Positions 1 through 64,000 of a stretch of DNA of 64,000 nt are shown here, piece after piece (the stretch's first letter is position 1; each line of letters starts with the position of its first letter). This stretch comes from a virus. Taxonomy: Duplodnaviria > Heunggongvirae > Uroviricota > Caudoviricetes. The notes under the pieces were generated by a model, which saw nothing but the letters and a program-made list of their open reading frames with translations, did not search any database and had not been told where the DNA came from. The DNA lies in the IMG/VR virus record IMGVR_UViG_3300045988_005753. One strand, written 5' to 3'. The position numbers and the translations under genes are program-made.

Positions 1-57
1 ACGGGGAGGGAATGACCTTCCCCACTAAATAAAGTCCTAAACTGGAGATTCTAAATT

Positions 58-306
58 ATGTCAACTATCCGCGTAACTGTTAATGCTTATGGCTGCCACC
101 AACTTGATGCAAAATTCGATATCGGTGGAACAGATAACACCTTTGACCTTATCAAAATGCTGATTCAGCAGGTGATACCAGATTATAACCCTACTGATGA
201 CTTCTGGAAAGATGCCGTAAAAGAAGCCATAAACGAGGAATCTCACTACCATTATTGGGGTGACTTGATTATCTCTCTGTACTACAGCAAACAAGGTTAC
301 AACTAA
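58..306 (+). CDS. hypothetical protein (82 aa)
   Basis: ATG-initiated ORF from the track; followed by tandem hairpins and a T-run at 344-370. Confidence 0.5.
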   Translation: MSTIRVTVNAYGCHQLDAKFDIGGTDNTFDLIKMLIQQVIPDYNPTDDFWKDAVKEAINEESHYHYWGDLIISLYYSKQGYN

Positions 307-316
307 TCGACGCAGC

Positions 317-332
317 GGGGCTAAATAGCCCC
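317..332 (+). other. GC hairpin (GGGGCT/AGCCCC stem, 4-nt loop) with no T-run
   Basis: inverted repeat read directly; shares its stem sequence with the terminator hairpin at 344-364. Confidence 0.4.
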
Positions 333-343
333 AGATACCTTTA

Positions 344-370
344 CAGCCCCTATTTAAAGGGGCTTTTTTA
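344..370 (+). terminator. rho-independent terminator
   Basis: stem CAGCCCC/GGGGCT followed by TTTTT, directly after the 58-306 ORF. Confidence 0.6.
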
Positions 371-1900
371 CGTCTATGTGATAGCCTCTCTCAAAGACTT
401 ATACAATCCCTTTCCCTTTCCTTTCTAGAATCTTATCAGACCTTAAAAGCAATAACTCTATAGTCTACTCTATAGCCTTTTATCAAATCAACTTAAATAT
501 AAGCCCATAACCCGAAAGGGAAGGGCAACCATTAAAACGCTCTATAAAGCTCTATAACAGCCTTATCAACCTAACTTAAGCAATCATATTAACCCACTCT
601 AAAAAGCCCTTTATAGAGCTTCCCAGAGCCTTAAAAGAATCTTATAAGGTGTAAGCTTTATTATCTCGTTAGCTATCTTGTGAATATCTAAAAAGGGCTT
701 GTTAGTGTCTTAAAAGTATGTTATAGGAGCTTAAAAGTAGCTTAAAAGTTACGTAAATGCTAGCCCCCTTAACATCTTCTTAACAATTTCTTAACAATCC
801 CTACATAGTTATGCTTGTTAGAGACTTGTTAGCCCCTTGTTAAATCTCTGTTAAGACCATGTAAAATCCTTGTAAGAGTCTTTGGCATAGCCTTAAAAGC
901 TTCTGTAAAGCCCTATAAAGAGCTATCCATACAGTTGAGGGGTAGATACTAGGAAGAGGCTTAAAAGGGGCTATACAGAGCTATAGAGAGCTTTTAAGAG
1001 GCATGTTTAAGGAATCACTAAGAGGGAAAGGGAACGATAAGAAAAGAGTAGTGACCATGTTAATAGCTTGTTAAAAAGATTAAACACTTGTTAGAAACTT
1101 GTTAATTATCTTAACAAAATAACTCTTTAAAATTAACTTGTTAGCTCTTGTTAATCATCTGTTAAGATTCTGTAAAGCCCTATCAAATCTTGTTAGAAAA
1201 CTGTTAAGCCCTTGTTAGTTCTGTTAAGAATCTGTTAAGACCTTTGAAGAGTTGTTAAGAAGATGTGAGAACTGTTAAGGGATTGTTAAGGATATTTTAA
1301 AATTTTGCAAAGTACTTGTAAGGGAGCTGTTAAGGGCTACCAAGCAGATATACATCCTAATCAGATATTTTTCAGTTCCTTCAAAGACCCTAAAAAATGA
1401 CTTGATAGCCCTATTTTATAAAAATTTTAAAAATCTGAATAATTACCTAGACAGTCTTTTAAAAAATACAGGTAGAAACAGGCTTATAAGATACCTTGTT
1501 AGTACCGTGTTAGACCTTGTGAGATAAGGTCTGTGAAGATATTCCTGTTAAGTTTGTTAAAACAGTCTATATAGAGGCTTAGTAGTACCTAGTGAACACC
1601 TATAGAGGGTATCATAGCTTACCTAGAGATTAAGAGGTGTATAGGAGCTTCTAAGAGGGTGTAGAGGGATGGTTAAGGTGATTGTATAGGTTGTTAAGAA
1701 GGCTTGTTAGAGGGCTATTTAGAAGGGTTATACAGAGGGCTATTAAGACCACTAGATAGTTACTAAGATACTATATAGTACTATATAACTATATAGAGAG
1801 TAAGATTAAGAAGGTTGTTAAGAAGGATAGATATTTTATTCACATATGATGGTGACCCAGAGGTTGGGACAACCGATAAAATTTTATAAAAAATTAAAAA
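370..1900. repeat. non-coding repeat-rich region; array of TTGTTAAG/CTGTTAAG/CTTGTTAG octamers at about 9-12 bp spacing (densest 1060-1330), plus CTTAAAAG and CTATAAAG motifs
   Basis: no ORF of 60 aa or more on either strand; dozens of direct octamer copies and their reverse complements (CTTAACAA near 778-800) read directly. Confidence 0.75.
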
Positions 1901-1931
1901 GCCCCCAATTAAGGAGGCTCTTAAGATATTT

Positions 1932-2480
1932 TTAAATCAGTGTTTCCAGAACTGTTTTTAGTGATGACTTGGTTGTCTGATAAAAATGAGTAAAGCCGTT
2001 GTTGTTATCAAATACCTGCATCATGATATCATCTCCCTTGATTGGGTACACTCGGATATCATAGTGAAAACCATTAAAGACACAAGAGCCATTACAGAAT
2101 GCACTAAAGTCATCCACTGAGATATACTCTTCATGTCCTGTGATTTTTATACAGATACCTTTACTCGGTCTCTTAGGATTAATATCTTCCATCACAGACA
2201 TATTCTGTCCACCAAGAGATACCATAGTGACCACTTTACGGTTCTTCTGTCTAAAGTACATCTTAACTTTCTGTAAAGTGTCTTCATAGAACGGATAAGA
2301 CTTCTCTACAAAGATTCCTTCAAGTGGCTCTTTACCATTTTCAACTTCTCTGTTATGCCGTACTGCAAAGATAATTTGTTCGAACCAGTCAAGATTTTCT
2401 TCGGAGAGTGCTTCCCGAACATCACTCCAATCAAGGACTAGGTAGTTACCTTCAACTTCTTTTAAGTTATCTTTTTCCAT
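1932..2480 (-). CDS. hypothetical protein
   Basis: track ORF 1932-2525 starts on TTG; the first in-frame ATG at 2480 avoids overlap with the upstream gene. Confidence 0.45.
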   Translation of the reverse strand: MEKDNLKEVEGNYLVLDWSDVREALSEENLDWFEQIIFAVRHNREVENGKEPLEGIFVEKSYPFYEDTLQKVKMYFRQKNRKVVTMVSLGGQNMSVMEDINPKRPSKGICIKITGHEEYISVDDFSAFCNGSCVFNGFHYDIRVYPIKGDDIMMQVFDNNNGFTHFYQTTKSSLKTVLETLI

Positions 2481-2493
2481 ATCTATCACACCG

Positions 2494-2958
2494 TTATCGT
2501 AAAACTTGGTAAGCTGGTACTGCAAACTTGTTGCTATTGTTCCTAATAAGGTCTTCTTCTGTTACTAAGAATGTAATCCCACATAAGTGCGTATGGTGGC
2601 TGTCATACTCGAATATTTTAAGTAAGTATTTACCATCATGATAAACAGATTCTACTACACCTTTTGCAACAATCTTTCCAGTCTTGAAGTCTTTAAGAGG
2701 GTATGTATTACCAACTTTAGGGACTGTTTTCACTTCAGGTTCTTTTAGCTTCTCACTAGCTTCTACATCACCTAGTAAGTTAGAACTTTCAAAAGCTACG
2801 TGTTTCATATATGCTTCTGAACATTCCCAGATAAAACAATGTACAAGAACCTTAGCAGCATGTCTTGAGCAATTCAACTCATCACAGATTTCTTTGTACA
2901 TTTCATCTTTAGTTGAATTGGTAAGCATTGCTTTTCGAACTGTTTCTTTAATTTTCAT
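2494..2958 (-). CDS. hypothetical protein
   Basis: ATG start with GGAGAG RBS upstream. Confidence 0.55.
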   Translation of the reverse strand: MKIKETVRKAMLTNSTKDEMYKEICDELNCSRHAAKVLVHCFIWECSEAYMKHVAFESSNLLGDVEASEKLKEPEVKTVPKVGNTYPLKDFKTGKIVAKGVVESVYHDGKYLLKIFEYDSHHTHLCGITFLVTEEDLIRNNSNKFAVPAYQVLR

Positions 2959-3376
2959 AAGCTCTCCGAATAACCCTATTAAGCATCTCTAAAGTCAGCT
3001 TTCCAGATTCTAAATGTGGCACAATAAGTTTTAAAGCTTTTTCAACATCATGCACAACATCTATTATACCTTCTGCATAGGCTTCTACAAGGATATCTTT
3101 TACATTTTGTGATTTACCTTTTTGTGGTATCACTAGACGCATATCAAACTTATTTGCTTGAGGATGGTTCTTACCTTGCCAATAACCGTCTTTGTTAAAG
3201 CTGATGTAGTCACCGTGGTAAAAGTGTACACCATTAGCTTTAAACTTCTCCAGCACAAGGCATTGAATTGGGTATTCAGTATTCCACTCCCTGACTCCTA
3301 TAACCTTCACTGTTGCGATGTACTCCTGTGTTTTTGCATCTATGATGTCAAGTTCTTGACCAGCTATGATTTGCAT
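2948..3376 (-). CDS. hypothetical protein
   Basis: ATG start; operon-like packing with neighbours. Confidence 0.5.
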   Translation of the reverse strand: MQIIAGQELDIIDAKTQEYIATVKVIGVREWNTEYPIQCLVLEKFKANGVHFYHGDYISFNKDGYWQGKNHPQANKFDMRLVIPQKGKSQNVKDILVEAYAEGIIDVVHDVEKALKLIVPHLESGKLTLEMLNRVIRRAYEN

Positions 3377-3429
3377 ATTCGCTACCTTCTAAGTTTCTAC
3401 AAAGGGGCTATCAAGTAACCCCTAAGTTA

Positions 3430-3654
3430 TTACTCAGACTTTTCAGTCTTCTTATCGGATTTCTTACTAGTCTTCTTCTCAGCTTTCTGCTCAGGTTCCT
3501 TCTCAGGAGTTGCCTTGATAACCATATCAAGAAGCTCTGATAAGTCACTCTTCAGCAAAGTAACAGGCTGCTCGTTGTAGAAGTTTTTGTCAAGATAAAC
3601 TTTAAACTCTTCTATAGAAGGAAATCCAAAAATTGGTACAGGTGTCTTAATCAT
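3430..3654 (-). CDS. small lysine-rich hypothetical protein
   Basis: ATG start with GGAGAG RBS; KK-rich C-terminus. Confidence 0.5.
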   Translation of the reverse strand: MIKTPVPIFGFPSIEEFKVYLDKNFYNEQPVTLLKSDLSELLDMVIKATPEKEPEQKAEKKTSKKSDKKTEKSE

Positions 3655-3730
3655 TACTTAGTCTCTCCATAGGCATCTTTTAAGATTGCCTTGTTAATCA
3701 TTTCAGCGATTGCAAAACGAACACACACAG

Positions 3731-4234
3731 CTATAATTGTAGGTTGCATTCTTTACTTACCTCTTCAAGTTTAACCTCAGAATCCTTAAGTCGTTTCTTA
3801 TGAACCCTGAATCTCATTAGTGAGATGATAATACCAGCTAAAGGAACAGTATACAAGTACCAGATATCATGTAGCTTTGCAGTAATCTGTGTAATGGTCA
3901 AGTCTTGAGCTATGTAGCTGATTGCTGATACGGCTAGCAATGTTGCTAAGAAGAAAACCAGTATCATAACAATATTCAGACAACCTCTGGCGTGGTATTC
4001 ATGCTTAATGCACTTATTCTTCTCTTCAACAACCCTGTTGTAGTCATTTGTAAAGTCTCTGTAGAAAGCTTTCAAGTATTCTTGATTGTAGCCTTCAAAG
4101 CAACCTGTACCATACCAATAATCACCACCAAAATGTGCTATGATACCAGTATCTCCATTTGGTTTGGTTACTCTTAAAGAAGTATGATGACGAGTATCCT
4201 GGTAATCTATCTTATATCTCTCTTCAAAAATCAT
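3731..4234 (-). CDS. membrane protein (one hydrophobic segment)
   Basis: ATG at 4234 overlaps the upstream stop (ATGA) and has a GAGGGG RBS; hydrophobic stretch IVMILVFFLATLLAVSAISYI. Confidence 0.55.
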   Translation of the reverse strand: MIFEERYKIDYQDTRHHTSLRVTKPNGDTGIIAHFGGDYWYGTGCFEGYNQEYLKAFYRDFTNDYNRVVEEKNKCIKHEYHARGCLNIVMILVFFLATLLAVSAISYIAQDLTITQITAKLHDIWYLYTVPLAGIIISLMRFRVHKKRLKDSEVKLEEVSKECNLQL

Positions 4235-4449
4235 TTTCCAACCCCTCTCAATCGTTTGTTCCATTCAAGGTCAACAAATCTTTGCAGGACTTTCCCTCTA
4301 GGTGTTACACCTTTTAAATCTGCATCGTAACAATGGTAAAAGTCACCTTCAGCATGTTTACCATAGCATTTTCTGATATTCTGGCTTCTGCGATACTGTT
4401 CTAACAAGGACAGTTTGTAGTAATCTTCAACTGTAGTTAGTTTTTTCAT
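4231..4449 (-). CDS. hypothetical protein
   Basis: ATGA start-stop coupling with the upstream gene. Confidence 0.5.
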   Translation of the reverse strand: MKKLTTVEDYYKLSLLEQYRRSQNIRKCYGKHAEGDFYHCYDADLKGVTPRGKVLQRFVDLEWNKRLRGVGK

Positions 4450-4991
4450 TCTTTCACCATAGCATTTCTGAACTGACGTTGTGTTTCTCTTGTAATTTCG
4501 TTTGGAGTAAACCCTGCTTTTAGCATATCTCTGAAAAGAACTTCTAAATGGTTCCTCTCAATGATGTGAATGGCATTCTGAATAGCTGTTTTGCGCTCCT
4601 TCAGGTCACTACTAATCTCCTCGCACTTACTGGTAAGTTCTGTGTCAACTTTCTTATAGACTGGCATAACATGTGCGTAGCAACCTTTATTAGTCTCCAT
4701 GAAAAATTTAAAAGATTCTTCAGAGTCCTTTAGAGCAATCCCTATAAAGTTCTTGTAAGCACCTGTGAAAGATAAAGACTCAATCTCAGCAGTTGAGTAT
4801 ACAGTCCCTGCACACAGCCTTGCAGAAGTACTAAATGTGTGGTTTGGTGTCATGTCAAAATCTAAGTTCTTCAGTGGCCTGAAATAAACAATACCGTTGT
4901 GTGAGATATGTGTTACAACAGCCTCAACACTCTTTGACGGATTCTGTTTAACGTACAAAATTATTTTATCTTTTTCTTTCACTGTAGCCAT
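4446..4991 (-). CDS. hypothetical protein
   Basis: ORF of 181 aa packed in the operon. Confidence 0.55.
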   Translation of the reverse strand: MATVKEKDKIILYVKQNPSKSVEAVVTHISHNGIVYFRPLKNLDFDMTPNHTFSTSARLCAGTVYSTAEIESLSFTGAYKNFIGIALKDSEESFKFFMETNKGCYAHVMPVYKKVDTELTSKCEEISSDLKERKTAIQNAIHIIERNHLEVLFRDMLKAGFTPNEITRETQRQFRNAMVKE

Positions 4992-5063
4992 ATCTATTCT
5001 CCAGAAACTAAAAAGGGAACTACCTCTCGATAGCTCCCATCATAATTAATGTTGTATACTCAG

Positions 5064-5645
5064 TCAAGAGTATTTTTTAGGCAGTAATGCACTACGCTTG
5101 TTACTTTCCTCACTCAGTAGTGCGATAAATTCATCACCTTTGCCTTTCCACGGGCTAAATGTAGGGATGTGTTCTCTGATAGCCTCAATCACTGTTTTCA
5201 GGGCATTGTTCTTTAACCACCAATCAGACACTGCCGAAGCTACAATGTAGTAAGCACCATCATCCGTGAAGATTGGCTCAGAGATACATGGTGAAATCAT
5301 AGTGGTAATGATAGAACCATTATTCATGTAGTATGTTCTTTTTTCAACCTTGTCAAGAAGCTTATGAAGGTCTGCAAAGAGACTCACAACCTCTTTATGG
5401 TCAATATCTTTTTCAAGATTTGCTCTGTACTTTAATAGTGCAGCATCAACCTCTTTATCATTGAATTTGAAGTACTGGACTTCTTCATTCACACATACAC
5501 TGATATTGTTGGTGTTTATCGTCAATTTGCACAGTTTGACTGGAGAATTGATGTTAGTCTGAAAAAGTGCTACACAGCCTTCTACATTTCCGAAATGTTT
5601 TACTAATGTAACTTCTGGTTGGATATGCTCATGTTCTTCTGACAT
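5064..5645 (-). CDS. hypothetical protein
   Basis: ORF of 193 aa. Confidence 0.55.
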   Translation of the reverse strand: MSEEHEHIQPEVTLVKHFGNVEGCVALFQTNINSPVKLCKLTINTNNISVCVNEEVQYFKFNDKEVDAALLKYRANLEKDIDHKEVVSLFADLHKLLDKVEKRTYYMNNGSIITTMISPCISEPIFTDDGAYYIVASAVSDWWLKNNALKTVIEAIREHIPTFSPWKGKGDEFIALLSEESNKRSALLPKKYS

Positions 5646-5989
5646 TACAGTTTCCTCATTAAATACTTTTTAAGTTGTGTGTTAGGTTTCTCAAAAACTT
5701 CTATAGAAGATATCTTAACAGACTCACCACGCATACCAGTATGTTTGAATATATAGTACTCCAACATCCCTATGTACTTTGCTGGTAAGTCATACTTGAC
5801 ATACACCGTTACAGAATCTTCAAATTCAACAACCTTTGTGCCATCTTTGTAGTTAAACTCTTTAGGATGGTTGTAGTTGTCAATGTCATACATTAAAAAG
5901 AGTCTTTTACGTTGTAAGTCAAGCTTATTTGTTAAAGACTCTTTAATATCTGAGAAGTTTTTGTACACTGTGACATGGAGCTTGCTCAT
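5645..5989 (-). CDS. hypothetical protein
   Basis: ATG start with a GAGAG-type RBS. Confidence 0.5.
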   Translation of the reverse strand: MSKLHVTVYKNFSDIKESLTNKLDLQRKRLFLMYDIDNYNHPKEFNYKDGTKVVEFEDSVTVYVKYDLPAKYIGMLEYYIFKHTGMRGESVKISSIEVFEKPNTQLKKYLMRKL

Positions 5990-6275
5990 CGTTAAACTCT
6001 CTGACGAAGAAATAGTTGACTTTGTTATTACCTACCATAAGGTCAAAGCAGGTATTTTCAAAAGGTTTGTTGTAGGCATCGTATGAAATATATGGGTCAG
6101 CTACTTGCTTAGTGCTTAACTTCTTACTTGATGGATTTAAGAGGCCACCATACAGCTTCTTGATAGCCTCTTCTACAACAGACCAGATAATTTCGTCAGT
6201 AATTTCTTCGTACAGGTCAAGTTCACGCTCTAGTGAGAAGTCACAAATAGGGAAAACAACCTGTACTTTACTCAT
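5943..6275 (-). CDS. hypothetical protein
   Basis: ORF of 110 aa; its 3' end overlaps the next gene start by 47 nt. Confidence 0.45.
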   Translation of the reverse strand: MSKVQVVFPICDFSLERELDLYEEITDEIIWSVVEEAIKKLYGGLLNPSSKKLSTKQVADPYISYDAYNKPFENTCFDLMVGNNKVNYFFVREFNDEQAPCHSVQKLLRY

Positions 6276-6670
6276 TAACGAATAACCTGTGAGACTTGAA
6301 TTGCTTCAGTTACTGACAAGTCACCTACTTTCTCTTCTTTGATAAAAGTGAAGGTGAGTTCAACAGGTTCTTGCTCTTCTTGCTCAACTGGAATGCCATT
6401 AAGCTCATCGCGGATTGATTGGGTTGTCCAATCCTCCCCACCATCTGGATAATGGATGGCGTAAAGAGGAAACTCTAAATTATGCCAAGCAAAAACAGGA
6501 CAACCGTCTGCATCATCTCGGCATCTGTGGAGGTACGTATTTGTACCTTCAAAATGCAAATGAAGATTGCCATTCTTCTCAAATAGAAGAGCATCTTGCA
6601 GGTCTAGTTCCTCATTTTCGCTGTAACGACTGACATCAACTTTAACGTGGATATGACTGTTATTATTCAT
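6275..6670 (-). CDS. hypothetical protein
   Basis: ORF of 131 aa, tightly packed. Confidence 0.5.
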   Translation of the reverse strand: MNNNSHIHVKVDVSRYSENEELDLQDALLFEKNGNLHLHFEGTNTYLHRCRDDADGCPVFAWHNLEFPLYAIHYPDGGEDWTTQSIRDELNGIPVEQEEQEPVELTFTFIKEEKVGDLSVTEAIQVSQVIR

Positions 6671-7061
6671 AAAAACCTCTCTCTGCTTGTTCGATTTTTG
6701 CTCTTAAAGTTTCGCAATGCTGTAAATGGTAGTTAGCTTCTTGTTCATGTGTTGCTAACTGCCTTTCCAGAACAGTTTTATAGTAACCTGCAAGTTGCTC
6801 TTTTGTCAATGGGTGCTCTGAAATAATATCAAGTCCACTTTCACCAAGAGGATTGAATTGTCCATGCTCATTGACATTGTAAGTCTCAAACTTGAACATA
6901 CCATTGTTCACAGACTCAATAGGTGACAGTTCAACAAGCTCTACAGTAAACCGTGTATACACCTTGTCGCCTCTTGAAACTACATTGTTTCCAATGATGC
7001 GTACAAGCGAACCATTACGAGTGTATTTAAAAGTTCCAAAGTCACTAGCCCAAAGTTTCAT
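6663..7061 (-). CDS. hypothetical protein
   Basis: ATG with GGAGAAAA RBS immediately downstream of the terminator at 7079-7103. Confidence 0.55.
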   Translation of the reverse strand: MKLWASDFGTFKYTRNGSLVRIIGNNVVSRGDKVYTRFTVELVELSPIESVNNGMFKFETYNVNEHGQFNPLGESGLDIISEHPLTKEQLAGYYKTVLERQLATHEQEANYHLQHCETLRAKIEQAERGFYE

Positions 7062-7078
7062 AGTTTTCTCCTTAGAAA

Positions 7079-7103
7079 ATAAAAAAGGCTCCCGAAGGAG
7101 CCT
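7079..7103 (-). terminator. rho-independent terminator or attenuator after the endolysin gene
   Basis: hairpin AGGCTCC-CGAA-GGAGCCT followed by a T-run on the minus strand. Confidence 0.6.
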
Positions 7104-7112
7104 ATGAAGATA

Positions 7113-7577
7113 TTACTTTGGGTATACACTGTCAAGATAAATGTCAGCTTCCATTCTACGTCTGTTTTTCAGTCCGTTTGAAGTGACCTTCTTACCTTTG
7201 ACTGTAACCTTGTTCCACCACTGCATAGCTTCTGCACAACCTCCCTTATTACCAGCGTTGTGGCGCTTGATAAATGTTGAGTCCTGCATAGCTGTGATAC
7301 CGATGTTGTATGTTTCACTTACAAGTGCATCGAACTCATTCTGAGTAGTTGGAACCTTGATAGCTTTGTTCACTGCTGCAACAAACTTCTCAACATCCGC
7401 GAGAAGATACTGTTCAGCTTGTTCAGCAGTAATTTTCATACCCATCTTAACAGTTTTTCCGTCAATACGAATTGTACCATACCCGATTGTTGGGATTCCG
7501 GCAGAGTCTTCGTAAGCCTCTAACTCCAGACCTTCGAAGAACTTAATAGCGTCTAAACCTTTTCTTGAGAGTTGCAT
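7113..7577 (-). CDS. endolysin, phage lysozyme (T4 e / lambda R-like)
   Basis: N-terminal FEGLELEAYEDSAGIPTIGYG matches the catalytic-Glu region of phage lysozymes; 154 aa. Confidence 0.8.
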   Translation of the reverse strand: MQLSRKGLDAIKFFEGLELEAYEDSAGIPTIGYGTIRIDGKTVKMGMKITAEQAEQYLLADVEKFVAAVNKAIKVPTTQNEFDALVSETYNIGITAMQDSTFIKRHNAGNKGGCAEAMQWWNKVTVKGKKVTSNGLKNRRRMEADIYLDSVYPK

Positions 7578-8710
7578 TACGCCTCCCCTGCTGGGTTAAC
7601 TGTAACTGTTGCTGCATTGGATGTTACAGAGCCACCTGCACCAGTAACTACACAGGTGTAGCTTCCTGCATCAGCAGCGGTTGCACCTTCTTTGGTGTAA
7701 GTTGCAGTAGTTGCATCGAGGATGTCTTCCTCACCTTTCTTCCATTGGTAACCTGTCGCACCTGTTGCCACAACATTCAGCGTTAAGGTCTCACCTTCAG
7801 TGATTTCTTGATTGGTTGGCTGTTGAGTGATAACTGGTAAAGCTTTCACAGTAACGGTTGCAGGGCTAGAAGTGACAGAACCACCTGCACCTGTTACAAC
7901 GCAAGTGTATGAACCTGCATCTGCTGGCAGAGCACCAGACTTACTATAGGTTGCATCTGTAGCCGAAGGAATGTCAGAGCCATCTTTCTTCCACTGATAA
8001 CCTGTTGCACCTGTTGCAGTCACTTCCAAGTTGATGTTTCCACCCTCATTGACGGTCTGGCTAGAAGGTTGCTGTGTAATCACAGGCAGTGCGTTGACAG
8101 TAACTGTTGCCGCATCTGAGGTAACGCTTGTCCCAGCCTCTCCAGATACAACACAAGTGTATGAACCGGCATCAGAAGGTTCTACAGACTGTTTTGTGTA
8201 GGTTGCAGATGTGGCGCTAGTGATATCCTCACCATCCTTTTTCCATTGATATCCAGTGGCATTAGTTGCAACAACGCTTAGGGTAAGTGTACCACCTTCA
8301 TTTACTGTTTGATTGGTTGGTTGCTGAGTGATTGATGGTGGCTTGATAGCGTCCTTCAACTTAGCATTCAACATTGAGAATGGTTTAACTCTTGCCAGCC
8401 ATTCACAATAAACTGTATCAACGTCTTTACCATTGATAATTGCATATTGTAAGTCCATGAAGAAGTCAGAAGTTCTCATTTGAGCACCAATGCTGTAAAG
8501 CAACTCATCACTAAATGGAACTTTGTAGTCTGGTTTGTAGTCAAACTCATCGACTTCTGCAATATCAGCTTCAGGCCAATACGAACTGTAGGTAAGCGGT
8601 AAAATAGCCTCTTGATATGTTCTAAAATCATATCTCTTACCAGCCTTTACGTTTGCAATGAAGCCCTTCACAAACTCTTTGAAGTCTGGGTAAGTCTTTG
8701 CTTTAATCAT
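7577..8710 (-). CDS. protein with three tandem Ig-like domains; N-terminal domain paralogous to the 8707-9078 product
   Basis: three repeats of about 90 aa (ITQQP..NEGG..GATGYQWKKDG..DAGSYTCVV..VTV); shared WPE(A/E)DI and FMDLQY motifs with the neighbour. Confidence 0.7.
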   Translation of the reverse strand: MIKAKTYPDFKEFVKGFIANVKAGKRYDFRTYQEAILPLTYSSYWPEADIAEVDEFDYKPDYKVPFSDELLYSIGAQMRTSDFFMDLQYAIINGKDVDTVYCEWLARVKPFSMLNAKLKDAIKPPSITQQPTNQTVNEGGTLTLSVVATNATGYQWKKDGEDITSATSATYTKQSVEPSDAGSYTCVVSGEAGTSVTSDAATVTVNALPVITQQPSSQTVNEGGNINLEVTATGATGYQWKKDGSDIPSATDATYSKSGALPADAGSYTCVVTGAGGSVTSSPATVTVKALPVITQQPTNQEITEGETLTLNVVATGATGYQWKKGEEDILDATTATYTKEGATAADAGSYTCVVTGAGGSVTSNAATVTVNPAGEA

Positions 8711-9078
8711 TTCTTTTTAGCCTCTAAATGTGCGTTTAGTCTAAAATAACCTTTGTGATGCGGAGATACGTCACCAACAACAATACCTTTAACCTTATAA
8801 CCTTTACCAATTACATACTGGATATCCATAAGGAATCTTCCAAGACCAACAATATGGAACATTGGATATAATAGATTCTCAGAGTCTGGAATATTGATTT
8901 CGGGTTTGTAGGTACGATGTTCGATTGTTGGTGTAATATCTTCTTCAGGCCATTTGCTGAGTCTCCATGTCAAAGGTGTTGGGATAACATCATTAAGGCT
9001 GTACCTTTCACCATTTTGCACGGAATTGACATAGGATTGTAGGAAGCAATAAAAGTCTTTTGCACTCTTAGCTTTCAT
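8707..9078 (-). CDS. hypothetical protein, paralog of the N-terminal domain of the Ig-like protein
   Basis: alignable motifs KAK..DF, G(E/K)RY, WPEEDI, YKPE, LMDIQYVIGKG. Confidence 0.55.
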   Translation of the reverse strand: MKAKSAKDFYCFLQSYVNSVQNGERYSLNDVIPTPLTWRLSKWPEEDITPTIEHRTYKPEINIPDSENLLYPMFHIVGLGRFLMDIQYVIGKGYKVKGIVVGDVSPHHKGYFRLNAHLEAKKK

Positions 9079-9125
9079 TAAATATCCTTATAAATAGTTA
9101 AAGGGGCATCAGCCCCTATTCACAC

Positions 9126-9716
9126 TTAAGCTTTGGTCTTAAGTAGGTTCTTAAGTTTTTTAAGATTCATACTCTCATCAAACTTAAAACCAAATCCATT
9201 GACATAATCAATGAACTCGGATTTCTTACTAAGTGACAATGCGTAACTCATATCGAAGTTCTTACTTGTTTCTGCGTCTGGACTAGAGTTCACATCAAAT
9301 GAAATTTCTGTAGGTTCTTGCTTACTTTTTCTCATATTATCAACCAACAAACATGTATAGTTTGCTGGATAGAAGTTTACACTGCCATCAACGTAGCTGT
9401 ACTTATTATTATGGATAAGGTTGGAAAATACCTTAAGAAATGTTTCTGAGTCGTGGCAAACAAGTTTGAATTGGCTGCTCTCTCCAAGCGCAACTAATGA
9501 GTACGGACTTTCACTATCAAAGTCATAATTTGGATTCGATGGCGTCACTGTTACACGCATCAAGTTATTAGCGATAGTCTTCTGTTTAAAAGAATTTTGA
9601 ACATAGTGAAGACCTCTCTCACACTGATTGACTAGCTCTTTAAGTAGGTCATTTGCATATGGTGAATTAATTGATACAGAGCCATCACTATTGTAATTAA
9701 AACTTACTGTTAACAT
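9126..9716 (-). CDS. hypothetical protein
   Basis: ORF of 196 aa. Confidence 0.55.
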   Translation of the reverse strand: MLTVSFNYNSDGSVSINSPYANDLLKELVNQCERGLHYVQNSFKQKTIANNLMRVTVTPSNPNYDFDSESPYSLVALGESSQFKLVCHDSETFLKVFSNLIHNNKYSYVDGSVNFYPANYTCLLVDNMRKSKQEPTEISFDVNSSPDAETSKNFDMSYALSLSKKSEFIDYVNGFGFKFDESMNLKKLKNLLKTKA

Positions 9717-9943
9717 TTTTCAGTTCTCCTGCGATTTATAATTTTGCTGCAATAGAGAAACGAAGTAAACTCACTGGAAGAAACCACTAAGTGTTGTTCA
9801 CTAGATTGAGCCATTGCCCTGAAATACATTCCAGTCAAAGCATCATAGTGACTATTCTTTCCAATTGAGGTTATATAGCCATGACTCTTTGCAGTTTGAT
9901 ATAAATCTATAATATCTGCGATTTCTAATTGGGAACTACACAT
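9710..9943 (-). CDS. hypothetical protein
   Basis: ATG with AAGAGGA RBS. Confidence 0.5.
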   Translation of the reverse strand: MCSSQLEIADIIDLYQTAKSHGYITSIGKNSHYDALTGMYFRAMAQSSEQHLVVSSSEFTSFLYCSKIINRRRTEKC

Positions 9944-10086
9944 AGATAATCCTCTTGTCTTCTGTAATTTTGAAAGAACAGGTACAGACCAATTTCAGAG
10001 GATGAATAGTAGATTAACTCTACCCTTTTTGATTCCTTACAGTGATTGGTATTCTTACCTTTCTTCGGTTTATTTGATTTTCTCAT
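9925..10086 (-). CDS. small basic hypothetical protein
   Basis: ATG at 10086 has an AAGGAG RBS; the longer track ORF lacks one. Confidence 0.4.
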   Translation of the reverse strand: MRKSNKPKKGKNTNHCKESKRVELIYYSSSEIGLYLFFQNYRRQEDYLCVVPN

Positions 10087-10183
10087 TAAGTCTCCTTTGT
10101 AGAACAAGGCAGACCTACAGCTTTAAGTAAGATGGTACAGTAATCCATACAACAAGTCAAGAACTATTGCAAGTTAAAAAAGT

Positions 10184-10215
10184 TGTTGACAAAGTACTTG
10201 ACAAGGTGTAGGCTT
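10184..10215 (+). promoter_or_regulatory. conserved tandem TTGACAA element (GTTGACAAnnnACTTGACAAGGTGT) in a divergent intergenic region
   Basis: a near-identical element recurs at 51719-51746 in the second divergent intergenic region. Confidence 0.5.
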
Positions 10216-10335
10216 ATAAATACTTAGAAGATAACTTAAAAGGTTCCTCTAAAAAGGCTATTTAAACAGATATCTTTCTGGATATCTATCTTTTATCTTA
10301 AAAGCCTTTTAAGAGGTCTTATAAGAGGCATACCA

Positions 10336-10707
10336 ATGAAAAACAGAACAAACAAAGGCCAGTTTAAAAAAGGCCAGTCTGGAAACCCATCTGGAAGACC
10401 AAAAGGCTCACGTAACAAAAGCTCTCTCGTAAAAGCTCAACTGACCATTGATAATTCTGCTGAGTTTGCTGCAAAGTTGTTTGAAGCAATTGTTACAAGG
10501 GACGCTGCTAAGCTTGCAGAGTTCGGTTTGACGACTGACGATGTAAACCTGAAGTCGATGATGGAGGCTGGTAAAACTATCATGACTCACTCAGCAGGTG
10601 AGATGAAAGCGATTGCAGCAGACACTAAGAAGACCCCTGATAACGGTGGTCAGTCTCAGACAGATAACAAACCAACGTTCTCTGCTGTTGCAACGCTTAA
10701 AAAATAA
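10336..10707 (+). CDS. hypothetical protein with N-terminal GNPSGRPKG motif (possible DNA-binding, terminase-small-subunit-like)
   Basis: ATG with AGAGG RBS; basic glycine-rich N-terminus. Confidence 0.5.
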   Translation: MKNRTNKGQFKKGQSGNPSGRPKGSRNKSSLVKAQLTIDNSAEFAAKLFEAIVTRDAAKLAEFGLTTDDVNLKSMMEAGKTIMTHSAGEMKAIAADTKKTPDNGGQSQTDNKPTFSAVATLKK

Positions 10708-10789
10708 TTTTAAAAGGTGTTGACAGGCTCTATAAAGTTGCTCTAAAGTCTGTCACATCAACTAACAAAATGAGAGAAGAGAGTAAAAT

Positions 10790-12205
10790 ATGAGCGAATT
10801 ATTTAAACATGCGCACCTTCATGCAGGTCGAACTGAAAATGGTGCTGTAAACCATACTTCATCAATGTCTGCTCTTGTAGACTTTTACAAAGCTGCTGGT
10901 TCAAGCCGTAGCAATGTAGAAATCTTACCAGACCTGTTCTACAAAGCTTTGCGTGAGGATGTTGATGTTGCAGTTCGTATTTTACTGCATATGCGAGATG
11001 TACGAGAAGGTATGGGTGAGCGTAAAGCCTTCAGAACTGTTTTGCTTCAAGCGATTGAAGATAAAGTTTTAGAGCCTACGCAGGTTCTTCGCATTATGGA
11101 TAAGATTGCAGAGCTTGGTCGTTTTGATGACTTCAAAATCTTTGTAGGTACTCGTTTCGAGACAGATGCCTTCAAGCATTTAGAAGCAGCATTACTAGAC
11201 CCTGCAACAGCAGGTTTGGCAGCTAAGTGGTTACCACGAGTCAAACCACGTCATAAGCAGTTTGTAAAACGTTTCTGCAAGTTTGCAAACTTGAGTGAGA
11301 AAGAGTACCGCACACTGCTGTCTGCACTATCTGATACAGTTGAACAAAAAATATCTGCTAATGAGTTTGGTAAGATTGACTACAGTAAGATTCCTTCACT
11401 TGCTGCTGCACGTTACCAAAAGCTCTTTAACCGTAAAGATGGAGAACGCTACAAAGCTTACATTGAGTCCTTATCAAAGGGCGAGACTAAGATTAATGCT
11501 GGTGCTGTTTATCCATATGATGTGATTAAATCTATCAAGTATGGTAATGCAGATGTTGCTAATGAGCAGTGGAAAGCACTACCAAACTGGATGGCAGAAG
11601 GTGAAAACATCCTGTGTATGACTGATGTTTCAAGCTCAATGTCTTGGGTGAATCTTGGTTCAATCACTGCCCTTGATATTGGTGTATCCCTTGCCTTGTA
11701 TGTAGCAGAACGCAATACAGGTTGTTTTAAGAATGAGTTAATGGTTTATTCAACAAACCCTCATTTCATCGAACTGAGTGGTGATTTACGAAACCGTCAT
11801 CGTCAGGTAATGCGTCATGTTGAATATGGTTCAACTAACTTACAAGCAGCTTTTGACCGCATTCTTGAAATAGGTAAGAGAAACAACTTGACTCAGGAAG
11901 ATATGCCAAGTAAGCTTATCATCTTCTCTGATATGGAGTTCAATCAGGTTGACGGTGCAAATGGTCATACAAACTTTGAAGCAATTCAGAGTAAGTACAA
12001 AAAAGCTGGATATGAGATGCCACAATTGGTATTCTGGTACTTAGCAAACCGTAATGGTACTTGCGAAGTGTCTGTTAAGGATAACGGTGTAGCAATGGTA
12101 TCTGGTTTCTCTCCAGCCACTTTAAAAGCTCTGCTTGGTGGTGAGAAGTTTGACCCAATCAGCGTAATGCTCAAAGCAGTAATGATTGACCGCTATATCT
12201 GGTAA
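10790..12205 (+). CDS. vWA-domain protein, candidate Ro60/TROVE-like RNA-binding protein
   Basis: 471 aa; helical N-terminal part then a DxSxS MIDAS-type motif (DVSSSMS) typical of vWA folds; sits directly upstream of the tRNA array that contains Y-RNA-like elements. Confidence 0.55.
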   Translation: MSELFKHAHLHAGRTENGAVNHTSSMSALVDFYKAAGSSRSNVEILPDLFYKALREDVDVAVRILLHMRDVREGMGERKAFRTVLLQAIEDKVLEPTQVLRIMDKIAELGRFDDFKIFVGTRFETDAFKHLEAALLDPATAGLAAKWLPRVKPRHKQFVKRFCKFANLSEKEYRTLLSALSDTVEQKISANEFGKIDYSKIPSLAAARYQKLFNRKDGERYKAYIESLSKGETKINAGAVYPYDVIKSIKYGNADVANEQWKALPNWMAEGENILCMTDVSSSMSWVNLGSITALDIGVSLALYVAERNTGCFKNELMVYSTNPHFIELSGDLRNRHRQVMRHVEYGSTNLQAAFDRILEIGKRNNLTQEDMPSKLIIFSDMEFNQVDGANGHTNFEAIQSKYKKAGYEMPQLVFWYLANRNGTCEVSVKDNGVAMVSGFSPATLKALLGGEKFDPISVMLKAVMIDRYIW

Positions 12206-12223
12206 AAAGTTTTAAAAAGGGTA

Positions 12224-12252
12224 TTGACAATGTGTTTAATACCCTTTAATAT
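12224..12252 (+). promoter_or_regulatory. sigma70-type promoter upstream of the tRNA array
   Basis: TTGACA, 17-bp spacer, TAATAT. Confidence 0.55.
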
Positions 12253-12370
12253 GTTCTACATAGAAACGAAATGAGAGCTTTTCTAAGATACTGAAAAATA
12301 TTTTAAAAAAGTTCTTGACAACCACTAAAAAATAATGTTAAAGTAGTTACATAGAGTTTGAAAAGTTTAT

Positions 12371-12447
12371 CTCTGTTTAGCTCAGCTTGGTAGAGCGTTC
12401 CGTTTGGGGCGGTAAGGCCGGAGGTTCAAGTCCTCCAACAGAGACCA
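12371..12447 (+). tRNA. tRNA-Pro (UGG)
   Basis: cloverleaf folded by eye: acceptor CTCTGTT/AACAGAG, T-arm GGAGG-TTCAAGT-CCTCC, encoded CCA. Confidence 0.75.
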
Positions 12448-12454
12448 AATTAAT

Positions 12455-12532
12455 GTTCCAGTAGACAAAATGGTAAAGTCACCACTCTTTCAAAGTGGAT
12501 ATTTGAGGGTTCAAATCCCTTCTGGAACGCCA
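12455..12532 (+). tRNA. tRNA-Glu (UUC)
   Basis: acceptor GTTCCAG/CTGGAAC, anticodon stem CCACT/AGTGG, loop CTTTCAA, CCA. Confidence 0.75.
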
Positions 12533-12537
12533 GTTTT

Positions 12538-12618
12538 GACAGAAGACCAATTACAGCAAACTTAATCTTATTCATCTGAAGGTAAATCGGACAAAGAAGA
12601 GATTTGGTCTGGTCATTA
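12538..12618 (+). ncRNA. stem-bounded structured element A (ACAGAAGACCAATTACAGCAA ... TTGGTCTGG)
   Basis: 5' AGACCAA pairs with 3' TTGGTCT; compensatory changes relative to elements B and C. Confidence 0.4.
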
Positions 12619-12623
12619 AGAAT

Positions 12624-12700
12624 TGCGGGTATAGAGAAAGGGCGTCTCACATGTCTCATTAGCATGGTATCGGCAGGTTCGACTCCTGCACCCGCCTCCA
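12624..12700 (+). tRNA. tRNA-Met-like (CAU), irregular acceptor with a 1:72 mismatch
   Basis: T-arm GCAGG-TTCGACT-CCTGC, anticodon stem CATGT/GCATG, loop CTCATTA, CCA; 5' boundary uncertain. Confidence 0.5.
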
Positions 12701-12705
12701 AATTT

Positions 12706-12776
12706 ACAGAAGACCGTTTACAGCAACATTTATTAAATTTTTAGCGGAAAAATTGAAAGATACGGTCTGGTAATAC
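12706..12776 (+). ncRNA. stem-bounded structured element B (ACAGAAGACCGTTTACAGCAA ... ACGGTCTGG)
   Basis: 5' AGACCGT pairs with 3' ACGGTCT; internal AATTTTT-AGCGG-AAAAATT hairpin. Confidence 0.4.
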
Positions 12777-12783
12777 TAAACAT

Positions 12784-12860
12784 GGTTAGGAAGCACATAA
12801 GGTATGTGCGGTCGCCTGTTAAGCGAATGGCACAGGGTTCGAATCCCTGACTAACCGCCA
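12784..12860 (+). tRNA. tRNA-Asn (GUU)
   Basis: acceptor GGTTAGG/ACTAACC, D-stem GCAC/GTGC, loop CTGTTAA, T-arm CAGGG-TTCGAAT-CCCTG, CCA. Confidence 0.75.
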
Positions 12861-12929
12861 AATTTAGGAGAGAAGCGATTGCTCACCGATTTGTAAGGTG
12901 CAAGTCCTTAGCCTGAATAGAAATTAAAT

Positions 12930-13017
12930 GTGTCGTTATCCCGTAGATGGTAGCGGTGGGGACTGTAAATCCCTTGTCATTGAGACTCGGTAGGTTCGAC
13001 TCCTACACGGCACACCA
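12930..13017 (+). tRNA. tRNA-Tyr (GUA), long variable arm
   Basis: 88 nt; acceptor GTGTCGT/ACGGCAC, loop CTGTAAA, T-arm GTAGG-TTCGACT-CCTAC, CCA. Confidence 0.7.
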
Positions 13018-13022
13018 ATAAA

Positions 13023-13100
13023 GGTTATGTAGTTTAATCTGGTTAAAATACTCCCCTGTCACGGGAGATGATGAGGGTTCAAATCCCTTCGTAACCGCCA
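13023..13100 (+). tRNA. tRNA-Asp (GUC)
   Basis: acceptor GGTTATG/CGTAACC, anticodon stem CTCCC/GGGAG, loop CTGTCAC, CCA. Confidence 0.75.
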
Positions 13101-13124
13101 ATTTTGAGAGGGCTATTTAGCCCC

Positions 13125-13160
13125 TCCCTTAAAGAGTTCTTACGAGTATTCTTTAAAGGA
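13125..13160 (+). other. conserved hairpin (stem CCTTAAAGA/TCTTTAAAGG, loop containing TTCTTACGAG)
   Basis: same hairpin family recurs at 13974-14005 and 16466-16495, each time in a spacer of the tRNA array. Confidence 0.45.
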
Positions 13161-13161
13161 G

Positions 13162-13240
13162 CAGAAGGCCAAATACAGCAAGAATGTATGAAATTTCAAG
13201 CCAATTTAATTTTGAAAATTTAAAACTTGGTCTGGCTCAA
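13162..13240 (+). ncRNA. stem-bounded structured element D (AGAAGGCCAAATACAGCAAG ... TTGGTCTGG)
   Basis: 5' GGCCAA pairs with 3' TTGGTC (one G-U); same ACAGCAA core as A, B and C. Confidence 0.35.
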
Positions 13241-13247
13241 CAAATTT

Positions 13248-13385
13248 ACAGAAGACCGTTTACAGCAAAACTTAAACAATCTATTTCTCCGGTAAAGAAA
13301 AGGCGAAGGTTCGATTCCTTCACTCGGCAGATGTCGAGTTGGTGTAATGGTAGCACTTAAGATGATAAACAACGGTCTGGTAATT
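13248..13385 (+). ncRNA. candidate Y-RNA / YrlA-like tRNA mimic: closing stem around a circularly permuted tRNA-like module
   Basis: order read directly: 5' stem AGACCGTT, T-arm GAAGG-TTCGATT-CCTTC, acceptor 3' strand ACTCGGC, 4-nt loop, acceptor 5' strand GTCGAGT, D-arm GTGT-AATGGTA-GCAC, 3' stem AACGGTCT. Confidence 0.5.
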
Positions 13386-13529
13386 ATCTTTGTAGATAAG
13401 TTATTAAGCTTACCTGTGAGTATGCGACCACAAAGGGTGAATGGGTAAATTCTAGATTTAAACCCAAAAAGGCACATCGCTACAGACCTTAAGCAAGTCT
13501 GGGTAGCTTATCTACAAAGATAATTTAAT

Positions 13530-13605
13530 GGAAGTGTAGCAGAATGGTGATGCGGCAGACTTTTAATCTGACAGGCGATGGGTTCGAATCCCTCCACTTC
13601 TACCA
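13530..13605 (+). tRNA. tRNA-Lys (UUU)
   Basis: acceptor GGAAGTG/CACTTCT, loop CTTTTAA, T-loop TTCGAAT, CCA. Confidence 0.7.
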
Positions 13606-13609
13606 ATAT

Positions 13610-13686
13610 GGTTCAGTCGCAGATAAGGTAATGCAAGGGTCTCATAAGCCCTATGAATGTGGGTTCGATTCCCATCTGAACCTCCA
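13610..13686 (+). tRNA. tRNA-Met or tRNA-Ile2 (CAU)
   Basis: acceptor GGTTCAG/CTGAACC, anticodon stem AGGGT/GCCCT, loop CTCATAA, CCA. Confidence 0.7.
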
Positions 13687-13687
13687 A

Positions 13688-13763
13688 GCTGGTATAGTTA
13701 AGAAGGTTATAACACTCCCCTGATAAGGGAACATCGGTGGTTCGATTCCACCTACCAGTACCA
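13688..13763 (+). tRNA. tRNA-Ile (GAU)
   Basis: acceptor GCTGGTA/TACCAGT, D-stem GTTA/TAAC, loop CTGATAA, T-arm GGTGG-TTCGATT-CCACC, CCA. Confidence 0.7.
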
Positions 13764-13778
13764 ATTTCAATAAAGTTG

Positions 13779-13807
13779 TTGACATTGAGATGTGACTACT
13801 TTATAGT
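13779..13807 (+). promoter_or_regulatory. internal sigma70-type promoter within the tRNA array
   Basis: TTGACA, 17-bp spacer, TATAGT. Confidence 0.5.
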
Positions 13808-13973
13808 AACCTTAGTTTTCGTTGCGTAGCGTCTATTTTGCAAATTTAAAATAAATGCAAACGACAATGTTTTTCTGGCAGTAGCTTGATAGGCTAAACA
13901 CCAGTGAGGTCTTCCAATCCCTCATCAAAGAATTTGGCGTACTCGCCCACGGTATGATTAATAAGGTGGGCAT

Positions 13974-14005
13974 CTTTAAGGACTTTCTAAGAGAGTCTTT
14001 AAAGA
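13974..14005 (+). other. conserved hairpin (stem CTTTAAGGA/TCTTTAAAG, loop CTTTCTAAGAGAG)
   Basis: member of the TTCT(T)A(C/A)GAGAG-loop hairpin family. Confidence 0.45.
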
Positions 14006-14009
14006 TAAT

Positions 14010-14086
14010 GCACCCTTAGTTCAATTGGATAGAGCAACGGTCTTCTAAATCGTTAGTTACAGGTTCGAATCCTGTAGGGTGTACCA
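14010..14086 (+). tRNA. tRNA-Arg (UCU)
   Basis: acceptor GCACCCT/AGGGTGT, anticodon stem ACGGT/ATCGT, loop CTTCTAA, T-arm ACAGG-TTCGAAT-CCTGT, CCA. Confidence 0.75.
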
Positions 14087-14228
14087 AATAGTTAGCAGAT
14101 TACTTAGACTGCCTTAGCGGGTCTTCCTGTAGGGAGGTGGTCTGTATCTCATGTTTTCCAGAACATGTAAATAATCTGAGAAGAAGCTTGACAGTGTTGA
14201 GATAACAGGGTAAGCTTCGAATTATAAT

Positions 14229-14311
14229 ATGGGACGATGTTAAGACTCTAAGGCATGAGCAACGGCCTCCAAAACCGTTTCAAAGGGGTTCAACTCCTCC
14301 GTCCCATGCCA
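14229..14311 (+). tRNA. tRNA-like gene, probably tRNA-Trp (CCA), with an enlarged irregular D-region
   Basis: perfect 7-bp acceptor ATGGGAC/GTCCCAT, T-loop TTCAACT, CCA end, anticodon loop CTCCAAA; 83 nt. Confidence 0.5.
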
Positions 14312-14324
14312 AAGTCTTATTAGG

Positions 14325-14414
14325 GGTAGGTAGCGGCTAATGGCAGCCAAACAGTCTTGAAAACTGTTGCCACTGTAGAGATACGGTGAGGGTTCGACTC
14401 CTTTACTTACCGCC
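14325..14414 (+). tRNA. tRNA-Ser (UGA), long variable arm; CCA apparently not encoded
   Basis: acceptor GGTAGGT/ACTTACC, anticodon stem ACAGT/ACTGT, loop CTTGAAA, T-loop TTCGACT. Confidence 0.65.
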
Positions 14415-14565
14415 TAATAAGATTTACTCCGTCCATGCTTGTTCGCATTGTCGGTTTATCCCTCGTGTATTGTCGTACACTGTCAAAGCACCTAGTAGGT
14501 GTCATGGAGAGAGATAATATCAAGCTCTCCAAAGGTTCTAGTCACCGGATTAAACAAGACTATGC

Positions 14566-14588
14566 AAAGACCTAAATAGGTCTTTTTA
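14566..14588 (+). terminator. rho-independent terminator-like hairpin inside the tRNA array
   Basis: AAGACC-TAAATA-GGTCTT followed by TTTTT. Confidence 0.45.
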
Positions 14589-14591
14589 GAG

Positions 14592-14650
14592 GGCTTCTAA
14601 GGTTATTACAGCTTGTTGTGGAACCTTGTTGCTTAGGTTCTTAGAAGTTC
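14592..14650 (+). other. long hairpin (CTTCTAAGG ... CTTAGAAG)
   Basis: 8-bp inverted repeat around a 40-nt loop; related to the CTAAGG hairpin family. Confidence 0.35.
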
Positions 14651-14666
14651 TCTAAAAAGATTTAAT

Positions 14667-14744
14667 GGGAGATTGACGGTAATTGGTAAACCTACCATCC
14701 TTAGAAGTTGGTGTTTGAGGGTTCGAATCCCTTGTCTCCTACCA
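14667..14744 (+). tRNA. tRNA with anticodon UAG (Leu-type) but a short variable arm
   Basis: acceptor GGGAGAT/GTCTCCT, D-loop AATTGGTAA (Leu-like), anticodon stem CCATC/GTTGG, loop CTTAGAA, A73, CCA; 78 nt. Confidence 0.6.
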
Positions 14745-14751
14745 AATTAAT

Positions 14752-14827
14752 GCAGGTGTAGCAAAATGGTTATGCGGCTGACTCTTAATCAGTAAGACGA
14801 TGGGTTCAATTCCCTCCACCTGTACCA
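14752..14827 (+). tRNA. tRNA-Lys (CUU)
   Basis: acceptor GCAGGTG/CACCTGT, anticodon stem GCTGA/TCAGT, loop CTCTTAA, CCA; close paralog of the Lys(UUU) gene. Confidence 0.7.
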
Positions 14828-14833
14828 AACAAT

Positions 14834-14909
14834 GGGGTCATAGTTTATATGGTTAAAATTCGAGTTTTGCAAACTTGGGAACTGAGTTCAATTCTCAGTG
14901 ACTCCACCA
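14834..14909 (+). tRNA. tRNA-Ala (UGC)
   Basis: acceptor GGGGTCA/TGACTCC, anticodon stem CGAGT/ACTTG, loop TTTGCAA, T-arm CTGAG-TTCAATT-CTCAG, CCA. Confidence 0.75.
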
Positions 14910-14915
14910 ATTAGT

Positions 14916-14990
14916 GCATCCATAGTTTAAACGGGAAAATTACAGTCTTCCAAACTGAGGTTGAGGGTTCGATTCCCTCTGGATGCTCCA
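14916..14990 (+). tRNA. tRNA-Gly (UCC)
   Basis: acceptor GCATCCA/TGGATGC, loop CTTCCAA, T-arm GAGGG-TTCGATT-CCCTC, CCA. Confidence 0.7.
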
Positions 14991-14997
14991 AATTAAT

Positions 14998-15073
14998 GCT
15001 CCTATCGTATAATTGGTTATTACGGTTGCCTTGTAAGCAACTTATCAGGGTTCGAGTCCTTGTGGGAGCACCA
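14998..15073 (+). tRNA. tRNA-Thr (UGU)
   Basis: acceptor GCTCCTA/TGGGAGC, anticodon stem GTTGC/GCAAC, loop CTTGTAA, CCA. Confidence 0.75.
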
Positions 15074-15074
15074 A

Positions 15075-15165
15075 TTCAGAGGTCAAGTGAAAGACCGCTT
15101 TGAGTCAACTGAAGACCGTAACAAATTCCACGGAGTTGAGTTAGCGGCACAACTCCAGACCTCTT
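15075..15165 (+). ncRNA. structured spacer element E (long-range stem CAGAGGTC/GACCTCT, internal hairpin GGAGTTG...CAACTCC, GAAGACCGTAACAA motif)
   Basis: inverted repeats read directly; shares the GAAGACCGT core with elements A-D. Confidence 0.35.
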
Positions 15166-15169
15166 TCAT

Positions 15170-15244
15170 ACTCGCTTAGTTTATATGGTAAAACATCACC
15201 CTTACAAGATGAAGAAAAAGGTTCAAGTCCTTTAGTGAGTACCA
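15170..15244 (+). tRNA. tRNA-Val (UAC)
   Basis: acceptor ACTCGCT/AGTGAGT, D-stem GTTT/AAAC, anticodon stem TCACC/GATGA, loop CTTACAA, CCA. Confidence 0.7.
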
Positions 15245-15245
15245 T

Positions 15246-15323
15246 GTTCCAGTATCCCAATTGGCAGAGGATGCAAGCTCAAACCTTGTATTAGTGACGG
15301 TTCGAATCCGTCTTGGAACACCA
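15246..15323 (+). tRNA. tRNA with anticodon CAA (Leu-type) but a short variable arm
   Basis: acceptor GTTCCAG/TTGGAAC, D-loop AATTGGCAGAG (Leu-like), anticodon stem GCAAG/CTTGT, loop CTCAAAC, A73, CCA. Confidence 0.6.
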
Positions 15324-15328
15324 ATTTT

Positions 15329-15404
15329 GCAGGATTAGTTCAAATGGAAAGAGCAACAGTCTACGAAGCTGTTAATAGGGGTTCGAATCCCTTATCCTGC
15401 GCCA
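15329..15404 (+). tRNA. tRNA-Arg (ACG)
   Basis: acceptor GCAGGAT/ATCCTGC, D-stem GTTC/GAGC, anticodon stem ACAGT/GCTGT, loop CTACGAA, CCA. Confidence 0.75.
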
Positions 15405-15421
15405 GATAAAAAGGTGACACT

Positions 15422-15664
15422 ATGCAAACATTAACAGTAGTTGAACATGAAAACTGTGAGAGTATTGAGTTTGTCAGGGTCATTGGTGTTGAACACCACA
15501 TTTTCTTAAAAGTGGGATACTTATGTGACCCCGCTAGAGTAGAAAGATTTATACGTGATTGTTTTGGTGGTAGACATCTGAAGAGTGTTATTTTTGAGAC
15601 AGTTTTACCAGAAGGTTTAGAAACGAATAATAACATTTACCTCCTTACGAGGATTAGACAATGA
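15422..15664 (+). CDS. hypothetical protein embedded in the tRNA array
   Basis: ATG with AGGTGA RBS; ATGA coupling to the next ORF. Confidence 0.45.
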   Translation: MQTLTVVEHENCESIEFVRVIGVEHHIFLKVGYLCDPARVERFIRDCFGGRHLKSVIFETVLPEGLETNNNIYLLTRIRQ

Positions 15665-16218
15665 GATACTTAAAGTATGCTTCATGGATTTTCTTAGCTT
15701 TGTTAGAGCCATTTGCAGCAATCTTAGCAGTTATCTTAGCACCTTTCGTAGTTCCATTCTACAGTGAGAAGAAAGGACATCTACCTTTCGGGTTCAGATG
15801 GATGGAAACTTATGACAACCCAATTGATGGTGATGAAGGTCACGTTAAAAGATGGGCTAATATTAGATGGATTGGTAAACTAGGTGTCTACATGCAAAGA
15901 GTCGGATGGCTCTGGAGAAACAAAGCTTATAACTTCTCTTACCATGTATTAGGGAGAGATGTAAAAGATGTTACTAAGTGGAAAGGTAATATCAACGTAA
16001 GTTCTGACCCTGAAGATAATCAGACAGGTTATCTCCTAATGTGGAACAGTAATGCTTGGGGATTATTCGCTTTTATCCCATCAATTAAAATCTTTGGTAA
16101 ACAATTTTACTGGAGAATTTATATTGGATGGAAACTAAAAAGTGTTGTCCCAGAAGAAAGAGCATTCTCAAGGGAAAGAGTTATGTTGGCATTCTTTATT
16201 CATCCACTGAGAAAGTAA
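15661..16218 (+). CDS. membrane protein embedded in the tRNA array
   Basis: N-terminal hydrophobic segment WIFLALLEPFAAILAVILAPFVVPF; 185 aa. Confidence 0.5.
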   Translation: MRYLKYASWIFLALLEPFAAILAVILAPFVVPFYSEKKGHLPFGFRWMETYDNPIDGDEGHVKRWANIRWIGKLGVYMQRVGWLWRNKAYNFSYHVLGRDVKDVTKWKGNINVSSDPEDNQTGYLLMWNSNAWGLFAFIPSIKIFGKQFYWRIYIGWKLKSVVPEERAFSRERVMLAFFIHPLRK

Positions 16219-16226
16219 AGATTTAA

Positions 16227-16302
16227 AGGGGATTAGTTTACAAGGTTAAAACCTCGGTCTTTGAAATCGAAGAAGTTGGTTCAATTCCAACATCCCCCGC
16301 CA
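16227..16302 (+). tRNA. tRNA-Gln (UUG)
   Basis: acceptor AGGGGAT/ATCCCCC, anticodon stem TCGGT/ATCGA, loop CTTTGAA, T-arm GTTGG-TTCAATT-CCAAC, CCA. Confidence 0.7.
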
Positions 16303-16304
16303 AT

Positions 16305-16383
16305 GCTCCATTACTCCAATTGGCAGAGAGGCCAGACTTAAAATCTGTGTTATGTATCGGTTCGAATCCGATATGGAGTACCA
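16305..16383 (+). tRNA. tRNA with anticodon UAA (Leu-type) but a short variable arm
   Basis: acceptor GCTCCAT/ATGGAGT, D-loop AATTGGCAGAG (Leu-like), loop CTTAAAA, T-arm ATCGG-TTCGAAT-CCGAT, A73, CCA. Confidence 0.6.
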
Positions 16384-16388
16384 AATTT

Positions 16389-16464
16389 AGCGGTATAGCA
16401 TAACTGGCAATGCAGCAGTCTCTGAAGCTGTCTTATTAAGGTTCAAATCCTTATGCCGCTGCCA
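16389..16464 (+). tRNA. tRNA-Gln (CUG)
   Basis: acceptor AGCGGTA/TGCCGCT, anticodon stem GCAGT/GCTGT, loop CTCTGAA, CCA. Confidence 0.65.
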
Positions 16465-16465
16465 C

Positions 16466-16495
16466 TTCTAAGGATTCTTACGAGAGTCCTTAAAT
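16466..16495 (+). other. conserved hairpin (stem TAAGGA/TCCTTA, loop TTCTTACGAGAG)
   Basis: member of the TTCTTACGAG-loop hairpin family. Confidence 0.45.
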
Positions 16496-16571
16496 GTGGC
16501 CTTATCATAAATGGTAATGACCCATGCTGTGAACATGGTCTATACGGGTTCAAATCCCGTAGGTCACCCCA
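16496..16571 (+). tRNA. tRNA-His (GUG)
   Basis: acceptor GTGGCCT/AGGTCAC, D-stem TCAT/ATGA, anticodon stem CCATG/CATGG, loop CTGTGAA, CCA. Confidence 0.75.
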
Positions 16572-16576
16572 ATTTA

Positions 16577-16653
16577 TAGTCCAAGTAGCTTATATGGTTA
16601 AAGCGCGTGTCTGAAAAACATGAGAAGAGGGTTCAAATCCCACTGGACTACCA
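16577..16653 (+). tRNA. tRNA-Phe (GAA)
   Basis: acceptor TAGTCCA/TGGACTA, anticodon stem CGTGT/ACATG, loop CTGAAAA, T-loop TTCAAAT, CCA; 5' end uncertain by 1 nt. Confidence 0.65.
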
Positions 16654-16669
16654 ATTTCAAAGGTGCTTA

Positions 16670-17404
16670 ATGAAAGAGATGACAGAACAAGGTAAGGAGA
16701 TTTTTAATCTCTTAAAAACTGGTAAAGGGTTTTCTAACCCCCTTATTACTGGTGCAGCAGTTCTCGGTGGAACCGTAGCTGCCTCCACATCACTTGTAAG
16801 CTCTATTAGTTCTGTATCAGACCCTACAGTAAAAGATAAGCTTGTTGCTGCTGGACTTACAACAGTTCTGCTTAACAGCTTTACCACGAGTCTGACAAGC
16901 ACTACATCAACTACCAAAACACTGACAGATTACGGTCAAAAGTCCATTGATGAGTTTTCATCACGTATGCAGGTAGCAAAAGGTTATTCTAATGTTATGG
17001 GTGCAGCAGGTGAACAAGTTGGCTGTACACCATTTAGTGGTATTATGGGTGTTGCTACAGAGTATGGTCAAAAAGCTATTGATACGATTAACAGTGCACT
17101 AGACGGTGTTAATGATGTATTAAGTGATTTACAAGACGCTATTGACAAAGGTCTTGATACTATTTCTGATTTAGCTAACCAAGCTGTTAGTAAGATTAAT
17201 GAAGGTATCTCGAAGATTACAGCTTATGCAGATGAAGTTGTGCAGATGATTGAAGAAGAAGCTGCCCTTATTGCAGAGTACCTTAAAACGAATATCAATG
17301 GGTTCTTAGCAGGTATCTTACCAGACTGGTTTGATGATGCTTGTAAAACTGGTGTAATTGACACTATTGCAACACCAGAAATGAAGAACGCATTACAGAA
17401 ATAA
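16670..17404 (+). CDS. hypothetical Ser/Thr-rich protein
   Basis: track ORF starts inside tRNA-Phe; first ATG downstream of the tRNA (16670) has an AAAGGTG RBS. Confidence 0.5.
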   Translation: MKEMTEQGKEIFNLLKTGKGFSNPLITGAAVLGGTVAASTSLVSSISSVSDPTVKDKLVAAGLTTVLLNSFTTSLTSTTSTTKTLTDYGQKSIDEFSSRMQVAKGYSNVMGAAGEQVGCTPFSGIMGVATEYGQKAIDTINSALDGVNDVLSDLQDAIDKGLDTISDLANQAVSKINEGISKITAYADEVVQMIEEEAALIAEYLKTNINGFLAGILPDWFDDACKTGVIDTIATPEMKNALQK

Positions 17405-17405
17405 T

Positions 17406-17498
17406 GGAAGATTAACCCTAAAAGGTAAGGGAGCAGTTTGCTAAACTGCCAGTAGCTGAGAAATCGGTGTACCAGTTCAAGTCTGGTATCTTCCTCCA
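17406..17498 (+). tRNA. tRNA-Ser (GCU), long variable arm
   Basis: 93 nt; acceptor GGAAGAT/ATCTTCC, anticodon stem GCAGT/ACTGC, loop TTGCTAA, T-arm ACCAG-TTCAAGT-CTGGT, CCA. Confidence 0.7.
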
Positions 17499-17502
17499 AT
17501 TT

Positions 17503-17578
17503 GAATCCGTGACAGAAATGGCTATGTGCCTGTCTGCAAAACAGGTTTATAAGGGTTCGAGTCCCTTCGGATTCTCCA
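17503..17578 (+). tRNA. tRNA-Cys (GCA)
   Basis: acceptor GAATCCG/CGGATTC, anticodon stem CCTGT/ACAGG, loop CTGCAAA, T-arm AAGGG-TTCGAGT-CCCTT, CCA. Confidence 0.75.
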
Positions 17579-17615
17579 AGTTATTTTACTCTCTCTCAAT
17601 TAAAATAATAATAAT

Positions 17616-17676
17616 GCCCTGCTATCAGTATTCTTCCTTTCGCTACCGAAGAGTATTTTTAGACAGGGCTTTTTTA
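17616..17676 (+). terminator. terminator-like structure after the tRNA array
   Basis: GCCCTG ... CAGGGC stem around a structured loop, followed by TTTTTT. Confidence 0.5.
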
Positions 17677-17730
17677 CAGAGTTATACTTTATAAGAAGCC
17701 TTATACAGTATGTCTCTGACGTACATTGTG

Positions 17731-17755
17731 GTTTCTCCTTGACGGTCTCTGTACC
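17731..17755 (+). terminator. rho-independent terminator
   Basis: GACGGT-CTCTGT-ACCGTC followed by TTTTTT. Confidence 0.6.
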
Positions 17756-17800
17756 GTCTTTTTTAAGGGGAAACATGATTAACTATTTGGAGAAAACATA

Positions 17801-18001
17801 ATGAGCGAGACCGTTTATAAAGAACTTTATGAAGCTAATAAGAAGCTAGAATTTATGCAGAATACTATCATGGCAATTGCAGACAGATTGTCTGTAGCAA
17901 CAGGTATTGATATTAAAGAAGCATCTATGGATGCACTTCTTGATGCTGTTGATGCAAAGTTCGAAGTTAAGAAAGAAGAGACTGCTACAGACTCTGAATA
18001 A
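17801..18001 (+). CDS. small hypothetical protein upstream of the large terminase
   Basis: ATG with GGAGAAAA RBS; 66 aa. Confidence 0.5.
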   Translation: MSETVYKELYEANKKLEFMQNTIMAIADRLSVATGIDIKEASMDALLDAVDAKFEVKKEETATDSE

Positions 18002-18022
18002 TTCTATTTGCGGAGGCGCTTA

Positions 18023-19624
18023 ATGGACTTAAATGCTGTTAAGCAGAAGCGAGTGGAAGATGTTAGGAAAGTCCTAGCTGGAGAGTTGGGGCTTTCTGAT
18101 GAAGTAAAAGAAATTATTAAATCATTCGGTAAAGACCCCTCTAAATTCCTTCCAACTCAAATTCTGACTTTATTAAGATACACACCAGACCAAGTTCGCC
18201 TTATCTTTAAATTGATGACTGATAAGAATTATGTAGCCCCTCAGCCGGGTTCTCAAGAGGTCTTTTTAAATACTAATGCTGACTTGGTTCTTTATGGTGG
18301 TGCTGCTGGTGCTGGTAAAACTGCTGCATTGTTAATGGACTCTCTAAGATTTATTGAAGACCCTAACTATAATGCTGTATATTTCCGTCGAAATACAACA
18401 CAGCTACAAGGTGGTTTATGGCCTGCTGCAAAGAAACTATTTGGTAAGTTTGGTGGGATTCCTCACGAGCAGAAAATGACTATCACATTCCCTTCTGGGG
18501 CAACTATCAAGTTTACCTACCTAGAACTTGAAAAGCACGCTGAAGGTCATCAGGGTATTGAGTATTCAGCCATTTACTTTGACGAAGGTACACACTTCTC
18601 CGCTTCACAGATTTCATACCTACAAACCCGTCTACGTTCTGGTGCTGAAGGTGATTCATACATGAAGATTTCCATGAACCCAGACAGAGACCACTTTATT
18701 TATGATTGGGTGGAGCCATTCTTAGATGAAGAAGGCTATCCAGACCCTGAAAAGTGTGGTCGTATTCGTTGGTATGTAATGAATGATGGTGTGATGGTTT
18801 CTGATTGGGAGAGAGACAAGATTCTTGAAATGTTCCCTCTTGAGATTCCTCAAACATACACCTTTATCTCTGGTACGATTGATGATAACCCAATCCTTGA
18901 CTTCTTAGAGCCTAAGTACCGTGGTAAGTTGGAAAACAACACCCCTGTAAACGTTGCAAGACTTCGTTTCGGTAACTGGAAGGCTCGTGCAGAAGGTTCA
19001 AACTATTGGCAAAGACAATGGTGTGAAATTGTTGATTCACTCCCAGAAGATGTATTTGATGTTAGAGCATGGGACTTAGCAGCAACTTTACCATCTGAGG
19101 TTAACCCTAATCCAGACTGGACAGCAGGTGTTAAGATGGGTAAATCTAAAAAAGACGGTTGCTATTATATCATTGATGTAGTAAGATTTAGAGATAGACC
19201 CTCTGGAGTCGAAACACAAATTAATTTGACTGCTGAAAGTGACGGTAAGCGAACTGGTATTTTTATCCCTCAAGACCCAGGCGCTGCTGGTAAATCCTAC
19301 GCAACATCCCTCATCAGGAAACTTGCCGAGAAAGGTTATCGAGCAAGAGCCAAACCAACAAATAAAGATAAAGTTACCCGCTTTGCGGGATTTTCTGCTG
19401 CTTCTGAAGCTGGACTTGTAAAAGTCTTGAGAGGTAGTTGGAATGAAGCTTACTTTCAAGAACTTGAAGGCTTTTGTGGTGATGGTAAAACTAAAGATGA
19501 CCAAGTGGATGCTACCAGTGATGCTTTCAACAGTCTTAACGAAGTTAAATTATTCAAGCCACCATCAATGGGTGCTCACACAGATTTAGTGAGAGGAAAC
19601 CCATATGAGGGGCTTAGACGTTGA
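18023..19624 (+). CDS. terminase large subunit
   Basis: Walker A LVLYGGAAGAGKTAAL near the N-terminus; track ORF starts on TTG at 18008, ATG at 18023 has a GGAGG RBS. Confidence 0.85.
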   Translation: MDLNAVKQKRVEDVRKVLAGELGLSDEVKEIIKSFGKDPSKFLPTQILTLLRYTPDQVRLIFKLMTDKNYVAPQPGSQEVFLNTNADLVLYGGAAGAGKTAALLMDSLRFIEDPNYNAVYFRRNTTQLQGGLWPAAKKLFGKFGGIPHEQKMTITFPSGATIKFTYLELEKHAEGHQGIEYSAIYFDEGTHFSASQISYLQTRLRSGAEGDSYMKISMNPDRDHFIYDWVEPFLDEEGYPDPEKCGRIRWYVMNDGVMVSDWERDKILEMFPLEIPQTYTFISGTIDDNPILDFLEPKYRGKLENNTPVNVARLRFGNWKARAEGSNYWQRQWCEIVDSLPEDVFDVRAWDLAATLPSEVNPNPDWTAGVKMGKSKKDGCYYIIDVVRFRDRPSGVETQINLTAESDGKRTGIFIPQDPGAAGKSYATSLIRKLAEKGYRARAKPTNKDKVTRFAGFSAASEAGLVKVLRGSWNEAYFQELEGFCGDGKTKDDQVDATSDAFNSLNEVKLFKPPSMGAHTDLVRGNPYEGLRR

Positions 19625-19640
19625 TAGCTAGGTGAGAAGA

Positions 19641-21107
19641 ATGGCAGATATTACAGAAACACAAGAAAGCTTACCACCATTTAGAATGGGTGAAGTAGGT
19701 TCTTTGGGTCTGAAGGTTAAGAATGGAAGAATCTATGAAGAACCTCGTCAGGCACTAAGGTTCCCTGAAAGTATTAAAACTTTCCAATTAATGATGCGTG
19801 ACCCTGCTGTAGCAGCATCTGTAAATATTATTAAGATGTTTGTCAGAAAAGTCAACTGGAGATTTGTACCTCCAAAGGGAAAAGAGCAAGACCCTAAAAT
19901 GCTTGAAAGAGCAGACTTCTTTAATTCTTTAATGGATGACATGGAGCATGATTGGGCAGATTTTATTAATTCTGTAATGTCATTCTGCACTTATGGGTTC
20001 TGTGTTAACGAGAAAGTTTATAAGAAGCGTCAGGGTAAAAAAGGAAAGTACCAGTCTAAATTTGATGACGGTTTAATTGGATGGGCTAAATTACCAATCA
20101 GAAACCAGTCAACGCTTGATAAGTGGTATTTTGACGAAGACTTTAGAAAAGTTACTGGTGTCAGACAAAATCTGAGAAATGTTTCACATATTGCTGGAGC
20201 AATTAATCTCGGAGAAAGACCACTAACAAGAAAACTTCCACGAGCTAAATTCATGCTGTTCAAGTATGACGATGAATATGGAAATCCAGAAGGTCGTTCA
20301 CCATTACTTAATGCTTATGTACCGTGGAAGTATAAAGTACAGATTGAAGAGTATGAAGCTGTTGGTGTTTCAAGAGACTTGGTAGGTATGCCAAAGATTG
20401 GTTTACCACCAGATTATCTGGATGAAAATGCAGAACCTGAAAAGAAAGCTTTCGTACAATACTGCAAAACTGTTGTCAATGACATGATTGCTAATGACAG
20501 AGCAGGTTTAATCTGGCCTAGATATATTGACCCAGACACTAAAGAGGATATTTTTGAGTTCTCATTAGTTTCTAGACAGGGTGCTAAAGCATACGATACA
20601 GGTTCTATTATTGACAGATATTCCAAGCAGATTATGATGGCATTTATGTCAGATGTTCTTGCTATGGGTCAGTCAAAATACGGTTCATTCTCTCTTGCAG
20701 ATTCTAAGACAAGCTTACTAGCGATGTCAGTAGATATTCTGCTGAAGCAAATTAAGAACGTAATTAACCGTGATTTAGTTGCACAGACTTATGCTCTTAA
20801 TATGTGGGATGATGAAGAACATGTACAAATCACATATGATGATATCGAAACTCCAGACCTTGAAGCAATTGGTTCTTATATTCAGAAGACTGTTGCAGTA
20901 GGTGCTTTGGAAGTTGACAAAGAGCTATCTAACAAGCTTAGAGAGCATATTGGTCTTCCTCCTGCTGATGAGTCTCAGCCAGTATCTGAAAAGCTTTCTC
21001 CAAATAGCCAAAGCCGTTCAGGAGATGGTTATAAGACCGCTGGAGAAGGTACTGCAAAGACACCTTCAGCGAAAGACCCAAGCACAGCAAATAAGGCAAA
21101 TAAATAA
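19641..21107 (+). CDS. portal protein (by position and size)
   Basis: about 490-aa ORF directly after the terminase; track ORF starts on GTG at 19632, ATG at 19641 has an AGGTGA RBS. Confidence 0.65.
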   Translation: MADITETQESLPPFRMGEVGSLGLKVKNGRIYEEPRQALRFPESIKTFQLMMRDPAVAASVNIIKMFVRKVNWRFVPPKGKEQDPKMLERADFFNSLMDDMEHDWADFINSVMSFCTYGFCVNEKVYKKRQGKKGKYQSKFDDGLIGWAKLPIRNQSTLDKWYFDEDFRKVTGVRQNLRNVSHIAGAINLGERPLTRKLPRAKFMLFKYDDEYGNPEGRSPLLNAYVPWKYKVQIEEYEAVGVSRDLVGMPKIGLPPDYLDENAEPEKKAFVQYCKTVVNDMIANDRAGLIWPRYIDPDTKEDIFEFSLVSRQGAKAYDTGSIIDRYSKQIMMAFMSDVLAMGQSKYGSFSLADSKTSLLAMSVDILLKQIKNVINRDLVAQTYALNMWDDEEHVQITYDDIETPDLEAIGSYIQKTVAVGALEVDKELSNKLREHIGLPPADESQPVSEKLSPNSQSRSGDGYKTAGEGTAKTPSAKDPSTANKANK

Positions 21108-21607
21108 TGGCTGAAGTTATCTCTATTTCAAATGCTACACGGGTGCATTCGTATAGAGGTGTTCTTATCATCACTGACAAGTTATCTGTAGAGGCTGGCT
21201 CAAGGGTCAGCCTTTCAGGTTATGTAAGTGATGGTGGAGCCTCTGACGTTTTCACTATTTGTAGGTTACTTGATGCACCAATGAGTGGAAAACCGTTTAT
21301 TTCAGGAAATTGTAGTGAAATTGTTAAAATTCCATTTGACAGTTCATGCCTTTTGGGTGTAAAGTTATATAACTGCGAGAATAAACGTATCAATGTTAAT
21401 AGCATTGAAGCCGCTTTCATTACCCTCGACACTGCATTTCAATCTCCAATGACAGTTAATAAAGAAACAAACAGACTTGAATACATTTTTTCACAAAATG
21501 ATTACAAAGTACTTGTCAAAGGCAAAGTATATGATATGATTGTAAATGTGGTAGATGAATCTGGTAACCATTCAACAGTCCTTAAACAAAAAGTAAGGTT
21601 TAATTAA
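21107..21607 (+). CDS. hypothetical head-module protein
   Basis: start overlaps the portal stop (TAATG); 166 aa. Confidence 0.5.
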   Translation: MAEVISISNATRVHSYRGVLIITDKLSVEAGSRVSLSGYVSDGGASDVFTICRLLDAPMSGKPFISGNCSEIVKIPFDSSCLLGVKLYNCENKRINVNSIEAAFITLDTAFQSPMTVNKETNRLEYIFSQNDYKVLVKGKVYDMIVNVVDESGNHSTVLKQKVRFN

Positions 21608-21939
21608 TGGGAACATTAACTATTGATGGTAAGAACAAAATCCTCGCCACGCTAACCCCAACGACTATTATTTTACACAATGTAGACCCAACGGCAGACC
21701 CTACAGCAAATAAGGTTACTCAGCCAGTGGCTATTTATTTTTCTGAACCGGATAATGGCTTAATTGCCTCAGAAGACACAGTTAATATCACTGTTCCAGC
21801 TTCTGCAACGGTCTCACACTATAGCTTGTGGGATGCTAACGATAAATGCGTGGCAACTGGTGCTCTTAGCAAACCTCAATTCTTTGCTGAAGAAGGTATC
21901 TATGTTATCTCTTCAGTCTCTGTAGATTTAAACAAATAG
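21607..21939 (+). CDS. hypothetical head-module protein
   Basis: 110 aa, translationally coupled. Confidence 0.5.
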   Translation: MGTLTIDGKNKILATLTPTTIILHNVDPTADPTANKVTQPVAIYFSEPDNGLIASEDTVNITVPASATVSHYSLWDANDKCVATGALSKPQFFAEEGIYVISSVSVDLNK

Positions 21940-21950
21940 GGTGAGTAAAA

Positions 21951-23297
21951 ATGAGTTCGAATATCTTCAGACTTGCTGATAGATTATTCAACCAACCTTT
22001 ACTAGCCACTGAATCATTAGCTCACTCAGCAGCAACTTATGTGAATAACAGATTGCTGGGTGATGTCCAAGCAGCAGTAAACTTTGATAAACCCAAAGGT
22101 GACGCAAGAAGTCTTTTAAAAGTAAAAGATGACATTGCTATTATCCCTATTATGGGTGGCTTAACCCATCGTATGACATTCATTGATGCAATGTGTACAG
22201 GTGGATTAAGCTCTTATGAGGGTTTACGTAGAGGCTTTGACGAAGCTTTAGCAGATGAGTCAATTAAGACTATTGTTCTGCATATTGATTCTGGTGGTGG
22301 TGAAGCTTCAGGTTGCTTTGAATTAGCACGTCACATCATGGCTTCAAGAGGCCAAAAGAAAATTATTGCTTATGTAGATGAGTTCGCTTGTTCCGCTGCA
22401 TATGCTCTTGCATCTTCTGCTGAAGAAATTATTGCATCACCAGATGCAGATGTTGGTTCTATTGGTGTAATCATGGTTCATCAGGAATTAACTAAGGCAT
22501 TTGAAAAGAATGGCGTAACAATTAACGTCATCAAAGCTGGTGAGTTTAAAGGTATGGGTTCACCATTCCAAGCACTTTCAGAAGAAAGCAAAGAAAGACT
22601 TCAAAAGAGAATTAATGATACCTACGCAACCTTTACAGGTTTTGTAGCTGAAGCTCGTAATATCTCTGAAGAAGCTGTAAAGAATACTGAGGCGAATGTT
22701 TATTCTGCTCAGGAAGCTCTTGAACTTGGTTTAATTAACTCAATCATGTCTCAAGATGATTTCTTAAATTACTTACAAGGTTCTGAAGAGGCTCCTGTAA
22801 GTTTAAACGTTAACAATTCAGGTGAAGAAATGACTGAACAAGAAAAGCAAGAACTAGAAGCTTTGCGTCTTCAGGTTGCTCAAATGAAAGCTAAAGAACA
22901 GGAAGCTGCTTTGTCAGATTTGACTAATAAGATTTCTGCTTCTGCTGAAGCTTTTGGATTTGATGCAAAAGAAGCTGCAACGACTATTTTAGGTGCTGGT
23001 CTTGATAACCCTCTAAGTGTTCTGTTTATGAATGCTATGGAAGGTGCTAACCAGAAACTTAATGAAACTATCGCGTCCCATGCTTCTGCAATGGAAGAAA
23101 AAGAATCAGAAATTACCAAGCTGAAAGAAACTGCTGGTGCTGTTCTTGAACATTCTAACGCTATGGAAGAAGTGGGTAATGACGGCGAAGCTGATTTGGT
23201 TGAAGAAGAAAAAGAACCAGCTAAGAATGCTTCCGAAGACACCGCTGAACAACGCAAACTGGCTCTCCAGAATGCTCTAAAATCTCTTATCAAATAA
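21951..23297 (+). CDS. prohead protease (S49/SppA-ClpP-like) with Ala/Glu-rich scaffold-like C-terminal domain
   Basis: motifs IIPIMGG, HIDSGGGEASG, YVDEFACSAAYALAS; C-terminal coiled-coil-like region. Confidence 0.75.
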   Translation: MSSNIFRLADRLFNQPLLATESLAHSAATYVNNRLLGDVQAAVNFDKPKGDARSLLKVKDDIAIIPIMGGLTHRMTFIDAMCTGGLSSYEGLRRGFDEALADESIKTIVLHIDSGGGEASGCFELARHIMASRGQKKIIAYVDEFACSAAYALASSAEEIIASPDADVGSIGVIMVHQELTKAFEKNGVTINVIKAGEFKGMGSPFQALSEESKERLQKRINDTYATFTGFVAEARNISEEAVKNTEANVYSAQEALELGLINSIMSQDDFLNYLQGSEEAPVSLNVNNSGEEMTEQEKQELEALRLQVAQMKAKEQEAALSDLTNKISASAEAFGFDAKEAATTILGAGLDNPLSVLFMNAMEGANQKLNETIASHASAMEEKESEITKLKETAGAVLEHSNAMEEVGNDGEADLVEEEKEPAKNASEDTAEQRKLALQNALKSLIK

Positions 23298-23308
23298 GGA
23301 ACACAATA

Positions 23309-23686
23309 ATGGCATATCAAGGTTTTACTAAGTTAGGTAACAGAGAACCTCTGAATGATATCATTCTTTGGGAACAGGTTACACCAACAGGCCACTCTCG
23401 TAAAGAGTATACCCCACAGGCATCTACAGAGTATCGTGTAGGTGAAGTTCTGAAAGCAAACGGTACTAAGGTACAAGCTGGAGAAGAATCTCAAGCAGAC
23501 TCTGTATGTATCGTTAATTTCTACGCAGACCTGCAACTGTCTTACCACGGTCAGTTGAAAGTTGTTGGTATTTACCGCGACGCAGAGCTAAAAGACCTGC
23601 TAACTCTTGAATCAAGCGTTGATGCTACTGAAGTCAAGAAAGCTCTGGCTGCTAAAGGTATTGATTTCGTACCAACTGGCCTGTAA
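23309..23686 (+). CDS. head decoration-like protein (by position, lambda gpD-like)
   Basis: 125-aa ORF between protease and major capsid gene. Confidence 0.45.
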   Translation: MAYQGFTKLGNREPLNDIILWEQVTPTGHSRKEYTPQASTEYRVGEVLKANGTKVQAGEESQADSVCIVNFYADLQLSYHGQLKVVGIYRDAELKDLLTLESSVDATEVKKALAAKGIDFVPTGL

Positions 23687-23719
23687 TAACAATAATAAGA
23701 CATTCTGGAGAATTTTACA

Positions 23720-24826
23720 ATGTTGACTAATTCTGAAAAAAGCAGATTTTTCCTTGCTGACCTGACTGGTGAAGTCCAGTCTATCCCAAATACTTATGGG
23801 TATATTTCCAACTTAGGTCTGTTCCGTTCAGCACCAATCACCCAAACTACTTTCCTTATGGACTTGACTGATTGGGATGTTAGCTTGCTTGATGCGGTAG
23901 ACCGTGATAGCCGTAAAGCAGAGACTAGCGCACCTGAGCGTGTTCGTCAAATCAGCTTCCCAATGATGTACTTCAAAGAAGTTGAAAGCATTACTCCTGA
24001 TGAAATTCAGGGTGTACGTCAGCCAGGCACTGCAAACGAACTGACTACTGAAGCTGTAGTACGTGCTAAGAAGCTGATGAAGATTCGTACCAAGTTCGAT
24101 ATTACTCGTGAGTTCCTGTTTATGCAAGCTCTGAAGGGTAAAGTTGTTGATGCTCGTGGTACTCTGTATGCTGACCTGTACAAGCAGTTCGACGTTGAGA
24201 AGAAGACTGTTTACTTCGACCTTGACAACCCTAATGCTGACATCGACGCTTCTATTGAAGAACTGCGTATGCACATGGAAGACGAAGCTAAGACTGGCAC
24301 TGTAATCAACGGTGAAGAAATTCACGTAGTTGTTGACCGCTTATTCTTCAGCAAACTGGTTAAACACCCTAAGATTCGTGACGCTTATCTTGCACAGCAG
24401 ACTCCGCTGGCTTGGCAACAGATTACTGGTTCTCTGAGAACTGGTGGTACTGACGGCGTTCAGGCTCACATGAACACTTTCTACTACGGTGGTGTTAAGT
24501 TTGTCCAGTACAACGGTAAGTTCAAAGACAAGCGTGGTAAGGTTCACACTCTGGTGAGCATTGATAGTGTAGCAGCAACTGTTGGTGTAGGTCATGCTTT
24601 CCCTAACGTTTCTATGCTGGGTGAAGCTAACAACATCTTCGAAGTGGCATATGGTCCATGCCCTAAGATGGGTTATGCAAATACACTTGGTCAGGAACTG
24701 TACGTATTCGAATACGAAAAAGACCGTGACGAAGGTATTGACTTTGAAGCTCACTCTTACATGCTGCCATACTGCACACGTCCTCAGTTGCTGGTAGACG
24801 TTCGTTCTGACGCTAAACCAGACTAA
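23720..24826 (+). CDS. major capsid protein
   Basis: 368-aa ORF after protease and decoration genes, followed by a strong AAGGAGG RBS for the next gene. Confidence 0.7.
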   Translation: MLTNSEKSRFFLADLTGEVQSIPNTYGYISNLGLFRSAPITQTTFLMDLTDWDVSLLDAVDRDSRKAETSAPERVRQISFPMMYFKEVESITPDEIQGVRQPGTANELTTEAVVRAKKLMKIRTKFDITREFLFMQALKGKVVDARGTLYADLYKQFDVEKKTVYFDLDNPNADIDASIEELRMHMEDEAKTGTVINGEEIHVVVDRLFFSKLVKHPKIRDAYLAQQTPLAWQQITGSLRTGGTDGVQAHMNTFYYGGVKFVQYNGKFKDKRGKVHTLVSIDSVAATVGVGHAFPNVSMLGEANNIFEVAYGPCPKMGYANTLGQELYVFEYEKDRDEGIDFEAHSYMLPYCTRPQLLVDVRSDAKPD

Positions 24827-24847
24827 TATTCTTAAGGAGGGTTATGA

Positions 24848-25297
24848 ATGTGCTATACAGGCGACCCAGCCAATAACCCTCTTGATAGAGTAAGAATCCT
24901 CTGCACAGACACCAATAATGATGAAATTCTTATTGAGCAGTCTGTGCTAGAGTGGTTCTATCTAGAATCTGGAAAGGATGAAAAGAAAGCAGCCATCAAA
25001 GCTCTTAAATATTTACTCTTTCAAGTAGCCAAGATGGGAGATGAGAAGGTTGGTGGTGTTTATTTACGTAACTCTTCCAGATTCAAATCTCTGAAAGCTG
25101 TTTATGACGACCTTGTTAAAAGCTCTGTTTCAGGACTACCCTATGCAGGTGGTATTAATCAGTGCGACATTGATATGCGTCGTCAAAATCCTTGCTCTGT
25201 CAAGAAATACACAGAATATGGTGATGCTGCCAGATACGAAGGCAGAGATTACTGCAACCGTGTTAATGGCGTATTTATTATCGAGCGAGATGAATAA
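24848..25297 (+). CDS. head completion / connector protein (positional)
   Basis: AAGGAGGG RBS; 149 aa. Confidence 0.5.
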   Translation: MCYTGDPANNPLDRVRILCTDTNNDEILIEQSVLEWFYLESGKDEKKAAIKALKYLLFQVAKMGDEKVGGVYLRNSSRFKSLKAVYDDLVKSSVSGLPYAGGINQCDIDMRRQNPCSVKKYTEYGDAARYEGRDYCNRVNGVFIIERDE

Positions 25298-25779
25298 TGG
25301 TTAAAAGGGTTATTCACCCCGCTAGAGCAAAATTAGTCGGGGCTATGAAGAACTTGCAAACGGCTAATGCTCAAGTTGGGTATTTTCAAGAACAAGGTCA
25401 ACATAGCTCTGGTTTTTCTTATCCTGCTTTAATGTATTTACAAGAAGTTATTGGGGTTCCTTCAGCTTCTGGTAAAGTATATCGTAGGTTGTTTGAAATC
25501 ACTATGATGCTAAACAAACAGACCTTGTTAGAGCAGACTAAGAAGAATCTATATAAGCAACTTAGCAGTCTCAACACAGACCCTTCAAATACCTTAGAAG
25601 CATTTGCAAAGAATGCTCAAAAGGCAATTAAAAGAGGTTTTGGTAATTCTGCTATCCTCCCTCCTAACGCACCTTCCACAGTCAAGAAAAAAGGCTTTAA
25701 TGCACCTCTTGTTGAGACAGGTGACTTAAGAGATAACCTTGCTTATAAAATTTCTACTAAGAAGGGTATTAAGAAATGA
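25297..25779 (+). CDS. head-tail joining protein (positional)
   Basis: translationally coupled 160-aa ORF. Confidence 0.5.
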   Translation: MVKRVIHPARAKLVGAMKNLQTANAQVGYFQEQGQHSSGFSYPALMYLQEVIGVPSASGKVYRRLFEITMMLNKQTLLEQTKKNLYKQLSSLNTDPSNTLEAFAKNAQKAIKRGFGNSAILPPNAPSTVKKKGFNAPLVETGDLRDNLAYKISTKKGIKK

Positions 25780-26177
25780 GACTCTTAAACAGACACAGCT
25801 TTGTAGTAAAGCGTAAAGTCTCTGAAGACGGTTATTACAATGATGATGGTGATTGGGTAGCTTCACAAGATATTGTAGAGGTTAACTGTAAAGGTAATAT
25901 CCAGCCATATATCAAAGGTTCTGTAAAGAATGGTACACAGATTGCTTTACCGGAAGGTATCAGGCTTACCGATACAAGAATCCTGTATACTACATATAAA
26001 CTTAGAACTTCAGATGATGTAGAGTGGAATGAGTCTGACATTGTTATGATTGATGGTCATGAGTATGAAGTATTTATGACTATGGATTGGTCACAGCAAT
26101 TAGCCCATACGTCCCATTATGAATATATCATTATTAGAAGGGATAAAATGAATGCAGTTAGAAACAGCAGAACTTGA
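25776..26177 (+). CDS. head-tail joining protein (positional)
   Basis: ATGA-coupled 133-aa ORF. Confidence 0.5.
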   Translation: MRLLNRHSFVVKRKVSEDGYYNDDGDWVASQDIVEVNCKGNIQPYIKGSVKNGTQIALPEGIRLTDTRILYTTYKLRTSDDVEWNESDIVMIDGHEYEVFMTMDWSQQLAHTSHYEYIIIRRDKMNAVRNSRT

Positions 26178-26751
26178 AAAAGGTCTAGTTAGAACCTTAG
26201 TGGATGTTATTGGTCACAGACTAGCTCGTGATAAAAATAATAGACCAAACGTAATTAGAGCTTACCCTTCTGATAACTCAAATGACAAAGGTTTAAAACC
26301 TGACCAGCCATTTATTACCGTATATTGTCAAGATGCTGCAACACCTTATGGTTGGGTTCTTGATAAGTTTGTTGAGGATGATGTAGTTTGCTACAGAATT
26401 GCTTTTCAGATTCCTGTACTAATTACGGTGAATGGTAAAGGTGCTCACAGCATCATGCTTGAGCTTAAACAACGATTAGAGATGAGTTCAGTCAGAGATT
26501 TAATTCTTGAAGAGACAGGAGCTACAGTTCTAGACACTGGAGCTATTCCAAATGACTACACTTATCTTAATACAGATTTCGAAAATTCTGCACCTCTTGT
26601 TGTAACTCTTGTAAAAAATTCGGTCCTGAAAGATGAACGTGGAAGTATTATCGAACGTGTTATTGTGGATGGTGAATTAGTTTACGAAGAAGGACAAGAG
26701 CCACCAGAATATACTATCCATCTAGATGTAGACTCCAAAGGGGTAAAATAA
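26152..26751 (+). CDS. tail completion protein (positional)
   Basis: 199-aa ORF overlapping the upstream gene by 26 nt. Confidence 0.5.
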   Translation: MQLETAELEKGLVRTLVDVIGHRLARDKNNRPNVIRAYPSDNSNDKGLKPDQPFITVYCQDAATPYGWVLDKFVEDDVVCYRIAFQIPVLITVNGKGAHSIMLELKQRLEMSSVRDLILEETGATVLDTGAIPNDYTYLNTDFENSAPLVVTLVKNSVLKDERGSIIERVIVDGELVYEEGQEPPEYTIHLDVDSKGVK

Positions 26752-28104
26752 ATGTGGAATCCAATTGTTAATGTAGATATTACATTGAACACCGCAGGAA
26801 CTACAAGAGAAGGTTTTGGGCTGCCACTATTTTTAGCTTCAACAGATAATTTTGAAGAAAGAGTGCGTGGTTACACTTCCTTAACTGAAGTTGCTGAAGA
26901 TTTCGATGAGAACTCTGCTGCATATAAAGCTGCTAAACAACTTTGGAGTCAGACTCCTAAAGTAACTCAGCTTTATATTGGTAGACGTGCTATGCAGTAT
27001 ACTGTATCAATTCCTGATGAAGTTTCTGAAAGCACAGATTATTCTCTAACTGTAGCTGTTAGTGGTGGAGTTTCTCAGCCATTCCAGTACACTGCACAGT
27101 CAGAAGATACTGCTGAGAAAGTACTACAGCAGTTTAAAACACAGATTGAAGCAGAGCCTTCTGTTAAAGACCTTGTTACAGTTAATGTAACTGGTTCTGG
27201 CGGTTCAGCAACAATGGTAATTACCAAAGCTGGTGATAATGACTTCGTGAAGGTGACTTCTACAGCACAAACAGTATCAATTGCAAGTACTACTGCTGAC
27301 ACAGCATCGACTGCTCTGGCAGCTATTGAAGCTTATTCAACTGACTGGTATTTCATTGCAGCAGAAGACAGAACTCAACAGTTTGTCTTAGCAATGGCTT
27401 CTGAGATTCAAGCTCGCAAGAAGATTTTCTTTACAGCTAACTCCGATGTAACAGCCCTACAAGGCACAGAATTAGCTAGTGCAAACGATGTTCCAGCACA
27501 GCTTGCTAAGAGTCAGTACACTCGTACCGTTTGCTTGTGGCATCACACAGCAGCAGAAGACTATCCAGAAATGGCATACATCGCTTATGGTGCTCCGTAT
27601 GATGCAGGTTCAATTGCTTGGGGTAATGCACAGTTAACTGGTGTAGCTGCTTCTCTACAGCCATCTAATCAGAGACCTCTGACAAGTATTCAGAAGTCAG
27701 CTTTAGATGCACGTCACTGTAACTTTATTGACCTTGATGGTGGTGTTCCAGTGGTTCGTAGAGGGATTACTTCTGGTGGGGAATGGATTGATATCATCCG
27801 TGGTGTTGACTGGTTAGAATCAGACCTGAAAACTTCTCTGAGAGACTTGCTAATTAACCAGAAGGGTGGTAAGATTACTTATGATGATACTGGTATTACC
27901 CGTATTCGTCAAGTCATTGAAACCTCTCTGCAAAGAGCAGTCAACAGAAACTTCCTGTCATCTTACACAGTTAATGTTCCTAAAGCCTCTCAAGTTGCTT
28001 TGGCAGACAAGAAAGCTCGTATCCTGAAAGACGTTACCTTCTCAGGTATCTTAGCAGGGGCTATCTTGGATGTTGACTTGAAAGGTACAGTGGCTTACGA
28101 ATAA
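26752..28104 (+). CDS. tail sheath protein
   Basis: 450-aa ORF immediately upstream of the tube gene and chaperone pair; myovirus gene order. Confidence 0.6.
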   Translation: MWNPIVNVDITLNTAGTTREGFGLPLFLASTDNFEERVRGYTSLTEVAEDFDENSAAYKAAKQLWSQTPKVTQLYIGRRAMQYTVSIPDEVSESTDYSLTVAVSGGVSQPFQYTAQSEDTAEKVLQQFKTQIEAEPSVKDLVTVNVTGSGGSATMVITKAGDNDFVKVTSTAQTVSIASTTADTASTALAAIEAYSTDWYFIAAEDRTQQFVLAMASEIQARKKIFFTANSDVTALQGTELASANDVPAQLAKSQYTRTVCLWHHTAAEDYPEMAYIAYGAPYDAGSIAWGNAQLTGVAASLQPSNQRPLTSIQKSALDARHCNFIDLDGGVPVVRRGITSGGEWIDIIRGVDWLESDLKTSLRDLLINQKGGKITYDDTGITRIRQVIETSLQRAVNRNFLSSYTVNVPKASQVALADKKARILKDVTFSGILAGAILDVDLKGTVAYE

Positions 28105-28119
28105 TAGAGGTAAATTGGA

Positions 28120-28566
28120 ATGACTATGTATCAGCAATATTCCCCTAAAGACGTTGTGTGTAGCTGGAATGGTATTGCCATTGAAGGCTTTGCCCCAGAC
28201 TCATTCTTACGTCTACAGAGAACATCACCACTTGTGACACCAGTTGTAGGTGCAGGTGGTCAAGTTGCTCTGACAAGAAATGCAGACAAGACAGGTACTA
28301 TTGAGATTGAGCTAATGCAGACTTCTCTCTCTAACCAGATGCTTTCTGCAATTCAAGCTAAACAAGACAATATGGAACTTGAAGAAGATATCTCTTCTAA
28401 CTTCGTAATCTACGACCCATCAGGCTCTGTTCTGGCAACTGGTATTAATGCTTGGTTGCAGGAATTACCGCAGATTGAACTTGGTCGTGACCAGAACTCT
28501 AAAACTTGGATTTTTGGTTGTGAGAAGCTAGACTACACTTCTACAATTCCAGCGTCAAGTGTTTAA
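28120..28566 (+). CDS. tail tube protein
   Basis: 148-aa ORF after the sheath gene with AGAGG RBS, followed by a terminator. Confidence 0.6.
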   Translation: MTMYQQYSPKDVVCSWNGIAIEGFAPDSFLRLQRTSPLVTPVVGAGGQVALTRNADKTGTIEIELMQTSLSNQMLSAIQAKQDNMELEEDISSNFVIYDPSGSVLATGINAWLQELPQIELGRDQNSKTWIFGCEKLDYTSTIPASSV

Positions 28567-28576
28567 TAAATCCTAT

Positions 28577-28612
28577 AAGGGGGAGACTTTAAAAGGTCTT
28601 CCCCTTTTTTGT
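28577..28612 (+). terminator. rho-independent terminator after the tail tube gene
   Basis: AAGGGGGAGAC ... GTCTTCCCCTT stem followed by a T-run. Confidence 0.6.
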
Positions 28613-28639
28613 TTCTTTTAAAAGTATTAAGGAATCACA

Positions 28640-29038
28640 ATGAAAACAGAATCTAGAGTAATTAATGGTAAGAAAGTAAATATTGTTCTGCTTGGGGCAA
28701 GAGATGGTATTAAGATGTCTATGAAGTTGGGTAAAATTGTTGTTCCAACCTTTGCACAGATGCTGTCAAGTCTGACTGATAAAGACAAGAAAGAAGCTCC
28801 AATGGTTCCATTTAAAGAACTTGTTGAAGCTTGTTTTGACAGAATTGAAGAAATTAACCTTGAAGAAATAGCTACATTACTATTTCAAGGGGCAACTGTC
28901 GATGACTTCCCACTTAATATTGATACGTACTTCCAAGCAAACTACGGTGAGTTTATTGATTACTTAGCATTTGCGCTGGAGGCAAACTTCGGAAGTTTTT
29001 TCGAAGCAAGCATTTTCAAAAGCCTAACTTCTCAGTAA
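28640..29038 (+). CDS. tail assembly chaperone (upstream frame)
   Basis: position between tube and tape measure genes; slippery T_TTT_TTC at 28996-29002 near its 3' end. Confidence 0.6.
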   Translation: MKTESRVINGKKVNIVLLGARDGIKMSMKLGKIVVPTFAQMLSSLTDKDKKEAPMVPFKELVEACFDRIEEINLEEIATLLFQGATVDDFPLNIDTYFQANYGEFIDYLAFALEANFGSFFEASIFKSLTSQ

Positions 29039-29040
29039 AC

Positions 29041-29279
29041 ATGGGTAACACTCTACAGACACCACTAACTGATGCTGCTGTAGAGGCAACCTATGAAGAA
29101 GCAGACGAGATGAAATTTGTGCTTGCTATTTATGGTATGGAAGGGTGTAAAGAAACACTTGACCAACTCTTTGCTATGACATTCTCTGATTTATTATCAT
29201 TGAGACAATTTCTTGAGATTCAGAGGTCGTATAAAGAGGAAATTGCTTACAACGAACTTAGAAGAGCAGGAAAAATGTA

Positions 29280-29280
<1 letters not shown>
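29041..29280 (+). CDS. tail assembly chaperone -1 frame extension
   Basis: in the -1 frame relative to 28640-29038; the -1 frame is open from the slippery site to 29280. Confidence 0.5.
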
Positions 29281-34664
<5,384 letters not shown>

Positions 34665-34665
<1 letters not shown>

Positions 34666-36134
34666 TGGCAGGATTAACTACAACAGGATTACAAACTCTA
34701 AGATATCAGGAAATTTTTGATAATATCAAATCAAGACTTCTTAGAGATATTTCACCAAACCTTGACGTTTCTGAAGATAGCCAATTAGGTCTCTTCCTAG
34801 CTTCAATTGCAAGGTCTTTAGCAGATACACATGAGATTCTATCAGAAATCTATGACGGCGGGACAATTGACAAGGCTGAAGGATTTAACCTTGATGATAT
34901 TACAGCTTTGAATGCTGTATACAGATATGTTGCTCAGGCAACAAGGGGTCAGGTTGAGTTCACTGGAACAACTGGTGCTACCATCTCTTCAACAACAAGA
35001 TTGAGAAGTACTGCTGGAAATATCTTTTATCCAGTTAACAATATTACCCTCACCCCATCATATTGTGTTGAAGCTGTTCTTGAAGTTAACTCTTTACGAA
35101 CTGATGCAGATTATGTTATTATTATTGATAACGTTATTTTCTCATATAAACCAACCTCATCAGACACAATCACCACACTACTAACTAAATTAGCAGAGGT
35201 TATTAATGGTGGTATTGTAGCAAAAGCAGAAGTTATCAATGATGGAGCCTCATTAAGAATCTATAAAGACGAGGGTGATATCATTGCAAGAACAAACCCT
35301 ATGGTTGTTACTGCGACAACGTTTCTGACCTTTACAAAGATTACAACTATCTCAGATGTAGTGGCTGAAGAGGTTGGTGCTATTCCTGCTTTAGCTGGGA
35401 CTCTTATTGAGATTGAGACAACTGTTGATGGTCTTGACAGCATCTATAACAGGTATGACTTAACAACTGGTAGAAACGAAGAAACTGACACAGAACTTAG
35501 ACAGAGATATTTAGAATCCTTAGCAGTTACTGGTGTAGGGACTTTGGATGCAATTGTAGCTGCTGTTAAAAGGGTTCAAGGTGTCTCAGATGCTTCAGGT
35601 GTTGAAAATGATACTGAAGAGACGAACTCAGAAGGTCTTCCACCAAAATCTTTTAAGATTGTCGTAGTCGGTGGTCAAAATGATAATGTTGCTCAAGCAA
35701 TCTGGGATACAAAACCTGCTGGTATTAGAGCTTACGGCTCAATTTTTGGTACAGCCCATGATTTAGGTGGCTTAGCACATAATATTTACTTTAGCAGACC
35801 AACACCAAAATACGCATTTGTTAAAGTATCTTACTCATTATATGACGAAGAAAGCTTGACAATCCCTGAAGAGGATATCAGAGACAGTATTGTACAAGGT
35901 ATTAATGCCTACGGAAGAACTCTTAAGGTTGGTAATGACGTTATCCCTAACAGAATCTACGGATATATCTATGATGTAATTAAAGGTATTGAGATTAATG
36001 AGGTGAAAGTAGCATTATCAAACAGCCAATCAGTTCCACCTAGTGACGGACAATATACTACAGCAAGAATTACTGTTGACGGTGACCAATATACTGTTTG
36101 GGAAAGTAGCCAGTATACCATCACTAAGGAGTAA
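34665..36134 (+). CDS. baseplate J-like protein
   Basis: 489-aa ORF in the canonical position. Confidence 0.55.
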
Positions 36135-36136
36135 TA

Positions 36137-36991
36137 ATGTTTGAAAAGATTGATAGTGTTTATTATAAAACACTTGATGAAAGGACTGTAACACAGTTTA
36201 AAGATAAATTTATCTATACAAGTATCTTGAAAGCAATCACTGATGAGCTACAAACATTAGAGGATGTTTGCTGGCAGATGCACACAGAGAGAAATATCAG
36301 GACGTCAGTAGGCCAACAACTTGATAATATTGGCTCACTGATTAAAGTTCCTAGACCTTTAGGTGCAGATGATGAAACATATAGAGCTATGCTTTATATC
36401 CAAATCTTCCTAAGACGTTCTGACACTACTCCAACATTCTTGCAAAAAGCAATTATGACATTGTATGGTGCAACTTTCTCTCAGATTTTTGAGCATATTA
36501 CTCCTAAGACTGGTGGTATCGTTATCCGTATTAACACCAGAAAAAGCGTTCTAGATGCTGCATATACGCTGTCAAAGATTTCTGCAACAACTACTGGCTC
36601 CGCTGTTATCTTAAGAGATGTTACTTTAAATGGGACTGCTTGGACACCTGTAGAGGTTGCTGATTCATCACTTGCTATTGTTGATGATAAAGAGAACTGG
36701 TTTGTAACTGATGCTAACAGAGGTCTTGTCACAAATAATACTGGTGGCTCTCTGGAGTCCAACTTAGTAGGTAGCCTTGCAGATGCTGGTGTTATTGATG
36801 GTTACTTTAAGGTTGACAGAGCAGCAAACTCACAGAGTGATGATTATATGACTGTAGATAGGTCCAATAATAGTGGCTATTTCATCGTTGGTAAAGAAGC
36901 TATTGCAGATGGTGCATATGGAATCATGGCTGAGGTTGCACAAATTGTCAAAGGCAGAAAAGATAAATCACAACAAGAAGGAAATTCTTAA
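36137..36991 (+). CDS. baseplate/tail fibre attachment protein (positional)
   Basis: 284-aa ORF. Confidence 0.5.
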
Positions 36992-37293
36992 TGGCAGTTT
37001 TAAATTGGTCTACAAATGAAGTAGATACTGATGGTAATCAGTTAAAAGTTTTACCACCACCGGAAGTTCAAGAGACAGGTCTTTTAAAGGGTGAGCCTAT
37101 GGGTAGACAGTGGTTCAACTATATTATCAACTACCTGCTGAATAAAGTAAATGGCACTGTTGGTGAAGTTCGTTCATATGCAACTGAGCAACCAGATTTA
37201 GTAGCTAATGGCTGGAATCTCATTAAGTCTGAGACAGGGACTGCATCAACAAGTACAAGAAACCTTTACACATATGAATATGTAGGAGCTTAA
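36991..37293 (+). CDS. hypothetical tail protein
   Basis: 100-aa coupled ORF. Confidence 0.45.
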
Positions 37294-37295
37294 TA

Positions 37296-38471
37296 ATGGC
37301 AGTAGGTGAAATTCAAATTAGTGCCTTGCCACAAGCGGCCTTACCAATTGATTTGAGTGATATCTTCCATCTTAAGCAAGGTGTTGAGGATAAAAGATGT
37401 ACGCTTGAACAGTTGTTAGCACCTCACGCATCTTTGAGGAATAACCCTCATGGTGTAACGAAATCGCAAGTAGGTCTTGATAATGTTATTAACTCTCTTC
37501 AATTAGTTGCAGCTAATAACTTGTCAGACATTGTAAATGTTGCTGAGGCAAGAGCAAATCTACAAATTATGTCGTCAGAGGAAGTGAATAACTTAATTCA
37601 GCAACATATTGACGACAAAAGTAACCCACATAACACAACGAAAGCACAGGTCGGTTTAAGTAATGTTCAGAACTGGACAACATCTAATCTGTACAATGAA
37701 GATGCTGATAAGTACGCTACCGCGAAAGCAGTTAATAATTTATACAAAGCTATCCAAGCATCATATCCAGTGGGGACTATTCATCTGTCTGTTAACTCTG
37801 CTAACCCATCCACTTACTTGCTTTGTGGAGGTACTTGGGAGTTAGTTTCTAAAGGTAGAGCACTAGTTGGTTATGATACAGATTCCAGACCTGTTGGTTC
37901 AACGTTTGGTTCTCAGACTGTAGCATTAACAAATAATAATTTACCAGCACATACTCACTCTATCTATCTAACAGGTGGTGGTCATACACACTCTGCAAGT
38001 GTATCTATCTCTAGTTTTGATTATGGTTCAAAAAGTACATCAACTTTTGATTACGGTACAAAAACGACTAATAGTGCTGGTGCTCACACTCACACGTTTA
38101 GTGGCACAACAAGTAATGCTGGTAACCACAACCATAGAGTTCCTATGAGGGGTAATGATAGGGGTGGCACAAACGCTATTACTGCATCTGCTGATGCTGG
38201 TGTTGGTAATGCTATGTATACTGATTTAGCTGGTGCTCACACCCATAGCTTCTCAGGTACAACTGCATCATCTGGTGCTCATAGCCATACTGTCGCAATT
38301 GGTGCTCACAGCCACACTGTTAATATTGGTTCGCACAGTCATACAGGCACTGTTACTGTTTCTAGCTCTGAGCATACACACTCAGGGACATCTGGTTCTG
38401 TTGGTGGTGGTCAAGCTTTCAGTGTTGAGCAGCCATCTTTTGTAGTGTATGTGTGGCAGAGAACAGCTTAA
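37296..38471 (+). CDS. tail fibre protein with His-x-His C-terminal tip
   Basis: two copies of the NPH..TK.QVGL.NV phage fibre repeat; C-terminal repeats AHTHS, GHTHS, AHSHTV, SHSHTG. Confidence 0.75.
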   Translation: MAVGEIQISALPQAALPIDLSDIFHLKQGVEDKRCTLEQLLAPHASLRNNPHGVTKSQVGLDNVINSLQLVAANNLSDIVNVAEARANLQIMSSEEVNNLIQQHIDDKSNPHNTTKAQVGLSNVQNWTTSNLYNEDADKYATAKAVNNLYKAIQASYPVGTIHLSVNSANPSTYLLCGGTWELVSKGRALVGYDTDSRPVGSTFGSQTVALTNNNLPAHTHSIYLTGGGHTHSASVSISSFDYGSKSTSTFDYGTKTTNSAGAHTHTFSGTTSNAGNHNHRVPMRGNDRGGTNAITASADAGVGNAMYTDLAGAHTHSFSGTTASSGAHSHTVAIGAHSHTVNIGSHSHTGTVTVSSSEHTHSGTSGSVGGGQAFSVEQPSFVVYVWQRTA

Positions 38472-38480
38472 TTTCTTTAC

Positions 38481-38501
38481 AGGGGCTTTATAGCCCCTTT
38501 T
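38481..38501 (+). terminator. weak terminator-like hairpin between the two fibre genes
   Basis: AGGGGCT-TTAT-AGCCCCT followed by TTT. Confidence 0.4.
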
Positions 38502-38517
38502 AAGAGGAAAATTCATA

Positions 38518-41067
38518 ATGGCAGATTACAAATTGAGTCAATTAAACTCAATCGACACAATTCGTTCAGAAGACCTATTGCACATCAGAGTTAAGAAAAG
38601 ACCTGAAATGTTGGGTGATGAAGACCGCAGAATGACCTATCAAGACTTCTTAGCTTCCTTCAAACTAGAAAGGTTTGTTCAGATTGCTGGAAGTAATATG
38701 ACTGGGGATTTAGGTATTGTCAAGTTACTTTATGGTGGTAAGGCAGTATTTGACCCTACAGGTTCTTCTGAAATTACTATTGGGGATGTTTTAAAGACTT
38801 TTAAACTTAATGCAAATGGTCTTAAACTAACTATTGCAGATGCTTCAAGGTCAGCAACTGTTTATCATACTCTGAATAAGCCAAGTCCTAATGAGCTTGG
38901 TATGAGAACTAATGAAGAGAATGACGCAAGATATGCAAGACTTGCTATCACAAACACATTCTCTGGAACTCAAAATATTCAAGGTGATGCTAACTTACTT
39001 CGCCTTAGAAACCAAAATGCAAATAATGCACAATACATCGAAGGTGTAAACCTAGATGGTTCGGCTAGATGGTGGGTTGGTATTGGTAGTAATGGCTCTG
39101 ATGAAGTAAAGCTGTACAATAACAAATACAACTCAGCCTTGACTGTTGCAAGTAATGTCTCTGTTAATAAGTCTTTAGCAATCACTGGTCAAGTTCAACC
39201 TTCAGATTTCTCTAACTTAGATGCTAGATACTTCACTCAGACAGTTGCTAATCAGAGATTTGCACAGTTAGCTGCTAATAATAATTTCACGGGCACTAAC
39301 ACGTTTAGTAGAAATCTAACCATCATTAGTGACAGTGCTGCTTTAAGGTTGAAAAATGCAACAGCTAGCTCACTATTCATTCATGGTGTTGACTCTCAGA
39401 ACACTAACAGGTGGTATGTAGGGAACGGGGATAACACAGCCTCTGTGCTGCTACACAACTATGTACACGGTTCAAATATCAGGCTTGATAATGGCTATAT
39501 CTCAGTCAACCAGAACTTCAGAATCACTGGTCAAGTTCAACCTTCGGATTGGACTAATATTGACTCTAGATATATTCCGGCAGCAACATTAAGTACGATT
39601 GCAAGAACTAATGCACAAAATACTTTTAATGGTGTACAGAAAGTTGTTACGGATAATGAAGCCCTAATTGTGAAAAACTCTACTCAGAACAGACCATTGT
39701 ATATCCGTGGTGTGGACACTGCTAATGTGTCAAGGTGGTGGGTAGGTGTTGGTAGGGCAGATAATAATGATGTAACCCTAAATAACAGTTATTCTGGAAC
39801 CCAATTGGTTCTCGGGAATACAACATCATACATTAACAAAACATTGACTATTGCTGGACAAGTTCAACCTTCAGATTTCTCTAACTTAGATGCTAGATAC
39901 TTTACGCAAAGTGCTAGTGATAGTAGATACCTAAGAATCAGAAGCACTAGCTTCAATGTGGGAAACACTGATAAGTGGGCTAAAATTGCCACTGTTGTGA
40001 TGCCACAATCAGCATCCACTGCTGTTATTGAGGTATTTGGTGGGTCAGGTTTTAATATTAATACACCAAACCAAGCAGGTAAATGTGAAATTGTTCTGCG
40101 AACTTCAAATAACAATCCAAAGGGCTTAAATGTTGTTGCTTGGAGAACATCAGAGAACACCATTATCAGGGATATTGGTTATGTGAATACTTCTGGAGAC
40201 ACCTATGATATTTACTATCTTGCTGGTACGCATCAAAACAGCACAACGACAAGGGTTCAGTCTTCTAGTAATGCAAGTGTACAGTTGTTTGAAGTCCCAC
40301 AGACATTTGATGATGCTCCACAAGGTATTGTGAAGGGTACAATTGCAAAATACTACACAAGTTTGCAAAAACCAACCCCTTCAGATATTGGTGCATACAC
40401 TAAAGCAGAGACTGACCAGAAAATTGCAGAAGCAATTAGTGACTCTACAGACCTGAATAAAATCTATCCAGTAGGTATTGTAACGTGGTTTAACAGTAAT
40501 GTTAACCCTAATACAGCACTTCCTGGTCTAACTTGGACGTACCTGAACAATGGTGTTGGTAGAACTATTAGAATTGCAGCAGCAAACGGTTCAGATGTTG
40601 CTACAACTGGTGGTTCAGACTCTGTAACGTTATCTGTTGGTAACTTACCTTCACATACACACAGTTTCTCTGCTACCACTTCATCATTTGATTATGGTAC
40701 TAAGACTTCTAGCACAACTGGTAACCATAACCACAACAGAGGTACTATGGAGATTACTGGTTCATTTGGTTACTTCAGGAGTGACACTAGCAGCTTCTAC
40801 ACAGCAAGTGGTGCATTCCACCTCGGTAGTCAGGCAGGTTCTAAAGGGTTTACTGGTAATAACTTTACTAATGGTATCCCTGTCAACTTCAACGCATCAA
40901 GAAACTGGTCTGGTGTAACAAATACAACAGGTAACCATAGCCACACTGTAGGTATTGGTGCTCACAGTCACACTGTTAGTGGTAACACAGGTGGTACTGG
41001 TTCTGGTTCAGCATTTAGTGTTACTAACCAGTTCTATAAGCTAATGGCTTGGGTAAGAACTGCTTAA
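38518..41067 (+). CDS. long tail fibre protein with three internal tandem repeats and a His-x-His C-terminal tip
   Basis: repeated ITGQVQPSDFSNLDARYFTQ and WWVG.G blocks; C-terminus SHTHSFS..NHNHN..NHSHTVGIGAHSHTV; ends ..WVRTA like the shorter fibre. Confidence 0.75.
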   Translation: MADYKLSQLNSIDTIRSEDLLHIRVKKRPEMLGDEDRRMTYQDFLASFKLERFVQIAGSNMTGDLGIVKLLYGGKAVFDPTGSSEITIGDVLKTFKLNANGLKLTIADASRSATVYHTLNKPSPNELGMRTNEENDARYARLAITNTFSGTQNIQGDANLLRLRNQNANNAQYIEGVNLDGSARWWVGIGSNGSDEVKLYNNKYNSALTVASNVSVNKSLAITGQVQPSDFSNLDARYFTQTVANQRFAQLAANNNFTGTNTFSRNLTIISDSAALRLKNATASSLFIHGVDSQNTNRWYVGNGDNTASVLLHNYVHGSNIRLDNGYISVNQNFRITGQVQPSDWTNIDSRYIPAATLSTIARTNAQNTFNGVQKVVTDNEALIVKNSTQNRPLYIRGVDTANVSRWWVGVGRADNNDVTLNNSYSGTQLVLGNTTSYINKTLTIAGQVQPSDFSNLDARYFTQSASDSRYLRIRSTSFNVGNTDKWAKIATVVMPQSASTAVIEVFGGSGFNINTPNQAGKCEIVLRTSNNNPKGLNVVAWRTSENTIIRDIGYVNTSGDTYDIYYLAGTHQNSTTTRVQSSSNASVQLFEVPQTFDDAPQGIVKGTIAKYYTSLQKPTPSDIGAYTKAETDQKIAEAISDSTDLNKIYPVGIVTWFNSNVNPNTALPGLTWTYLNNGVGRTIRIAAANGSDVATTGGSDSVTLSVGNLPSHTHSFSATTSSFDYGTKTSSTTGNHNHNRGTMEITGSFGYFRSDTSSFYTASGAFHLGSQAGSKGFTGNNFTNGIPVNFNASRNWSGVTNTTGNHSHTVGIGAHSHTVSGNTGGTGSGSAFSVTNQFYKLMAWVRTA

Positions 41068-41074
41068 TCCCTTG

Positions 41075-41103
41075 TTGACTGATTGTTAAGATGGTGTTAA
41101 TAT
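41075..41103 (+). promoter_or_regulatory. sigma70-type promoter upstream of the holin-like gene
   Basis: TTGACT, 17-bp spacer, TAATAT; overlapped by inverted repeat AGATGGTG ... CACCATCT. Confidence 0.55.
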
Positions 41104-41146
41104 TCTTTATGGGTATTCTCACCATCTTGGCTGATGAGGTGATTAA

Positions 41147-41341
41147 ATGCCTACAATCCTAGCAATTCTTCTAAAAAATCTAGGTAGCTTCTTCTGGAAA
41201 CTCATTTTATCCCTTCTGAGTGAATACATGATTGAGAAAGTGTTCTTTAAGCTTGCAAGATACCTTGCGAGTAAAACAGACACACCTATTGATGATGAGT
41301 TCGTAGATAACTTAGAAAAAGCTTTTAAGGGGGAGAAATAA
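41147..41341 (+). CDS. holin-like small membrane protein
   Basis: 64 aa, N-terminal hydrophobic segment, charged C-terminus, GAGGTGA RBS. Confidence 0.45.
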   Translation: MPTILAILLKNLGSFFWKLILSLLSEYMIEKVFFKLARYLASKTDTPIDDEFVDNLEKAFKGEK

Positions 41342-41713
41342 ATGAAGTGGCTAGAGGAAGCTTTTAAAAATAATATTGGTGCAATTGTAGTTGGTATTTT
41401 TAGTGTTATCGGGATGTATACCACTATGCAAGTTTCAAGTGGTAAGCAAGAAGTGTCTGTCACAACAAAGTTACAGCAGCTAGATAATTATTCCAAAAGT
41501 AACTATTCAGCTATTCGTGATTTACAGTCTGACATGAGACTAATTCAGCTAGGGATGGAGAACCAGAAAGTCCAGTTAGAGAATGTTAAGGGTGAGAATG
41601 CGAAACTTACCAAAACTCTTGATAAATTCTCTGACAGTGTGAACAATCTGGCCCAATCAGTATCAGCCTTGCAAGCTATTACTGAAAAGAACACAAAGAA
41701 TACTGAAAAATAA
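41342..41713 (+). CDS. membrane-anchored coiled-coil protein (spanin or antiholin candidate)
   Basis: N-terminal TM segment IGAIVVGIFSVIGMY then coiled-coil-like region; coupled to the holin-like ORF. Confidence 0.4.
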   Translation: MKWLEEAFKNNIGAIVVGIFSVIGMYTTMQVSSGKQEVSVTTKLQQLDNYSKSNYSAIRDLQSDMRLIQLGMENQKVQLENVKGENAKLTKTLDKFSDSVNNLAQSVSALQAITEKNTKNTEK

Positions 41714-41720
41714 AATTTTA

Positions 41721-41748
41721 AGGCTCCCGTAAAAAGGAGCCTTTTTTG
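41721..41748. terminator. bidirectional rho-independent terminator between convergent operons
   Basis: GGCTCC ... GGAGCC hairpin flanked by T-runs on both strands. Confidence 0.65.
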
Positions 41749-41750
41749 TT

Positions 41751-42650
41751 TTATTTACCTACTGACAAAGGTGCTTCAATCTTCCCTGCATGTTGGTAGT
41801 TGTTAATACCACCAATAAAATCACTTGCAGTAAGATGTTTCAGGTCACTTAAAGTATTAAGTGGTAGACCAATCTCAAAAGTTGGTGCATGGAACTCTTC
41901 ATTGTTCATCAGTTCATAAACCTGCTTCATATGGTTCTGATAAATCTGAGTATCTCCAAAGACACCTATCAAGTACCGTGGAGTGTATCCAGTCATCTTG
42001 CAAAGAACTTCTAAGATGAAGCCATAAGACGCAATGTTAAATGGAAGTCCTAAAAAGGTGTCTACAGAACGCTGATACCATTGCAAATCCACTTCACCTT
42101 CATTAGTGATATAAATCTGAAACAGAACATGACAAGGTGCTAAAGCCATTGAGTTTGCTGCAATATCTGCTGCATTCCAAGCATTAACAAGCATGTAACG
42201 GTCTGTGATATCACCCTTCATCTTCGTTACTAAGGTCTCTAGTTGGTCTACAACACAACCATTATGACCTTCGAAGTTTCTCCACTGGACCCCATAGATT
42301 CTCCCACCTGCATCTTCTAACCAATCTTGTTCAGAAGAATAATTAGAACTTAACCAGCGTTTAAAATCATCTGACCAGATAGTCCAGCGTTCCCCATCAT
42401 TTTCACCCCAAGTACGGTAACGGAGTTCACCAAGTTTATTCTCACCATTCAGGAACCATAAAGCTTCCCCAATAACTTGCCGTGTAAACACCTGTTTAGA
42501 TGTTAAGAGTGGGAAACCAGTGCGCATATCAAAACGAAATTTTGGTGGAGCAAATGCAGAGATAACATCTCCAGTTCGTGTAGTACGCAGTTCACCAACG
42601 GATAAAACATGGTTCAGGATATTTTTGTAACTTGTATCTGCTTGTGACAT
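41751..42650 (-). CDS. thyA: thymidylate synthase
   Basis: active-site region LAPCHVLFQIYI and overall ThyA-like sequence; 299 aa. Confidence 0.85.
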   Translation of the reverse strand: MSQADTSYKNILNHVLSVGELRTTRTGDVISAFAPPKFRFDMRTGFPLLTSKQVFTRQVIGEALWFLNGENKLGELRYRTWGENDGERWTIWSDDFKRWLSSNYSSEQDWLEDAGGRIYGVQWRNFEGHNGCVVDQLETLVTKMKGDITDRYMLVNAWNAADIAANSMALAPCHVLFQIYITNEGEVDLQWYQRSVDTFLGLPFNIASYGFILEVLCKMTGYTPRYLIGVFGDTQIYQNHMKQVYELMNNEEFHAPTFEIGLPLNTLSDLKHLTASDFIGGINNYQHAGKIEAPLSVGK

Positions 42651-42651
42651 A

Positions 42652-43098
42652 TCAAAAGTGCCCTTTTACTTGTGGAACATAAATTTCAAAGGTGGCTTTA
42701 CCATCCTCTGATGGTTTTGACTGTACCTTTGTAAATACACGGTTATCATACAGCTTCTCAAAGAAGTTTTCAAAAGGTAAATACACAGTGGCCTCTTCAG
42801 TAACTTTATGGAAAACTGTATGGAAAACTACACCATCAAGATTCTGGTAAAGCTCTTTGATGAAGTGGTCTTTCACAATCTGACTGCTAGTTGTTTCCAG
42901 CTTAATGTTCGAGATTGCTGAACCTACAGCCATATAGCCCATGACACGTTTCTTCTCAGTATGCTTAATCTTACCATCTTTGTAAGCCATAATGAGATTG
43001 GAGAGAATCTTCACACCATAATACTTTTCAAGGTGAGTGGGTACGCCATAAAAACCTAATGCGAAGTTTTCAGAGTGGATAATGTTTTCACGTTTCAT
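42652..43098 (-). CDS. hypothetical protein
   Basis: 148-aa ORF coupled to thyA. Confidence 0.5.
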   Translation of the reverse strand: MKRENIIHSENFALGFYGVPTHLEKYYGVKILSNLIMAYKDGKIKHTEKKRVMGYMAVGSAISNIKLETTSSQIVKDHFIKELYQNLDGVVFHTVFHKVTEEATVYLPFENFFEKLYDNRVFTKVQSKPSEDGKATFEIYVPQVKGHF

Positions 43099-43099
43099 A

Positions 43100-43399
43100 T
43101 TAATCTGCCAACCTTAAATTAAAATTAACACCAAATTTTTCACATACTCCCAACATATACTCAAGGGAGACATTACCAGTGAGATGAATTATGTTGGATA
43201 CACGAGCCTGAGAGATACCACAAATTTTAGCAACTTGCTCTTGAGAAAGACCTCTGGATTTAATCTCTCTCTTAAAACGATGTGCAACGAAATCTCTCAT
43301 TTCGTCTACATCCATTGGACAAATATAACTCTCCATTTCAGCCTCTCTATCAGCCTCCCAATCATCTTGTGGGGCATAAGGGTCAAAAACCTCATTCAT
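43100..43399 (-). CDS. helix-turn-helix DNA-binding protein
   Basis: LSQEQVAKICGISQARVSNI HTH motif; track ORF starts on TTG at 43429, ATG at 43399 chosen. Confidence 0.55.
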   Translation of the reverse strand: MNEVFDPYAPQDDWEADREAEMESYICPMDVDEMRDFVAHRFKREIKSRGLSQEQVAKICGISQARVSNIIHLTGNVSLEYMLGVCEKFGVNFNLRLAD

Positions 43400-43604
43400 C
43401 TTTCTTCTTCCGTTTGCGTGAAGTATCAATCAACGAATCTATGTTTGTAGCCCTAACCTTTTCACGTTCATCATTAAGATAATCATCAAGAGCCTTTTCA
43501 ATCTGTGAATCATCTTGACAGATAACTGTAAAGACTGTAAAGCCGTCTGTATCGTCAATTATCTTACCATAACCGCTTCTGGGATGTAACTTTTTAAGAG
43601 CCAT
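43392..43604 (-). CDS. hypothetical protein
   Basis: 70-aa ORF. Confidence 0.45.
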   Translation of the reverse strand: MALKKLHPRSGYGKIIDDTDGFTVFTVICQDDSQIEKALDDYLNDEREKVRATNIDSLIDTSRKRKKKDE

Positions 43605-43605
43605 A

Positions 43606-43989
43606 TTAGATACCTGTGCAGCTTCTGTTTTCTAAGAAATACTCAACACCATACATAGCTTTTTGCATCAAATCTTCTTTAAACTGGATACGATGGTTGA
43701 GCATAGCCTGTACATCAATATCATCATGGTGCTTCTCTTTAATATTTGCAGATTGCAGGAAATACTCTGCAAGAACGCGATATTGATAGTCAGTCACCTT
43801 GTCAGTCATCTCTGTCAAAGATTCTTCAGAGATTGGTTTAAGTAGCTCACCATTAGCTAGAGCAACACCTTTTACAATCTGGCAAGTATCTTCTGGAACA
43901 CCTGACAAGTCCACATTTGGGAGTTCTGTTGCATTGACTGGTAAATTCATTGCCATAACCATTGCAGCAGCTAATAAAATCTTTTTCAT
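43606..43989 (-). CDS. secreted/periplasmic protein (signal peptide)
   Basis: N-terminal MKKILLAAAMVMAMNLPVNA; GAGGT RBS. Confidence 0.55.
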   Translation of the reverse strand: MKKILLAAAMVMAMNLPVNATELPNVDLSGVPEDTCQIVKGVALANGELLKPISEESLTEMTDKVTDYQYRVLAEYFLQSANIKEKHHDDIDVQAMLNHRIQFKEDLMQKAMYGVEYFLENRSCTGI

Positions 43990-44084
43990 AATGACCTCAA
44001 AGTTATATTAAATTTTGTATTACATTGAGTATAAAAATAAGCTATAACACCTGACTTGTCAACAGATTTTATAGCTTATTTGGC

Positions 44085-44195
44085 AGATTTTTTATAAGGC
44101 TACTGCCATCCTTCCATACATTACCTAACCAAGCCGAACATCACACAACCAGACCGAGCCGCACCCCGCCTTATTAAAAGACCCTGTTTAAAGAC
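44085..44195. repeat. CA-rich (GT-rich on the minus strand) repeat element, copy 1, with core TTAAAAGACCCTGTTTAAAGACCTTTTAAAAAGG
   Basis: aligned by eye to copy 2 at 45330-45650. Confidence 0.6.
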
Positions 44196-44222
44196 CTTTT
44201 AAAAAGGAGCCTCCAAAGAGGC
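44196..44222 (-). terminator. rho-independent terminator after the 44235-44675 gene
   Basis: AGCCTC-TTTG-GAGGCT hairpin followed by a T-run on the minus strand. Confidence 0.5.
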
Positions 44223-44234
44223 TACCTAGTCAAC

Positions 44235-44675
44235 TTAGAAAGGTTTTCTACGTTGCTTGTTAATGTTAGCTTTCATAGCAGCTAAATGGTTTTGCTGTTC
44301 AATTAGTCGTGAACGTTCTTGATGGCTAAGTGCCATAGTGTTCACATTCTCAATTGCTTGAGTGGCTTGCTTTAAAGCTCGACCAATCTTACCAGACATT
44401 TTACGTTTTGCAATAGTTGCTTGATGTTTAGGCTCAACCACACGATAACCAACACCCATTGAAGCAACCAGATAAATCTTCTCTTCTTTAAGAAGCTTTT
44501 CAATAAACTTCTCAAGTCGGTTTAGACGTGTAAGTGCATAAGCCTTCATTTCATCTTCGTACTTAACAATGTCACCTTGATAAGTTGGCTTCACAATACC
44601 TAAGAAGGTATCCATCTCAGAGTGTGATACAGTGTCACCGTAACTAAACTTTGCTGCTAATGCTTTTGTATTCAT
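44235..44675 (-). CDS. hypothetical protein
   Basis: 146-aa ORF. Confidence 0.5.
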   Translation of the reverse strand: MNTKALAAKFSYGDTVSHSEMDTFLGIVKPTYQGDIVKYEDEMKAYALTRLNRLEKFIEKLLKEEKIYLVASMGVGYRVVEPKHQATIAKRKMSGKIGRALKQATQAIENVNTMALSHQERSRLIEQQNHLAAMKANINKQRRKPF

Positions 44676-44677
44676 AA

Positions 44678-45283
<606 letters not shown>

Positions 45284-45329
45284 TTAGTTGATTGTTAAGT
45301 TGTTTGTAAAGAACCCTCAATAGAAGACT

Positions 45330-45650
45330 CTTTAGAAACTTGGTAGATTTTTAACGTGGCTACTACCATCCACCCATACCATACCATACCAAACCTGACC
45401 AAATCTTGCCGCACCCAACCTGACCTCGCCTAACCTTACCACACCTCATTAAAAGACCCTTTTAAAGACCTTTTAAAAAGGTAAGTCTCATTTTAATGTA
45501 GCTGAGACTAACTACCCATACCTTACCGCACCGGACCTTACCGGACCGCACATCGCCGCACCAAACCAAACATCACATTACCTGACCTCACCGCGCCTTA
45601 CCATACCTCACTTAAAAACCCTCTTAGAAAGACTCTTAAGTGATGCTGGT
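45330..45650. repeat. CA-rich repeat element, copy 2 (two CA-rich arms flanking the same TTAAAAGACCC...TTTTAAAAAGG core and a hairpin)
   Basis: shares GGCTACT(G/A)CCATCC and the 34-bp core with copy 1. Confidence 0.6.
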
Positions 45651-45699
45651 GAGTACCCGTTGGTTTATGCTGCTCAGTATACTCACCAAATTTTCTATG

Positions 45700-45888
45700 T
45701 CAACAACTTTCTAATAAAGTTTTATGAAGATTTTGCTTAACAACTCGCCTCACATGCCTATGTTCTTTCTTAATAAAGAGTGACCTCTTCTTGATAGAGC
45801 GCCTATTCTTGTAAGTATTACTAGGATACTTATCATGAACCGGACAACAACTACCCGGATTTGTAAACTTGATAATCTCTCTTTTCAC
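45700..45888 (-). CDS. small basic hypothetical protein
   Basis: 62-aa ORF immediately downstream of the ligase gene; weak. Confidence 0.3.
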   Translation of the reverse strand: MKREIIKFTNPGSCCPVHDKYPSNTYKNRRSIKKRSLFIKKEHRHVRRVVKQNLHKTLLESC

Positions 45889-46988
45889 TATTCATAATCC
45901 CTAATAACGAGACCAACAGGGAACTGTAAAGACCCCTTACGAGTCATCTTCTGGAACTGAACCGTTAAAGGCTTCCCGATAAACTCTTCAGGATGCTCAG
46001 CAAGATACTGTTTCTTCTCATGAGTAGTCTTCCATGAGACATCTACAAAGACGTTAGGAAGAGTCTCTACAACGAACTTGCCATGACCACGTTTATCGGT
46101 CTTGACACCAGTCACTTTAAACTCTTCAGTGTGCATCTTCTTGTGCTTAATCAAGAAATATGAACGGTGACAACACTCATAGAAGGAGTCTTCAGAGATT
46201 GAACGGTACATTGCACCTTCAAACTTAGCTTCAACCCACTTATCATGGGCTTCGTCAAACTCTTCCCAAGAATTTACACGGATAGTCTGTACAGGAACAA
46301 CTCTACAGGTATCCCCAAGCTCAACAATGGGTGAGTTATCGATAACTTCACGACGCTCAGGCCAAGATTTTGAATTGTCACAGATATCATACCAGTAGAA
46401 TTTAAGAAGGTGACGGTCTGGATTGTCAGCATTCTTAATCATAGACACAATATCTTCTAAGTCCCAACCATGAGCATAAATCTCGCCATCAAAGTCTTCA
46501 ACTTGCGGGTGTAATTTAAGCAACAAAAGCAAATCTGGGATTAGTTCTGCTGGAACGTTGTAAACAGTATTCTCACGAGAATAAGCCGTGAAACTAACTG
46601 TATCAGCATCTCTTGAAATTCTACAACGGACACCATCAAGCTTTGGTTGAGCATCAGCAGGGAACTTCAGATACTTTGCATGACTAACCTTTGCAGCGTC
46701 ATGAGCAAGCTGTACACCTACCTTCTCAGTATTCTGTGCAGACTCTTTTGTGTAAGCATAACCCTTGCGGTCAACTTGCTTTTTATACTTAGCAGCAACT
46801 TCAAAGAGAGCTTGCTGTTCAGCGTTACGCTCATTCTTTTTACCGATGTTTTTAGGTTCTGCTGTATACTCTTCAAACATCATCTTGCCATTTTCTTTAC
46901 CGTAGGTTGTAATAACTTTGTCACCTACAGCAACACATGACCAAACGTTGAAGGAACCATCTTTATTTTGTTTGTACAGAATTGTCAT
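45888..46988 (-). CDS. ATP-dependent DNA ligase
   Basis: KxDG adenylation motif (PKLDGVRC) and typical size of 366 aa. Confidence 0.8.
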   Translation of the reverse strand: MTILYKQNKDGSFNVWSCVAVGDKVITTYGKENGKMMFEEYTAEPKNIGKKNERNAEQQALFEVAAKYKKQVDRKGYAYTKESAQNTEKVGVQLAHDAAKVSHAKYLKFPADAQPKLDGVRCRISRDADTVSFTAYSRENTVYNVPAELIPDLLLLLKLHPQVEDFDGEIYAHGWDLEDIVSMIKNADNPDRHLLKFYWYDICDNSKSWPERREVIDNSPIVELGDTCRVVPVQTIRVNSWEEFDEAHDKWVEAKFEGAMYRSISEDSFYECCHRSYFLIKHKKMHTEEFKVTGVKTDKRGHGKFVVETLPNVFVDVSWKTTHEKKQYLAEHPEEFIGKPLTVQFQKMTRKGSLQFPVGLVIRDYE

Positions 46989-46993
46989 TCAAA

Positions 46994-47518
46994 TTACCTT
47001 AGCATGTGTGATTTTACTGGAATAAAGATACCAAATTGTGAGACTGCTAAACCAGATAGTGACATACACTGTTCAGGTAAGTACACAAAAACCCCTGTGT
47101 AGAAGTCTATAAAAGAACCATCATCTTGTTTGCAGGCTAGTTTTCCATAACCATAGTTGTACAACTTTAATGAACCATCATCATACTTTAAGTAGTTCTT
47201 GAACTGAACATTAAAAGCATATTCAGAGAACCTTGTGTACAGGTCATAAAGCAATCCAATACTGTCGTCGACTATTGCTACACCAAACTTTTTACAAATA
47301 TCTACATAGTTTTTGTATAATTTATTATGATTTTCAGGTGTTGCAAAGTTTGTATACCAATGTTCTAAGATAGATAACTTAATTGGCTGATTTTTAGAAT
47401 ATTCTAATACCTTCATGTCATACCAAGATTTCCTAAGTCTGACATCATCTAGCCTTAAATTTTGAGACACTTCGCGGAAGTTTTTGATGATTATATTTCT
47501 GCGCCTATTGTCAATCAT
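46994..47518 (-). CDS. hypothetical protein
   Basis: track ORF starts on TTG at 47551; ATG at 47518 has an AGAGGA RBS. Confidence 0.5.
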   Translation of the reverse strand: MIDNRRRNIIIKNFREVSQNLRLDDVRLRKSWYDMKVLEYSKNQPIKLSILEHWYTNFATPENHNKLYKNYVDICKKFGVAIVDDSIGLLYDLYTRFSEYAFNVQFKNYLKYDDGSLKLYNYGYGKLACKQDDGSFIDFYTGVFVYLPEQCMSLSGLAVSQFGIFIPVKSHMLR

Positions 47519-47520
47519 AA

Positions 47521-47712
47521 TCAATCCTCTGAGTGATACCAAGTGTTGCAAGCATTACATGCGTAAAGCTCTAAGTCATTTTTATCTGGTTTATGAAAAC
47601 AGTTCGCTCCGCAGTGACAACGAAATGGTTTTCCACCAACTGTCAGAATGAAGGATTGAACCTTTCCATCAGGAGTTCGTACAGCATTTTTATGCTTGTC
47701 TTCTTTATTCAT
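47521..47712 (-). CDS. small Cys-rich (zinc-ribbon-like) protein
   Basis: CHC..C and C..C pairs (FRCHCGANCF ... YACNACN). Confidence 0.5.
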   Translation of the reverse strand: MNKEDKHKNAVRTPDGKVQSFILTVGGKPFRCHCGANCFHKPDKNDLELYACNACNTWYHSED

Positions 47713-47868
47713 TTGTGCTATTGCCTTTGTCAGATTTCATATAGGACATGTTACTACGCCTTTTAATAAAATGTACAACGCATTTTGGTGTATCCTTTGC
47801 GTCTTTGATGTGCAATCTCTCGAAACTGTGCACTGTGAAGGTTGCATCTGTCATTGTTTGCTTAGGTT

Positions 47869-48075
47869 TCATTTTCTCTTACCACCAATCTCTACGTCGA
47901 TAACTTGAACATCGCCAGCAACATCAAACTTATGAATGATGCTTTCAACAGTGTAAGTCCAACCATCAATGCGAACCAACTCACCTTCTCGTGGGACGAT
48001 TGGATTACGTTGAGCTACGGTTGTAGTGGAGTGAACAACATCATAACGATAGATATAGTTTACTAATACTTCCAT
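47869..48075 (-). CDS. hypothetical protein
   Basis: track ORF overlaps the upstream gene by 89 nt; internal ATG at 48075 with GAGGT RBS chosen. Confidence 0.4.
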   Translation of the reverse strand: MEVLVNYIYRYDVVHSTTTVAQRNPIVPREGELVRIDGWTYTVESIIHKFDVAGDVQVIDVEIGGKRK

Positions 48076-48085
48076 CGTGAAAACC

Positions 48086-48343
48086 TCACTCAATAACCGT
48101 GGTATGTGATTGACTATTTTTGCCATAGTTATAAGATGTTGTTGTTTGAGAGTTTGGACATCTGACAACAACAATATCTCTGCTTATAGCATCACCATTG
48201 AGTTTGTAGATTTTGCAGTCTTGCATCTCTGGAGGGAGGCTGTAAGAATCATCTTTGATTTCATAAGATGGGTTGCAGCCAGCCAGAAAAATTACTCCAA
48301 GTGCAACCATTGCTTTCACACAACCCTTAACCTTATTGTTCAC
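48086..48343 (-). CDS. lipoprotein
   Basis: signal peptide with lipobox LAGC (MVALGVIFLAGC). Confidence 0.55.
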   Translation of the reverse strand: MNNKVKGCVKAMVALGVIFLAGCNPSYEIKDDSYSLPPEMQDCKIYKLNGDAISRDIVVVRCPNSQTTTSYNYGKNSQSHTTVIE

Positions 48344-48475
48344 GATAGTCTACCTCTCTGTATGTTTTTAAATAGTGAGTGATGAGTTCTGGTAATTCAC
48401 TACGTTTAACGTTTGAACGAAGAAGTGTCCAGTCAAAACCTTTACCAACCCTTCCCCAGAGACTGTACATTTTCT

Positions 48476-48709
48476 TCATAGCAACTCCAGAATATCAATA
48501 CGTTCGCCTTTGAGTACTCCAGTACGGTCTTTTGCAATCTTACCATCAACGATAAGGATGTGTGTAGACCTTAAAGCGTCGTTGTTAAAGGTTTTTACGA
48601 ACTTGCTAGGCATGACTACAATGGACATCTCCTGAATTAACTCTGGAGTGTAGCAGTTATCATGAAGTTGCTGAATAACGTCTGCAAGTGTCATTTTTGA
48701 TGTCTCCAA
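48476..48709 (-). CDS. hypothetical protein
   Basis: 77-aa ORF. Confidence 0.45.
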   Translation of the reverse strand: METSKMTLADVIQQLHDNCYTPELIQEMSIVVMPSKFVKTFNNDALRSTHILIVDGKIAKDRTGVLKGERIDILELL

Positions 48710-48906
48710 TATTCAATATCTACAAGTTCTTGTGCAATACTTTTAAGGTTACTTTTAAGGAAAACTTTCTCACCACCAGACATGGAAGTGTTATCAATGA
48801 GTCTATTCATTCTCTCAAACAACTTCTGCTTACGGTTCTTGATAGTTTCCTTTGATGCACCTTTCATCATTGCTGCATGGGTTCTTCCACGGTGGCTCAT
48901 AATCAC
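48691..48906 (-). CDS. hypothetical protein
   Basis: 71-aa ORF. Confidence 0.45.
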   Translation of the reverse strand: MIMSHRGRTHAAMMKGASKETIKNRKQKLFERMNRLIDNTSMSGGEKVFLKSNLKSIAQELVDIEYWRHQK

Positions 48907-48961
48907 TCCTATATAAGATATTGTATATGGTACTCTTCCATGAGCACCTTGTCAATACTAA

Positions 48962-51661
48962 TCAGTGAACCTCAAGCCAGCTTTTACCAACCTTACCAGT
49001 ACCTGTAACAAGTGTTTCTTTCTTAAGACCTAAGTTTTTAGAAGCTTGTCCATAATACCAGTCAGTAACTGCTTTCACTTCTGCCGTCATACTTTCTGGA
49101 CATTCCCAGCTTGTTTCATCGTGATATGCGCAGAGTAAACGAGCACCAATAGCTGGTTGACGACCATTTAACTTCATCAAACCTTCGTCAATCATACGAC
49201 GACAAGCAAGGTTAATTGCCTCATTTTGAATCTGAGCCTCTGAACCCATCAAAAGGTAGTTCAACAGTTTGTGTGGAGATTTACACCACAACCAAGCTCC
49301 AGCAACCTTTACAAAACCCCCTTTAGAGATTGCAGCAGTCTTACCAAACACCTCTTCAAGTGCCTTTTTAGTTGCTTTGTAGTCAGCTTCCAAGTCATCT
49401 AGCAGCTTCTTAATTTTAGGCAAACGGATAAAGTAAGTCTGTTTAGTCAGCGCACCTTCCTGAGTAGTTGCAGCCTTAATCGTCTTAGCAAACTTCTCAT
49501 CACCTGCACCGAACAGCAGTGCATAGATACCATTCTTAGCTTTCTTACGACCCTTACTAATCTCATGAAGAAGGTTCTCATCCTGAGTAGCACGACAAGT
49601 CAAGATGTCCTGCTCATCATTCAAGCTAAAGTAAATACTATTCAGTGTATGCGCATCAGTCCCTGAATAGACAACGTACAGGTCATTCTCAGAGTCATAA
49701 CGAAGGTACTTATCAATCTCTGGGTTGAGGTACTCATCAAAGTGTTTGCAGTAATAGCGTCCATCTTCTTGACGAATAAACTCAATCTCTTCTTTACCTT
49801 GCGTTACCGCTTTGGTGAAGTCTTTATCACCCATAAAGTTACAAAGCAGAACTAACTGGGCCGAGTTCATATCTACAGAGACAACGTTAGTACCTTCCTC
49901 ACAAATCCACACTGCCCTCATTGGTTCCCCATAGACAGCAGCACCAGACGGTACGTTTACAATACCATATTGTGTCATACGTCCAGTTGAAGTACCAAAC
50001 ACCATTGCACCAGCACTAAGTCGACCATCAGGACGAATCTGGTTCAACCAACCTTTTTCATCATCCTTTGAGTTCTCAATAGTTCTGCGTCTGTGCATCA
50101 AAGTATAGTACTTAGCAATCTTCTGTCCAAGCTCACCTTCAATCGTATCATAAGATGATTCAGTAAGTTTTGGTGAAGTACGGATTAAGCAAGGCTCAAG
50201 CAAATCTGTGTACTTCTTCACAGACCAGTTATGCTCAATGTACTGGACACCTTCATGCTCAACATAGCTCAAACCACACCGCTCAACCATTTCCTGCCAC
50301 TTAGGATGCTTTGTAATCATCTTTTTATTGTCTTTGAAACGACAAACTTTGACAGGGCGACCATCTGAGTCTTTCTTGTAATTCCAATCATCTGGAATCC
50401 AGCCAACTGATTTCAAGTAGTCTTTAACAACTGCTACCTGAGTCATGCGAGAAACTTCGAACTCAATTGGTGTATATGGTGCATCAATCAAACCTGTGTA
50501 GCGACTTGACTCAAGTTCAAAGTGGTTAACAACATGACTGTTATAGTACTTCACAGTTTTGACTGTTTTTACTGGCTTCCAGTCTTTGCATTTCTTACCA
50601 ATCTTTGCGTTCAACTCATTGCAAATTGCACGAGCATCCTTCATTGCTACAAAACCTTCCTTGTACTCTTCACCAGTTACAGAGTTGGTTGGCGTATAGC
50701 AATTTCTCTTTTCAATGTTAAAAATCTTTGTAGTTGGCTTACCAAATGGCTTGATTTCGTATGTCTGCATCTCACCGTTACGTACCTGCTGACGATACTT
50801 TGTTTTAGGGTACTTGGTAATTCTCTTCAGTCCATCTGCATGACCAAATGTTTCAACATACTCATTCCAAGCTTTTGCAAACTCTTCTCCAGTGACTTTA
50901 CCTTTGGTCTTAATAGTTGGAGGTAGATGTGGTTCAACCTCTGAGGCAAGCTCATTAGTCAACTTGTCAAGCTCCTTTACATGGAACTCCATAAGCTCCT
51001 TATCAGCTTTCCAACCATTGATAGCTTGTTGACTCATCCAGAAAGATGTTTCTTTAGCTCGCATGTAGGTTTCATAAGTGTCTATGCCACACTTCTTAAG
51101 CTTGAGATACTCATTATCAAGTGCCCGTTTAGTTTTGGCGTTAATACGAATATCTTCTACAACACGAGTGAAGATTTCTGCATTCCAAACACCCCAATGC
51201 TCAATCTCTGGCTTACGAACACCAACACGAGCACCCCATGCAGCCAAGCCATGAGCACCTTTATAACCCTTTGGAGTTGGTCTATCCATCCACTGAACAC
51301 GAGACTGGATAAGAGAATCCTGAAAGAAATTACTCCACGGCTTACACTTTGGATTATCAAAGTTCCATAAATCAGGGGCAATGTGATTGAAAACCCACCA
51401 GTCATAACCGAGACCATTATGGATGCAAAGACGTTTTGCCTTTAACGCAAACTCAATACCTTCACGTAAGCCACCCTTAATGTACTTGGTATACTTGTGA
51501 CCGAGGATAGGCTCGTCTGTAAATACCCATACAGGCGGCTCTTCATCGTCAGATTTATAGTCTGCGAAAGCCATTACGTGAACTTTAGTGAACTCAAGGA
51601 GTAAACCATCAGTTTCTGTATCACCAACTAAATGTAAGTTTTTAAAATCTACGTTTTCCAT
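48962..51661 (-). CDS. DNA polymerase, family A, with 3'-5' exonuclease domain
   Basis: exo motif DTETDGL, motif-B-like KKAKNGIYALLFGAG, motif C YHDE; ATG at 51661 has a GAGGGAG RBS. Confidence 0.85.
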   Translation of the reverse strand: MENVDFKNLHLVGDTETDGLLLEFTKVHVMAFADYKSDDEEPPVWVFTDEPILGHKYTKYIKGGLREGIEFALKAKRLCIHNGLGYDWWVFNHIAPDLWNFDNPKCKPWSNFFQDSLIQSRVQWMDRPTPKGYKGAHGLAAWGARVGVRKPEIEHWGVWNAEIFTRVVEDIRINAKTKRALDNEYLKLKKCGIDTYETYMRAKETSFWMSQQAINGWKADKELMEFHVKELDKLTNELASEVEPHLPPTIKTKGKVTGEEFAKAWNEYVETFGHADGLKRITKYPKTKYRQQVRNGEMQTYEIKPFGKPTTKIFNIEKRNCYTPTNSVTGEEYKEGFVAMKDARAICNELNAKIGKKCKDWKPVKTVKTVKYYNSHVVNHFELESSRYTGLIDAPYTPIEFEVSRMTQVAVVKDYLKSVGWIPDDWNYKKDSDGRPVKVCRFKDNKKMITKHPKWQEMVERCGLSYVEHEGVQYIEHNWSVKKYTDLLEPCLIRTSPKLTESSYDTIEGELGQKIAKYYTLMHRRRTIENSKDDEKGWLNQIRPDGRLSAGAMVFGTSTGRMTQYGIVNVPSGAAVYGEPMRAVWICEEGTNVVSVDMNSAQLVLLCNFMGDKDFTKAVTQGKEEIEFIRQEDGRYYCKHFDEYLNPEIDKYLRYDSENDLYVVYSGTDAHTLNSIYFSLNDEQDILTCRATQDENLLHEISKGRKKAKNGIYALLFGAGDEKFAKTIKAATTQEGALTKQTYFIRLPKIKKLLDDLEADYKATKKALEEVFGKTAAISKGGFVKVAGAWLWCKSPHKLLNYLLMGSEAQIQNEAINLACRRMIDEGLMKLNGRQPAIGARLLCAYHDETSWECPESMTAEVKAVTDWYYGQASKNLGLKKETLVTGTGKVGKSWLEVH

Positions 51662-51718
51662 TTTTACTCCCTCTAAAATCATTAACCCCATACATTACTG
51701 CAAAAAATTATAAAAAGC

Positions 51719-51746
51719 AAGTTGACAATACACTTGACAAGGTGTT
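51719..51746 (+). promoter_or_regulatory. second copy of the conserved tandem TTGACAA element
   Basis: GTTGACAATACACTTGACAAGGTGT, near-identical to 10184-10215. Confidence 0.5.
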
Positions 51747-51918
51747 AATCTTTGCGAAGTGGGTTTTTACTTAAAAGGTTACTTAACAGTTTAACTATAC
51801 AGATACTTTAGAACTCTTAAAAGATTATTTAATAGCTTTTAAAAAGCTTTAAAGTATAACGTATAGAATACGTTAAGATAAAAGATTAAAACTTAATAGT
51901 TACTTAAAAGAGGCTTAC

Positions 51919-52341
51919 ATGCAGAAAATGTTTGTTCACCCAGACATAGCTGACTTTGTTAGAGCTTTGCAGAAGTTGGAAGAACTTGACATTGCTGCTC
52001 AACGGGAATATGCTCACCATCACAGGGGAATGGTAGATATACAACATGAAATAGAGTTGTCTGAAAACTATGAAGATGACTTAAAATGCTCTGTATTTGA
52101 GCATATGAAAGATGTTGCTACAGCGAGACGTAAAGCTAAAGACACAGTTGCTTTACTAGATTCTCTTAAAAAGAGGTTGCAAAGTGGTACAGACCTGTGT
52201 AATCTAGCGTCACTGATTAACGATGTTGAAACTTCTTGGGATAGGCACTATTATCCACGTTCTGAAAAGACACTTGACTTTTCTTCATCAGAAAACTTAA
52301 AATGTTCTAGAAAGAAACTTAACCAACTGAGAGAGAAATAA
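51919..52341 (+). CDS. hypothetical protein
   Basis: AGAGG RBS; 140 aa. Confidence 0.5.
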   Translation: MQKMFVHPDIADFVRALQKLEELDIAAQREYAHHHRGMVDIQHEIELSENYEDDLKCSVFEHMKDVATARRKAKDTVALLDSLKKRLQSGTDLCNLASLINDVETSWDRHYYPRSEKTLDFSSSENLKCSRKKLNQLREK

Positions 52342-52342
52342 T

Positions 52343-53143
52343 ATGAATATCGATGTAGAAAAGATGCTTGAAGAAAAAGGTATTGACGAAGCATTTTTAA
52401 TCAATGCCGTAGAAAGCATGGCTATGATTCTTCGTGGGAACAACTACACAGAACAGTTTATGCCTGCAAGCTACAACTTGCCTGAAGACAAGTCTGATAA
52501 CGGTGCTTTTGCAGAACAGGTCAACATGATGCTTTGCGACAAAACACTTGCTTTAGCATCTATCGTTGTAGGTGTTGATGCTCTTGCAGAGTTCATTTTT
52601 TATGAGATGCAGAAAAATGACTATATTGCCATGACCACTGAAGAAAAAGACTTGCTACTACTCGCAGGTAATGATGAGCTAATTGACCTGTTAATTTCAT
52701 CAACCAGTGCTGTTATGGCTGCTCTTGAGAAGCGAATGGAAGAGAAGTTGTCACGATATGAAAAACTTGATTGGGGTGTAGAAGAACTAAACCCACGAAT
52801 CAAGGAGATTATCCAGCAAACTAAAGAGTCTTTGGAAGAAGCTGTTGAGAATGACTCTGTAGCTGATATAGAACCGCTTCAGGTGAAAGTTGCACTAATG
52901 ATTCCAGCTATCTCTACGATGATGAATATCGTTGCACTAATCCAACTTTCACAGATGATGGGTGTGAGTATTGAGTTCATTGAAGAGATGACTGGTGGCG
53001 TCAGTATGCAAGCAATCAATGATGTTTTGGTGAACATTGGTGCTTCCATCATTGAAGAGAAACTACGCATCAACTTCGGTGATGATTTTGTGAAGCAACT
53101 CTCAGCTATGGCTGAAAAAGAGTCTGCTGAGCAACTACACTAA
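52343..53143 (+). CDS. hypothetical acidic protein
   Basis: 266-aa coupled ORF. Confidence 0.5.
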   Translation: MNIDVEKMLEEKGIDEAFLINAVESMAMILRGNNYTEQFMPASYNLPEDKSDNGAFAEQVNMMLCDKTLALASIVVGVDALAEFIFYEMQKNDYIAMTTEEKDLLLLAGNDELIDLLISSTSAVMAALEKRMEEKLSRYEKLDWGVEELNPRIKEIIQQTKESLEEAVENDSVADIEPLQVKVALMIPAISTMMNIVALIQLSQMMGVSIEFIEEMTGGVSMQAINDVLVNIGASIIEEKLRINFGDDFVKQLSAMAEKESAEQLH

Positions 53144-53161
53144 GTCTTTATAAATCTTACA

Positions 53162-53186
53162 AGCCTCCTTAGTTGGGGGCTTTTTA
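53162..53186 (+). terminator. rho-independent terminator
   Basis: AGCCTCC ... GGGGGCT hairpin followed by TTTTT. Confidence 0.6.
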
Positions 53187-53204
53187 GTAATTAATGGAGA
53201 TAAA

Positions 53205-53948
53205 ATGAGTAATATTATCGCATTTACTGGAAAGGCACGTTCTGGAAAAGACACCTCATGTTCTATTGTGAAGAACATCTTAGAGGATGAGTATGGCTAC
53301 AATGTTGAAGTAATGGCCTTTGCAGACAACCTTAAACTATCTGCATCAAAGATATTTGACTTGACTTGGAATGACCTGTACGGTGAAACTAAAGAGACTC
53401 CACAGGTTTTTGACTTATCATATCCTGAACTGATGTTTAAAGTTACGGAAGCTATGGAGTTCACCTTCAGGGATGAACGTTACCATATGGACTTCAAGCT
53501 TATGTCAGAGTTAACCGGACGATTAATCATGGAGCTTAAGAAGGTTGCTAAACCAACTCTATTGACACGTCTGGGGTTTAGCAAAAAGTATAAATTCTCA
53601 TCAAGACAAATTCAACAGATTTGGGGTACTGAAGTTGTCCGTAAAGTAATGGGCGACAAGTTCTGGTCTAAAGACCTTGAAAAAAGAATGGTTAGATTCC
53701 ATGAAATGTGCTCACTTAGAAATCAATATGGTTTTGTCTTAATCAGTGATTTAAGATTTGACTCTGAAGCTGAATGGCTGAGTAGATTTGCACACCAAAC
53801 TATTGAAGTAAAAAGAGACAATGTGGACAAAGTTTCATCACATGTTTCAGAAAATGGGATTTCTACAAAATATGAGCGTGACATTATTCATAATAATGGT
53901 ACTCTTGCAGACCTTGAGAACAAGCTAAGAGCCATCATTAAAGTTTAA
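53205..53948 (+). CDS. deoxynucleoside monophosphate kinase-like protein
   Basis: N-terminal P-loop IIAFTGKARSGKDT resembling T4 gene 1 dNMP kinase. Confidence 0.55.
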   Translation: MSNIIAFTGKARSGKDTSCSIVKNILEDEYGYNVEVMAFADNLKLSASKIFDLTWNDLYGETKETPQVFDLSYPELMFKVTEAMEFTFRDERYHMDFKLMSELTGRLIMELKKVAKPTLLTRLGFSKKYKFSSRQIQQIWGTEVVRKVMGDKFWSKDLEKRMVRFHEMCSLRNQYGFVLISDLRFDSEAEWLSRFAHQTIEVKRDNVDKVSSHVSENGISTKYERDIIHNNGTLADLENKLRAIIKV

Positions 53949-53956
53949 AAGAGAGA

Positions 53957-54157
53957 ATGAAGATGAGAGTAAAAGACAATTTTAAAGTTATTGACCACCG
54001 TTTAGTGGAACTCTCATCTCTTTCCAATGAGGTAATGATTGAACGTCTTAAGAGAGTTGAATCACGAAGGAAAGAGATTGCAGATGAAATTCATGAACTG
54101 GACAAGATTGAAAATGGATTGAAGGCAGAACTACAACGAAGAGGTGCTAATGTCTAA
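53957..54157 (+). CDS. small hypothetical protein
   Basis: 66-aa ORF. Confidence 0.45.
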   Translation: MKMRVKDNFKVIDHRLVELSSLSNEVMIERLKRVESRRKEIADEIHELDKIENGLKAELQRRGANV

Positions 54158-56135
54158 AGGTCGTAAATTGAAAGAGGCTGGTCAGTTTGTTGGTCATTGC
54201 GCATGTCCACGTTGTGGTTCATCAGATGCTGGTTCAATCTATCATCATGACGATGATTCTTATTCAATGACTTGCTTTAGTTGTAACAAAGGTTTCCCAG
54301 AGTGGGATTTTGATAAAGGACAAATCGTGAGCACTTATTCTACTGGTTCAGACAATAAAAACCGTACTTTCCGTGGAATGGATTTAGACGATGTAAAAGA
54401 AAACCTAGAAGCAATGGACTTGAAAGATAGGAAGATTCCTGCAAAAGTCCTTGAACGCTTAGGTATCAAGGTTGACATTGACAGTGACGGTGAAATTGAT
54501 GCGCACTTCTATCCAACTTACAAACGTAATGAAGATGGTAAGCTAGCACATGTTGGCTACCGTGTTCGTCACCGTTACCCAGAAGACCATCCAAAAGAGC
54601 ACCTACGTGGTAAGCTAAAAGACTTTTCTGGTGGTGTTGGAGACATTAAAGGTGAACTGGCAATGTTCGGTTCATGGATTGCTCCAGAAGGTGGTAACCG
54701 TCTATTCATCTGGGAAGGTGAGATGGAATGTGCGACAGCAATCTACATGACTTCTTTGGCGATTAAAGATAAGTCTCGTCGTAAGAATTACTGTCACGTA
54801 TCTGTTCCGTCAGGTGCAAACATTAAGTCTATCAAAGACAACTATCAGTACATCACATCATTTGATGAGATTTACTTGTGCTTTGATAACGATGAAGCAG
54901 GTGCTAAAGCTACCAAAGAGGCTGCTGGTATCCTACCTATTGAGAAGGTTCGTTTATTCCAGTATCCAGAAGGTGTAAAAGACCTTAACGAATGGTGGAC
55001 AAAGTTCTATAAAGAGAAAGACACAGTTCTTGAAGGGTTTAAGCAGCGTATCTACAATGCGCCCCGTTACTGCCCTGCTGGTATCAAGAACTTCGCAGAT
55101 GGTTTTGAGGCAATGAAGAATCGTGGTCAGATTCCATTGATTCCTTTCCCAGAATCTTTCGGAGATTTGAACAGGCTGACTTATGGCGGTTACGGTTTAG
55201 GTGAGATTACAACTCTGGCAGCACCATCTTCAGTGGGTAAATCTGCATACACTCGTGAAATGATTTATACTGCTTGGAAAGATACCGATTACAATATTGG
55301 TGTAATTCCTGTAGAAGATACCTATGAAGAGTTGATGGAGATGCTTTGTGCAATCCACCTGAGCAAGCAGATTTCTGAGATTCCTTATGACGAACGTGAT
55401 TGGGATGAATTGAAGGAAGCACATGCAGAACTGTCTAAAGGTCGTCGTATCCACATCGTAGACCATCAAGGGGCAATTGACCAAGATAACCTGCTGGAAT
55501 TTGTTGATTATCTTGTTAACAGTTTAGACTGTAAGATTATTATTCTTGACCCTATTACGTTGGCTCTGTCACGTTCAGATACGGATGAAGAGGAAGTTTT
55601 GTCTGAGCTATTGCGCCGTTGCAAACGCTACCAGTATGCACAGGTGAACGTCTGTCACGTTCGTAAGAGCGCAGGTGGTCAGAAAGCCAACTCTGAAGGT
55701 GGAGATATCTCTGAAGAGGATATTAAAGGCTCTGGTGCGTATTTCCAGATTTCTATGAACAACATTCTGTTAATGCGTAACAAGGTTGACCCAGACCCTG
55801 TTAAGAAAAACTTGACAAAAATCAAGTTAACTAAATGTCGTCGTCATGGTAAGTCAACTGGTATTGCTGGTCATACTTGGTACAATCCAGATACAGGACG
55901 TCTCATCAAAGCATCTGGTTGTGGAGTTGACATTGATGGCGCAGCAGAGAATATTCGCCAACAGTTTGGTATTGGTGAAGCTGAAGACCATTACGATGAC
56001 TCTTTGCCACATTATGAGGATGAAGTGTTTGACCGTGAGACTGGTGAAGTCTATACTGAAGAGCAGCGTCAAAGCTCAACGATTCCACCTGTATTAAGTG
56101 AGGATGCAGATGACTGCCCGTTCGAAACTGAGTGA
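54150..56135 (+). CDS. bifunctional DNA primase / DnaB-like helicase (T7 gp4-like)
   Basis: N-terminal zinc ribbon CACPRCGS...CFSCN, TOPRIM-like region, Walker A GEITTLAAPSSVGKSA; ATG at 54150 with AGAGGTG RBS. Confidence 0.85.
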   Translation: MSKGRKLKEAGQFVGHCACPRCGSSDAGSIYHHDDDSYSMTCFSCNKGFPEWDFDKGQIVSTYSTGSDNKNRTFRGMDLDDVKENLEAMDLKDRKIPAKVLERLGIKVDIDSDGEIDAHFYPTYKRNEDGKLAHVGYRVRHRYPEDHPKEHLRGKLKDFSGGVGDIKGELAMFGSWIAPEGGNRLFIWEGEMECATAIYMTSLAIKDKSRRKNYCHVSVPSGANIKSIKDNYQYITSFDEIYLCFDNDEAGAKATKEAAGILPIEKVRLFQYPEGVKDLNEWWTKFYKEKDTVLEGFKQRIYNAPRYCPAGIKNFADGFEAMKNRGQIPLIPFPESFGDLNRLTYGGYGLGEITTLAAPSSVGKSAYTREMIYTAWKDTDYNIGVIPVEDTYEELMEMLCAIHLSKQISEIPYDERDWDELKEAHAELSKGRRIHIVDHQGAIDQDNLLEFVDYLVNSLDCKIIILDPITLALSRSDTDEEEVLSELLRRCKRYQYAQVNVCHVRKSAGGQKANSEGGDISEEDIKGSGAYFQISMNNILLMRNKVDPDPVKKNLTKIKLTKCRRHGKSTGIAGHTWYNPDTGRLIKASGCGVDIDGAAENIRQQFGIGEAEDHYDDSLPHYEDEVFDRETGEVYTEEQRQSSTIPPVLSEDADDCPFETE

Positions 56136-56391
56136 TAGCTATAAAAGAGAGGGGTTCACACCCTTCTTTGAAGAAAAAAGTTTAAATAAATTTCAGGAAG
56201 AGTGTTTGACAAAGGTTGATAGGTTCTATAGAATGCTCTACATGAAATGTGATGGAGGTGTTGAGGTAGAAGAAAAGTTCCATCACAGTATTATCACAGT
56301 CACTATTACTATACCTGAACATAATATTGGTTGGCTGTTTATAATGAAAGAAAATGTGTTTGAATATCAAGTATATCGGAGAATATCATGA
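56098..56391 (+). CDS. doubtful ORF overlapping the primase-helicase 3' end
   Basis: contains a candidate promoter inside; kept at low confidence. Confidence 0.25.
   Translation: MRMQMTARSKLSDSYKREGFTPFFEEKSLNKFQEECLTKVDRFYRMLYMKCDGGVEVEEKFHHSIITVTITIPEHNIGWLFIMKENVFEYQVYRRIS
56206..56234 (+). promoter_or_regulatory. sigma70-type promoter
   Basis: TTGACA, 17-bp spacer, TAGAAT. Confidence 0.5.
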
Positions 56392-56537
56392 AACACTCTA
56401 AAGCATTTGAAAAAGTTTTTGGGGATTCCTTAAAAGCCACTGCTGGAAAACCAGCAAAATACTATGAAGAAAAACGTGTAAGAACTGGAAAAACTGCACG
56501 TAAAGCAGCTTCTAAAGATAAGCACAACTTCCAGTAA
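56388..56537 (+). CDS. small basic protein (49 aa, below the ORF-track cutoff)
   Basis: ATG with GGAGA RBS; reads MKHSKAFEKVFGDSLKATAGKPAKYYEEKRVRTGKTARKAASKDKHNFQ. Confidence 0.4.
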   Translation: MKHSKAFEKVFGDSLKATAGKPAKYYEEKRVRTGKTARKAASKDKHNFQ

Positions 56538-56544
56538 TTAGTAT

Positions 56545-56573
56545 TTGACAATAGAGTATCAACAAATTAGAAT
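56545..56573 (+). promoter_or_regulatory. sigma70-type promoter upstream of the SSB-like gene
   Basis: TTGACA, 17-bp spacer, TAGAAT. Confidence 0.55.
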
Positions 56574-56609
56574 TGGTACTCTTCATAAATTGAGATAGAG
56601 GTTTAAATA

Positions 56610-57467
56610 ATGTCTAAAGTTGTTAAAATGAAAGCTCCGGTAGAGAAGTACAACGGTACTGAACGTCAAACTCTGCGTTACCTTCTGAAAGATGTCTGGT
56701 TTTATTACCTGAACACTTCACCACGTCCGGGAAAAGGTAAGTCTATTGATAAGAAATTTCCAGGCAAAGATTGTAACTACAGCGTATCAATTCTGGCAGA
56801 AGACGGTAACAAACTGTTTAAAGAGTTTACTAAGTCTAAGAAAAATCCAGAAGGCTGGGATAAAGTCACTACTGAAGCAGTTGATGCAGATGACTTCGAA
56901 GAGAAGTTTGGTTGCAAACCACCATTTGAAGCAGATACTTACTACATCTTGAAAGTAAGTCGTGCAGCAGCTTATAAAGATGGTGCTGTGTGGACAGCTA
57001 AACAGTCATTCCCTGTAATGCTGATTGAAGAAGTAAATGGTAAGCGTGTAGCTGTTAAGCAGCCGATGAAGAAAATCAAAGCTCAAGCATCTGATAAACA
57101 TGAAGATGACAAGAACTATGATGTAATTCATCCAGATATTGCAGTTGGTAACGGTTCTTTTGGTAGTGTGATTCTTTCTACTCACTTCTACACTTTTGAG
57201 AACAATGTCTTGACAAAGCCTATTCAGGAACAGTTTATCATTGATACTCTTGTACCTTACACTGGTGGTAACGGTGCTAATGGTGAGCCTGAACTGGATG
57301 AAGATGAATTGGCTATGCTTGGTCTTGATGGTGTTGAAGATAACGGTGAAATCACTGAAGAAGACGCAACAGACCATAAATCTTCGAATGATTCTGATGA
57401 TGGTGACGATGAAGACTTGCCAGACCCAGATGACGAAGAAGATGAAGACTTCGATACAGAAGACTAA
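56610..57467 (+). CDS. single-stranded DNA-binding protein-like (acidic C-terminal tail)
   Basis: C-terminus DDGDDEDLPDPDDEEDEDFDTED resembles the acidic tails of T7 gp2.5-type SSBs; lies within the replication module. Confidence 0.45.
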   Translation: MSKVVKMKAPVEKYNGTERQTLRYLLKDVWFYYLNTSPRPGKGKSIDKKFPGKDCNYSVSILAEDGNKLFKEFTKSKKNPEGWDKVTTEAVDADDFEEKFGCKPPFEADTYYILKVSRAAAYKDGAVWTAKQSFPVMLIEEVNGKRVAVKQPMKKIKAQASDKHEDDKNYDVIHPDIAVGNGSFGSVILSTHFYTFENNVLTKPIQEQFIIDTLVPYTGGNGANGEPELDEDELAMLGLDGVEDNGEITEEDATDHKSSNDSDDGDDEDLPDPDDEEDEDFDTED

Positions 57468-57486
57468 TCTCTAAAAAGTTACTTTA

Positions 57487-57514
57487 AAGCCCTGTACTTA
57501 GTATGGGGCTTTTT
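57487..57514 (+). terminator. rho-independent terminator
   Basis: AGCCC ... GGGCT hairpin followed by TTTTT. Confidence 0.55.
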
Positions 57515-57530
57515 CATATGGAGAGCCATA

Positions 57531-58571
57531 ATGGAGAAGTACACATTAACAAAACTTCCAGATTCAGTTACACATGTCTTTATTGACTCTGACAGCATTG
57601 CCTATAAAGGTGCTTGTGTAGTTGAGAAAGCAAAGTATAAATACGTTAATAAACTCACAGCAGAAGAATCTGAACCATTTGATAATGCGAAAGATGCTGC
57701 AAGATGGTTAGCAGACCAGAGAATCCTTGTGGAAGAGCTTGGCCTGACATTTGATGAAGATGAATGGGAAAGACAAACTTGGAAAGAAGCTAAGAGTGAA
57801 AAAGAAGCTATCATGGCTACTCAACAGGTTCTTCAGGAATGGCTTAAGGTTGTTGGTAAAGAAAGAACTTGGGTGGGTTATTTAACAGAGAAAGGTGTGC
57901 ATAAACATAAAGACATTAAAGGTCTTGAGCACCAATATCAAGGTAACCGTAAAGATGCTGTCACACCAACACACTTAGTCGCTTGTCGTGAATACCTTTT
58001 ATCCAGACCAGAGTTCAAGCTCTTAAAGGGAGGCTTCGAAGCCGATTCAATCGTAATTGCTAAAGCTGAAAAGATGGGTAAGAAGGCTGCTCTTATGAGT
58101 ATTGACAAAGACCTTCGACAAGCTGAAGGAACTTATTGTATTGATATGACTTATGAAAAATCACCACTAATCTTTATTGCTGATAATAATGTTGGTGATA
58201 TCTGGGATTGTCCTATCAAATCAAAACCAAAAGCTGCAAAAACAGTTGGTGTAGGTTTTAAATTTTTGTGTTATCAGGCTGTTGCTGGAGATAATGCAGA
58301 CAACTACTTTGGCCTTAAAGGTGCTGGCAAAGTAGCTGTGATGAATGCTTTAGATGGTAAAGAGACCTATAAAGAGTGCCTTGACGCTATCTATGAACTC
58401 TATGCTAAAAAAGAGTCTTACACCTATGTGTCATGGGATGGACAGACTGTTACCAAAACACCATTAGAGTTAATGGAGCAACATTTCTGGATAGCATATC
58501 AAGAGAGAAATCCAAAAGATAATTTCTCTTTTAAGAAATATAATTGGGAGCCGTGTATGAATGAAGATTAA
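57531..58571 (+). CDS. 5'-3' exonuclease / flap endonuclease-like protein
   Basis: N-terminal HVFIDSDSIAYKGA resembles the FEN-family metal-binding motif; position beside primase and SSB. Confidence 0.45.
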   Translation: MEKYTLTKLPDSVTHVFIDSDSIAYKGACVVEKAKYKYVNKLTAEESEPFDNAKDAARWLADQRILVEELGLTFDEDEWERQTWKEAKSEKEAIMATQQVLQEWLKVVGKERTWVGYLTEKGVHKHKDIKGLEHQYQGNRKDAVTPTHLVACREYLLSRPEFKLLKGGFEADSIVIAKAEKMGKKAALMSIDKDLRQAEGTYCIDMTYEKSPLIFIADNNVGDIWDCPIKSKPKAAKTVGVGFKFLCYQAVAGDNADNYFGLKGAGKVAVMNALDGKETYKECLDAIYELYAKKESYTYVSWDGQTVTKTPLELMEQHFWIAYQERNPKDNFSFKKYNWEPCMNED

Positions 58572-59058
58572 AGGATTTGGCAATTGTCCCACCTACGGTC
58601 ATTGGGTATCTTTGTGTGGGGAAGTTGACCCCACTAAACATTTTGGCTTTGTCTATTTAGTATACTGTAAGAAAACCGGACAATACTATATCGGAAAGAA
58701 ACAGCTTAATAGTGTGACCAAAAGAAAAGTTGCTGGTAAGACTCGGAAGAAGGTAGTCACTAAGGAAAGTGATTGGATGACTTATGAGACTTCTTCTGAG
58801 TATATTAAAAAAGATATTGAAAGCTTTGGAAAAGAATCTTTTGACTTTTACATTATTCAAACCTACTACACAAAAGGTGGCCTAGTCTATGGTGAAGCAA
58901 ACCTTCAACATAAATTCGATGTAATGACAAAAAGGATTGACTCGAAGCTCAGACTCTTCTACAATGCCAATATTGCAGCAATTAAGTTTATTACTAAAGA
59001 AACTTATGAAGATGCTGAAAAAAGAATCCATAAGGTAATGAAAGCAAATTGTGCTTGA
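58561..59058 (+). CDS. GIY-YIG nuclease-like protein (homing endonuclease candidate)
   Basis: FGFVYLVYCKKTGQYYIGKK matches the GIY ... YIG spacing. Confidence 0.5.
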   Translation: MKIKGFGNCPTYGHWVSLCGEVDPTKHFGFVYLVYCKKTGQYYIGKKQLNSVTKRKVAGKTRKKVVTKESDWMTYETSSEYIKKDIESFGKESFDFYIIQTYYTKGGLVYGEANLQHKFDVMTKRIDSKLRLFYNANIAAIKFITKETYEDAEKRIHKVMKANCA

Positions 59059-59064
59059 TAACTA

Positions 59065-59328
59065 TTGAGAGAGAATAAAATGTTTAACAAAAGTAAAGCT
59101 GTGAGTCATGTAGCAAAAGTTGACAGCAAGATTGAAGAACTTGAGCGCATTCTTGCAAATGCCAGAGAGTCGATAATTAAAGAGGTTGAAGCTGTTGAAT
59201 CTCAAATGCAGCACCTAATGCTTAAACGTCAAGAGCTACGTGAGCATCTGGAATATATTGAAACACGAGAGCTAAAGGTTAACAGATATTTTAAGGAGTC
59301 CAAATGTTTAACTCAAGAGAATCAGTAA
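59065..59328 (+). CDS. hypothetical coiled-coil protein
   Basis: 87-aa ORF. Confidence 0.45.
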   Translation: MRENKMFNKSKAVSHVAKVDSKIEELERILANARESIIKEVEAVESQMQHLMLKRQELREHLEYIETRELKVNRYFKESKCLTQENQ

Positions 59329-60059
59329 AAAACTGGAATCTTCGTTGTGGAAACACTCAAAAGCAACCTTACAGTGATGAGTATTGGGAATCTTTGAAAT
59401 CTCAATCTCTGTGTATGCTTGAAGAAGCAAAAGAGCTTGTAAAAGCAATTGAAGAGAAAGACCCCATTGAGACACTGGATGCTCAGGCAGATTTGCAATA
59501 TGTTCTTGACGGTTTGATTTACCTGTCACAACATGACCATAACGGTGCTATGAAAGCTGTTTGCCATAATAATGACCTGAAGTACACAGACGACTATGAA
59601 GAAGCTTTAAAGCGTCTTGCAGATATTGAGAAGCGTACTGGTCAAGAGTGTATCATCAGAATGTCAGTAGTTGATGGTAAAGAGTGGTATGCGATTGTTC
59701 GTGCAGCCGATGGGAAGATTATGAAGCAATCAAATCTCCCTAAAGTTCAGCTTGGTGAATACATTGTAGAACTTGAAAGCCAAGAACTTTTTGTGGTAGT
59801 ATCTGACACATGCGTTATCTGCAAAGGTATTGTATGTAGCTTAAAGGATTTGGGTGTAGATGGTTTTGTAGAAGTTAATCCAATTACCTCTAAAGCAGAT
59901 AAAGATTTCTGTAAAGAGAATGGACTATGGATTGCAGATATTGTCTACTATGATGGTGAGCAGTTCCATGTAACCTCATACCCGAAACTGAATTATGATG
60001 CTAATAACCTGAAGTGCTGGTTAAAAGGGGTTGGTTATAATGGATTCACAGAACATTAA
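59304..60059 (+). CDS. hypothetical protein
   Basis: AAGGAG RBS; 251 aa. Confidence 0.5.
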   Translation: MFNSRESVKNWNLRCGNTQKQPYSDEYWESLKSQSLCMLEEAKELVKAIEEKDPIETLDAQADLQYVLDGLIYLSQHDHNGAMKAVCHNNDLKYTDDYEEALKRLADIEKRTGQECIIRMSVVDGKEWYAIVRAADGKIMKQSNLPKVQLGEYIVELESQELFVVVSDTCVICKGIVCSLKDLGVDGFVEVNPITSKADKDFCKENGLWIADIVYYDGEQFHVTSYPKLNYDANNLKCWLKGVGYNGFTEH

Positions 60060-60363
60060 TAAAGAAGGTGTGGCTCAGAAGAGCCACTTCTCAAACTACA
60101 ATATCTCTATGACGGTGTTTATGAATGACCCGTTACTTGAGAAGTATGGTGAGACTCCAGATACACTTCTGGATAATGAACAAGTTTTAAAAGCAGTCCT
60201 GTACAAATACGGGATTGATATTGAGAAAGAGTATTCTTTTGAAATCTGTCAACACAGGAATACTTTTGGTAAAGTTGTAATGGCTCCACTCTTCATGGGT
60301 GTAGAAAGAACTGACTATGGTTGGTTATATCTAAAAAGAAACTTGGAGAAATACCGTGTCTAA
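60040..60363 (+). CDS. hypothetical protein
   Basis: track ORF starts on TTG at 60031; ATG at 60040 chosen. Confidence 0.45.
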   Translation: MDSQNINKEGVAQKSHFSNYNISMTVFMNDPLLEKYGETPDTLLDNEQVLKAVLYKYGIDIEKEYSFEICQHRNTFGKVVMAPLFMGVERTDYGWLYLKRNLEKYRV

Positions 60364-60688
60364 AGCAAAAAAGTTATCTTATGATGACATTATCTCAGGT
60401 GCTAAATTAGGTGTTGATAGTATCGGACAAGATGTTAAGCACGGAGACACAGTTATGTACTGTGATGACCGAAGAGGCAGAAGTGCAATCTTGTTTGGAA
60501 GAGTTGTTTGCAAGATGCGAGGCAATTACGTTGTTGAAGACATGAATGTGGATGTCACAAAACAGCTTGAAATAATTATGAATAGTGATATATCATGGTT
60601 CGTCAATTGTATGCACACTTCGTCAGTCACAAAGGTAAGTGATAAGTTTTACGATATGTGGCAGAATGAGCAAATTTTCAAGATTTAA
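60356..60688 (+). CDS. hypothetical protein (GTG start)
   Basis: no in-frame ATG near the 5' end; GTG with TGGAGA RBS. Confidence 0.4.
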   Translation: MSKAKKLSYDDIISGAKLGVDSIGQDVKHGDTVMYCDDRRGRSAILFGRVVCKMRGNYVVEDMNVDVTKQLEIIMNSDISWFVNCMHTSSVTKVSDKFYDMWQNEQIFKI

Positions 60689-60692
60689 ACTA

Positions 60693-60720
60693 GGAGCCTC
60701 TTCGGAGGCTCTTCTCATCT
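60693..60720 (+). terminator. hairpin with UUCG tetraloop upstream of the RNR gene (attenuator or terminator)
   Basis: GGAGCCTC-TTCG-GAGGCTC followed by a T-rich tract. Confidence 0.5.
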
Positions 60721-60733
60721 GTAGGATTCAAAA

Positions 60734-62968
60734 ATGATTAAGACAATTAAAAAATCAAACGGTACAGTGGTAAGTTTTGACCCAGAAAGACTGAATAAGT
60801 GGGCATCATGGGCAGATAAGCGTGGAATCATCTGGTCAGAAGTCACTATGGAAGCCATGAAACGTGTCTATGAAGGTTGCACCACAAAAGAGATGCACCA
60901 AGCCATGATTGATGTTTGTGTTGATAAACAAACTCAAGAGTACTCAGACATGGCTGGACGGCTACTTCTGGGGATTATCTACAAAGAAGCCTTTGGAGGC
61001 TTTACTAAGGTTCCTACGCTGGTTACCTTCGTTAAAAATATGGAGAGAGCAGGACTTTGGGAGAAAATGGACTATTCTCAGGAAGAGCTTGAATATCTGC
61101 AAGGGTATATTGTGCACTCAAAAGATATCTCTTACGGCTATGCAGTGTTGAAACAGTTCAGAGACAAATATGGTATCCGTGATATTAAAACAGGAAGACT
61201 TTTTGAGTCACCACAGTTTATGTTTATGGGTATGGCTATGAAAGCCTTTGAGAAGCAACCAAAACACCGTAGACTGCAAGATGTGATTAAGCTGTACACT
61301 TACTTATCTGACCTGAAGATTAACGCTCCTACGCCTTATCTGAATGGCTTAAGAGCTACTAAATCAGGTTATGCGTCATGCTGTTTGATTAAGGCGAATG
61401 ATACTGCTGAATCTCTAGGTATTGCTGCAAAGGTTGCCTATGACATGACCACAAAGCAAGCTGGTATTGGTATGCTGATGGAGACTCGCACTATTGGTGA
61501 TGGTATCCGTCAAAACACTATTGAGCACATGGGTAAACTGCCTTATTACAAGCTTGTACGTTCATCTGTAGAGGCAAATAAACAGAAGAGTCGTGGTGGT
61601 TCAGCTAACAACTTCTACACCGCTCTAGACCCGCAGATTGAAGATTTACTACGTTTGAAGCACCCTACAACGGTTCCTTCTAAACGTATTAATGAGATGG
61701 ACTACTCATTTGGTACAAATGATTATTTCTGGCAGTGTGTTCAATATGATACAGATTGGTTGCTATTCTCTTACAAGGATGCACCAAAACTTTATGATAT
61801 GTTCTACACCGCATCTGCTGATGAGTTTGCTATGGCAGTTGGTCACGCAGTACATTCTGGTGTTAAACATAGACGAGTAAAGGCTCGTGAAATTGCTAAA
61901 CTGTTTATCCAGCAGCGTTATGCAACAGGTCGTGTGTACCCATTCTTCACAAATAATGCAAACACACATACACCATTTAAAGAGCCTTTGAAGATGTCAA
62001 ATCTTTGCATGGAAATTGTGTTGCCAGTGTACGGCTTTGAGAAAGAGACAGACCTTTACAGAGATGATGCTGTGAAAGAGGATGGTGAGGTAGCTCTTTG
62101 CTTCCTAGCTAGTTTGGTTGCAGGGAGAATTTCAGAAGATGAATACGCTGACGTTGCTTATTATGCTCTTGCAATGGTTGACTCCGTTATTGACCTTATG
62201 GATTATCCGTATCCATCGATGCGCAACCATGTTCAGAAGCGTCGTTCTGTTGGTATTGGCCTTACAAATGTGGCTCATTACCTTGCGAAAAACTACGTGA
62301 ACTACTCTTCAAGAGCAGGTAAAACGAAGCTTCATGAGCTTGCTGAAATGCACTCTTACTACTTACACGAAGCTTCTTTAAGACTTGCTAAAGAGCGTGG
62401 TGTACCTGAATACATGAAGTTCACTAAGTATCCTGAAGGATGGGTTCCTCCGAAGACAGCTAACAAGAAGATTGATGAGAAGCATGATGCAAAACTAAGA
62501 TATGATTGGGAAGACTTAGCACAACGTATCAAAGAAAATGGTGGCATCCGAAACTCTGTACTTGAGGCTTATATGCCTAATGAGAGTTCTTCACTGGCAA
62601 CTAACACGACAAATGGCTTGTACCCAATTCGTGACTTTATTTTAACTAAAAAGTCTGCAACTGGTAACGTACTGTTTATTGTTCCAGATTATGAAGAGTT
62701 AAAGTATGTCTATGAAATTGCTTGGGCTATTGACACCTTTGACCTGATTGATTGTTATGCAATTGTTCAAAAGTTCACTGGTCAAGCTATCTCTTCAGAC
62801 TTCTATGTTGACTATGCAAAGTCTAAGAAGGTATCATTGGCTCAAGCTTTAAAATACATGATTTACGCTAACTCGGTAGGTATGAAAACCATGTACTACC
62901 TTAACAGTCGCATCGGTGTAGGTAAGTCTGCACTGCAAGATGCCTATTGCGAGGGTTGTGGTGTTTAG
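60734..62968 (+). CDS. nrdA: ribonucleotide reductase class I alpha subunit
   Basis: active-site region NLCMEIVLP and N-terminal ATP-cone-like segment; 744 aa. Confidence 0.85.
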   Translation: MIKTIKKSNGTVVSFDPERLNKWASWADKRGIIWSEVTMEAMKRVYEGCTTKEMHQAMIDVCVDKQTQEYSDMAGRLLLGIIYKEAFGGFTKVPTLVTFVKNMERAGLWEKMDYSQEELEYLQGYIVHSKDISYGYAVLKQFRDKYGIRDIKTGRLFESPQFMFMGMAMKAFEKQPKHRRLQDVIKLYTYLSDLKINAPTPYLNGLRATKSGYASCCLIKANDTAESLGIAAKVAYDMTTKQAGIGMLMETRTIGDGIRQNTIEHMGKLPYYKLVRSSVEANKQKSRGGSANNFYTALDPQIEDLLRLKHPTTVPSKRINEMDYSFGTNDYFWQCVQYDTDWLLFSYKDAPKLYDMFYTASADEFAMAVGHAVHSGVKHRRVKAREIAKLFIQQRYATGRVYPFFTNNANTHTPFKEPLKMSNLCMEIVLPVYGFEKETDLYRDDAVKEDGEVALCFLASLVAGRISEDEYADVAYYALAMVDSVIDLMDYPYPSMRNHVQKRRSVGIGLTNVAHYLAKNYVNYSSRAGKTKLHELAEMHSYYLHEASLRLAKERGVPEYMKFTKYPEGWVPPKTANKKIDEKHDAKLRYDWEDLAQRIKENGGIRNSVLEAYMPNESSSLATNTTNGLYPIRDFILTKKSATGNVLFIVPDYEELKYVYEIAWAIDTFDLIDCYAIVQKFTGQAISSDFYVDYAKSKKVSLAQALKYMIYANSVGMKTMYYLNSRIGVGKSALQDAYCEGCGV

Positions 62969-63023
62969 TTTTAATAACTATGAGGGTCGTAAAAGACCCT
63001 CTAAAATTAACTTTGGAGAGACT

Positions 63024-63281
63024 ATGAAAGATTTAATAGCAAACCATGAATGGACTATATACTTGCTCCACAAACCTCGGAAAACGTTGTACTACGTGAG
63101 TAGCACAGACATGATGATAAAACAAAATGATGACTCATGGGTCGATGGTGTCTCTTACATCTCTACAGCAGATGGTAAAATCTATGCAAGACCTTATGAC
63201 ATGTTTAATAAAGAAAATTGGGAAGTTTTAGACAGAAAACAAGCCTTAGAGATGATAAAGAAAGGAGAAATCACATTATGA
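63024..63281 (+). CDS. small hypothetical protein between the RNR genes
   Basis: track ORF 62940-63281 overlaps nrdA; ATG at 63024 has a GGAGAG RBS. Confidence 0.4.
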   Translation: MKDLIANHEWTIYLLHKPRKTLYYVSSTDMMIKQNDDSWVDGVSYISTADGKIYARPYDMFNKENWEVLDRKQALEMIKKGEITL

Positions 63282-64000
63282 TTAACCAACACCCAATCTT
63301 TTTAGGTGGTGAGAGAAAGACATTTGACTCACTTAACAAGCACTACCCAAAAATCTTTGAGCTATATAAACAACAAAAAGCTCAAGACTGGTCAGAAGAT
63401 GAGTTCCCTTTTGAACAATCACGTCTTGATTTTGAGAGTGTACCAGCATCAATGTCAGGTGTAATGCTTGAGATTCTTAAGTGGCAGTGGGAAGCAGATA
63501 CCCAAGTTGCTAAGAGTTTAGCGTTTGCTTTTGCACCATTCATCTCTGATGACATTTATGCAACTGCAATTATGAAGCAGTCTGAGATTGAAAACCTACA
63601 CGCTCTGACTTACTCGGAGATTGTAAGGCAATGTATTAAAAATCCTGAAACAATCTTAGATGAGATTAACCAGAACATTGCTGTACAAGACCGATTAAAA
63701 ACTGTGAATCATGTTCTTGAAGAATTACTGGATGAAGGTATAAACTATCGACTGAGTTATGTCCGCGACTCACTTCTGGACAAAGACCCTTTACACTTCC
63801 ATAAAGTGATTCTGAAAGGTCTATTTGCAGTGACTGCACTGGAAGGTATTTCTTTTATGGCATCCTTTGCATGTACTTTTGCACTTGATGCTCAAGATAA
63901 ATTTCAGGGTATTGCTCAAGCTGTCCAGAAAATTATGCTTGACGAAATCCTTCACACTAAAATTGATATTGAAGTTTTAAAAGAAACTTTAAGAGATGAT
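63279..64000 (+). CDS. nrdB: ribonucleotide reductase beta subunit, 5' part (runs off the window end)
   Basis: ATG at 63279 with AAGGAG RBS; ferritin-like motifs EGISFMASFA and DEILH; frame open to the window end. Confidence 0.7.

Follow-up and report, generated by a model that had tools for sequence, protein, structure and literature searches.

The window, as we call the whole 64,000-nt stretch of DNA analyzed here, derives from a Felix O1-type phage (Felixounavirus) and carries a tRNA gene array with 26 tRNAs, upstream of which lies a gene for a Ro60-like protein (Table 1). Four copies of a module consisting of a closing stem followed by a UUACAGCAA box, termed M1–M4, are interspersed in the array, and it is the fourth of these, M4, located in the 429-nt spacer between tRNA-Asp and tRNA-Lys, that is our principal subject. 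At the gathering threshold, an Rfam search of the whole window returned tRNAs only. Many GenBank records mis-annotate M4, either as a tRNA-Thr of 129–131 nt or as hypothetical proteins; the tRNAscan-type model, a 129-nt tRNA-Thr with the 5' acceptor strand GCCAATT near 13201, was rejected, as this strand pairs at 5 of 7 positions, compared with 7 of 7 in the local hairpin, which also covaries. Our literature search found no paper on DUF2828-associated RNAs, nor any on the non-coding RNAs of Felix O1-like phages.

Table 1. Features of the Ro60-like gene and tRNA array region of the window, including the individual parts of M4
Feature	Coordinates	Strand	Basis and remarks
471-aa Ro60-like protein gene, presumed protein partner	10790..12205	+	Pfam DUF2828 + DUF7788/vWA; PHROG 850 'RNA-binding protein'
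Two sigma-70-like promoter matches, 5' of first tRNA	12224-12252, 12315-12344	+	consensus scan; pattern matches only
M1 (AGACCAA / UUACAGCAA / TTGGTCT-GG), tRNA-Glu to tRNA-Met	12541..12612	+	model R1, 25.5 bits
M2 (AGACCGT / UUACAGCAA / ACGGTCT-GG), tRNA-Met to tRNA-Asn	12708..12770	+	model R1, 37.9 bits
tRNA-Asp, upstream edge of spacer	13023..13100	+	ARAGORN, Rfam
M3 (AGGCCAA / AUACAGCAA / TTGGTCT-GG), directly 5' of M4	13163..13235	+	short stem-box RNA
M4 as a whole (stem-box frame + circularly permuted tRNA-like core)	13250..13380	+	covariation, RNAalifold, model R1 (131.9 bits)
M4 closing stem 5' strand AGACCGTT	13253-13260	+	pairs with 13371-13378
M4 conserved box UUACAGCAA, presumed protein-recognition element	13260..13268	+	first U forms the last pair of the stem
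M4 anticodon-like (YrlA 'V') hairpin TTTCT-CCGGTAA-AGAAA	13284-13300	+	5-bp stem, 7-nt loop CCGGUAA; Rfam tRNA model
M4 T-arm GAAGG-TTCGATT-CCTTC	13305-13321	+	G53-C61, U54, U55, C56, A58 present
M4 acceptor 3' strand ACTCGGC	13322-13328	+	7 bp with 5' strand, one G-U
M4 acceptor loop AGAT	13329-13332	+	caps acceptor stem
M4 acceptor 5' strand GTCGAGT	13333-13339	+	acceptor hairpin, 13322..13339
M4 T8 (U8) + G9	13340-13341	+	sequence
M4 D-arm GTGT-AATGGTA-GCAC	13342-13356	+	A14, G18, G19, A21 present
M4 closing stem 3' strand AACGGTCT	13371-13378	+	followed by conserved unpaired GG tail, to 13380
tRNA-Lys(UUU), downstream edge of spacer	13530..13605	+	ARAGORN, Rfam

The two promoter matches, together with a consensus scan that returned no terminator-like site on the + strand before the next promoter match at 13779, imply that M1–M4 are co-transcribed with nine tRNAs. 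M4 would accordingly be made within a polycistronic tRNA transcript, with the 3' end of the spacer RNA probably set by the RNase P cut at the 5' end of tRNA-Lys(UUU). In Felix-like phages the module RNAs belong to a separate, promoter-driven tRNA unit and not to an operon with the protein gene.

Measured from stem to stem, M4 is 126 nt long. The original prediction had listed its stems, arms and loop, all of which are present, albeit shifted by one base in places, and it had proposed that a loop caps the acceptor stem and that the T-arm, acceptor and D-arm sit inside the closing stem, an arrangement borne out by both the sequence and the covariation in 13 relatives. It had also located the free ends where an anticodon stem would be, and in this it was mistaken: M4 contains a complete anticodon-like arm, which went unmentioned, and the Rfam tRNA model aligns this very segment as the anticodon arm, with the next 4 nt as the variable region. 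The core therefore runs through anticodon-like arm, variable region, T-arm, acceptor hairpin and D-arm, thus comprising all four arms of a tRNA, with the break falling between the D-arm and the anticodon arm, at position 26/27. Since the nucleotides that form the tRNA elbow are all present (U8, A14, G18, G19, A21, G53, U54, U55, C56, A58 and C61), the core should adopt the tRNA L-shape and, judged by its sequence, is a whole permuted tRNA.

The fold was assessed on an alignment of 13 distinct relatives covering 29 base pairs. Pairing is retained in 94.8% of the cells of this alignment, as against 37–52% when the partners are slid by 1–3 columns, and the covariation score of 0.561, compared with at most 0.194 for the slid registers, was reached by 0 of 500 shuffles. 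The compensatory changes for which a comparison with homologous phages had been suggested are abundant, with 19 of the 29 pairs changed on both sides: such double changes affect seven of the eight closing-stem pairs (for example AGACTCTGT/ACAGAGTCT and GGCTTGC/GCAAGCC), three of the five pairs of the anticodon-like hairpin, three of five in the T-arm and six of seven in the acceptor hairpin, the latter two helices being 100% paired, while the D-arm is near-invariant across all relatives. RNAalifold independently returned the same five helices. The minimum free energy (MFE) fold of the single sequence likewise recovers every helix of M4, as the proposed folding check required, at an unremarkable energy (-31.7 kcal/mol, z = -1.4), so that the support for the fold comes from the comparison; taken together, the covariation and the RNAalifold result indicate that the fold is real. 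An additional inner helix of 4–5 bp in the MFE structure (CUUAA 13271-13275/UUAAG 13357-13361) loses its register in the relatives and was excluded from the model. In the box UUACAGCAA, CAGCA is invariant in the 13 relatives and the final A is kept in 12 of them.

A Ro60-like gene had been placed about 1 kb upstream, and the open reading frame in question indeed ends 1045 nt from M4 on the same strand. As single-sequence structure prediction gave an unusable model (pLDDT 44.6), an AlphaFold2 model was built from a 50-sequence alignment (pLDDT 88.1), and the ten best Foldseek matches to it in the PDB are all structures of Ro60 (9nfa, 2i91, 1yvp), Rsr (2nvo) or the Ro60 of phage phiLo (9kop, 9l5y), with E about 1e-8, TM scores of 0.44–0.65 and full-length alignments of 507–555 columns. 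The protein is thus predicted to possess the Ro60 fold, a helical repeat followed by a vWA domain, and the DxSxS motif of the family alignment (D279, S281, S283) is invariant. At the level of sequence the relationship fades: a Pfam search gave DUF2828, DUF7788 and a weak VWA_2 match and none to TROVE, a PDB sequence search returned nothing significant, and a profile search of PDB sequences picked up Ro60 at no better than E = 0.69, through the vWA domain. Given the lack of a Pfam TROVE match, the mode of RNA binding may differ from that of Ro60. Homologues are widespread, with 710 phage records matched by tblastn; DUF2828 proteins from six unrelated phage groups are 26–53% identical, the partner proteins of the M4 relatives are only about 53–56% identical, and the literature also describes DUF2828/DUF7788 proteins from plants and mimivirus-like sequences.

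The sister modules M1–M3 are shorter (58–68 nt) and contain no tRNA part, and A/U-rich AAAUUU tracts are found beside the modules; the stem of M3 reads AGACCAA in relatives, giving an A-U pair where the window has G-U. Stem-box modules also occur beside DUF2828 genes in Listeria, Campylobacter, Mycobacterium, Cronobacter and Vibrio phages, and in six unrelated phage groups the box UUACAGCAA follows a stem of 6–9 bp near such genes. When ACAGCAA was located on the gene strand in these six groups, 11 of the 19 sites were flanked by a stem of 7 bp or more, against a permuted-motif background of 10.7%, and the first position of the tail is G in 49 of 72 scanned stem-box candidates, a few of which are spurious. 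The position relative to the gene varies: the modules lie directly upstream of the DUF2828 gene, as a 5' leader and away from tRNA arrays, in Listeria and Campylobacter phages, and directly downstream of it in mycobacteriophage Lolly9, where the module is again away from a tRNA array, and in Cronobacter phage S13. A covariance model, R1, built from enterobacterial-type sequences only, detected full-length permuted-tRNA modules in an unseen metagenomic relative (69 bits) and in Lolly9 (41 bits); its 53-bit match in S13 (6944-7069) is the junction of two tandem, non-permuted, insert-bearing tRNAs, distinct from the permuted module of that phage at 7154-7288. As a negative control we took T5, which lacks DUF2828, and no stem-box module came up in its tRNA array. 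In the Listeria phage, RtcB lies 1.3 kb downstream, which echoes the Salmonella rsr-yrlBA-rtcBA operon (PMC4201824, PMC7790460), and the context thus fits a theme of RNA repair. Alternatively, DUF2828 and the modules could be linked because both serve a common requirement, for instance in tRNA processing, and not because one binds the other.

The architecture of M4 invites comparison with YrlA (Rfam RF02553), a tRNA-mimicking Y RNA bound by bacterial Ro60/Rsr, in which the T-arm, a capped acceptor hairpin and the D-arm are likewise enclosed by a closing stem (Chen et al. 2014, PMC4201824; Wang et al. 2018, bioRxiv 10.1101/312249). The likeness is extensive: both RNAs have a terminal stem formed by their 5' and 3' ends, a V hairpin, T-arm, loop-capped acceptor and D-arm with conserved elbow nucleotides, an acceptor of variable length with a 7-bp stem openable by RNase P in some members, a location on the same strand and within a few kb of a gene for a Ro60-fold protein, and shorter sister RNAs (as YrlB beside YrlA), and YrlA, too, occurs in phages. 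YrlA genes characteristically share the strand of a Ro60 (TROVE) orthologue that is no more than about 4 kb away, and their RNAs associate with Ro60 in vivo and carry modifications made by TruB and DusA; the neighbour of M4 has the predicted Ro60 fold and a non-TROVE Pfam assignment. M4 differs from YrlA in its complete anticodon-like arm (5 bp, 7-nt loop), in the break at 26/27 instead of in the anticodon loop, in its location inside a tRNA array as one of four modules, and in a presumed partner of the DUF2828/DUF7788 type. The covariance-model search that the original prediction had called for went against family membership, with no match of RF02553 (gathering score 69 bits) or Y_RNA even at E<=10, in searches of 451 nt and 151 nt; the YrlA box GNCGAAN0-1G, situated near the 5' end of those RNAs and proposed to contact Ro60, does not occur in 13240-13300, where the conserved box is UUACAGCAA. 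The YrlA model itself works, as it matches the core of Lolly9, which has the same build and a DUF2828 homologue, at 37.7 bits, below threshold. The earlier classification as a YrlA-like Y RNA consequently survives in part: topology, fold, the Ro60-fold neighbour and the Lolly9 match uphold the likeness, whereas the GNCGAAN0-1G box and a Pfam TROVE match are lacking, and membership in the YrlA family is rejected as neither RF02553 nor Y_RNA matched at E<=10. The best reading is that M4 is a YrlA-like tRNA mimic, outside that family, which would be expressed and work with a Ro60 paralogue.

We consider it probable that M4 is a non-coding RNA, the frame of which docks the Ro60-like protein while its interior acts as a tRNA mimic for an effector; its transcription, processing and binding, the effector and the role we infer from the features described above. 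The end stem of 7–8 bp, the single-stranded UUACAGCAA on the 5' side and the unpaired GG on the 3' side would together constitute a docking site for the DUF2828/DUF7788 protein, one that M4 may share with its three shorter sister RNAs. The tRNA mimic would be displayed to a tRNA-recognizing factor of the host or the phage, with RNase P, the CCA-adding enzyme, modification enzymes, an exoribonuclease and an RNA ligase as candidates, by analogy to YrlA-type Y RNAs, for which a function in tethering Ro60 to an effector has been proposed. Its likely role during infection would be to survey, repair or turn over tRNA and other structured RNAs. In the YrlA model nothing corresponds to the complete anticodon-like arm, for which simple effector tethering offers no explanation.

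This arm is where another reading begins, namely that M4 is a decoy or sensor for host defences that target tRNAs (anticodon nucleases, retron or toxin RNases), in which the nuclease is titrated or sensed by a tRNA body whose anticodon loop is correctly shaped yet free to evolve, whether or not the Ro60-like protein takes part. The 'anticodon' triplet differs in almost every relative (GGU, AUG, GCU, UCU, UUC, GAU, GUA), even between close ones, while the flanks are held in the pattern C-U-N-N-N-A-A in 7 of 10 distinct loops, the exceptions being the window, with C at the second position (position 33), and two relatives, L021 (UCAUAAA) and L023 (UUGUAAA). Diversifying or relaxed selection confined to the triplet would be expected to leave such a pattern, and the variability could simply be neutral. 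The 26-tRNA array is of a type linked to evasion of tRNA-targeting immunity, in work that PMC12916289 cites, and damage to tRNA elicits a response from the rsr-rtcBA operon of bacteria (PMC7790460). This proposal is nevertheless purely inferential, names no nuclease and leaves the three sister modules without a tRNA part unexplained, and we regard it as unlikely in its own right. It is compatible with the docking of a Ro60-like protein on a tRNA-mimicking RNA.

Less probable still is that M4 is a true tRNA gene, permuted or split, whose RNA is opened by RNase P and trimmed or supplied with CCA so as to yield a chargeable, decoding tRNA-Thr(GGU), the two pieces either staying together through the acceptor and closing stems or being ligated once the frame is gone. 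The 3' half does precede the 5' half, and when 13333-13357 is re-joined in silico to 13284-13329 the resulting 71 nt are called by ARAGORN as tRNA-Thr(GGU) with a 7-bp acceptor and discriminator A, in keeping with the tRNAscan-based annotations that label the site tRNA-Thr-GGT. An RNase P-type cleavage site would fall between 13332 and 13333, and in L016, L021, L024 and Cronobacter phage S13 the acceptor loop encodes N73-CCA and a short spacer ahead of the acceptor 5' strand, resembling a tRNA–tRNA junction; moreover, RNase P cleaves the Mycobacterium smegmatis YrlA, whose stem has 7 bp, and CCA is added to it in vivo (PMC4201824). The permuted tRNA genes of Cyanidioschyzon merolae and some archaea, as reported by Soma et al. 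2007 in the account given in bioRxiv 10.1101/312249, are spliced at a bulge-helix-bulge (BHB), pass through a circular intermediate and yield decoding tRNAs whose anticodon is fixed. M4 resembles these genes in having the 3' half first, a linker-closed acceptor, paired ends and an un-permuted form that scores as a tRNA, but lacks the BHB, as its closing stem is a plain helix in both the MFE and the RNAalifold structures, and its anticodon is not conserved in orthologues. With a different 'anticodon' in nearly every relative and a near-invariant D-arm, no amino-acid identity is conserved; position 33 in the window is C and not U; many relatives cap an acceptor stem of only 5–6 bp with a UACG-type tetraloop and encode no CCA; and the phage already carries a tRNA-Thr(UGU). 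We also know of no bacterial splicing endonuclease able to join positions 26 and 27.

A similarly low probability attaches to the view of M4 as a relic or processing spacer, that is, a decayed tandem-tRNA junction or a cleavage guide for RNase E, III or P. Its location in a tRNA spacer, the AAAUUU tracts flanking the modules and the tandem insert-bearing tRNAs of S13, which can also be read as a permuted module, are in line with such an origin, as is the suggested descent of YrlA from dimeric tRNA transcripts, which Wang et al. 2018 (bioRxiv 10.1101/312249) bring up with reference to Sim and Wolin 2018. Decay is, however, hard to reconcile with 95% pairing kept through 19 double changes while the partner proteins have diverged to the extent noted above, nor does a spacer function account for the modules off tRNA arrays in Listeria and Campylobacter phages and in Lolly9, or for their absence from the T5 array. 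Finally, the notion that the region encodes a small protein, in ORF 13184-13360 (+, 58 aa) or 13220-13477 (-, 85 aa), both of which appear in a mechanical ORF scan at a site that carries a 'hypothetical protein' in some GenBank records, was rejected with near certainty on the frameshifting 1-nt and other non-triplet indels that relatives carry inside both ORFs, substitutions there tracking base-pairing and not codon structure.

If the tRNA-mimicking RNA with a protein-docking frame is thus retained as the preferred reading, the question arises of where the frame itself belongs. The Class I RNAs of Dictyostelium, described in 2004, are abundant and linked to early development, and we know of no molecular mechanism for them. 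These RNAs (RF01414) are 42–65 nt long, have a DUSE promoter about 60 nt upstream, and share a motif in which U3, C6, C9, A10 and A11 hardly vary from one Class I RNA gene to another (Kjellin et al. 2021, PMC7919456). That motif, CCUUACAGCAA, is matched at 9 of 11 nt by M4 and M2 (GUUUACAGCAA) and by M1 (AAUUACAGCAA), including all five of these nucleotides, and the Class I feature of a 5' G paired to the C of a 3' CUG(U) is found in M4 (the G13254-C13377 pair followed by U13378 and G13379) as well as in M1–M3 and the Listeria, Campylobacter and Mycobacterium phage modules. Like Class I RNAs, the phage modules are multi-copy and clustered, with an end-joining stem of about 6 bp, a single-stranded (CC)UUACAGCAA right 3' of the 5' stem strand and a variable interior, and M1–M3 together with the Listeria modules (56–68 nt) are of comparable length; M4 differs in its phage and not amoebal origin, in sigma-70-like promoter matches in place of the DUSE and in its tRNA-like insert of about 70 nt. 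The full RF01414 model is the top or only relevant Rfam match for M1, M2, M4 and two Listeria modules, with scores (M4, 12.8 bits; M1, 19.7; M2, 17.1; Listeria, 23.1 and 19.6; Campylobacter, 14.1) that all lie below the gathering threshold of 41.5. As far as sequence comparison below threshold can tell, the nearest described relative of the stem-box family would therefore be the Dictyostelium Class I RNA and not Y RNA.

Two further phage systems offer a measure of similarity. RNA1, RNA2, RNA3 and others annotated in T5 (NC_005859) are small stable RNAs among phage tRNA genes, as M4 would be, and some are tRNA-like, but none is permuted, has the stem-UUACAGCAA-GG frame or gives a match to model R1, and T5 is absent from the records matched by tblastn with the Ro60-like protein. 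In Thermus phage phiLo a phage Ro60-fold protein likewise stands next to phage Y-like RNAs (Yrl1 and Yrl2), but these carry a CGAA motif and have no tRNA-like module described, and the protein is a canonical Ro60 homologue (PMC12135203).

It is conceivable, although we hold it only tentatively and think the contrary likelier, that the stem-UUACAGCAA-CUG frame is the cognate ligand of the DUF2828/DUF7788 Ro60 paralogues and that Class I RNAs are eukaryotic members of the same RNP system. [quoted passage not shown] Were the proposal true, M4 would combine, as a natural chimaera, a Class I-type frame with a whole permuted tRNA; the frame would be a modular protein handle for varied RNA cargoes, as the Y RNA stem is for Ro60; and DDB_G0281243 or another Dictyostelium protein would be predicted to be a DUF2828 member that binds the 11-nt motif. 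The box that the phage modules have in common with Class I RNAs provides a concrete, testable candidate protein family for the latter.

Ro60-Y RNA particles form a conserved RNA-surveillance system that is still poorly understood, and to our knowledge no effector has been described for the tRNA-like YrlA subclass. The locus presented here would extend the Ro60-Y RNA principle to a second, sequence-unrelated branch of the Ro60 fold, DUF2828/DUF7788, which is common in large lytic phages, and it points to the likely RNA partners of this branch, and hence to an undescribed Ro/Y-RNA-like particle. The CCA-plus-spacer acceptor loops and the tandem insert-bearing tRNAs may represent the natural intermediates for the proposed descent of YrlA from dimeric tRNAs, and the tRNA mimic in this phage is, by all appearances, a complete tRNA with a free-running anticodon triplet, situated in the very type of array that has been linked to immunity evasion.

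M4, the element at 13250-13380 (+) in which a stem-box frame encloses a circularly permuted tRNA-like core, is a selected RNA structure. All of the sequence elements listed in the original prediction are present, some with corrected coordinates, together with a fourth hairpin, TTTCT-CCGGTAA-AGAAA, that had been absent from it; in an alignment to the Rfam tRNA model (22 bits, below the tRNA threshold) this hairpin takes the place of the anticodon arm, with a variable region of 4 nt and then the T-arm after it. All five helices are recovered in the minimum free energy fold of 13248-13385, but the energy of that fold is ordinary (z = -1.4), so that the single-sequence fold of M4 says little. Relatives of M4 were taken from the GenBank phages pSJ21, Sf18, 3HA14, Mordin, Michonne, SUSP2, and REP5, and from metagenomic contigs whose partner proteins are 53-80% identical, and the proposed structure was scored on an alignment of 13 sequences: 94.8% of cells are paired, against 37-52% with partners slid by 1-3 columns, and the covariation score is 0.561, a value that 0 of 500 shuffles reach, against at most 0.194 for the slid versions. 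The compensatory changes sought among homologous phages are thus present, with both-side changes in 19 of 29 pairs: 7 of 8 in the closing stem (variants AGACCGTT/AACGGTCT, AGACTCTGT/ACAGAGTCT, and GGCTTGC/GCAAGCC), 6 of 7 in the acceptor hairpin, and 3 of 5 in each of the T and anticodon-like stems, the D-arm being almost invariant. Given none of them as input, RNAalifold arrives at the same five helices. A protein-coding reading of the region is excluded, because one-base indels of the relatives fall inside both overlapping ORFs.

Coordinates of M4, its sister modules and their surroundings in the window, with scores of phage modules against the Dictyostelium Class I RNA model (RF01414)
Feature	Position	Strand	Remark	RF01414 (bits)
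M4	13250-13380	+		12.8
M4 closing stem	13253-13260	+	AGACCGTT; pairs with AACGGTCT 13371-13378	
M4 fourth hairpin	13284-13300	+		
M4 T-arm	13305-13321	+		
M4 acceptor 3' strand	13322-13328	+		
M4 acceptor loop	13329-13332	+	AGAT	
M4 acceptor 5' strand	13333-13339	+		
M4 U8 and G9	13340-13341	+		
M4 D-arm	13342-13356	+		
M1	12541-12612	+	CAGA-AGRCCNN stem, (U)UACAGCAA box, complementary stem, GG tail	19.7
M2	12708-12770	+	as M1	17.1
M3	13163-13235	+	as M1	
tRNA-Asp	13023-13100	+	upstream border of 429-nt spacer containing M4	
tRNA-Lys	13530-13605	+	downstream border of the spacer	
Sigma-70-like promoter matches	12224-12252, 12315-12344		pattern match	
Next sigma-70-like promoter match	13779-13807		pattern match	
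Listeria phage module 1				23.1 (E = 0.036)
Listeria phage module 2				19.6
Campylobacter phage module				14.1

The core of M4 is a whole tRNA permuted at the 26/27 junction, since it has all of the tRNA elbow nucleotides (U8, A14, G18, G19, A21, G53-C61, U54, U55, C56, and A58) and since 13333-13357 joined in silico to 13284-13329 gives 71 nt that ARAGORN calls as a complete tRNA-Thr(GGU). The original prediction had placed free ends where an anticodon stem would be; this is contradicted by the anticodon-like arm, which also sets M4 apart from the YrlA of S. Typhimurium, described as a tRNA without an anticodon arm (bioRxiv 10.1101/312249). The tRNA-Thr(GGU) score of the re-joined core explains why tRNAscan-based annotations, using a poor upstream acceptor strand, give the locus as a tRNA-Thr-GGT of 129-131 nt, as in the GenBank records of ASO1B and REP5 (L001 1611-1739 and L002 1612-1742, roughly window 13200-13330; L-numbers denote comparison sequences). 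Other GenBank records draw "hypothetical protein" CDSs over M4, and both kinds of annotation are artefacts of the permuted tRNA core. Decoding by M4 is unlikely, because the triplet of the anticodon-like loop differs among relatives (GGU, AUG, GCU, UCU, UUC, GAU, or GUA) with nearly the same D-arm, and because the form of the acceptor hairpin varies: 7 bp with a 4-nt loop in the window, 5-6 bp with UACG-type caps in some relatives, and, in L016, L021, and L024, 7 bp enclosing an encoded N73-CCA with a spacer of 4-7 nt. The C-U...A-A flanks of the loop are kept in 7 of 10 distinct orthologous loops, the window itself having C-C.

N73-CCA and the spacer precede the 5' strand within the acceptor "loop" at L016 6954-7086, L021 5438-5572, L024 7104-7238, and L011 7154-7288 (Cronobacter phage S13). 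This form looks like a tRNA-tRNA junction, and its sequence resembles a genuine tRNA 3' end with an RNase P site after it, which suggests that the hairpin is opened to expose the CCA end; it fits the origin of YrlA from dimeric tRNA transcripts, a proposal that Wang et al. (2018) attribute to Sim and Wolin (2018).

The closing stem of M4 is not unique to it, as 5'-CAGA-AGRCCNN-(U)UACAGCAA ... NNGGUCU-GG-3' occurs four times on the + strand of the array (M1-M4), at the only 4 of the 20 ACAGCAA sites in the window with a flanking stem; M1-M3, of 58-68 nt and without a tRNA part, lie between tRNA genes. The window is a Felix O1-like phage (Ounavirinae, Felixounavirus), and about 190 phage records from Escherichia, Salmonella, and Shigella match the 451-nt region around M4 at 95-99% identity. 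ARAGORN finds 26 tRNA genes on the + strand at 12371-17578, 24 of them confirmed by Rfam. Because promoter matches flank the region and a pattern scan finds no + strand terminator-like site between those at 12315-12344 and 13779-13807, the spacer with M4 is probably co-transcribed with nine tRNAs and then freed by processing. The spacer starts (13104-13160) with two nearly invariant hairpins, GAG(A)GGGCU-AUUU-AGCCCCUC and CCUUAAAGAGU...AUUCUUUAAAGG, the second with a single compensatory change, A-U to G-C, in phage pSJ21. Directly after M4, 13382-13527 is strongly structured (-49.2 kcal/mol, z = -6.25). A stem of about 24 bp, with compensatory changes in relatives (e.g., GTAG/CTAC to GCAG/CTGC), closes this element around a mini-hairpin, AGAC-CUUAAGCAA-GUCU-GG, that resembles a shrunken stem-box module; the element has no Rfam match and is absent from L016/L017-type relatives.

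The gene that ends 1045 nt before M4 (ORF 10790-12205, +) had been called Ro60-like. Its product matches Pfam DUF2828 and DUF7788 (vWA-like) and PHROG 850 "RNA-binding protein", with no Pfam TROVE match and nothing informative in PDB sequence searches. The label is supported at the level of the predicted fold, since the ten best Foldseek PDB matches of a structure model from a 50-sequence alignment (pLDDT 88.1, pTM 0.88) are all Ro60 proteins (Xenopus and human Ro60, D. radiodurans Rsr, and Thermus phage phiLo Ro60; E about 1e-8, TM 0.44-0.65, full length), isolated vWA domains appearing only further down (E >= 8e-4). Immediately 5' lies a DUF5681 protein gene (123 aa, 10336-10707), likewise immediately upstream in 9 of 10 metagenomic relatives (L015-L021, L023, L024) and absent in L022; its product is a possible third component of the system. 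Further upstream, the product of 7577-8710 (-) is 377 aa long, has three immunoglobulin-like domains, and ends in a C-terminus resembling a chagasin-type inhibitor; at the matching position Yersinia phage P778 carries an annotated head outer capsid protein.

The proposed likeness to YrlA holds in architecture (a terminal stem, then the anticodon-like hairpin V, T, capped acceptor, and D) and in genomic logic (a phage that encodes a Ro60-fold protein and sister RNAs), but a covariance-model search with the Rfam YrlA model (RF02553) gives no match to M4 at E <= 10, the GNCGAAN0-1G box of YrlA is absent, and by sequence the partner protein falls outside the TROVE family. M4 thus appears to work like YrlA yet to lie outside it.

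DUF2828 proteins occur in 710 phage records from many host genera (tblastn), and we examined six distant groups, the Yersinia P778, Vibrio R11Z, Cronobacter S13, Campylobacter CP30A, Mycobacterium Lolly9, and Listeria LMTA-57 phages, whose proteins are 26-53% identical to that of the window (DUF2828 with DUF7788 confirmed in the five scanned, all but P778). At these loci 11 of 19 gene-strand ACAGCAA sites come 0-2 nt after the 5' strand of a stem with 7 bp or more, against a background of 10.7% for permuted motifs. The leader of the Listeria phage gene contains three modules; two stand immediately ahead of the Campylobacter phage gene, three immediately behind that of Lolly9, and one after that of S13. 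Their stem sequences differ everywhere with complementarity kept, and the permuted core recurs in the middle Lolly9 module and in the S13 module, the latter with ACCA in the acceptor loop. R1, a model built from the enterobacterial set only, matches an unseen relative (69 bits), Lolly9 (41 bits), M2 (38 bits), and M1 (25 bits); its 53-bit match in S13 (6944-7069) is a junction of two tandem insert-bearing tRNAs, not the permuted module at 7154-7288. Phage T5, which has a large tRNA array and is not among the tblastn matches, has no stem-box module and gives only partial tRNA matches with R1. That the linkage recurs and is strand-specific is the chief reason to take the frame as the probable binding site of the DUF2828/DUF7788 protein.

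Beside the DUF2828 gene, L011 6895-7137 (S13) and L009 8009-8149 (P778) carry non-permuted tRNA-like RNAs, two in tandem in S13, whose anticodon loop is replaced by a 40-70-nt insert of a hairpin and then UUCAGCA, the same parts being readable across the junction as a permuted module (the 53-bit R1 match). Intermediate modules of 88-94 nt (L016 7491-7586, L017 7242-7337, L020 7827-7922, L021 6048-6146, and L024 7586-7686) keep the frame, T-arm, and acceptor-like hairpin and have lost the D-arm, resembling YrlB, which retains only the T-arm. The T5 tRNA region (L025, NC_005859 28-42 kb) has eight annotated stable RNAs of unknown function, three of which (RNA1, RNA2, and RNA3) are described as tRNA-like; they are not permuted and have no stem-box frame. 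In Vibrio phage R11Z (L010 4964-5006) the 3' strand of a 41-nt stem-box hairpin, GACATT-TA-ACAGCAA...AATGTC, overlaps the DUF2828 start codon, which hints that the protein may control its own translation by way of this same RNA motif.

Unexpectedly, the only structured-RNA family that Rfam aligned full length to the stem-box modules is the Class I RNA of Dictyostelium (RF01414), with all scores below the 41.5-bit gathering score and no match to M3 at E <= 10. Even so, the alignments bring the phage modules into register with Class I RNAs as Kjellin et al. (2021, PMC7919456) define them: the two ends meet in a short stem, a 5' G pairs with the C of a 3' CUG(U), the motif CCUUACAGCAA directly follows the 5' strand of the stem, the interior varies, and the length is about 60 nt. 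According to the same paper, no organism outside Dictyostelia was found to have Class I RNAs. [quoted passage not shown] The likeness may reflect common descent, transfer, or convergence on a common protein family, and the putative link, if true, would raise the importance of the finding considerably.

In the mechanism that we propose, M1-M4 would be excised from the tRNA precursor, some of their ends being set when RNase P and 3' processing act on the flanking tRNAs, with A/U-rich AAAUUU tracts as plausible RNase E sites. For M. smegmatis YrlA, the cited determinant for RNase P is an acceptor of 7 bp that stacks on the T stem (PMC4201824); M4 of the window may therefore be opened at 13332/13333. 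The Ro60-like protein would bind the stem-box-GG frame, the tRNA-shaped core would recruit a tRNA-recognising factor, and the particle would act in surveillance, repair, or decay of tRNA or structured RNA during infection; phiLo Ro60 and its Y-like RNAs assemble with host PNPase (PMC12135203), and RtcB adjoins the DUF2828 locus in the Listeria phage. In the neighbourhood of its DUF2828 gene, that phage (L014 941-1039, 3428-3979, and 7808-9019) has a drum RNA, which clears the threshold at 50.2 bits, and a ROOL RNA, which narrowly misses it at 88.5 bits; the RtcB "tRNA-splicing ligase" gene lies 1.3 kb downstream. Speculatively, since the anticodon-like loop keeps its shape while its triplet is free, a role as decoy or sensor for anticodon-directed nucleases may come on top of this one or in its place. 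M4 is a conserved, covarying, permuted mimic of a whole tRNA on a repeated stem-box frame that tracks a Ro60-fold protein family across very different phages; beyond what was originally described, it would belong, as a variant, with the Ro60/Y RNA-type particles with tRNA mimicry.

Follow-up and report, generated by a model that had tools for sequence, protein, structure and literature searches.

A putative tRNA-Trp gene with a nine-nucleotide acceptor/D connector in the tRNA cluster of Felix O1-like phages

Introduction

Felix O1-like phages are classic typing phages of Salmonella and E. coli with therapeutic uses as well, and their tRNA sets have been subject to repeated analysis. The acceptor and D stems of a tRNA are usually joined by a connector of two nucleotides (U8, N9), and the region of this junction controls the bending of tRNA in decoding. 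Altered acceptor/T splits, connectors and D arms are compatible with function in tRNA-Sec (8/5), tRNA-Pyl and the allo-tRNAs (8/4 and 9/3). We know of no natural tRNA that works on the ribosome with an acceptor/D connector of 9 nt.

Bacterial tryptophan identity resides in G73, the anticodon, the first acceptor pair and the pairs G3-C70, G4-C69 and G5-C68 (PMC9976931). Variants of tRNA-Trp(CCA), such as Hirsh G24A, A9C and those with 4-bp anticodon stems, indicate that TrpRS and the ribosome tolerate changes in the tRNA body, be they at position 9, in the D stem or at either end of the anticodon stem (PMC13092985). Bottom-unpinned anticodon stems have also been reported in 267 bacterial tRNA-Trp genes, whose decoding is unstudied, and an effect on decoding has been demonstrated for top-unpinned stems only (PMC13092985). 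In a 2026 preprint, tryptophan is described as the sole gap in the tRNA sets of the Ounavirinae (PMC13015707), and the paper on the Felix O1 genome reports 22 tRNAs and never mentions Trp or tryptophan in its text (PMC3185647). Here, we describe an 83-nt element in the tRNA cluster of such a phage and compare it with these systems.

The tRNA cluster and the 83-nt element

The DNA analysed, referred to as the window, is a stretch of 64,000 nucleotides that belongs to a Felixounavirus (Ounavirinae) and is 98.7% identical to Escherichia phage dune over positions 14000-14700. ARAGORN finds 26 tRNAs for 19 amino acids in a cluster at 12371-17578, with Trp alone missing, and the whole dune genome has 25 tRNAs, none of them for Trp. 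The E. coli host has a single trpT gene. The 83-nt element lies on the plus strand and ends, as do 25 of the 26 neighbouring tRNAs, with an encoded CCA; no ORF of at least 40 aa overlaps it. Sigma-70-like promoter matches occur at 13779-13807 (strong) and 14197-14225 (weak). Written as RNA and divided by its parts, the element reads AUGGGAC-GAUGUUAAG-ACUC-UAAGGCAU-GAGC-A-ACGGC-CUCCAAA-ACCGU-UUCAA-AGGGG-UUCAACU-CCUCC-GUCCCAU-G-CCA. The features of the locus are as follows:

14125..14228 (+), conserved leader of about 100 nt, with a core GGAGGTGGTCTGTATCTC, a hairpin ATGTTTTCCAGAACAT and a second hairpin AAGCTT...AAGCTT
14229..14311 (+), whole gene of 83 nt, a putative non-canonical tRNA-Trp(CCA), the long-connector allele, scoring 111 bits with CM R1
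14229..14236 (+), 5' strand of the acceptor stem, ATGGGAC plus G14236, which pairs with 14300-14307; the first pair is A1-U72
14237..14245 (+), connector or insert AUGUUAAGA, invariant in 15/15 distinct homologues in which the stems have turned over
14246..14259 (+), D arm, with the stem CTC (14246-14248)/GAG (14257-14259) and the loop TAAGGCAT, in which GG (14252-14253) is conserved
14261..14279 (+), anticodon arm, AACGG/CCGTT (14261-14265 with 14275-14279), C14266.A14274 unpaired, core CTCCAAA
14280..14284 (+), variable region TCAAA (5 nt), invariant in the homologue alignment
14285..14299 (+), T arm, with the stem GGGG/CCTC and the loop TTCAACT, which follows the T54 Psi55 C56 R57 A58 pattern
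14300..14311 (+), 3' strand of the acceptor, C14300 plus GTCCCAT, then the discriminator G14308 and the encoded CCA (14309-14311)

Several neighbouring features are recorded here in their own right. Alone among the tRNAs of the cluster, the tRNA-Ser(UGA) at 14325-14414 does not encode CCA (its end is GCC-T), and it scores poorly, at 31 bits with RF00005 and 37 bits with tRNA-Sec; its homologue in Pectobacterium phage Wc4-1 (L008:~3103-3195) is uncalled by ARAGORN, and the Wc4-1 annotation appears to lack tRNA-Ser as well as tRNA-Trp. Within the 13100-13530 gap, tRNA remnants lie at 13272-13360. A 3' half with an anticodon arm and a perfect T arm (a partial RF00005 match of 22 bits) ends in ACTCGGC and is followed, four bases later, by GTCGAGT and a 5' half with a D-like arm; the acceptor strands of the two halves complement each other, and the arrangement as read from the sequence resembles that of a permuted or tandem-deleted tRNA. 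Just upstream of the cluster, a 471-aa protein (10790-12205, +) with DUF2828, DUF7788 and a weak VWA match is annotated as 'vWFA protein' in dune and as 'RNA-binding protein' in Yersinia phage P778. Additionally, the records GU169904.1 (Staphylococcus phage SA1) and MG065664.1 (Campylobacter phage A132) contain Felixounavirus tRNA-cluster DNA at ~94% identity, and both are probably contaminated or mislabelled.

Architecture of the element

An earlier note on this DNA had described a tRNA-like gene with the anticodon CCA (Trp), a perfect acceptor stem and T arm, and 26 nt between the acceptor and anticodon stems. The acceptor stem is as it was read, with ATGGGAC (14229-14235) and GTCCCAT (14301-14307) forming 7 bp ahead of the CCA end, and the anticodon CCA occupies 14269-14271, inside the loop CTCCAAA (14267-14273). 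The spacing before ACGGC is likewise exactly 26 nt (14236-14261), against 18-22 nt in canonical tRNAs. The T arm is less than perfect, since its stem consists of G-C, G.U, G-C and G-C, four pairs of which one is a wobble, and its fifth position is A14284.C14300. Furthermore, the anticodon stem that had been proposed (ACGGC/ACCGT) is unpaired at its closing position, C14266.A14274.

An enlarged D arm of a tRNA had been one of the readings offered for this spacing. The assignment to tRNA-Trp is supported, but the D arm is not enlarged; the extra bases, about 7 nt, sit at the acceptor/D junction, in a linker of 9 nt (GAUGUUAAG; 9-10 nt with G14236) that is found in 15/15 distinct homologues, and position 8 is G rather than U in 14 of these. 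Compared with a class I cloverleaf, the element has the 7-bp acceptor stem, the discriminator base and the 3' CCA, as well as a D arm with a 3-bp stem and an invariant GG in its loop, but it does not have the two-nucleotide connector (U8, N9).

The division between the acceptor and T stems allows two choices. C14300 can pair with G14236 instead of facing A14284, which lengthens the acceptor to 8 bp and leaves a T stem of 4 bp. The pair G14236-C14300 is G-C in 14 sequences and U.G in a divergent metagenomic copy (L266); RNAalifold favours the 8/4 split, and the U.G variant agrees with it. The acceptor/T stack comprises 12 layers, either 7+5 with A49.C65 or 8+4 with G8-C65. The D/anticodon stack comprises 10 layers, namely three D pairs, A.C at 10.25, five Watson-Crick pairs (26-44 to 30-40) and the unpaired 31.39, such that the stacked-layer count of the predicted fold is canonical. 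Position 10.25 is always A.C among the homologues, and 31.39 is never Watson-Crick in the 15 distinct sequences, where it appears as C.A, C.C or A.C. The five covarying pairs of the anticodon stem lie one position away from the standard register, at 26-44 to 30-40 instead of 27-43 to 31-39; hence, the anticodon loop, in which U33 is present, can be counted as 9 nt or as 7 nt with a mismatch closing it.

The connector GAUGUUAAG aligns with U8-A9-G10-U11-U12-C13-A14-A15 of the E. coli and phiEa21-4 tRNA-Trp, and in the same alignment the segment A-CUC-UAA-GG that follows it is the working 5' strand of the D stem. Judged from this alignment, the 5' half of the D arm appears to have undergone a short tandem duplication, with the ancestral copy (A-GUU-AA) retained as the insert. 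Because the insert and the variable loop UCAAA are both invariant and both located in the tRNA core, they suggest a specific tertiary module or a recognition surface.

Two other pairings of this region were considered and rejected, the first of them as the main fold. A helix between AUGUU of the insert and GGCAU of the D loop is pair-compatible in 14/15 sequences; however, it changes on one side only, is broken in L266, is 3-10 kcal/mol worse than the cloverleaf with the D stem and is sterically incompatible with the covarying D stem, as no linker would separate the two 3' strands. A D stem of the ancestral type (GUU/AGC), taken from the Rfam tRNA-Sec alignment, is broken in the Mooglevirus, Wc4-1, L271 and L266 sequences.

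Conservation and covariation

The CM R1 search returned 39 copies of the element in phage and metagenome loci, 15 of them distinct. It is present in 238 phage records, which cover Felixounavirus, Mooglevirus, Suspvirus, the Pectobacterium Wc4 group and Yersinia phage P778, and two far more divergent copies lie on metagenomic tRNA-cluster contigs (L271 and L266), of which the former has two acceptor-stem mismatches. No bacterial homologue was found in a GTDB genome scan for the insert, which gave six matches, none of them tRNA-like, and two permissive IMG/VR pattern scans for the insert gave almost only chance matches.

Folding of the single sequence is not significant alone (z = -1.39), and the element is recognised as more than chance because its homologues covary. 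A MAFFT alignment of 10 distinct sequences, made blind to structure, has standard pairs in 100% of cells over the 19 proposed pairs and both-sided changes at 8 of these pairs. The alignment of the 15 distinct homologues, which was fitted to the structure model and is biased toward that structure, displays compensatory changes at 13/20 stem pairs, distributed over all four helices (both-sided changes at 5/8 pairs in the acceptor, 3/3 in the D stem, 4/5 in the anticodon stem and 1 in the T stem), and standard pairs account for 98-100% of cells in each helix over the 20 stem pairs. The observed covariation was reached by 0/500 column shuffles, and register-shift controls produced 0-4 covarying pairs compared with 13. 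RNAalifold, on its own, predicts the same cloverleaf for the homologues. Thus, the comparison of homologues that had been proposed as a check supports a shared cloverleaf. Among the variants are D stems of CUC/GAG, CAC/GUG, CGU/ACG and GUA/UGC and a T-stem pair, equivalent to 50-64, that varies between G-C, U-A and A-U. The invariant positions are AUGUUAAGA, the GG of the D loop, U33-CCA-A37A38, the variable loop UCAAA, the T-loop UUCRA, G73 and the CCA; beyond the latter, the 3' trailers diverge among homologues. The 83-nt element is a conserved cloverleaf RNA gene under structural selection.

A decaying tRNA-Trp pseudogene, one of the readings offered by the earlier note, or conservation at the level of DNA, as a homing-endonuclease target or a processing spacer, would accord with the rejection of the element by tRNA finders, with the existence of tRNA remnants in the cluster (13272-13360) and with the homing endonuclease genes that are inserted at or beside the locus in relatives. 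However, compensatory double substitutions preserve the helices across genera and in the two very divergent metagenomic contigs, the element can still be aligned where its flanking DNA has diverged beyond recognition, and a constraint on DNA does not predict the covariation of RNA helices. The conservation of the element also equals that of neighbouring tRNAs, with 73% identity to the copy of Wc4-1 compared with 55-90% for the 23 ordinary tRNAs common to both phages. A pseudogene or a DNA-level signal is therefore very improbable.

Detection by tRNA gene finders

ARAGORN, which had been suggested as a check for a clean canonical fold, makes no call at 14229-14311 even with thresholds relaxed to 60% (-ps60), and its intron option combined with lowered thresholds yields spurious calls only. 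Rfam RF00005 does not match the element at the gathering score. The best match within the clan is tRNA-Sec (RF01852), at 23 bits against a cut-off of 47; tRNA-Sec identity was rejected on this score, on the anticodon, which is CCA and not UCA, and on the variable region of only 5 nt. When 6 nt of the connector (e.g., UUAAGA) are removed in silico, ARAGORN calls a tRNA-Trp(cca).

The sampled GenBank records carry no tRNA annotation at this locus, including those of Sf14 and ESh20, which were annotated with tRNAscan-SE, and the literature searched contains no description of the gene. Neither a Y-RNA nor another Rfam family was seen at or near the element. In ancestry and presumed function it belongs with tRNA-Trp; by its connector length and by the thresholds of the models, it breaks the canonical class I cloverleaf definition. 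If the element works as a tRNA, it would exemplify the phage genes that are systematically overlooked by finders trained on canonical cloverleaves, the tRNA set of Felix O1-like phages would be complete, and studies of repertoire and codon usage in ~240 genomes would be missing one gene.

Alternative alleles at the tRNA-Trp locus

The leader (14125-14228) is single-copy in the window and matches no Rfam family. In relatives it lies directly upstream of either of two Trp alleles, one of 83 nt and one of 71 nt, and it is also present in the metagenomic contig L271 and upstream of a tRNA-Gly/tRNA-Trp pair in phiEa21-4; it is absent from Wc4-1 and P778. In 23 Ounavirinae records from three genera, the leader is followed by the 71-nt tRNA-Trp(CCA) with a reduced D arm, the carriers including wV8, the O157 typing phages 8, 11, 12 and 15, SUSP1, Sf19 and VpaE1_ev78. 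This allele (L283:2536-2606; L284, L285 and L286:1509-1579) is called by ARAGORN and labelled tRNA-Trp, tRNA-OTHER or pseudo in GenBank. In 4/4 loci examined, a 134-aa gene follows it directly, annotated in 3/4 as an HNH endonuclease or a predicted endonuclease, with weak Pfam HNH matches, and none of the four loci has an 83-nt copy. Together, the 71-nt allele and the 134-aa gene resemble a homing-endonuclease cassette that has taken the place of the 83-nt allele.

A third form occurs in Kolesnikvirus phiEa21-4, whose tRNA cluster contains no 83-nt copy and has a 76-nt tRNA-Trp (NC_011811 24578-24653) between tRNA-Gly and tRNA-Thr; these two genes are adjacent in the window. Each cluster examined has exactly one gene with a Trp anticodon, in one of the three forms.

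Other observations concern the same relatives. The phiEa21-4 tRNA-Trp (L253:24578-24653) has three Watson-Crick pairs in its anticodon stem, with U27.C43 and C31.A39 mismatched, and is without an encoded CCA (it ends G-UCA); it may be relevant to work on tRNA-Trp with 4-bp anticodon stems and the reading of UGA. In the same phage, an unannotated tRNA-like element of ~86 nt (L253:23959-24044) follows tRNA-Arg(TCT); its acceptor is AGTGATT/AATCACT, and it has a T arm, ends in ...GCCA and scores only 18 bits with R1. At the position of tRNA-Arg(TCT) in VpaE1_ev78, an 82-nt tRNA-like gene (L283:1949-2030) with a TCT anticodon and a long variable arm seems to lack a D stem; ARAGORN makes no call there, and a second HNH-type endonuclease gene follows.

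The allelic exchange bears on whether the element acts in translation at all. A tRNA-like RNA that is processed as a tRNA could instead serve as a decoy or inhibitor of a host tRNA-targeting nuclease or of TrpRS, or as a regulator, the last version being modelled on the Bacillus cereus pseudo-tRNA 'tRNA-Other'. The invariance of the 9-nt insert suggests that something outside the translation apparatus recognises its sequence, and G8, the A.C position, the unpaired 31.39 and the failure of all tRNA models are consistent with such a role, for which a predicted pseudo-tRNA with a non-translational function is a precedent (PMC3399842). As circumstantial points in favour of a decoy, Retron Eco2 nicks the acceptor stems of tRNAs, including tRNA-Trp, and gives no protection against most species of Felixounavirus (PMC12916289). 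Nevertheless, a decoy has no need of an invariant CCA anticodon, U33, A37A38, G73, A1-U72 and an encoded CCA, the element fills the sole gap in the tRNA set, and at the same locus it is swapped for a tRNA-Trp that software recognises. A non-translational role is thus unlikely, and the regulatory RNA envisaged by the earlier note is less likely than a tRNA-Trp.

Proposed function

The element is best explained as a functional, structurally new tRNA-Trp allele that would be charged by host TrpRS and would be the only tRNA-Trp of the phage, a reading from sequence to which we assign a probability of roughly 65%. We favour it because of the covariation, the identity elements, the otherwise complete tRNA set and the allelic replacement by another tRNA-Trp. 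The anticodon C34 C35 A36 is invariant in the 39 copies (15 distinct), and the gene in the window has A1-U72, G3-C70, G4-C69 and G5-C68, but U2-A71 where bacteria have G2-C71; in some homologues, the 1-72 pair is G-C or G.U. The points against a function as tRNA-Trp are G8 in 14/15 sequences, the open 31-39, the A.C at 10-25, U2-A71 and the failure of the models.

The gene would be co-transcribed with the cluster from the sigma-70-like promoters, cut by RNase P at A14229 and trimmed by exonucleases at its 3' end to the encoded CCA. Host TrpRS would presumably charge the product by recognising its anticodon, G73 and first acceptor pairs, since these are the elements on which bacterial Trp identity rests (PMC9976931), and the charged tRNA could decode UGG and supplement the single-copy trpT of the host during infection.

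It is a far weaker proposition that the remodelled body of a charged tRNA-Trp alters decoding, for example, by reading UGA beside UGG, and we regard this as highly unlikely. The region in which A9C and G24A exert their effects is the one altered in the element, with the insert lying at the 9/10 junction and a D stem weakened to only 3 bp plus A.C, and the anticodon stem has only four canonical pairs; a tRNA-Trp(CCA) whose stem has 4 bp raises UGA read-through in E. coli (PMC13092985). In the element, however, the open pair is the bottom one (31-39) and not the top one (27-43), 26-44 is an additional Watson-Crick pair and G24 is kept. A screen of long ORFs in the window revealed no convincing conserved in-frame extension after TGA stops, TGA is an ordinary stop in 14/70 long ORFs of the window, and it serves as an ordinary stop at 25.5% in UAB_Phi87 (PMC4837284).

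Returning to the tRNA-Trp reading, the long connector could represent a new, ribosome-competent tRNA body plan in which the invariant AUGUUAAGA module has a dedicated function beyond carrying Trp, although we hold this stronger version to be doubtful. The module might hide the phage tRNA-Trp from a host tRNA-targeting nuclease, or, by analogy with the D-arm and anticodon-stem variants of tRNA-Trp, it might tune UGA/UGG decoding. A second Trp allele with a remodelled D arm (71 nt) exists in parallel at this locus, a hint that in these phages the tRNA-Trp D region is contested. No meaningful plus-strand target emerged when the window was searched for complements of the insert. If the tRNA-Trp reading is true, the gene would be a natural and strongly conserved case of a tRNA accommodating 7 extra nt at the acceptor/D junction, and it would offer a test case for the extent to which the tRNA core can be rebuilt.

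Comparison with known tRNAs

The closest counterparts of the 83-nt gene are the tRNA-Trp of E. coli (trpT) and that of phiEa21-4, with which it has in common the CUCCAAA loop, G73, A1-U72 and G3-G5 paired with C68-C70, as well as the D-stem strand GAGC followed by A26 (as in E. coli), the GG and UUCRA. The phiEa21-4 gene furthermore has the same GGC-CUCCAAA-ACC, including C31.A39. Canonical tRNA-Trp, in contrast, has 76 nt and U8-N9, whereas the 83-nt gene has a 9-nt connector and G8; the latter also differs in its 3-bp D stem with A.C, in the Watson-Crick pair 26-44, in the open 31-39, in a possible 8/4 acceptor/T split and in being undetected by tRNA models. The unpaired 31.39 has natural precedents.

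The 71-nt allele resembles the 83-nt gene in its locus and leader, anticodon, G73, A1-U72, CCA end and atypical D region. Its D arm is reduced (a stem of ~3 bp and a 5-nt loop) and not expanded, its anticodon stem has 5 bp including U31-A39, and it is recognised by ARAGORN.

Further afield, the Hirsh G24A, A9C and 4-bp-stem variants are point changes, none of which involves a multi-nucleotide insertion between the acceptor and D stems as in the 83-nt gene. Similarly, tRNA-Sec, tRNA-Pyl and the allo-tRNAs differ from it in that their connectors are shortened to 1-2 nt, their variable arms are long or their D stems have 6 bp, and their anticodons and identities are different.

Follow-up and report, generated by a model that had tools for sequence, protein, structure and literature searches.

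The three genes with leucine anticodons (UAG, CAA and UAA) in the tRNA cluster of a Felix O1-like phage of Escherichia coli and Salmonella probably encode functional type I leucine tRNAs. The genes lie in a window (i.e., the whole stretch of DNA analysed, 64,000 nt) that is assigned to Felixounavirus, and the features of their sequences support their identification as genuine leucine tRNAs with a class I architecture, in which the variable loop is short. They appear to form part of a large family of short-arm leucine tRNAs that extends across phages of many hosts and the chromosomes of Actinobacteria. The short-arm form is already known from phages and from Streptomyces and is not a new kind of molecule, nor are short-arm leucine tRNAs rare in nature.

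Results

Architecture of the three leucine tRNA genes

ARAGORN folds all 3 genes into canonical cloverleaves, with coordinates and anticodons identical to those of the original prediction and in agreement with Rfam (Table 1). Each gene exceeds the gathering score of the Rfam tRNA model RF00005 (29 bits), the E-values ranging from 5.5e-6 to 4.6e-8, and has the 7-bp acceptor stem, anticodon stem-loop and T arm of a tRNA. As predicted, A73 is present in all three, and the UAG, CAA and UAA genes are 78, 78 and 79 nt long, respectively, with the encoded CCA (75-76 nt without it). The D-loops read TAATTGGTAAA in Leu(UAG) and CAATTGGCAGA in both Leu(CAA) and Leu(UAA).

Table 1. Leucine tRNA genes of the window, the tRNA cluster that contains them and its long-arm tRNA genes.
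Feature	Coordinates	Strand	Evidence or architecture
Cluster, 26 tRNA genes	12371..17578	all +	ARAGORN, Rfam, sequences; encoded CCA in nearly all
tRNA-Tyr	12930-13017	+	long arm: 88 nt, V = 15
tRNA-Ser-tga	14325-14414	+	long arm: 90 nt, V = 20
tRNA-Leu(UAG), type I	14667..14744	+	ARAGORN; Rfam tRNA 40.0 bits
tRNA-Leu(CAA), type I	15246..15323	+	ARAGORN; Rfam tRNA 44.0 bits
tRNA-Leu(UAA), type I	16305..16383	+	ARAGORN; Rfam tRNA 47.5 bits
tRNA-Ser-gct	17406-17498	+	long arm: 93 nt, V = 21

A position-by-position parse yields variable regions of 5 nt in Leu(UAG) (TGTTT), 6 nt in Leu(CAA) (ATTAGT) and 7 nt in Leu(UAA) (GTTATGT), so that the shortness anticipated by the prediction is borne out, whereas its range of 4-6 nt is to be replaced by 5-7 nt. 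Type II tRNAs carry a stem-loop variable arm of more than 10 nt, which none of the 3 genes has; all three instead combine a leucine anticodon, which takes the form NAG or YAA, with a variable loop close to the ~5 nt of type I. A hidden long-arm fold, named in advance as a finding that would speak against this architecture, was looked for and is impossible, and the MFE structures predicted for the UAG and UAA genes, which are not cloverleaves, form no arm either. ARAGORN detects no long-arm Leu gene in the window, and none is present in the full genome of Felix O1 (AF320576), where the 3 short-arm genes are the sole Leu tRNAs; among the tRNAs of the window, long arms are confined to the Tyr gene and both Ser genes, as had been noted.

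Leucine identity elements

In E. coli, A73, A15-U48, G18G19 and A20a define leucine identity, for which neither the long arm nor the anticodon is required (PMC9976931). The D arms of Leu(CAA) and Leu(UAA) reproduce the bacterial tRNA-Leu layout exactly, with a 3-bp stem, unpaired 13.22, A14, A15-U48, G18G19 and A20a. In Leu(CAA), the arm reads UCC-CAAUUGGCAGA-GGA, with C13.A22 unpaired, and in Leu(UAA) it reads CUC-CAAUUGGCAGA-GAG; U48 lies within the variable loop in both. The E. coli leucine tRNAs (leuV/P/Q CAG, leuZ UAA and leuX CAA) share with the phage molecules A73, the A15-U48 Levitt pair, a canonical T loop and the arrangement of the D arm (10-12 stem / N13 A14 A15 U16 Y17 G18 G19 Y20 A20a G21 A22 / 23-25 stem), but are 85-87 nt long, with a stem-loop variable arm of 13-15 nt and G.A rather than the C.A of the phage at 13.22. 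Leu(UAG) retains the Leu D-arm bases, but its D arm is irregular, with 1 extra nucleotide, a weak 3-bp stem and an ambiguous pairing register, and its anticodon stem contains a U.U mismatch.

The original prediction had taken the AATTGG(C/T)A D-loop as typical of tRNA-Leu. By itself, this string is not specific to leucine: most of the tRNAs that carry it with short spacing in viral contigs are for Asn (27), Lys (17), Thr (15) or Trp (11), and AATTGG D-loops are found in the Arg-tct and Thr tRNAs of the window. The A15-U48 pair was likewise discarded as a leucine-specific mark within the phage, being shared by the Glu, Asp, Arg, Gly, Thr, Gln, His and Cys tRNAs. The discriminating cue is the unpaired 13.22 combined with A73, not the D-loop string. 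Among viral tRNAs, A73 is present in 57/58 short and 33/34 long Leu tRNAs, and the combined leucine signature in 54/58 short and 31/34 long Leu tRNAs, compared with 42/721 other class I tRNAs.

Isotype classification and covariation

Isotype was assessed with a homemade position weight matrix (PWM) classifier, in which the anticodon loop and the variable region were masked and the Leu model was trained on long-arm Leu tRNAs only (leave-one-out accuracy, 0.74). It took the place of a nearest-neighbour method based on global alignments in which the anticodon loop was masked; that method did not return control tRNAs to their correct isotype and was biased towards long tRNAs. The PWM ranks Leu first for Leu(UAG) and Leu(CAA) and second for Leu(UAA), 1.5 nats behind Glu, and assigns 37/55 viral short Leu tRNAs to Leu. 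A covariance model for type I Leu tRNAs, derived from 45 such molecules of actinobacteria and unrelated phages and including no Ounavirinae, places Leu(CAA) (71.2 bits) and Leu(UAA) (71.1 bits) as the top two tRNAs of the window, followed by Arg-tct (60.1 bits). With this model, Leu(UAG) scores 58.7 bits, level with Glu (58.7) and below Arg-tct. Its putative membership in the type I family instead rests on the PWM result and on its ~84% identity to BF23 tRNAL1 and other Leu(UAG) genes of T5-like phages and Seunavirus.

The short-arm cloverleaf itself is strongly marked by covariation. Pairing holds in 98.2% of cells across 46 short Leu tRNAs, double changes are seen in 19/20 pairs, and the covariation score is 1.017, compared with 0.25 after shuffling and 0.13-0.19 when partners are slid. 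The comparison with homologous phage tRNAs that the prediction had proposed as a check came out in its favour, with short-arm Leu tRNAs in many phages sharing the same signature and showing strong compensatory covariation. Public records label the homologs tRNA-Leu, including one annotated via tRNAscan-SE through RASTtk. An annotation failure had been suspected from three 'tRNA-OTHER' entries in FSL SP-012; these proved to be the 2 Ser tRNAs and the His tRNA, and the Leu genes of that phage are labelled tRNA-Leu.

Conservation and relatives in other phages

It could be argued that the 3 genes are decaying, non-functional relics of type II Leu tRNAs that underwent arm deletion. The mismatches in the D and anticodon stems of Leu(UAG), which has the lowest model scores, Rfam included, would fit such decay, as would the label 'tRNA-Pseudo-TAG' given by one pipeline to its homolog in Yersinia phage phiR2-01. 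This explanation is nevertheless strongly disfavoured and is the least probable of those that we considered. The sequences are conserved almost perfectly, with at least 99% identity in 160 phage records for Leu(CAA) and in 216 for Leu(UAA), and compensatory changes are seen across genera. Leu(UAG) exists in the genus as 2 alleles, which differ by a replacement of all 5 bp of the anticodon stem that preserves pairing. Furthermore, Felix O1 has no other Leu tRNA, a core actinobacterial gene has the same design, and the BF23 homolog can act as a suppressor: according to record AJ604530, BF23 tRNAL1 with an altered anticodon is an 'effective amber suppressor'.

BF23, a member of Demerecviridae, is not in the same virus family as the Felix phage. 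Its tRNA-Leu1 (AJ604530) is, like the Felix gene, a coliphage type I tRNA-Leu(UAG); it is 77 nt long and has in common with its Felix counterpart the T arm, the style of the variable loop (GTTTT as against TGTTT in Felix) and the U30.U40 mismatch. The D arm of the BF23 molecule is a regular leucine D arm (AUG-GAAUUGGCAUA-CAU), whereas the Felix copy has the additional nucleotide and the weaker stem. T5 tRNA-Leu1(UAG) (NC_005859, 31624-31708) matches the BF23 type I gene in anticodon, host and position (Ala-Leu-Ser2-Ser1), and its amber derivative suppresses as well, but it is a type II molecule, 85 nt in length, whose variable arm has 13 nt and whose stem sequence is unrelated. The HNH endonuclease gene hegC adjoins T5 tRNA-Leu1. 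Beyond coliphages, the same short-arm Leu design is found in phages of Enterococcus, Lactobacillus, Aeromonas, Erwinia and Xanthomonas. A search for a similar short Leu gene of prophage or host origin gave no match in 5,426 complete E. coli genomes.

Prevalence of short-arm leucine tRNAs

Short-arm forms account for 7/40 (17.5%) of the Leu tRNAs in viral contigs when loci are picked via a tRNA bearing GCTCAGTTGGTAGAGC, and for 28/60 (47%) when loci are picked via a non-Leu tRNA bearing AATTGGCAGA; because the estimate varies with the choice of sample, prevalence is given as a range. Short variants among the other class II isotypes of viruses number 1/84 for Ser and 3/44 for Tyr. The commonest variable loop among the viral short Leu tRNAs is ACAGT. 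On the cellular side, type I tRNA-Leu is conserved on the chromosomes of Actinobacteria, many of which carry a type I tRNA-Leu(UAA).

The literature conveys a different picture. A 2023 review of tRNA identity describes the long arm of tRNA-Leu as universal except in animal mitochondria (PMC9976931), in agreement with textbooks, and the type I tRNA-Leu(CAA) of Streptomyces coelicolor, when characterised, was presented as a rarity (Fan, Huang, Ji and Wang, 2019, NAR 47:6369; PMC6614811). Our literature searches for type I tRNA-Leu in phages returned no paper on the subject, only this Streptomyces study and a brief mention in connection with a tRNA cluster of Mycobacterium. Accordingly, of the original description of the three genes as 'unusual type-I leucine tRNAs', the type I assignment is supported, whereas 'unusual' holds with respect to textbooks and not with respect to nature, given their occurrence in phages, Actinobacteria and Streptomyces.

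Codon usage

By standard wobble rules, the UAA, CAA and UAG anticodons would together be able to read all or nearly all of the 6 leucine codons. The AT-rich phage uses UUA, CUU and CUA 3-4 times more than E. coli does: TTA, CTT, CTA and CTG make up 25%, 27.5%, 13% and 15% of phage Leu codons, respectively, as against 8%, 8%, 3% and 58% in a sample of E. coli genes. When phage NrdA, NrdB and ThyA are compared with their E. coli homologs, 37/107 phage Leu codons correspond to L and 77/107 to L/I/V/M/F. Leu codons of the phage thus appear to behave as leucine or a similar hydrophobic residue.

Discussion

Charging by the host synthetase

We propose that the leucyl-tRNA synthetase (LeuRS) of the host charges the 3 phage tRNAs with leucine. 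This enzyme would neither read the anticodon nor need the long arm, recognising instead A73 and a set of elbow and core nucleotides (A14, A15-U48, G18G19, A20a), and charging is likely because that whole set is retained in the phage tRNAs. Engineered molecules offer a parallel: in the account of Larkin et al. 2002 and Asahara et al. [quoted passage not shown] The phage tRNAs retain the same A73 and D/T contact set as these minimalist, arm-deleted E. coli tRNA-Leu constructs. A natural parallel is provided by animal mitochondrial tRNA-Leu, which likewise has a short variable loop and relies on A73 and A14 for its identity; it differs in being organellar, in being served by a dedicated mitochondrial LeuRS and in having an anticodon branch described as floppy (PMC9976931).

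[quoted passage not shown] The S. coelicolor type I tRNA-Leu(CAA) resembles those of the phage in having a leucine anticodon and a short loop (5 nt, ACAGC), and A14-U8 is important for its charging. Its gene resides on the host chromosome and encodes 1 of 5 isoacceptors, whereas in Felix O1 the genes are phage-borne and all three Leu tRNAs are type I. A73, which is no identity element for the Streptomyces enzyme (ScoLeuRS), is retained in the phage tRNAs. In the same study, E. coli LeuRS 'could not leucylate' this tRNA and was called a type II-only enzyme (PMC6614811), so that charging of the coliphage tRNAs by the host LeuRS is something that we infer and that cannot be assumed. The phage tRNAs, by contrast, need to work in E. 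coli and Salmonella. The failure may not transfer to the phage tRNAs, because position 48 is C in the S. coelicolor molecule and U, pairing with A15, in those of the phage.

The same experiment is one argument for supposing that the 3 tRNAs are not substrates of the host LeuRS at all and instead accept another amino acid, depend on a phage factor for charging or have a non-decoding role, e.g., as decoy, primer or regulator. Consistent with this are the marginally closer approach of Leu(UAA) to Glu in the PWM ranking, the 5' acceptor strand GTTCCAG that the Glu tRNA at 12455 and Leu(CAA) have in common, and the fact that AJ604530 does not identify the residue that the BF23 suppressor introduces. 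As for a phage-encoded enzyme, no aminoacyl-tRNA synthetase gene is annotated in Felix O1, where most ORFs are labelled 'unknown'. Under established identity rules, UAG, CAA and UAA would not be accepted by most synthetases, which recognise the anticodon; the exceptions are AlaRS, which needs G3:U70, and SerRS, which needs the long arm and G73. No G3:U70 is visible in any of the 3 sequences, and neither a long arm nor G73 is seen. The 3 anticodons jointly cover the leucine codon boxes, and mischarging would be harmful, given the residues for which phage Leu codons stand. A role unrelated to leucine also fits poorly with genes that are almost invariant across hundreds of isolates and with the identical design in phages of hosts from Enterococcus to Xanthomonas. 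On balance, we regard charging by anything other than the host LeuRS, or a role outside decoding, as quite improbable.

Origin of the short arm

On the simplest view, the short arm would be an inherited trait of a circulating lineage of type I tRNA-Leu, rather than an invention of Felix O1. The C13.A22 and G13.A22 subtypes point to two or more independent losses of the long arm. Such loss would be tolerated in leucine tRNAs and not in those for serine and tyrosine, since the long arm serves the SerRS and TyrRS of bacteria as an identity element.

Such neutral inheritance competes, as the cause of the short architecture, with a role in counter-defence, the idea being that a short-arm tRNA escapes tRNA-targeting defence systems. 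Toxins that grip the class II arm (MenT3/AbiEii-type nucleotidyltransferases or similar) would miss the phage molecules, and leucine decoding would persist once the host tRNA-Leu had been disabled; the molecules would still be leucine tRNAs charged by the host LeuRS. The over-representation of short-arm Leu tRNAs in both samples of viral contigs and the lack of a similar gene in E. coli genomes are in line with this scenario, and so is the near confinement of class II arm loss to leucine, the isotype whose synthetase tolerates it. However, no toxin of Enterobacteria is known to target tRNA-Leu via its arm, and 32 coliphages were not blocked by the AbiE of Streptococcus agalactiae. The Ser and Tyr tRNAs of the phage retain their arms and would remain vulnerable, and T5 copes with a type II Leu tRNA in the position that a type I gene occupies in BF23. 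Nor does the conserved housekeeping gene of the same architecture in Actinobacteria call for a defence-related reason. We therefore consider an origin of the short arm in counter-defence unlikely, and it is similarly doubtful that arm loss is a counter-defence against host toxins or nucleases that spreads among phages while bacterial LeuRS, that of E. coli included, accepts natural type I tRNA-Leu, contrary to the published description of the E. coli enzyme as type II-only.

Conclusions

As functional type I leucine tRNAs, the products of the 3 genes would be ordinary components of translation, and the genes are already labelled tRNA-Leu in hundreds of existing records. What stands out is that a phage of E. 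coli and Salmonella has Leu tRNAs of its own that are exclusively type I, a form that makes up about one-fifth to one-half of the Leu tRNAs in our two samples of viral contigs. The near restriction of class II arm loss to the isotype with a tolerant synthetase amounts to a natural experiment. The compact Leu tRNA scaffolds may be of use in suppressor engineering, and the type I Leu tRNAs of phages would provide natural substrates for probing the true requirements of bacterial LeuRS.

Results

The leucine tRNAs and their cluster

ARAGORN finds 26 tRNA genes in the window, all on the + strand between 12371 and 17578, and returns the three Leu genes of the original prediction with the same coordinates and anticodons (see the table). 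All three exceed the gathering score of the general Rfam tRNA model (29 bits). Their lengths, which count the genome-encoded CCA, and A73 (3/3 in a positional parse) are as predicted. The variable regions are indeed short, yet the range of 4-6 nt given for them has to be corrected to 5-7 nt, with TGTTT in Leu(UAG), ATTAGT in Leu(CAA) and GTTATGT in Leu(UAA). Long arms (15-21 nt) were rightly limited to Tyr (88 nt) and the two Ser genes (90 and 93 nt), with no long-arm Leu gene present.

Each Leu gene has a 7-bp acceptor stem, a 5-bp T stem and A15 faced by U48. The D arm of Leu(CAA) and Leu(UAA) reads YCC-C-AAUUGGCAGA-GGR, with a 3-bp stem, unpaired C13.A22, A14, A15, G18G19 and A20a, a layout identical to that of E. 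coli leuV, leuZ and leuX. Leu(UAG) is atypical, its D arm having one additional nucleotide and a weak stem; it is ~84% identical to tRNA-Leu(UAG) of BF23, many T5-like phages and a Seunavirus. When 46 distinct short-arm Leu tRNAs, pre-filtered for reasonable stems, are aligned, 98.2% of cells are paired, both sides vary in 19 of the 20 pairs, and the covariation score of 1.017 compares with 0.25 after shuffling and 0.13-0.19 when partners are slid.

The cluster also holds a sub-threshold tRNA-like element between Arg-tct and Ser-tga, with a 6-bp acceptor-like helix (GGGACG/CGTCCC), a T arm (GGGGTTCAACTCC), an oversized D region, a discriminator without CCA directly after it, and an anticodon loop, CUCCAAA, whose anticodon would be CCA (Trp); ARAGORN finds no tRNA-Trp in the window.

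Features of the tRNA cluster and its surroundings in the window
Feature	Coordinates	Strand	Remarks
Protein, 471 aa	10790-12205	+	DUF2828, DUF7788, weak von Willebrand A match; ahead of tRNA cluster
tRNA-Glu(UUC)	12455-12532	+	58.7 bits with type I Leu model
Partial tRNA match	13272-13322		weaker; 22 bits
tRNA-like element	14231-14305	+	15.2 bits with type I Leu model; 23 bits (E = 0.12) with Rfam tRNA-Sec
tRNA-Leu(tag)	14667-14744	+	ARAGORN; Rfam tRNA 40.0 bits; 78 nt; anticodon loop 14700-14706
tRNA-Leu(caa)	15246-15323	+	ARAGORN; Rfam tRNA 44.0 bits; 78 nt; anticodon loop 15278-15284
DUF7338 protein, 185 aa	15661-16218	+	function unknown; interleaved with tRNAs
tRNA-Leu(taa)	16305-16383	+	ARAGORN; Rfam tRNA 47.5 bits; 79 nt
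DUF7217 protein, 265 aa	16607-17404	+	function unknown; interleaved with tRNAs
Large terminase subunit	18008-19624		downstream of tRNA cluster

Conservation within Felixounavirus

The tRNA region is 94-98% identical to that of more than 200 Felixounavirus genomes (Felix O1, wV8 and related Salmonella and E. coli phages), in whose public records "tRNA-Leu (x3)" is annotated. The complete Felix O1 genome carries 25 tRNAs, including three Leu genes of 78, 78 and 79 nt and no fourth; its record, where most ORFs read "unknown", annotates no aminoacyl-tRNA synthetase. Leu(CAA) and Leu(UAA) recur at ≥99% identity in 160 and 216 phage records, respectively. For Leu(UAG), comparison of the window gene with those of two further loci (L013 301-378 and L012 301-379) reveals two alleles in the genus, whose 5-bp anticodon stems are wholly different (CCATC/GTTGG versus TCTCG/CGAGA) with pairing preserved. 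The stem of the window allele, U30.U40 mismatch included, is common to the BF23 and Seunavirus homologs, which hints that tRNA segments may be exchanged between unrelated coliphages.

Short-arm tRNA-Leu in other phages and in bacteria

Inspection of homologous phage tRNAs, proposed in the original prediction, uncovered short Leu tRNAs (BLAST and ARAGORN) in Erwinia Kolesnikvirus, Enterococcus Schiekvirus, Lactobacillus phage LpeD, an Aeromonas Demerecviridae member, a Seunavirus and Xanthomonas phage X1. At IMG/VR loci picked via a non-Leu tRNA, short-arm forms account for 28/60 Leu tRNAs in a first sample and 7/40 in a second, independently chosen one, versus 1/84 Ser and 3/44 Tyr tRNAs (for the latter two, the first sample was scored by variable-region parse and the second by length). 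Arm loss is thus almost confined to the isotype whose synthetase tolerates it.

Species-representative bacterial genomes contain at least 111 short-arm Leu tRNAs, at least 83 of them UAA. Among the bacterial matches listed, most are lone chromosomal genes (Nocardia, Mycobacterium, Gordonia, Rhodococcus, Arthrobacter and relatives), and others lie in dense tRNA arrays (12-35 tRNAs per 8 kb) of Cyanobacteria, Planctomycetota and Actinobacteria; E. coli genomes gave no match to a similar gene. The actinobacterial type I tRNA-Leu(UAA) is a conserved 74-nt gene, lone and chromosomal (loci L134-L253, e.g., L153 4324-4398), found also in Rothia and others. Since it has the same flanking gene in Nocardia, Rhodococcus and Dietzia, it is a housekeeping gene rather than part of a prophage. 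The reading of the phage genes as type I leucine tRNAs is supported, but the form is not the rarity that "unusual" implied. The housekeeping role also bears on a counter-defense explanation, in which short-armed tRNAs would escape toxins (MenT3/AbiEii-type nucleotidyltransferases, for example) that hold class II tRNAs by their long arm: the same form serves actinobacteria as an ordinary gene, while the phage's own Ser and Tyr genes keep the arm, and we consider this explanation improbable.

Two subtypes can be distinguished, one with C13.A22 and loops such as ACAGT (Felix CAA and UAA, actinobacterial genes) and the other with G13.A22 and loops such as GTTTT (BF23 and, in modified form, Felix UAG), suggesting more than one origin.

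Loci of other phages show further features. At the corresponding place in the gene order Ala-Leu-Ser2-Ser1, the tRNA-Leu(UAG) gene of T5 (L005 6023-6789) is type II and 85 nt long, and hegC, an HNH endonuclease gene, comes after it; the tRNA-Leu(UAG) gene of BF23 (L009 518-973) is type I, 77 nt long and unrelated, and no endonuclease gene is present. Insertion of a homing endonuclease may have been accompanied by replacement of the Leu gene. LpeD (L003 1296-1387, 2574-2645) encodes a 92-nt tRNA of long-arm length with the Ile anticodon UAU and another with the 4-base anticodon tttg (ARAGORN), and the cluster of Enterococcus phage EFGrKN (L001 3303-3650) includes a tmRNA gene with tag peptide AKNEELLAVA; none of these is annotated in the records examined.

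Leucine identity

The E. coli leucine identity set comprises A73, the A15-U48 Levitt pair, G18G19, A20a and D/T tertiary contacts, the anticodon and long arm being dispensable (Giegé and Eriani, PMC9976931). All of these elements are retained in the phage Leu tRNAs. Not every apparent leucine mark is specific, however: the D-loop string AATTGGCAGA, previously taken as a tRNA-Leu cue, occurs with short spacing chiefly in Asn, Lys, Thr and Trp tRNAs, and A15-U48 is present in eight other isotypes of this AT-rich phage. Leucine tRNAs are set apart instead by unpaired 13.22 in combination with A73. Among 993 viral tRNAs, the combined signature marks 54 of 58 Leu tRNAs with a short arm, 31 of 34 with a long arm and 42 of 721 other class I tRNAs.

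A position-weight classifier that masks both the anticodon loop and the variable region, and whose Leu model was built from long-arm Leu tRNAs only (leave-one-out accuracy 0.74), assigned 37 of 55 viral short-arm Leu tRNAs to Leu. It ranked Leu first for Felix UAG and CAA; for UAA, Leu came second, with Glu ahead by 1.5 nats. With a type I Leu covariance model built from 45 tRNAs of other phages and actinobacteria, Ounavirinae excluded, CAA (71.2 bits) and UAA (71.1 bits) take the top two places in the window and lead Arg-tct by 11 bits; UAG (58.7 bits) does not separate from Arg or Glu. Charging by other synthetases is unlikely, because inspection of all three sequences found no G3:U70 (AlaRS), they have neither the long arm nor G73 (SerRS), and the remaining synthetases, under the known identity rules, need anticodons other than UAG, CAA and UAA.

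Within the cluster, tRNA-Glu(UUC) and tRNA-Leu(CAA) share the 5' acceptor strand GTTCCAG, and the classifier ranks Leu second for tRNA-Glu(UUC) and Glu first for tRNA-Leu(UAA). Judging from sequence resemblance, duplication and isotype switching could have been involved.

Codon usage and decoding

In the phage (G+C 39%), TTA, CTT, CTA and CTG make up 25%, 27.5%, 13% and 15% of Leu codons, versus 8%, 8%, 3% and 58% in 11 E. coli genes; therefore, the UAA, CAA and UAG anticodons serve codons over-used by the phage. When phage NrdA, NrdB and ThyA homologs are aligned with the E. coli proteins, 37 of 107 Leu codons fall on Leu and 77 on L/I/V/M/F, which is comparable to other amino acids at equal divergence. 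Leu codons thus have their standard meaning, and the genome has no other Leu tRNA to read them. BF23 tRNAL1 (77 nt, loop GTTTT) carrying a CUA anticodon is an "effective amber suppressor" (GenBank AJ604530; the inserted residue is not given there), which shows that E. coli processes, charges and uses a close homolog of type I.

Leu(UAG) has G36 followed by A37, and the CUN-reading E. coli leuV has G37, the m1G37 site. Leu(CAA) has A36-A37-C38 in place of A36-A37-A38, the motif that MiaA uses. Position-37 modifications of the phage Leu tRNAs may therefore differ from those of their host counterparts. Viral short-arm Leu tRNAs have A37 in 40 cases and G37 in 15.

Discussion

The phage tRNAs are phage-borne members of an already known kind, type I tRNA-Leu, and public records annotate their genes as tRNA-Leu. 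A 2023 review describes tRNA-Leu as long-armed in all organisms save animal mitochondria (PMC9976931). Of the five tRNA-Leu isoacceptors of Streptomyces coelicolor, however, one (CAA) is type I and the other four are type II, and the LeuRS of this species charges both types, the leucine-specific domain enabling type I charging, which needs a variable loop of ≥5 nt (Fan et al. 2019, PMC6614811). One paper mentions in passing a short variable loop in a Mycobacterium cluster-encoded tRNA-Leu(TAG), and another implies that only 3/5 Leu tRNAs of M. tuberculosis have long loops. The occurrence of actinobacterial type I tRNA-Leu(UAA) is broader than the literature's single Streptomyces CAA case. We found no description of phage type I tRNA-Leu in the openly searchable literature.

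We consider it likely that all three genes encode functional leucine tRNAs of type I, most likely working with the host LeuRS, which would recognize them via A73 and the retained core and elbow elements, and that they would supply Leu decoding for AT-rich phage codons. Leucylation by the E. coli or Salmonella LeuRS, like the reason for the missing arm, is something we infer. Our confidence goes no further mainly because E. coli LeuRS "could not leucylate" the S. coelicolor type I tRNA-Leu(CAA) and was regarded by the authors as a type II-only enzyme (PMC6614811). That tRNA has C48 in place of the U that, in the phage tRNAs, pairs with A15 to give the A15-U48 element of the E. coli identity set. 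The negative Streptomyces result is also what gives the case its experimental worth. Besides the question of how E. coli LeuRS handles type I tRNA-Leu, the most useful by-product of the analysis is the widespread occurrence of this form in phages and Actinobacteria.

What the first reader, a model, noticed from the sequence alone, without database searches (positions are those of the whole stretch)
15075..15165. Additional structured spacer element between tRNA-Thr and tRNA-Val
A 90-nt spacer has a long-range stem (CAGAGGTC with GACCTCT), an internal 7-bp hairpin (GGAGTTG...CAACTCC) and the GAAGACCGTAACAA core related to elements A-D. It is too structured to be a plain spacer.
Basis: seen in the sequence. 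Interest (0 to 1): 0.4.

Follow-up and report, generated by a model that had tools for sequence, protein, structure and literature searches.

The report
Conserved small RNA inside tRNA array
The 96-base gap between two tRNA genes of this Felix O1-type phage is itself a gene for a small, knotted RNA of unknown function, kept almost unchanged in hundreds of phages; it is not a spacer, a tRNA or a peptide gene, and it belongs to no described RNA family.

Summary
Window 15075-15169 lies between tRNA-Thr and tRNA-Val of a Felixounavirus tRNA array. It holds the stem AGAGGTC/GACCTCT (P1), the hairpin GGAGTTG/CAACTCC (P2) and the box GAAGACCGTAACAA. It folds better than all 200 shuffles (z -3.8). It is 94-100% identical across Felixounavirus, Mooglevirus and Suspvirus, more than its flanking tRNAs. 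A diverged copy sits in the unrelated phage Av-05. Over 25 distinct sequences, P1, P2 and a third pairing (CCGC with GCGG in the P2 loop, a pseudoknot) are 97.9% paired. Four pairs show compensatory double changes from two or more lineages. A 1-nt indel rules out both small ORFs. No Rfam family, tRNA finder or E. coli sequence matches. Elements A-D turn out to be Y-RNA-like RNAs (one with YrlA architecture) next to a Ro60-fold gene. E shares only a 9-14 nt box with them, fails their covariance model, and occurs in Av-05 without the Ro60-like gene. Best reading: a new orphan structured RNA, co-transcribed and cut out with the tRNAs, acting in trans through a 22-nt invariant segment. This is the same kind of thing as T4 rnaC/rnaD. 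Its function is unknown, and Ro60 binding is only a candidate.

The parts
15075..15169 (+). Whole element E: full-length match to the covariance model built from its relatives; the predicted small RNA is about 88-95 nt
   Evidence: R1 model gives 122 bits, E=2e-28. Fold z-score is -3.81. Identity to seven relatives is 94-100%.
15078..15084 (+). P1 5' strand, AGAGGTC (closing stem)
   Evidence: Pairs with 15158-15164. Pair 15081/15161 changes G-C to U-A in the Av-05 lineage and to G-U in L175.
15158..15164 (+). P1 3' strand, GACCTCT
   Evidence: Same as the P1 5' strand; 94.9% of cells are paired over 25 distinct sequences.
15132..15138 (+). P2 5' strand, GGAGTTG
   Evidence: 100% of cells are paired. 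Pair 15134/15154 changes A-U to G-C (Av-05) and G-U (L173). Pair 15133/15155 is seen as G-C, G-U and A-U (wV8).
15139..15149 (+). P2 loop, AGTTAGCGGCA; its GCGGC (15144-15148) pairs with the upstream G..CCGC
   Evidence: Pseudoknot helix: pair 15097/15145 changes G-C to A-U in L168/L169, with G-U in L199. Pair 15093/15148 changes G-C to A-U in Av-05.
15150..15156 (+). P2 3' strand, CAACTCC
   Evidence: See the P2 5' strand.
15093..15098 (+). Upstream strand of the pseudoknot helix, G(A)CCGC
   Evidence: 99.2% of cells are paired, and 2 of 5 pairs have double changes. A15094 to G in L015/L018 adds a further G-C pair.
15104..15125 (+). Invariant block GTCAACTGAAGACCGTAACAAA. It is unpaired in the covariation-supported fold and is the presumed functional surface. 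It contains the box shared with elements B and D.
   Evidence: Identical in all 25 distinct sequences, including Av-05 and L173. The first variable loop positions are 15126-15127 (L041, L170, L195).
14998..15073 (+). tRNA-Thr(tgt). Its 3' maturation would set the 5' end of E, which starts 1-4 nt after the CCA.
   Evidence: ARAGORN and Rfam. In Av-05 a tRNA-Gly takes the same place, 4-5 nt before P1.
15170..15244 (+). tRNA-Val(tac). RNase P cleavage at its 5' end would set the 3' end of E.
   Evidence: ARAGORN and Rfam. There is no promoter or terminator between 14667 and 15404. The processing itself is inferred.

Best explanation
E is a gene for a small (about 90 nt) structured non-coding RNA that rides in the phage's tRNA operon. 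It has no promoter or terminator of its own and is transcribed with the eight tRNAs around it. It would be released by the enzymes that mature those tRNAs. RNase P cutting at the 5' end of tRNA-Val would make its 3' end. 3' maturation of tRNA-Thr would make its 5' end. It folds into a compact pseudoknot with three parts: a 7-bp closing stem P1 that ties the two ends together, a 7-bp hairpin P2 next to the 3' strand of P1, and a pairing of GCGG(C) in the P2 loop with G..CCGC upstream. This scaffold holds out a 22-nt invariant segment, GUCAACUGAAGACCGUAACAAA. The RNA most likely acts in trans through that segment by binding a partner, probably a protein. In Felix-type phages the most obvious candidate is the Ro60-like protein encoded just upstream of the array, because the segment contains the same C-N-GAAGACCGU box as the 5' strand of that protein's presumed Y-like RNAs. 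I give that particular partner only about 0.2. What is shown: sequence conservation, three helices with compensatory changes, absence of coding potential, absence of own transcription signals, and no membership in any described family. What is inferred: processing, stability, action in trans, and the partner.
For: Location and lack of own signals. Fold better than all shuffles. About 260 phage records carry it, and it is 94-100% identical where tRNA-Thr is 76-96% and tRNA-Val 85-100%. Over 25 distinct sequences from phage records, IMG/VR and metagenomes, 97.9% of cells are paired. Four pairs have changes on both sides and 0 of 500 shuffles reach that. Each of the three helices has at least one such pair. 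The PK pair 23-71 changes in a lineage independent of Av-05, and a G-U intermediate is also seen. P1+P2 is the plain MFE fold of the two diverged lineages, Av-05 and L173. A 1-nt indel shifts both ORFs. The same kind of thing is annotated in T4: rnaC and rnaD are small stable RNAs directly following a tRNA in the tRNA cluster. Context for the Ro60 idea: the gene at 10790-12205 has a Ro60 fold; A-D are Y-like RNAs; the box is shared.
Against: There is no expression or processing data. Diversity is low, and most double changes come from one diverged lineage, so the covariation is real but thin. In Felix-type sequences the thermodynamic optimum is a rod (-29.4) that excludes P2; P1+P2 enforced gives -25.3. 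Against the Ro60 partner: Av-05 keeps a structurally compensated E but has no Ro60-like gene and no Y-like RNA. E is absent from about 75 other phage loci that encode Ro60-like proteins. In distant Y-like RNAs the GACCG part covaries as a helix strand and is not conserved as sequence.
Confidence: 0.55

Rival explanations
1. E is a true, if aberrant, Y RNA of the phage Ro60-like protein: a fifth member of the A-D system that binds the protein through its C-N-GAAG box and gates or tethers it.
For: It shares the AC-N-GAAGACCGT-..ACA box with Y-like B and D. The box resembles the GNCGAAN0-1G / CGAA Ro-binding motif, for which only the 5' strand is needed in bacterial YrlA (PMC4201824; PMC12135203). 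It lies in the same operon as a Ro60-fold gene. The rod conformer is a stem-bulge-stem with GAAGA in the bulge.
Against: The Y-like covariance model gives no hit on E with filters off. There is no 3' partner strand and no ACAGCAA box. Av-05 has E without the Ro60-like gene. E is absent from other Ro60-like loci. The rod that looks Y-like is contradicted by the wV8 and L173 variants.
Confidence: 0.15
2. E is a cis-acting regulatory RNA, like a riboswitch or another two-state leader. It would sense a ligand or factor and control read-through or translation of the downstream module: the 80-aa ORF at 15422-15664 plus the DUF7338 membrane protein at 15661-16218.
For: It has aptamer-like size and architecture: a closing P1, a pseudoknot and an invariant core. 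Two mutually exclusive folds (rod vs P2) are both possible in every variant. In Av-05, E lies about 30-40 nt upstream of homologues of exactly these two ORFs.
Against: In Felix-type phages two or three tRNA genes lie between E and the ORFs. No terminator or Shine-Dalgarno-sequestering platform follows E. Mooglevirus keeps E without DUF7338. No Rfam riboswitch matches. E always abuts a tRNA 3' end, as a processed RNA would.
Confidence: 0.12
3. E is a processing or insulating element of the tRNA precursor. It would be a structured spacer that guides RNase E, RNase III or RNase P, or keeps neighbouring tRNAs from misfolding, and would then be degraded.
For: It sits between two tRNAs in one transcript. 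Its closing stem brings the two tRNA ends together.
Against: Sixteen other junctions in this array work with 1-7 nt spacers. A distant relative has a simple 35-nt hairpin at the same Thr-Val junction. A 22-nt invariant unpaired block and a pseudoknot are far more than such a role needs. In Av-05, E has no tRNA on its 3' side.
Confidence: 0.08
4. E is a self-cleaving ribozyme that frees the 3' end of the upstream tRNA or the 5' end of the downstream one.
For: It is a compact pseudoknot with invariant nucleotides directly abutting a tRNA 3' end, which is the arrangement described from memory for HDV-like 'theta' ribozymes in gut phages.
Against: No match to any ribozyme family in Rfam at E<=10. 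An attempted HDV-like threading fails, because P1 pairs the two ends, as shown by covariation, and does not pair the 5' end with an internal strand. The host enzymes already process all other junctions.
Confidence: 0.04
5. E is not an RNA gene. It would be a small peptide gene (+ strand GTG 15087-15179, 30 aa; or - strand 15083-15169, 28 aa, annotated as '51A' in phage wV8) or a decayed tRNA left as neutral spacer.
For: Both ORFs exist. A Shine-Dalgarno-like AGAGG precedes the GTG. Some records annotate a hypothetical protein here.
Against: A 1-nt indel at 15099-15101 is present in most lineages. It shifts both frames and gives an unrelated 18-aa product in Sf13. Substitutions follow base-pairing, not codons. 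No tRNA signal is found by ARAGORN or Rfam. Conservation exceeds that of the real tRNAs next to it.
Confidence: 0.02

Closest known systems
T4 rnaC and rnaD (species 1 and species 2 RNAs): small stable RNAs encoded in the T4 tRNA cluster
   Same: They are non-tRNA RNAs of about 100 nt on the same strand, directly adjoining a tRNA gene in a phage tRNA cluster. They have no signals of their own, and their function remains unknown (the statement about unknown function is from memory).
   Different: There is no sequence or model similarity: the E model finds nothing in the T4 tRNA region with filters off. T4 rnaC ends in a tRNA-type T arm, whereas E has no T-loop sequence. E's fold is a pseudoknot. 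Expression of E has not been shown.
Bacterial and phage Y RNAs (YrlA/YrlB; Rfam RF02553), partners of Ro60/Rsr
   Same: E lies in an operon headed by a Ro60-fold gene that also carries four Y-like RNAs. It shares with them a purine-rich C-N-GAAG box resembling the Ro-binding GNCGAAN0-1G motif. It has paired 5' and 3' ends.
   Different: E has no tRNA-like T/D module and no Ro-binding bulged helix formed next to the ends. It fails both Rfam YrlA and the local Y-like model. It occurs without a Ro60-like gene in Av-05.
tRNA and tRNA-like structures
   Same: The topology is reminiscent of the top half of a tRNA: a 7-bp closing stem followed by 2 nt (AA), a 3' hairpin adjoining the 3' strand of the closing stem, and a loop-to-upstream-segment tertiary pairing in the position of the T-loop/D-loop contact. 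This is inference from the fold.
   Different: There are no conserved tRNA nucleotides, no anticodon arm and no CCA. The hairpin is 7 bp with an 11-nt loop. ARAGORN and Rfam do not call a tRNA.
H-type pseudoknot aptamers of small riboswitches
   Same: Similar size, a closing helix, a hairpin loop pairing with an upstream strand, and an invariant core.
   Different: No Rfam match, no expression platform, and it sits inside a tRNA array.

Membership tests
Local Y-like RNA family (elements A-D of this window) | The 5' and 3' ends form a 4-5 bp helix. This is followed by a 5' A-N-A / 3' G internal loop and then a 6-7 bp helix beginning A-G and ending C-U. | tested here: not met
   A-D and their relatives are 100% paired, and 7 of 10 pairs covary. 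E has the 5' strand sequence (AGACCG) but no CGGTCT-G partner anywhere in 15075-15169.
Local Y-like RNA family (elements A-D of this window) | Box U-W-U-A-C-A-G-C-A-A immediately 3' of the upper helix | tested here: not met
   E has GTAACAAATT at that place. Only ACA is shared.
Local Y-like RNA family (elements A-D of this window) | Significant score against the family's covariance model | tested here: not met
   Model R2 scores A, B and C at 63-74 bits and the untrained D at 46.7 bits (E=3e-9). There is no hit overlapping 15075-15169 at E<=10 with filters off.
Local Y-like RNA family (elements A-D of this window) | Co-occurrence with a DUF2828-type Ro60-like gene on the same strand | tested here: inconclusive
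   This holds in Felix-type phages. It does not hold in Av-05, where tblastn finds no Ro60-like gene in 120 kb. E is absent from about 75 other Ro60-like loci.
Bacterial YrlA (Rfam RF02553) | tRNA-like module (T arm, closed acceptor-like stem, D arm) plus the GNCGAAN0-1G motif near the 5' end (PMC4201824) | tested here: not met
   No RF02553 hit at E. There is no GGTTCGA-type T loop in E. CUGAAG only resembles the motif.
tRNA | Cloverleaf with conserved D/T-loop nucleotides and an anticodon arm | tested here: not met
   ARAGORN and Rfam RF00005 at E<=10 give nothing in 15074-15169.
Any described RNA family (Rfam 15: riboswitches, ribozymes, sRNAs) | A match to a curated covariance model | tested here: not met
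   cmscan of 11500-18500 with permissive filters at E<=10 gives no hit overlapping E.
Small stable RNAs of phage tRNA operons (T4 rnaC/rnaD type) | A non-tRNA RNA gene on the tRNA strand, abutting tRNA genes, without its own promoter or terminator | tested here: met
   compare the T4 annotation.
Small stable RNAs of phage tRNA operons (T4 rnaC/rnaD type) | Accumulates as a discrete stable RNA in infected cells | not testable with these tools
   No expression data could be found.
Small stable RNAs of phage tRNA operons (T4 rnaC/rnaD type) | Homology to rnaC or rnaD | tested here: not met
   The E model finds nothing in the T4 tRNA region.
Small protein gene | Reading frame and peptide conserved among relatives | tested here: not met
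   The indel at 15099-15101 shifts both frames, and the Sf13 product diverges after residue 4 and stops at 18 aa.

The most novel reading that the evidence does not exclude
E is the first member of a new class of pseudoknotted, trans-acting phage RNAs made from tRNA operons. Its invariant 22-nt loop would capture a specific protein. That protein could be the phage's own Ro60-like anti-defence protein, with E acting as a non-canonical regulator of the Ro60/Y-RNA particle that counters the 'ppl' defence in Bas63. Alternatively it could be a host nuclease or defence sensor, with E acting as a decoy. This would explain why the element moves between unrelated phages together with tRNA genes.
Probability: 0.2. 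Interest if true: 0.7.

Novelty: new member of a known kind. Interest (0 to 1): 0.45.

Why it matters
Phage tRNA arrays are usually annotated as tRNAs plus junk spacers. This one carries at least one orphan RNA that is held as constant as the tRNAs themselves. Around it lies a whole set of other non-tRNA RNAs next to a Ro60-like gene that has been shown to counter a bacterial defence system. If E is expressed and binds a defined partner, it would add a new RNA class to the phage toolkit for manipulating RNA metabolism or immunity. It would also give a handle on the long-unanswered question of what the 'extra' small RNAs of phage tRNA clusters do; those of T4 have been known since the 1970s. 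It is directly testable in well-used phages (Felix O1, wV8, Bas63). If it has no phenotype, it remains a curiosity of one phage lineage.

Tried and rejected
1. Peptide gene on either strand. Both ORFs exist, but an indel shifts both frames.
2. tRNA or tRNA pseudogene. No tRNA signal, and conservation is too high.
3. Member of the A-D (Y-like) family. It fails their covariance model.
4. Any Rfam family, including hammerhead, HDV-like, hatchet, pistol, twister-sister and the small riboswitches. No hit. Hand-threading as a hammerhead (CUGAAGA is present but no GAAA after stem II) and as HDV-like (GUGAAAG/CUUUCAU as P2) fails, because the tail is not conserved and covariation shows that P1 pairs the two ends.
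5. The MFE 'rod' as the functional fold. Its AGU/ACU helix breaks in Av-05, its 42-59 pair breaks in wV8, and its 31-65 and 29-67 pairs break in L173. P2 is never broken. The rod is kept only as a possible alternative state.
6. Mimic of, or antisense to, host RNA. No E. coli genome match beyond one 24-nt chance hit in a prophage. A resemblance I noticed to the 16S rRNA decoding-site strand (UGAAGUCGUAACAAGG) is not above chance: local score 19 against a shuffle mean of 20.3.
7. Antisense targets in the phage window. Five 11-mers against 3 expected. A thrice-occurring AACTCCAGACCT lies in unrelated coding sequence. The 9-nt complementarity of GAAGACCGU to the anticodon arm of the phage tRNA-Arg(UCU) was noted by eye. 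E persists in phages lacking that tRNA.
8. More distant homologues. Three IMG/VR scans, one metagenome scan and a model search of about 75 Ro60-like loci found only Felix-type, Av-05-type and one intermediate (L173). The other pattern hits were chance matches in coding DNA.
9. Homology to T4 rnaC/rnaD. None.
10. Literature. No description of this element was found. One search was wasted by a poor choice of terms.

Full report
WHAT THE WINDOW IS. The window is a Felix O1/wV8-type myovirus (Felixounavirus). Bases 14900-15400 are 100% identical to phages KhF3 and XTG1. A tRNA array of 26 genes runs on the + strand from 12371 to 17578. The finding is the 96-nt gap between tRNA-Thr(tgt) 14998-15073 and tRNA-Val(tac) 15170-15244.

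The sequence contains all three features:
- AGAGGTC 15078-15084 and GACCTCT 15158-15164 (P1, 7 bp);
- GGAGTTG 15132-15138 and CAACTCC 15150-15156 (P2, 7 bp, 11-nt loop);
- GAAGACCGTAACAA at 15111-15124, the only exact copy in the window.
The 96 nt fold to -29.4 kcal/mol against -18.5 +/- 2.9 for dinucleotide shuffles (z -3.81, 0 of 200 as good).

IT IS UNDER SELECTION AS RNA. About 260 phage records contain it, and 254 contain the whole Thr-E-Val unit. Against seven relatives from three genera (Felixounavirus, Mooglevirus, Suspvirus), E is 94-100% identical. The tRNA-Thr next to it is 76-96%, tRNA-Val 85-100%, and elements A-D 67-100%. Two small ORFs overlap it: + strand 15087-15179 (30 aa) and - strand 15083-15169 (28 aa, annotated '51A' in wV8). 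A 1-nt indel at 15099-15101 separates the lineages and shifts both frames. In Sf13 the + strand product changes after residue 4 and ends at 18 aa. ARAGORN and Rfam see no tRNA here. No Rfam family of any type matches at E<=10 with permissive filters. There is no sigma-70-like promoter or intrinsic terminator in or next to it. It is therefore part of the tRNA transcript.

RELATIVES AND STRUCTURE. Exact-pattern scans of IMG/VR and of metagenome contigs, filtered with a covariance model (R1), gave 54 copies and 25 distinct sequences. Most are Felix-type with a few point changes. Two lineages are diverged:
- Phage Av-05 and its relatives (Avunavirus, Vequintavirinae; about 84% identical; six records).
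- A metagenomic Felix-like contig, L173.
On this set, P1, P2 and a third helix are 97.9% paired. The third helix pairs G15093 and CCGC 15095-15098 with GCGGC 15144-15148 in the P2 loop. Four pairs change on both sides, and none of 500 column shuffles reaches this. The changes are:
- P1 15081/15161: G-C to U-A (Av-05), G-U (L175).
- P2 15134/15154: A-U to G-C (Av-05), G-U (L173).
- P2 15133/15155: seen as G-C, G-U and A-U (wV8).
- Third helix 15097/15145: G-C to A-U (L168/L169, inside the Felix type), with the G-U intermediate in L199.
- Third helix 15093/15148: G-C to A-U (Av-05).
Because the third helix uses the P2 loop, the three together make an H-type pseudoknot. This evidence is real but thin. 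Most double changes come from one lineage, and the alignment was fitted to P1+P2.

THE COMPETING FOLD. For Felix-type sequences RNAfold prefers a rod. In the rod, UCAACU 15105-15110 pairs with AGUUGA 15134-15139 in place of P2 (-29.4 against -25.3 with P1+P2 enforced). The rod shares P1 and the CCGC:GCGG helix. Its own helices show no double change and are broken at 15116/15133 in wV8, at 15105/15139 and 15103/15141 in L173, and in the small AGU/ACU helix in Av-05. P2 is never broken. In Av-05 and L173 the plain MFE is P1+P2. I take P1+P2+pseudoknot as the conserved fold. Whether the rod is a second functional state stays open.

THE INVARIANT SEGMENT. Bases 15104-15125 (GTCAACTGAAGACCGTAACAAA) are identical in all 25 sequences, and in the supported fold they are unpaired. 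The linker 15099-15103 varies (TTTGA, TTGA, TGGT, TTGG). So do 15126-15127, the tails outside P1, and parts of the P2 loop. This pattern is what one expects of a structural scaffold that presents one sequence-specific surface.

WHAT ELEMENTS A-D ARE, AND WHETHER E IS ONE OF THEM.

The gene in front of the array has a Ro60 fold.
- It lies at 10790-12205 (471 aa, Pfam DUF2828+DUF7788).
- It was modelled at pLDDT 89.8.
- Its eleven best PDB matches are all Ro60/TROVE proteins over the full length: 2i91 at E=2e-8 and TM 0.65, plus Thermus phage phiLo Ro60 and Deinococcus Rsr.
- Its Bas63 homologue gp130 was reported as Ro60-like and as a counter to the 'ppl' defence. Those authors guessed that some of the 'tRNAs' might be Y RNAs (PMC11482910).

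Elements A-D share one design. They lie at 12537-12615, 12704-12773, 13159-13238 and 13246-13383, and each has:
- a terminal 4-5 bp helix;
- a 5' A-N-A / 3' G internal loop;
- a 6-7 bp helix;
- the box UWUACAGCAA.

Over 17 sequences, including a relative whose Ro60-like protein is only 56% identical, the two helices are 100% paired and 7 of 10 pairs covary.

D also holds a T arm, a closed acceptor-like stem that covaries (ACTCGGC/GTCGAGT, ACACG/CGTGT, ACCCTTC/GAAGGGT) and a D arm. That is the architecture described for bacterial YrlA (PMC4201824).

A model of A-C (R2) finds the untrained D. It also gives 13 hits in 11 distant Ro60-like loci, all on the strand of the Ro60-like gene.

E does not belong.
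- R2 gives no hit on E with filters off at E<=10.
- E lacks the 3' partner strand and the ACAGCAA box.
- What it shares is AC-N-GAAGACCGT..ACA with B and D. That is a modestly significant match for a 5-kb region, and it lies in the part of the Y-like RNAs that is a covarying helix strand, not a conserved sequence.
- Av-05 has a structurally compensated E directly after a tRNA-Gly, but no Ro60-like gene in 120 kb (tblastn) and no Y-like element.
- About 75 other Ro60-like loci have no E.
- Two closer relatives do not carry it: L009 has a plain 35-nt hairpin at the Thr-Val junction, and L008 lacks the segment.

HOW IT MOST LIKELY WORKS. What is shown is a conserved, pseudoknotted, non-coding RNA element inside a tRNA transcript. 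The rest is inferred. RNase P cleavage at tRNA-Val and 3' maturation of tRNA-Thr would release a ~90-nt RNA whose ends are protected by P1. T4 rnaC and rnaD are annotated as small stable RNAs in the same position in the T4 tRNA cluster, though E is not homologous to them. The invariant unpaired 22 nt would be the working surface, most likely for a protein. I put 0.55 on this 'processed, trans-acting structured RNA' reading. Within it, about 0.2 goes to the Ro60-like protein as partner.

Rivals:
- A genuine but aberrant Y RNA (0.15).
- A cis-regulatory two-state leader for the downstream 80-aa ORF and DUF7338 gene, which directly follow E in Av-05 (0.12).
- A mere processing element (0.08).
- A self-cleaving ribozyme (0.04).
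- A peptide gene or dead tRNA (0.02).

DEAD ENDS. There is no similarity or complementarity to E. coli genomes. An apparent likeness to the 16S decoding-site strand is at chance level. There is no excess of antisense matches in the window.

VERDICT. This is a real feature and a new RNA family of narrow distribution. It is the same kind of thing as the long-known, still unexplained small RNAs of phage tRNA clusters. Interest is moderate, because nothing is yet known of its function. The surrounding Ro60/Y-like RNA system is the more striking result and raises the chance that E matters.

Noticed in passing
window 10790-12205 (+) with 12537-12615, 12704-12773, 13159-13238, 13246-13383 (+): The gene heading the tRNA array has a full-length Ro60 (TROVE+vWA) fold, although Pfam only calls DUF2828/DUF7788. 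The four 'elements A-D' behind it form a strongly covarying Y-RNA-like family, and D has YrlA architecture (T arm, closed acceptor-like stem, D arm). A model of the family also hits, always on the same strand, near Ro60-like genes in 11 distant phage contigs. Rfam's YrlA model does not detect them. This looks like an undescribed Y RNA family for DUF2828-type phage Ro60 proteins.
   Followed up: partly
window 13777-14009 (+): A tmRNA-like gene with its own strong promoter (TTGACA-17-TATAGT at 13779-13807). It carries a tag-like reading frame, GCA AAC GAC AAT GTT TTT CTG GCA GTA GCT TGA TAG = ANDNVFLAVA**. ARAGORN does not call it. Rfam gives only sub-threshold tmRNA and permuted-tmRNA hits (29 and 17 bits). 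No T arm is visible in the gene itself. It is 89-99% conserved in relatives.
   Followed up: no
window 14231-14310 (+): A tRNA-like sequence with a 7-bp acceptor stem (TGGGACG/CGTCCCA), a T arm and a CCA (Trp) anticodon loop. It is missed by ARAGORN and scores only 23 bits against Rfam tRNA-Sec. It is 84-100% conserved in relatives.
   Followed up: no
window 13383-13529 (+): Another non-tRNA structured element. A ~23-bp terminal stem (ATTATCTTTGTAGATAAG.../...CTTATCTACAAAGATAAT) encloses several hairpins, including CAGACCTTAAGCAAGTCTGG. MFE is -47.9 and z = -6.35. Relatives L008 and L009 keep it with changed stem sequence.
   Followed up: partly
L002 1509-1589, L008 9972-10049, L030 (Av-05) reverse strand about 3225-3295; absent from the window: A further ~75-nt structured spacer (CACCCTTAACTGAGAAAC...GTTTCTCTACCAAGGGTA) lies between tRNA genes of Mooglevirus-type phages and of Av-05. 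Both of its helices show compensatory changes (CCCTT/AAGGG vs CCCCA/TGGGG; GAGAAAC/GTTTCTC vs GAGAATC/GGTTCTC). This suggests that several orphan RNAs travel with tRNA genes between phage families.
   Followed up: no
window 13128-13160, 13975-14006, 16466-16495 (+): A recurring hairpin with a conserved loop (stem AAGGA/TCCTT-like, loop TTCTTACGAG or TTCTAAGAG) sits just upstream of Y-like C, tRNA-Arg(tct) and tRNA-His. The two exact TTCTTACGAG copies are both in the array. It may be a processing or regulatory signal.
   Followed up: partly
window 15422-16218 (+) and Av-05 KM190144 5598-6364 (-): The 80-aa ORF and the DUF7338 membrane protein downstream of E have homologues in the same order directly downstream of E in the unrelated phage Av-05. 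The segment tRNA-E-ORF-DUF7338 therefore seems to have moved as a block.
   Followed up: partly
window 14998-15073 and neighbouring tRNA genes: Individual tRNA genes in the array occur as sharply different alleles among otherwise close phages: tRNA-Thr 76% vs 96%, tRNA-Ile 59-66% vs 99%, tRNA-Leu(tag) 55% vs 100%. The tRNA-Thr allele is 96% identical to that of ~145-kb Vequintavirus phages. This indicates gene-by-gene exchange inside tRNA arrays.
   Followed up: no
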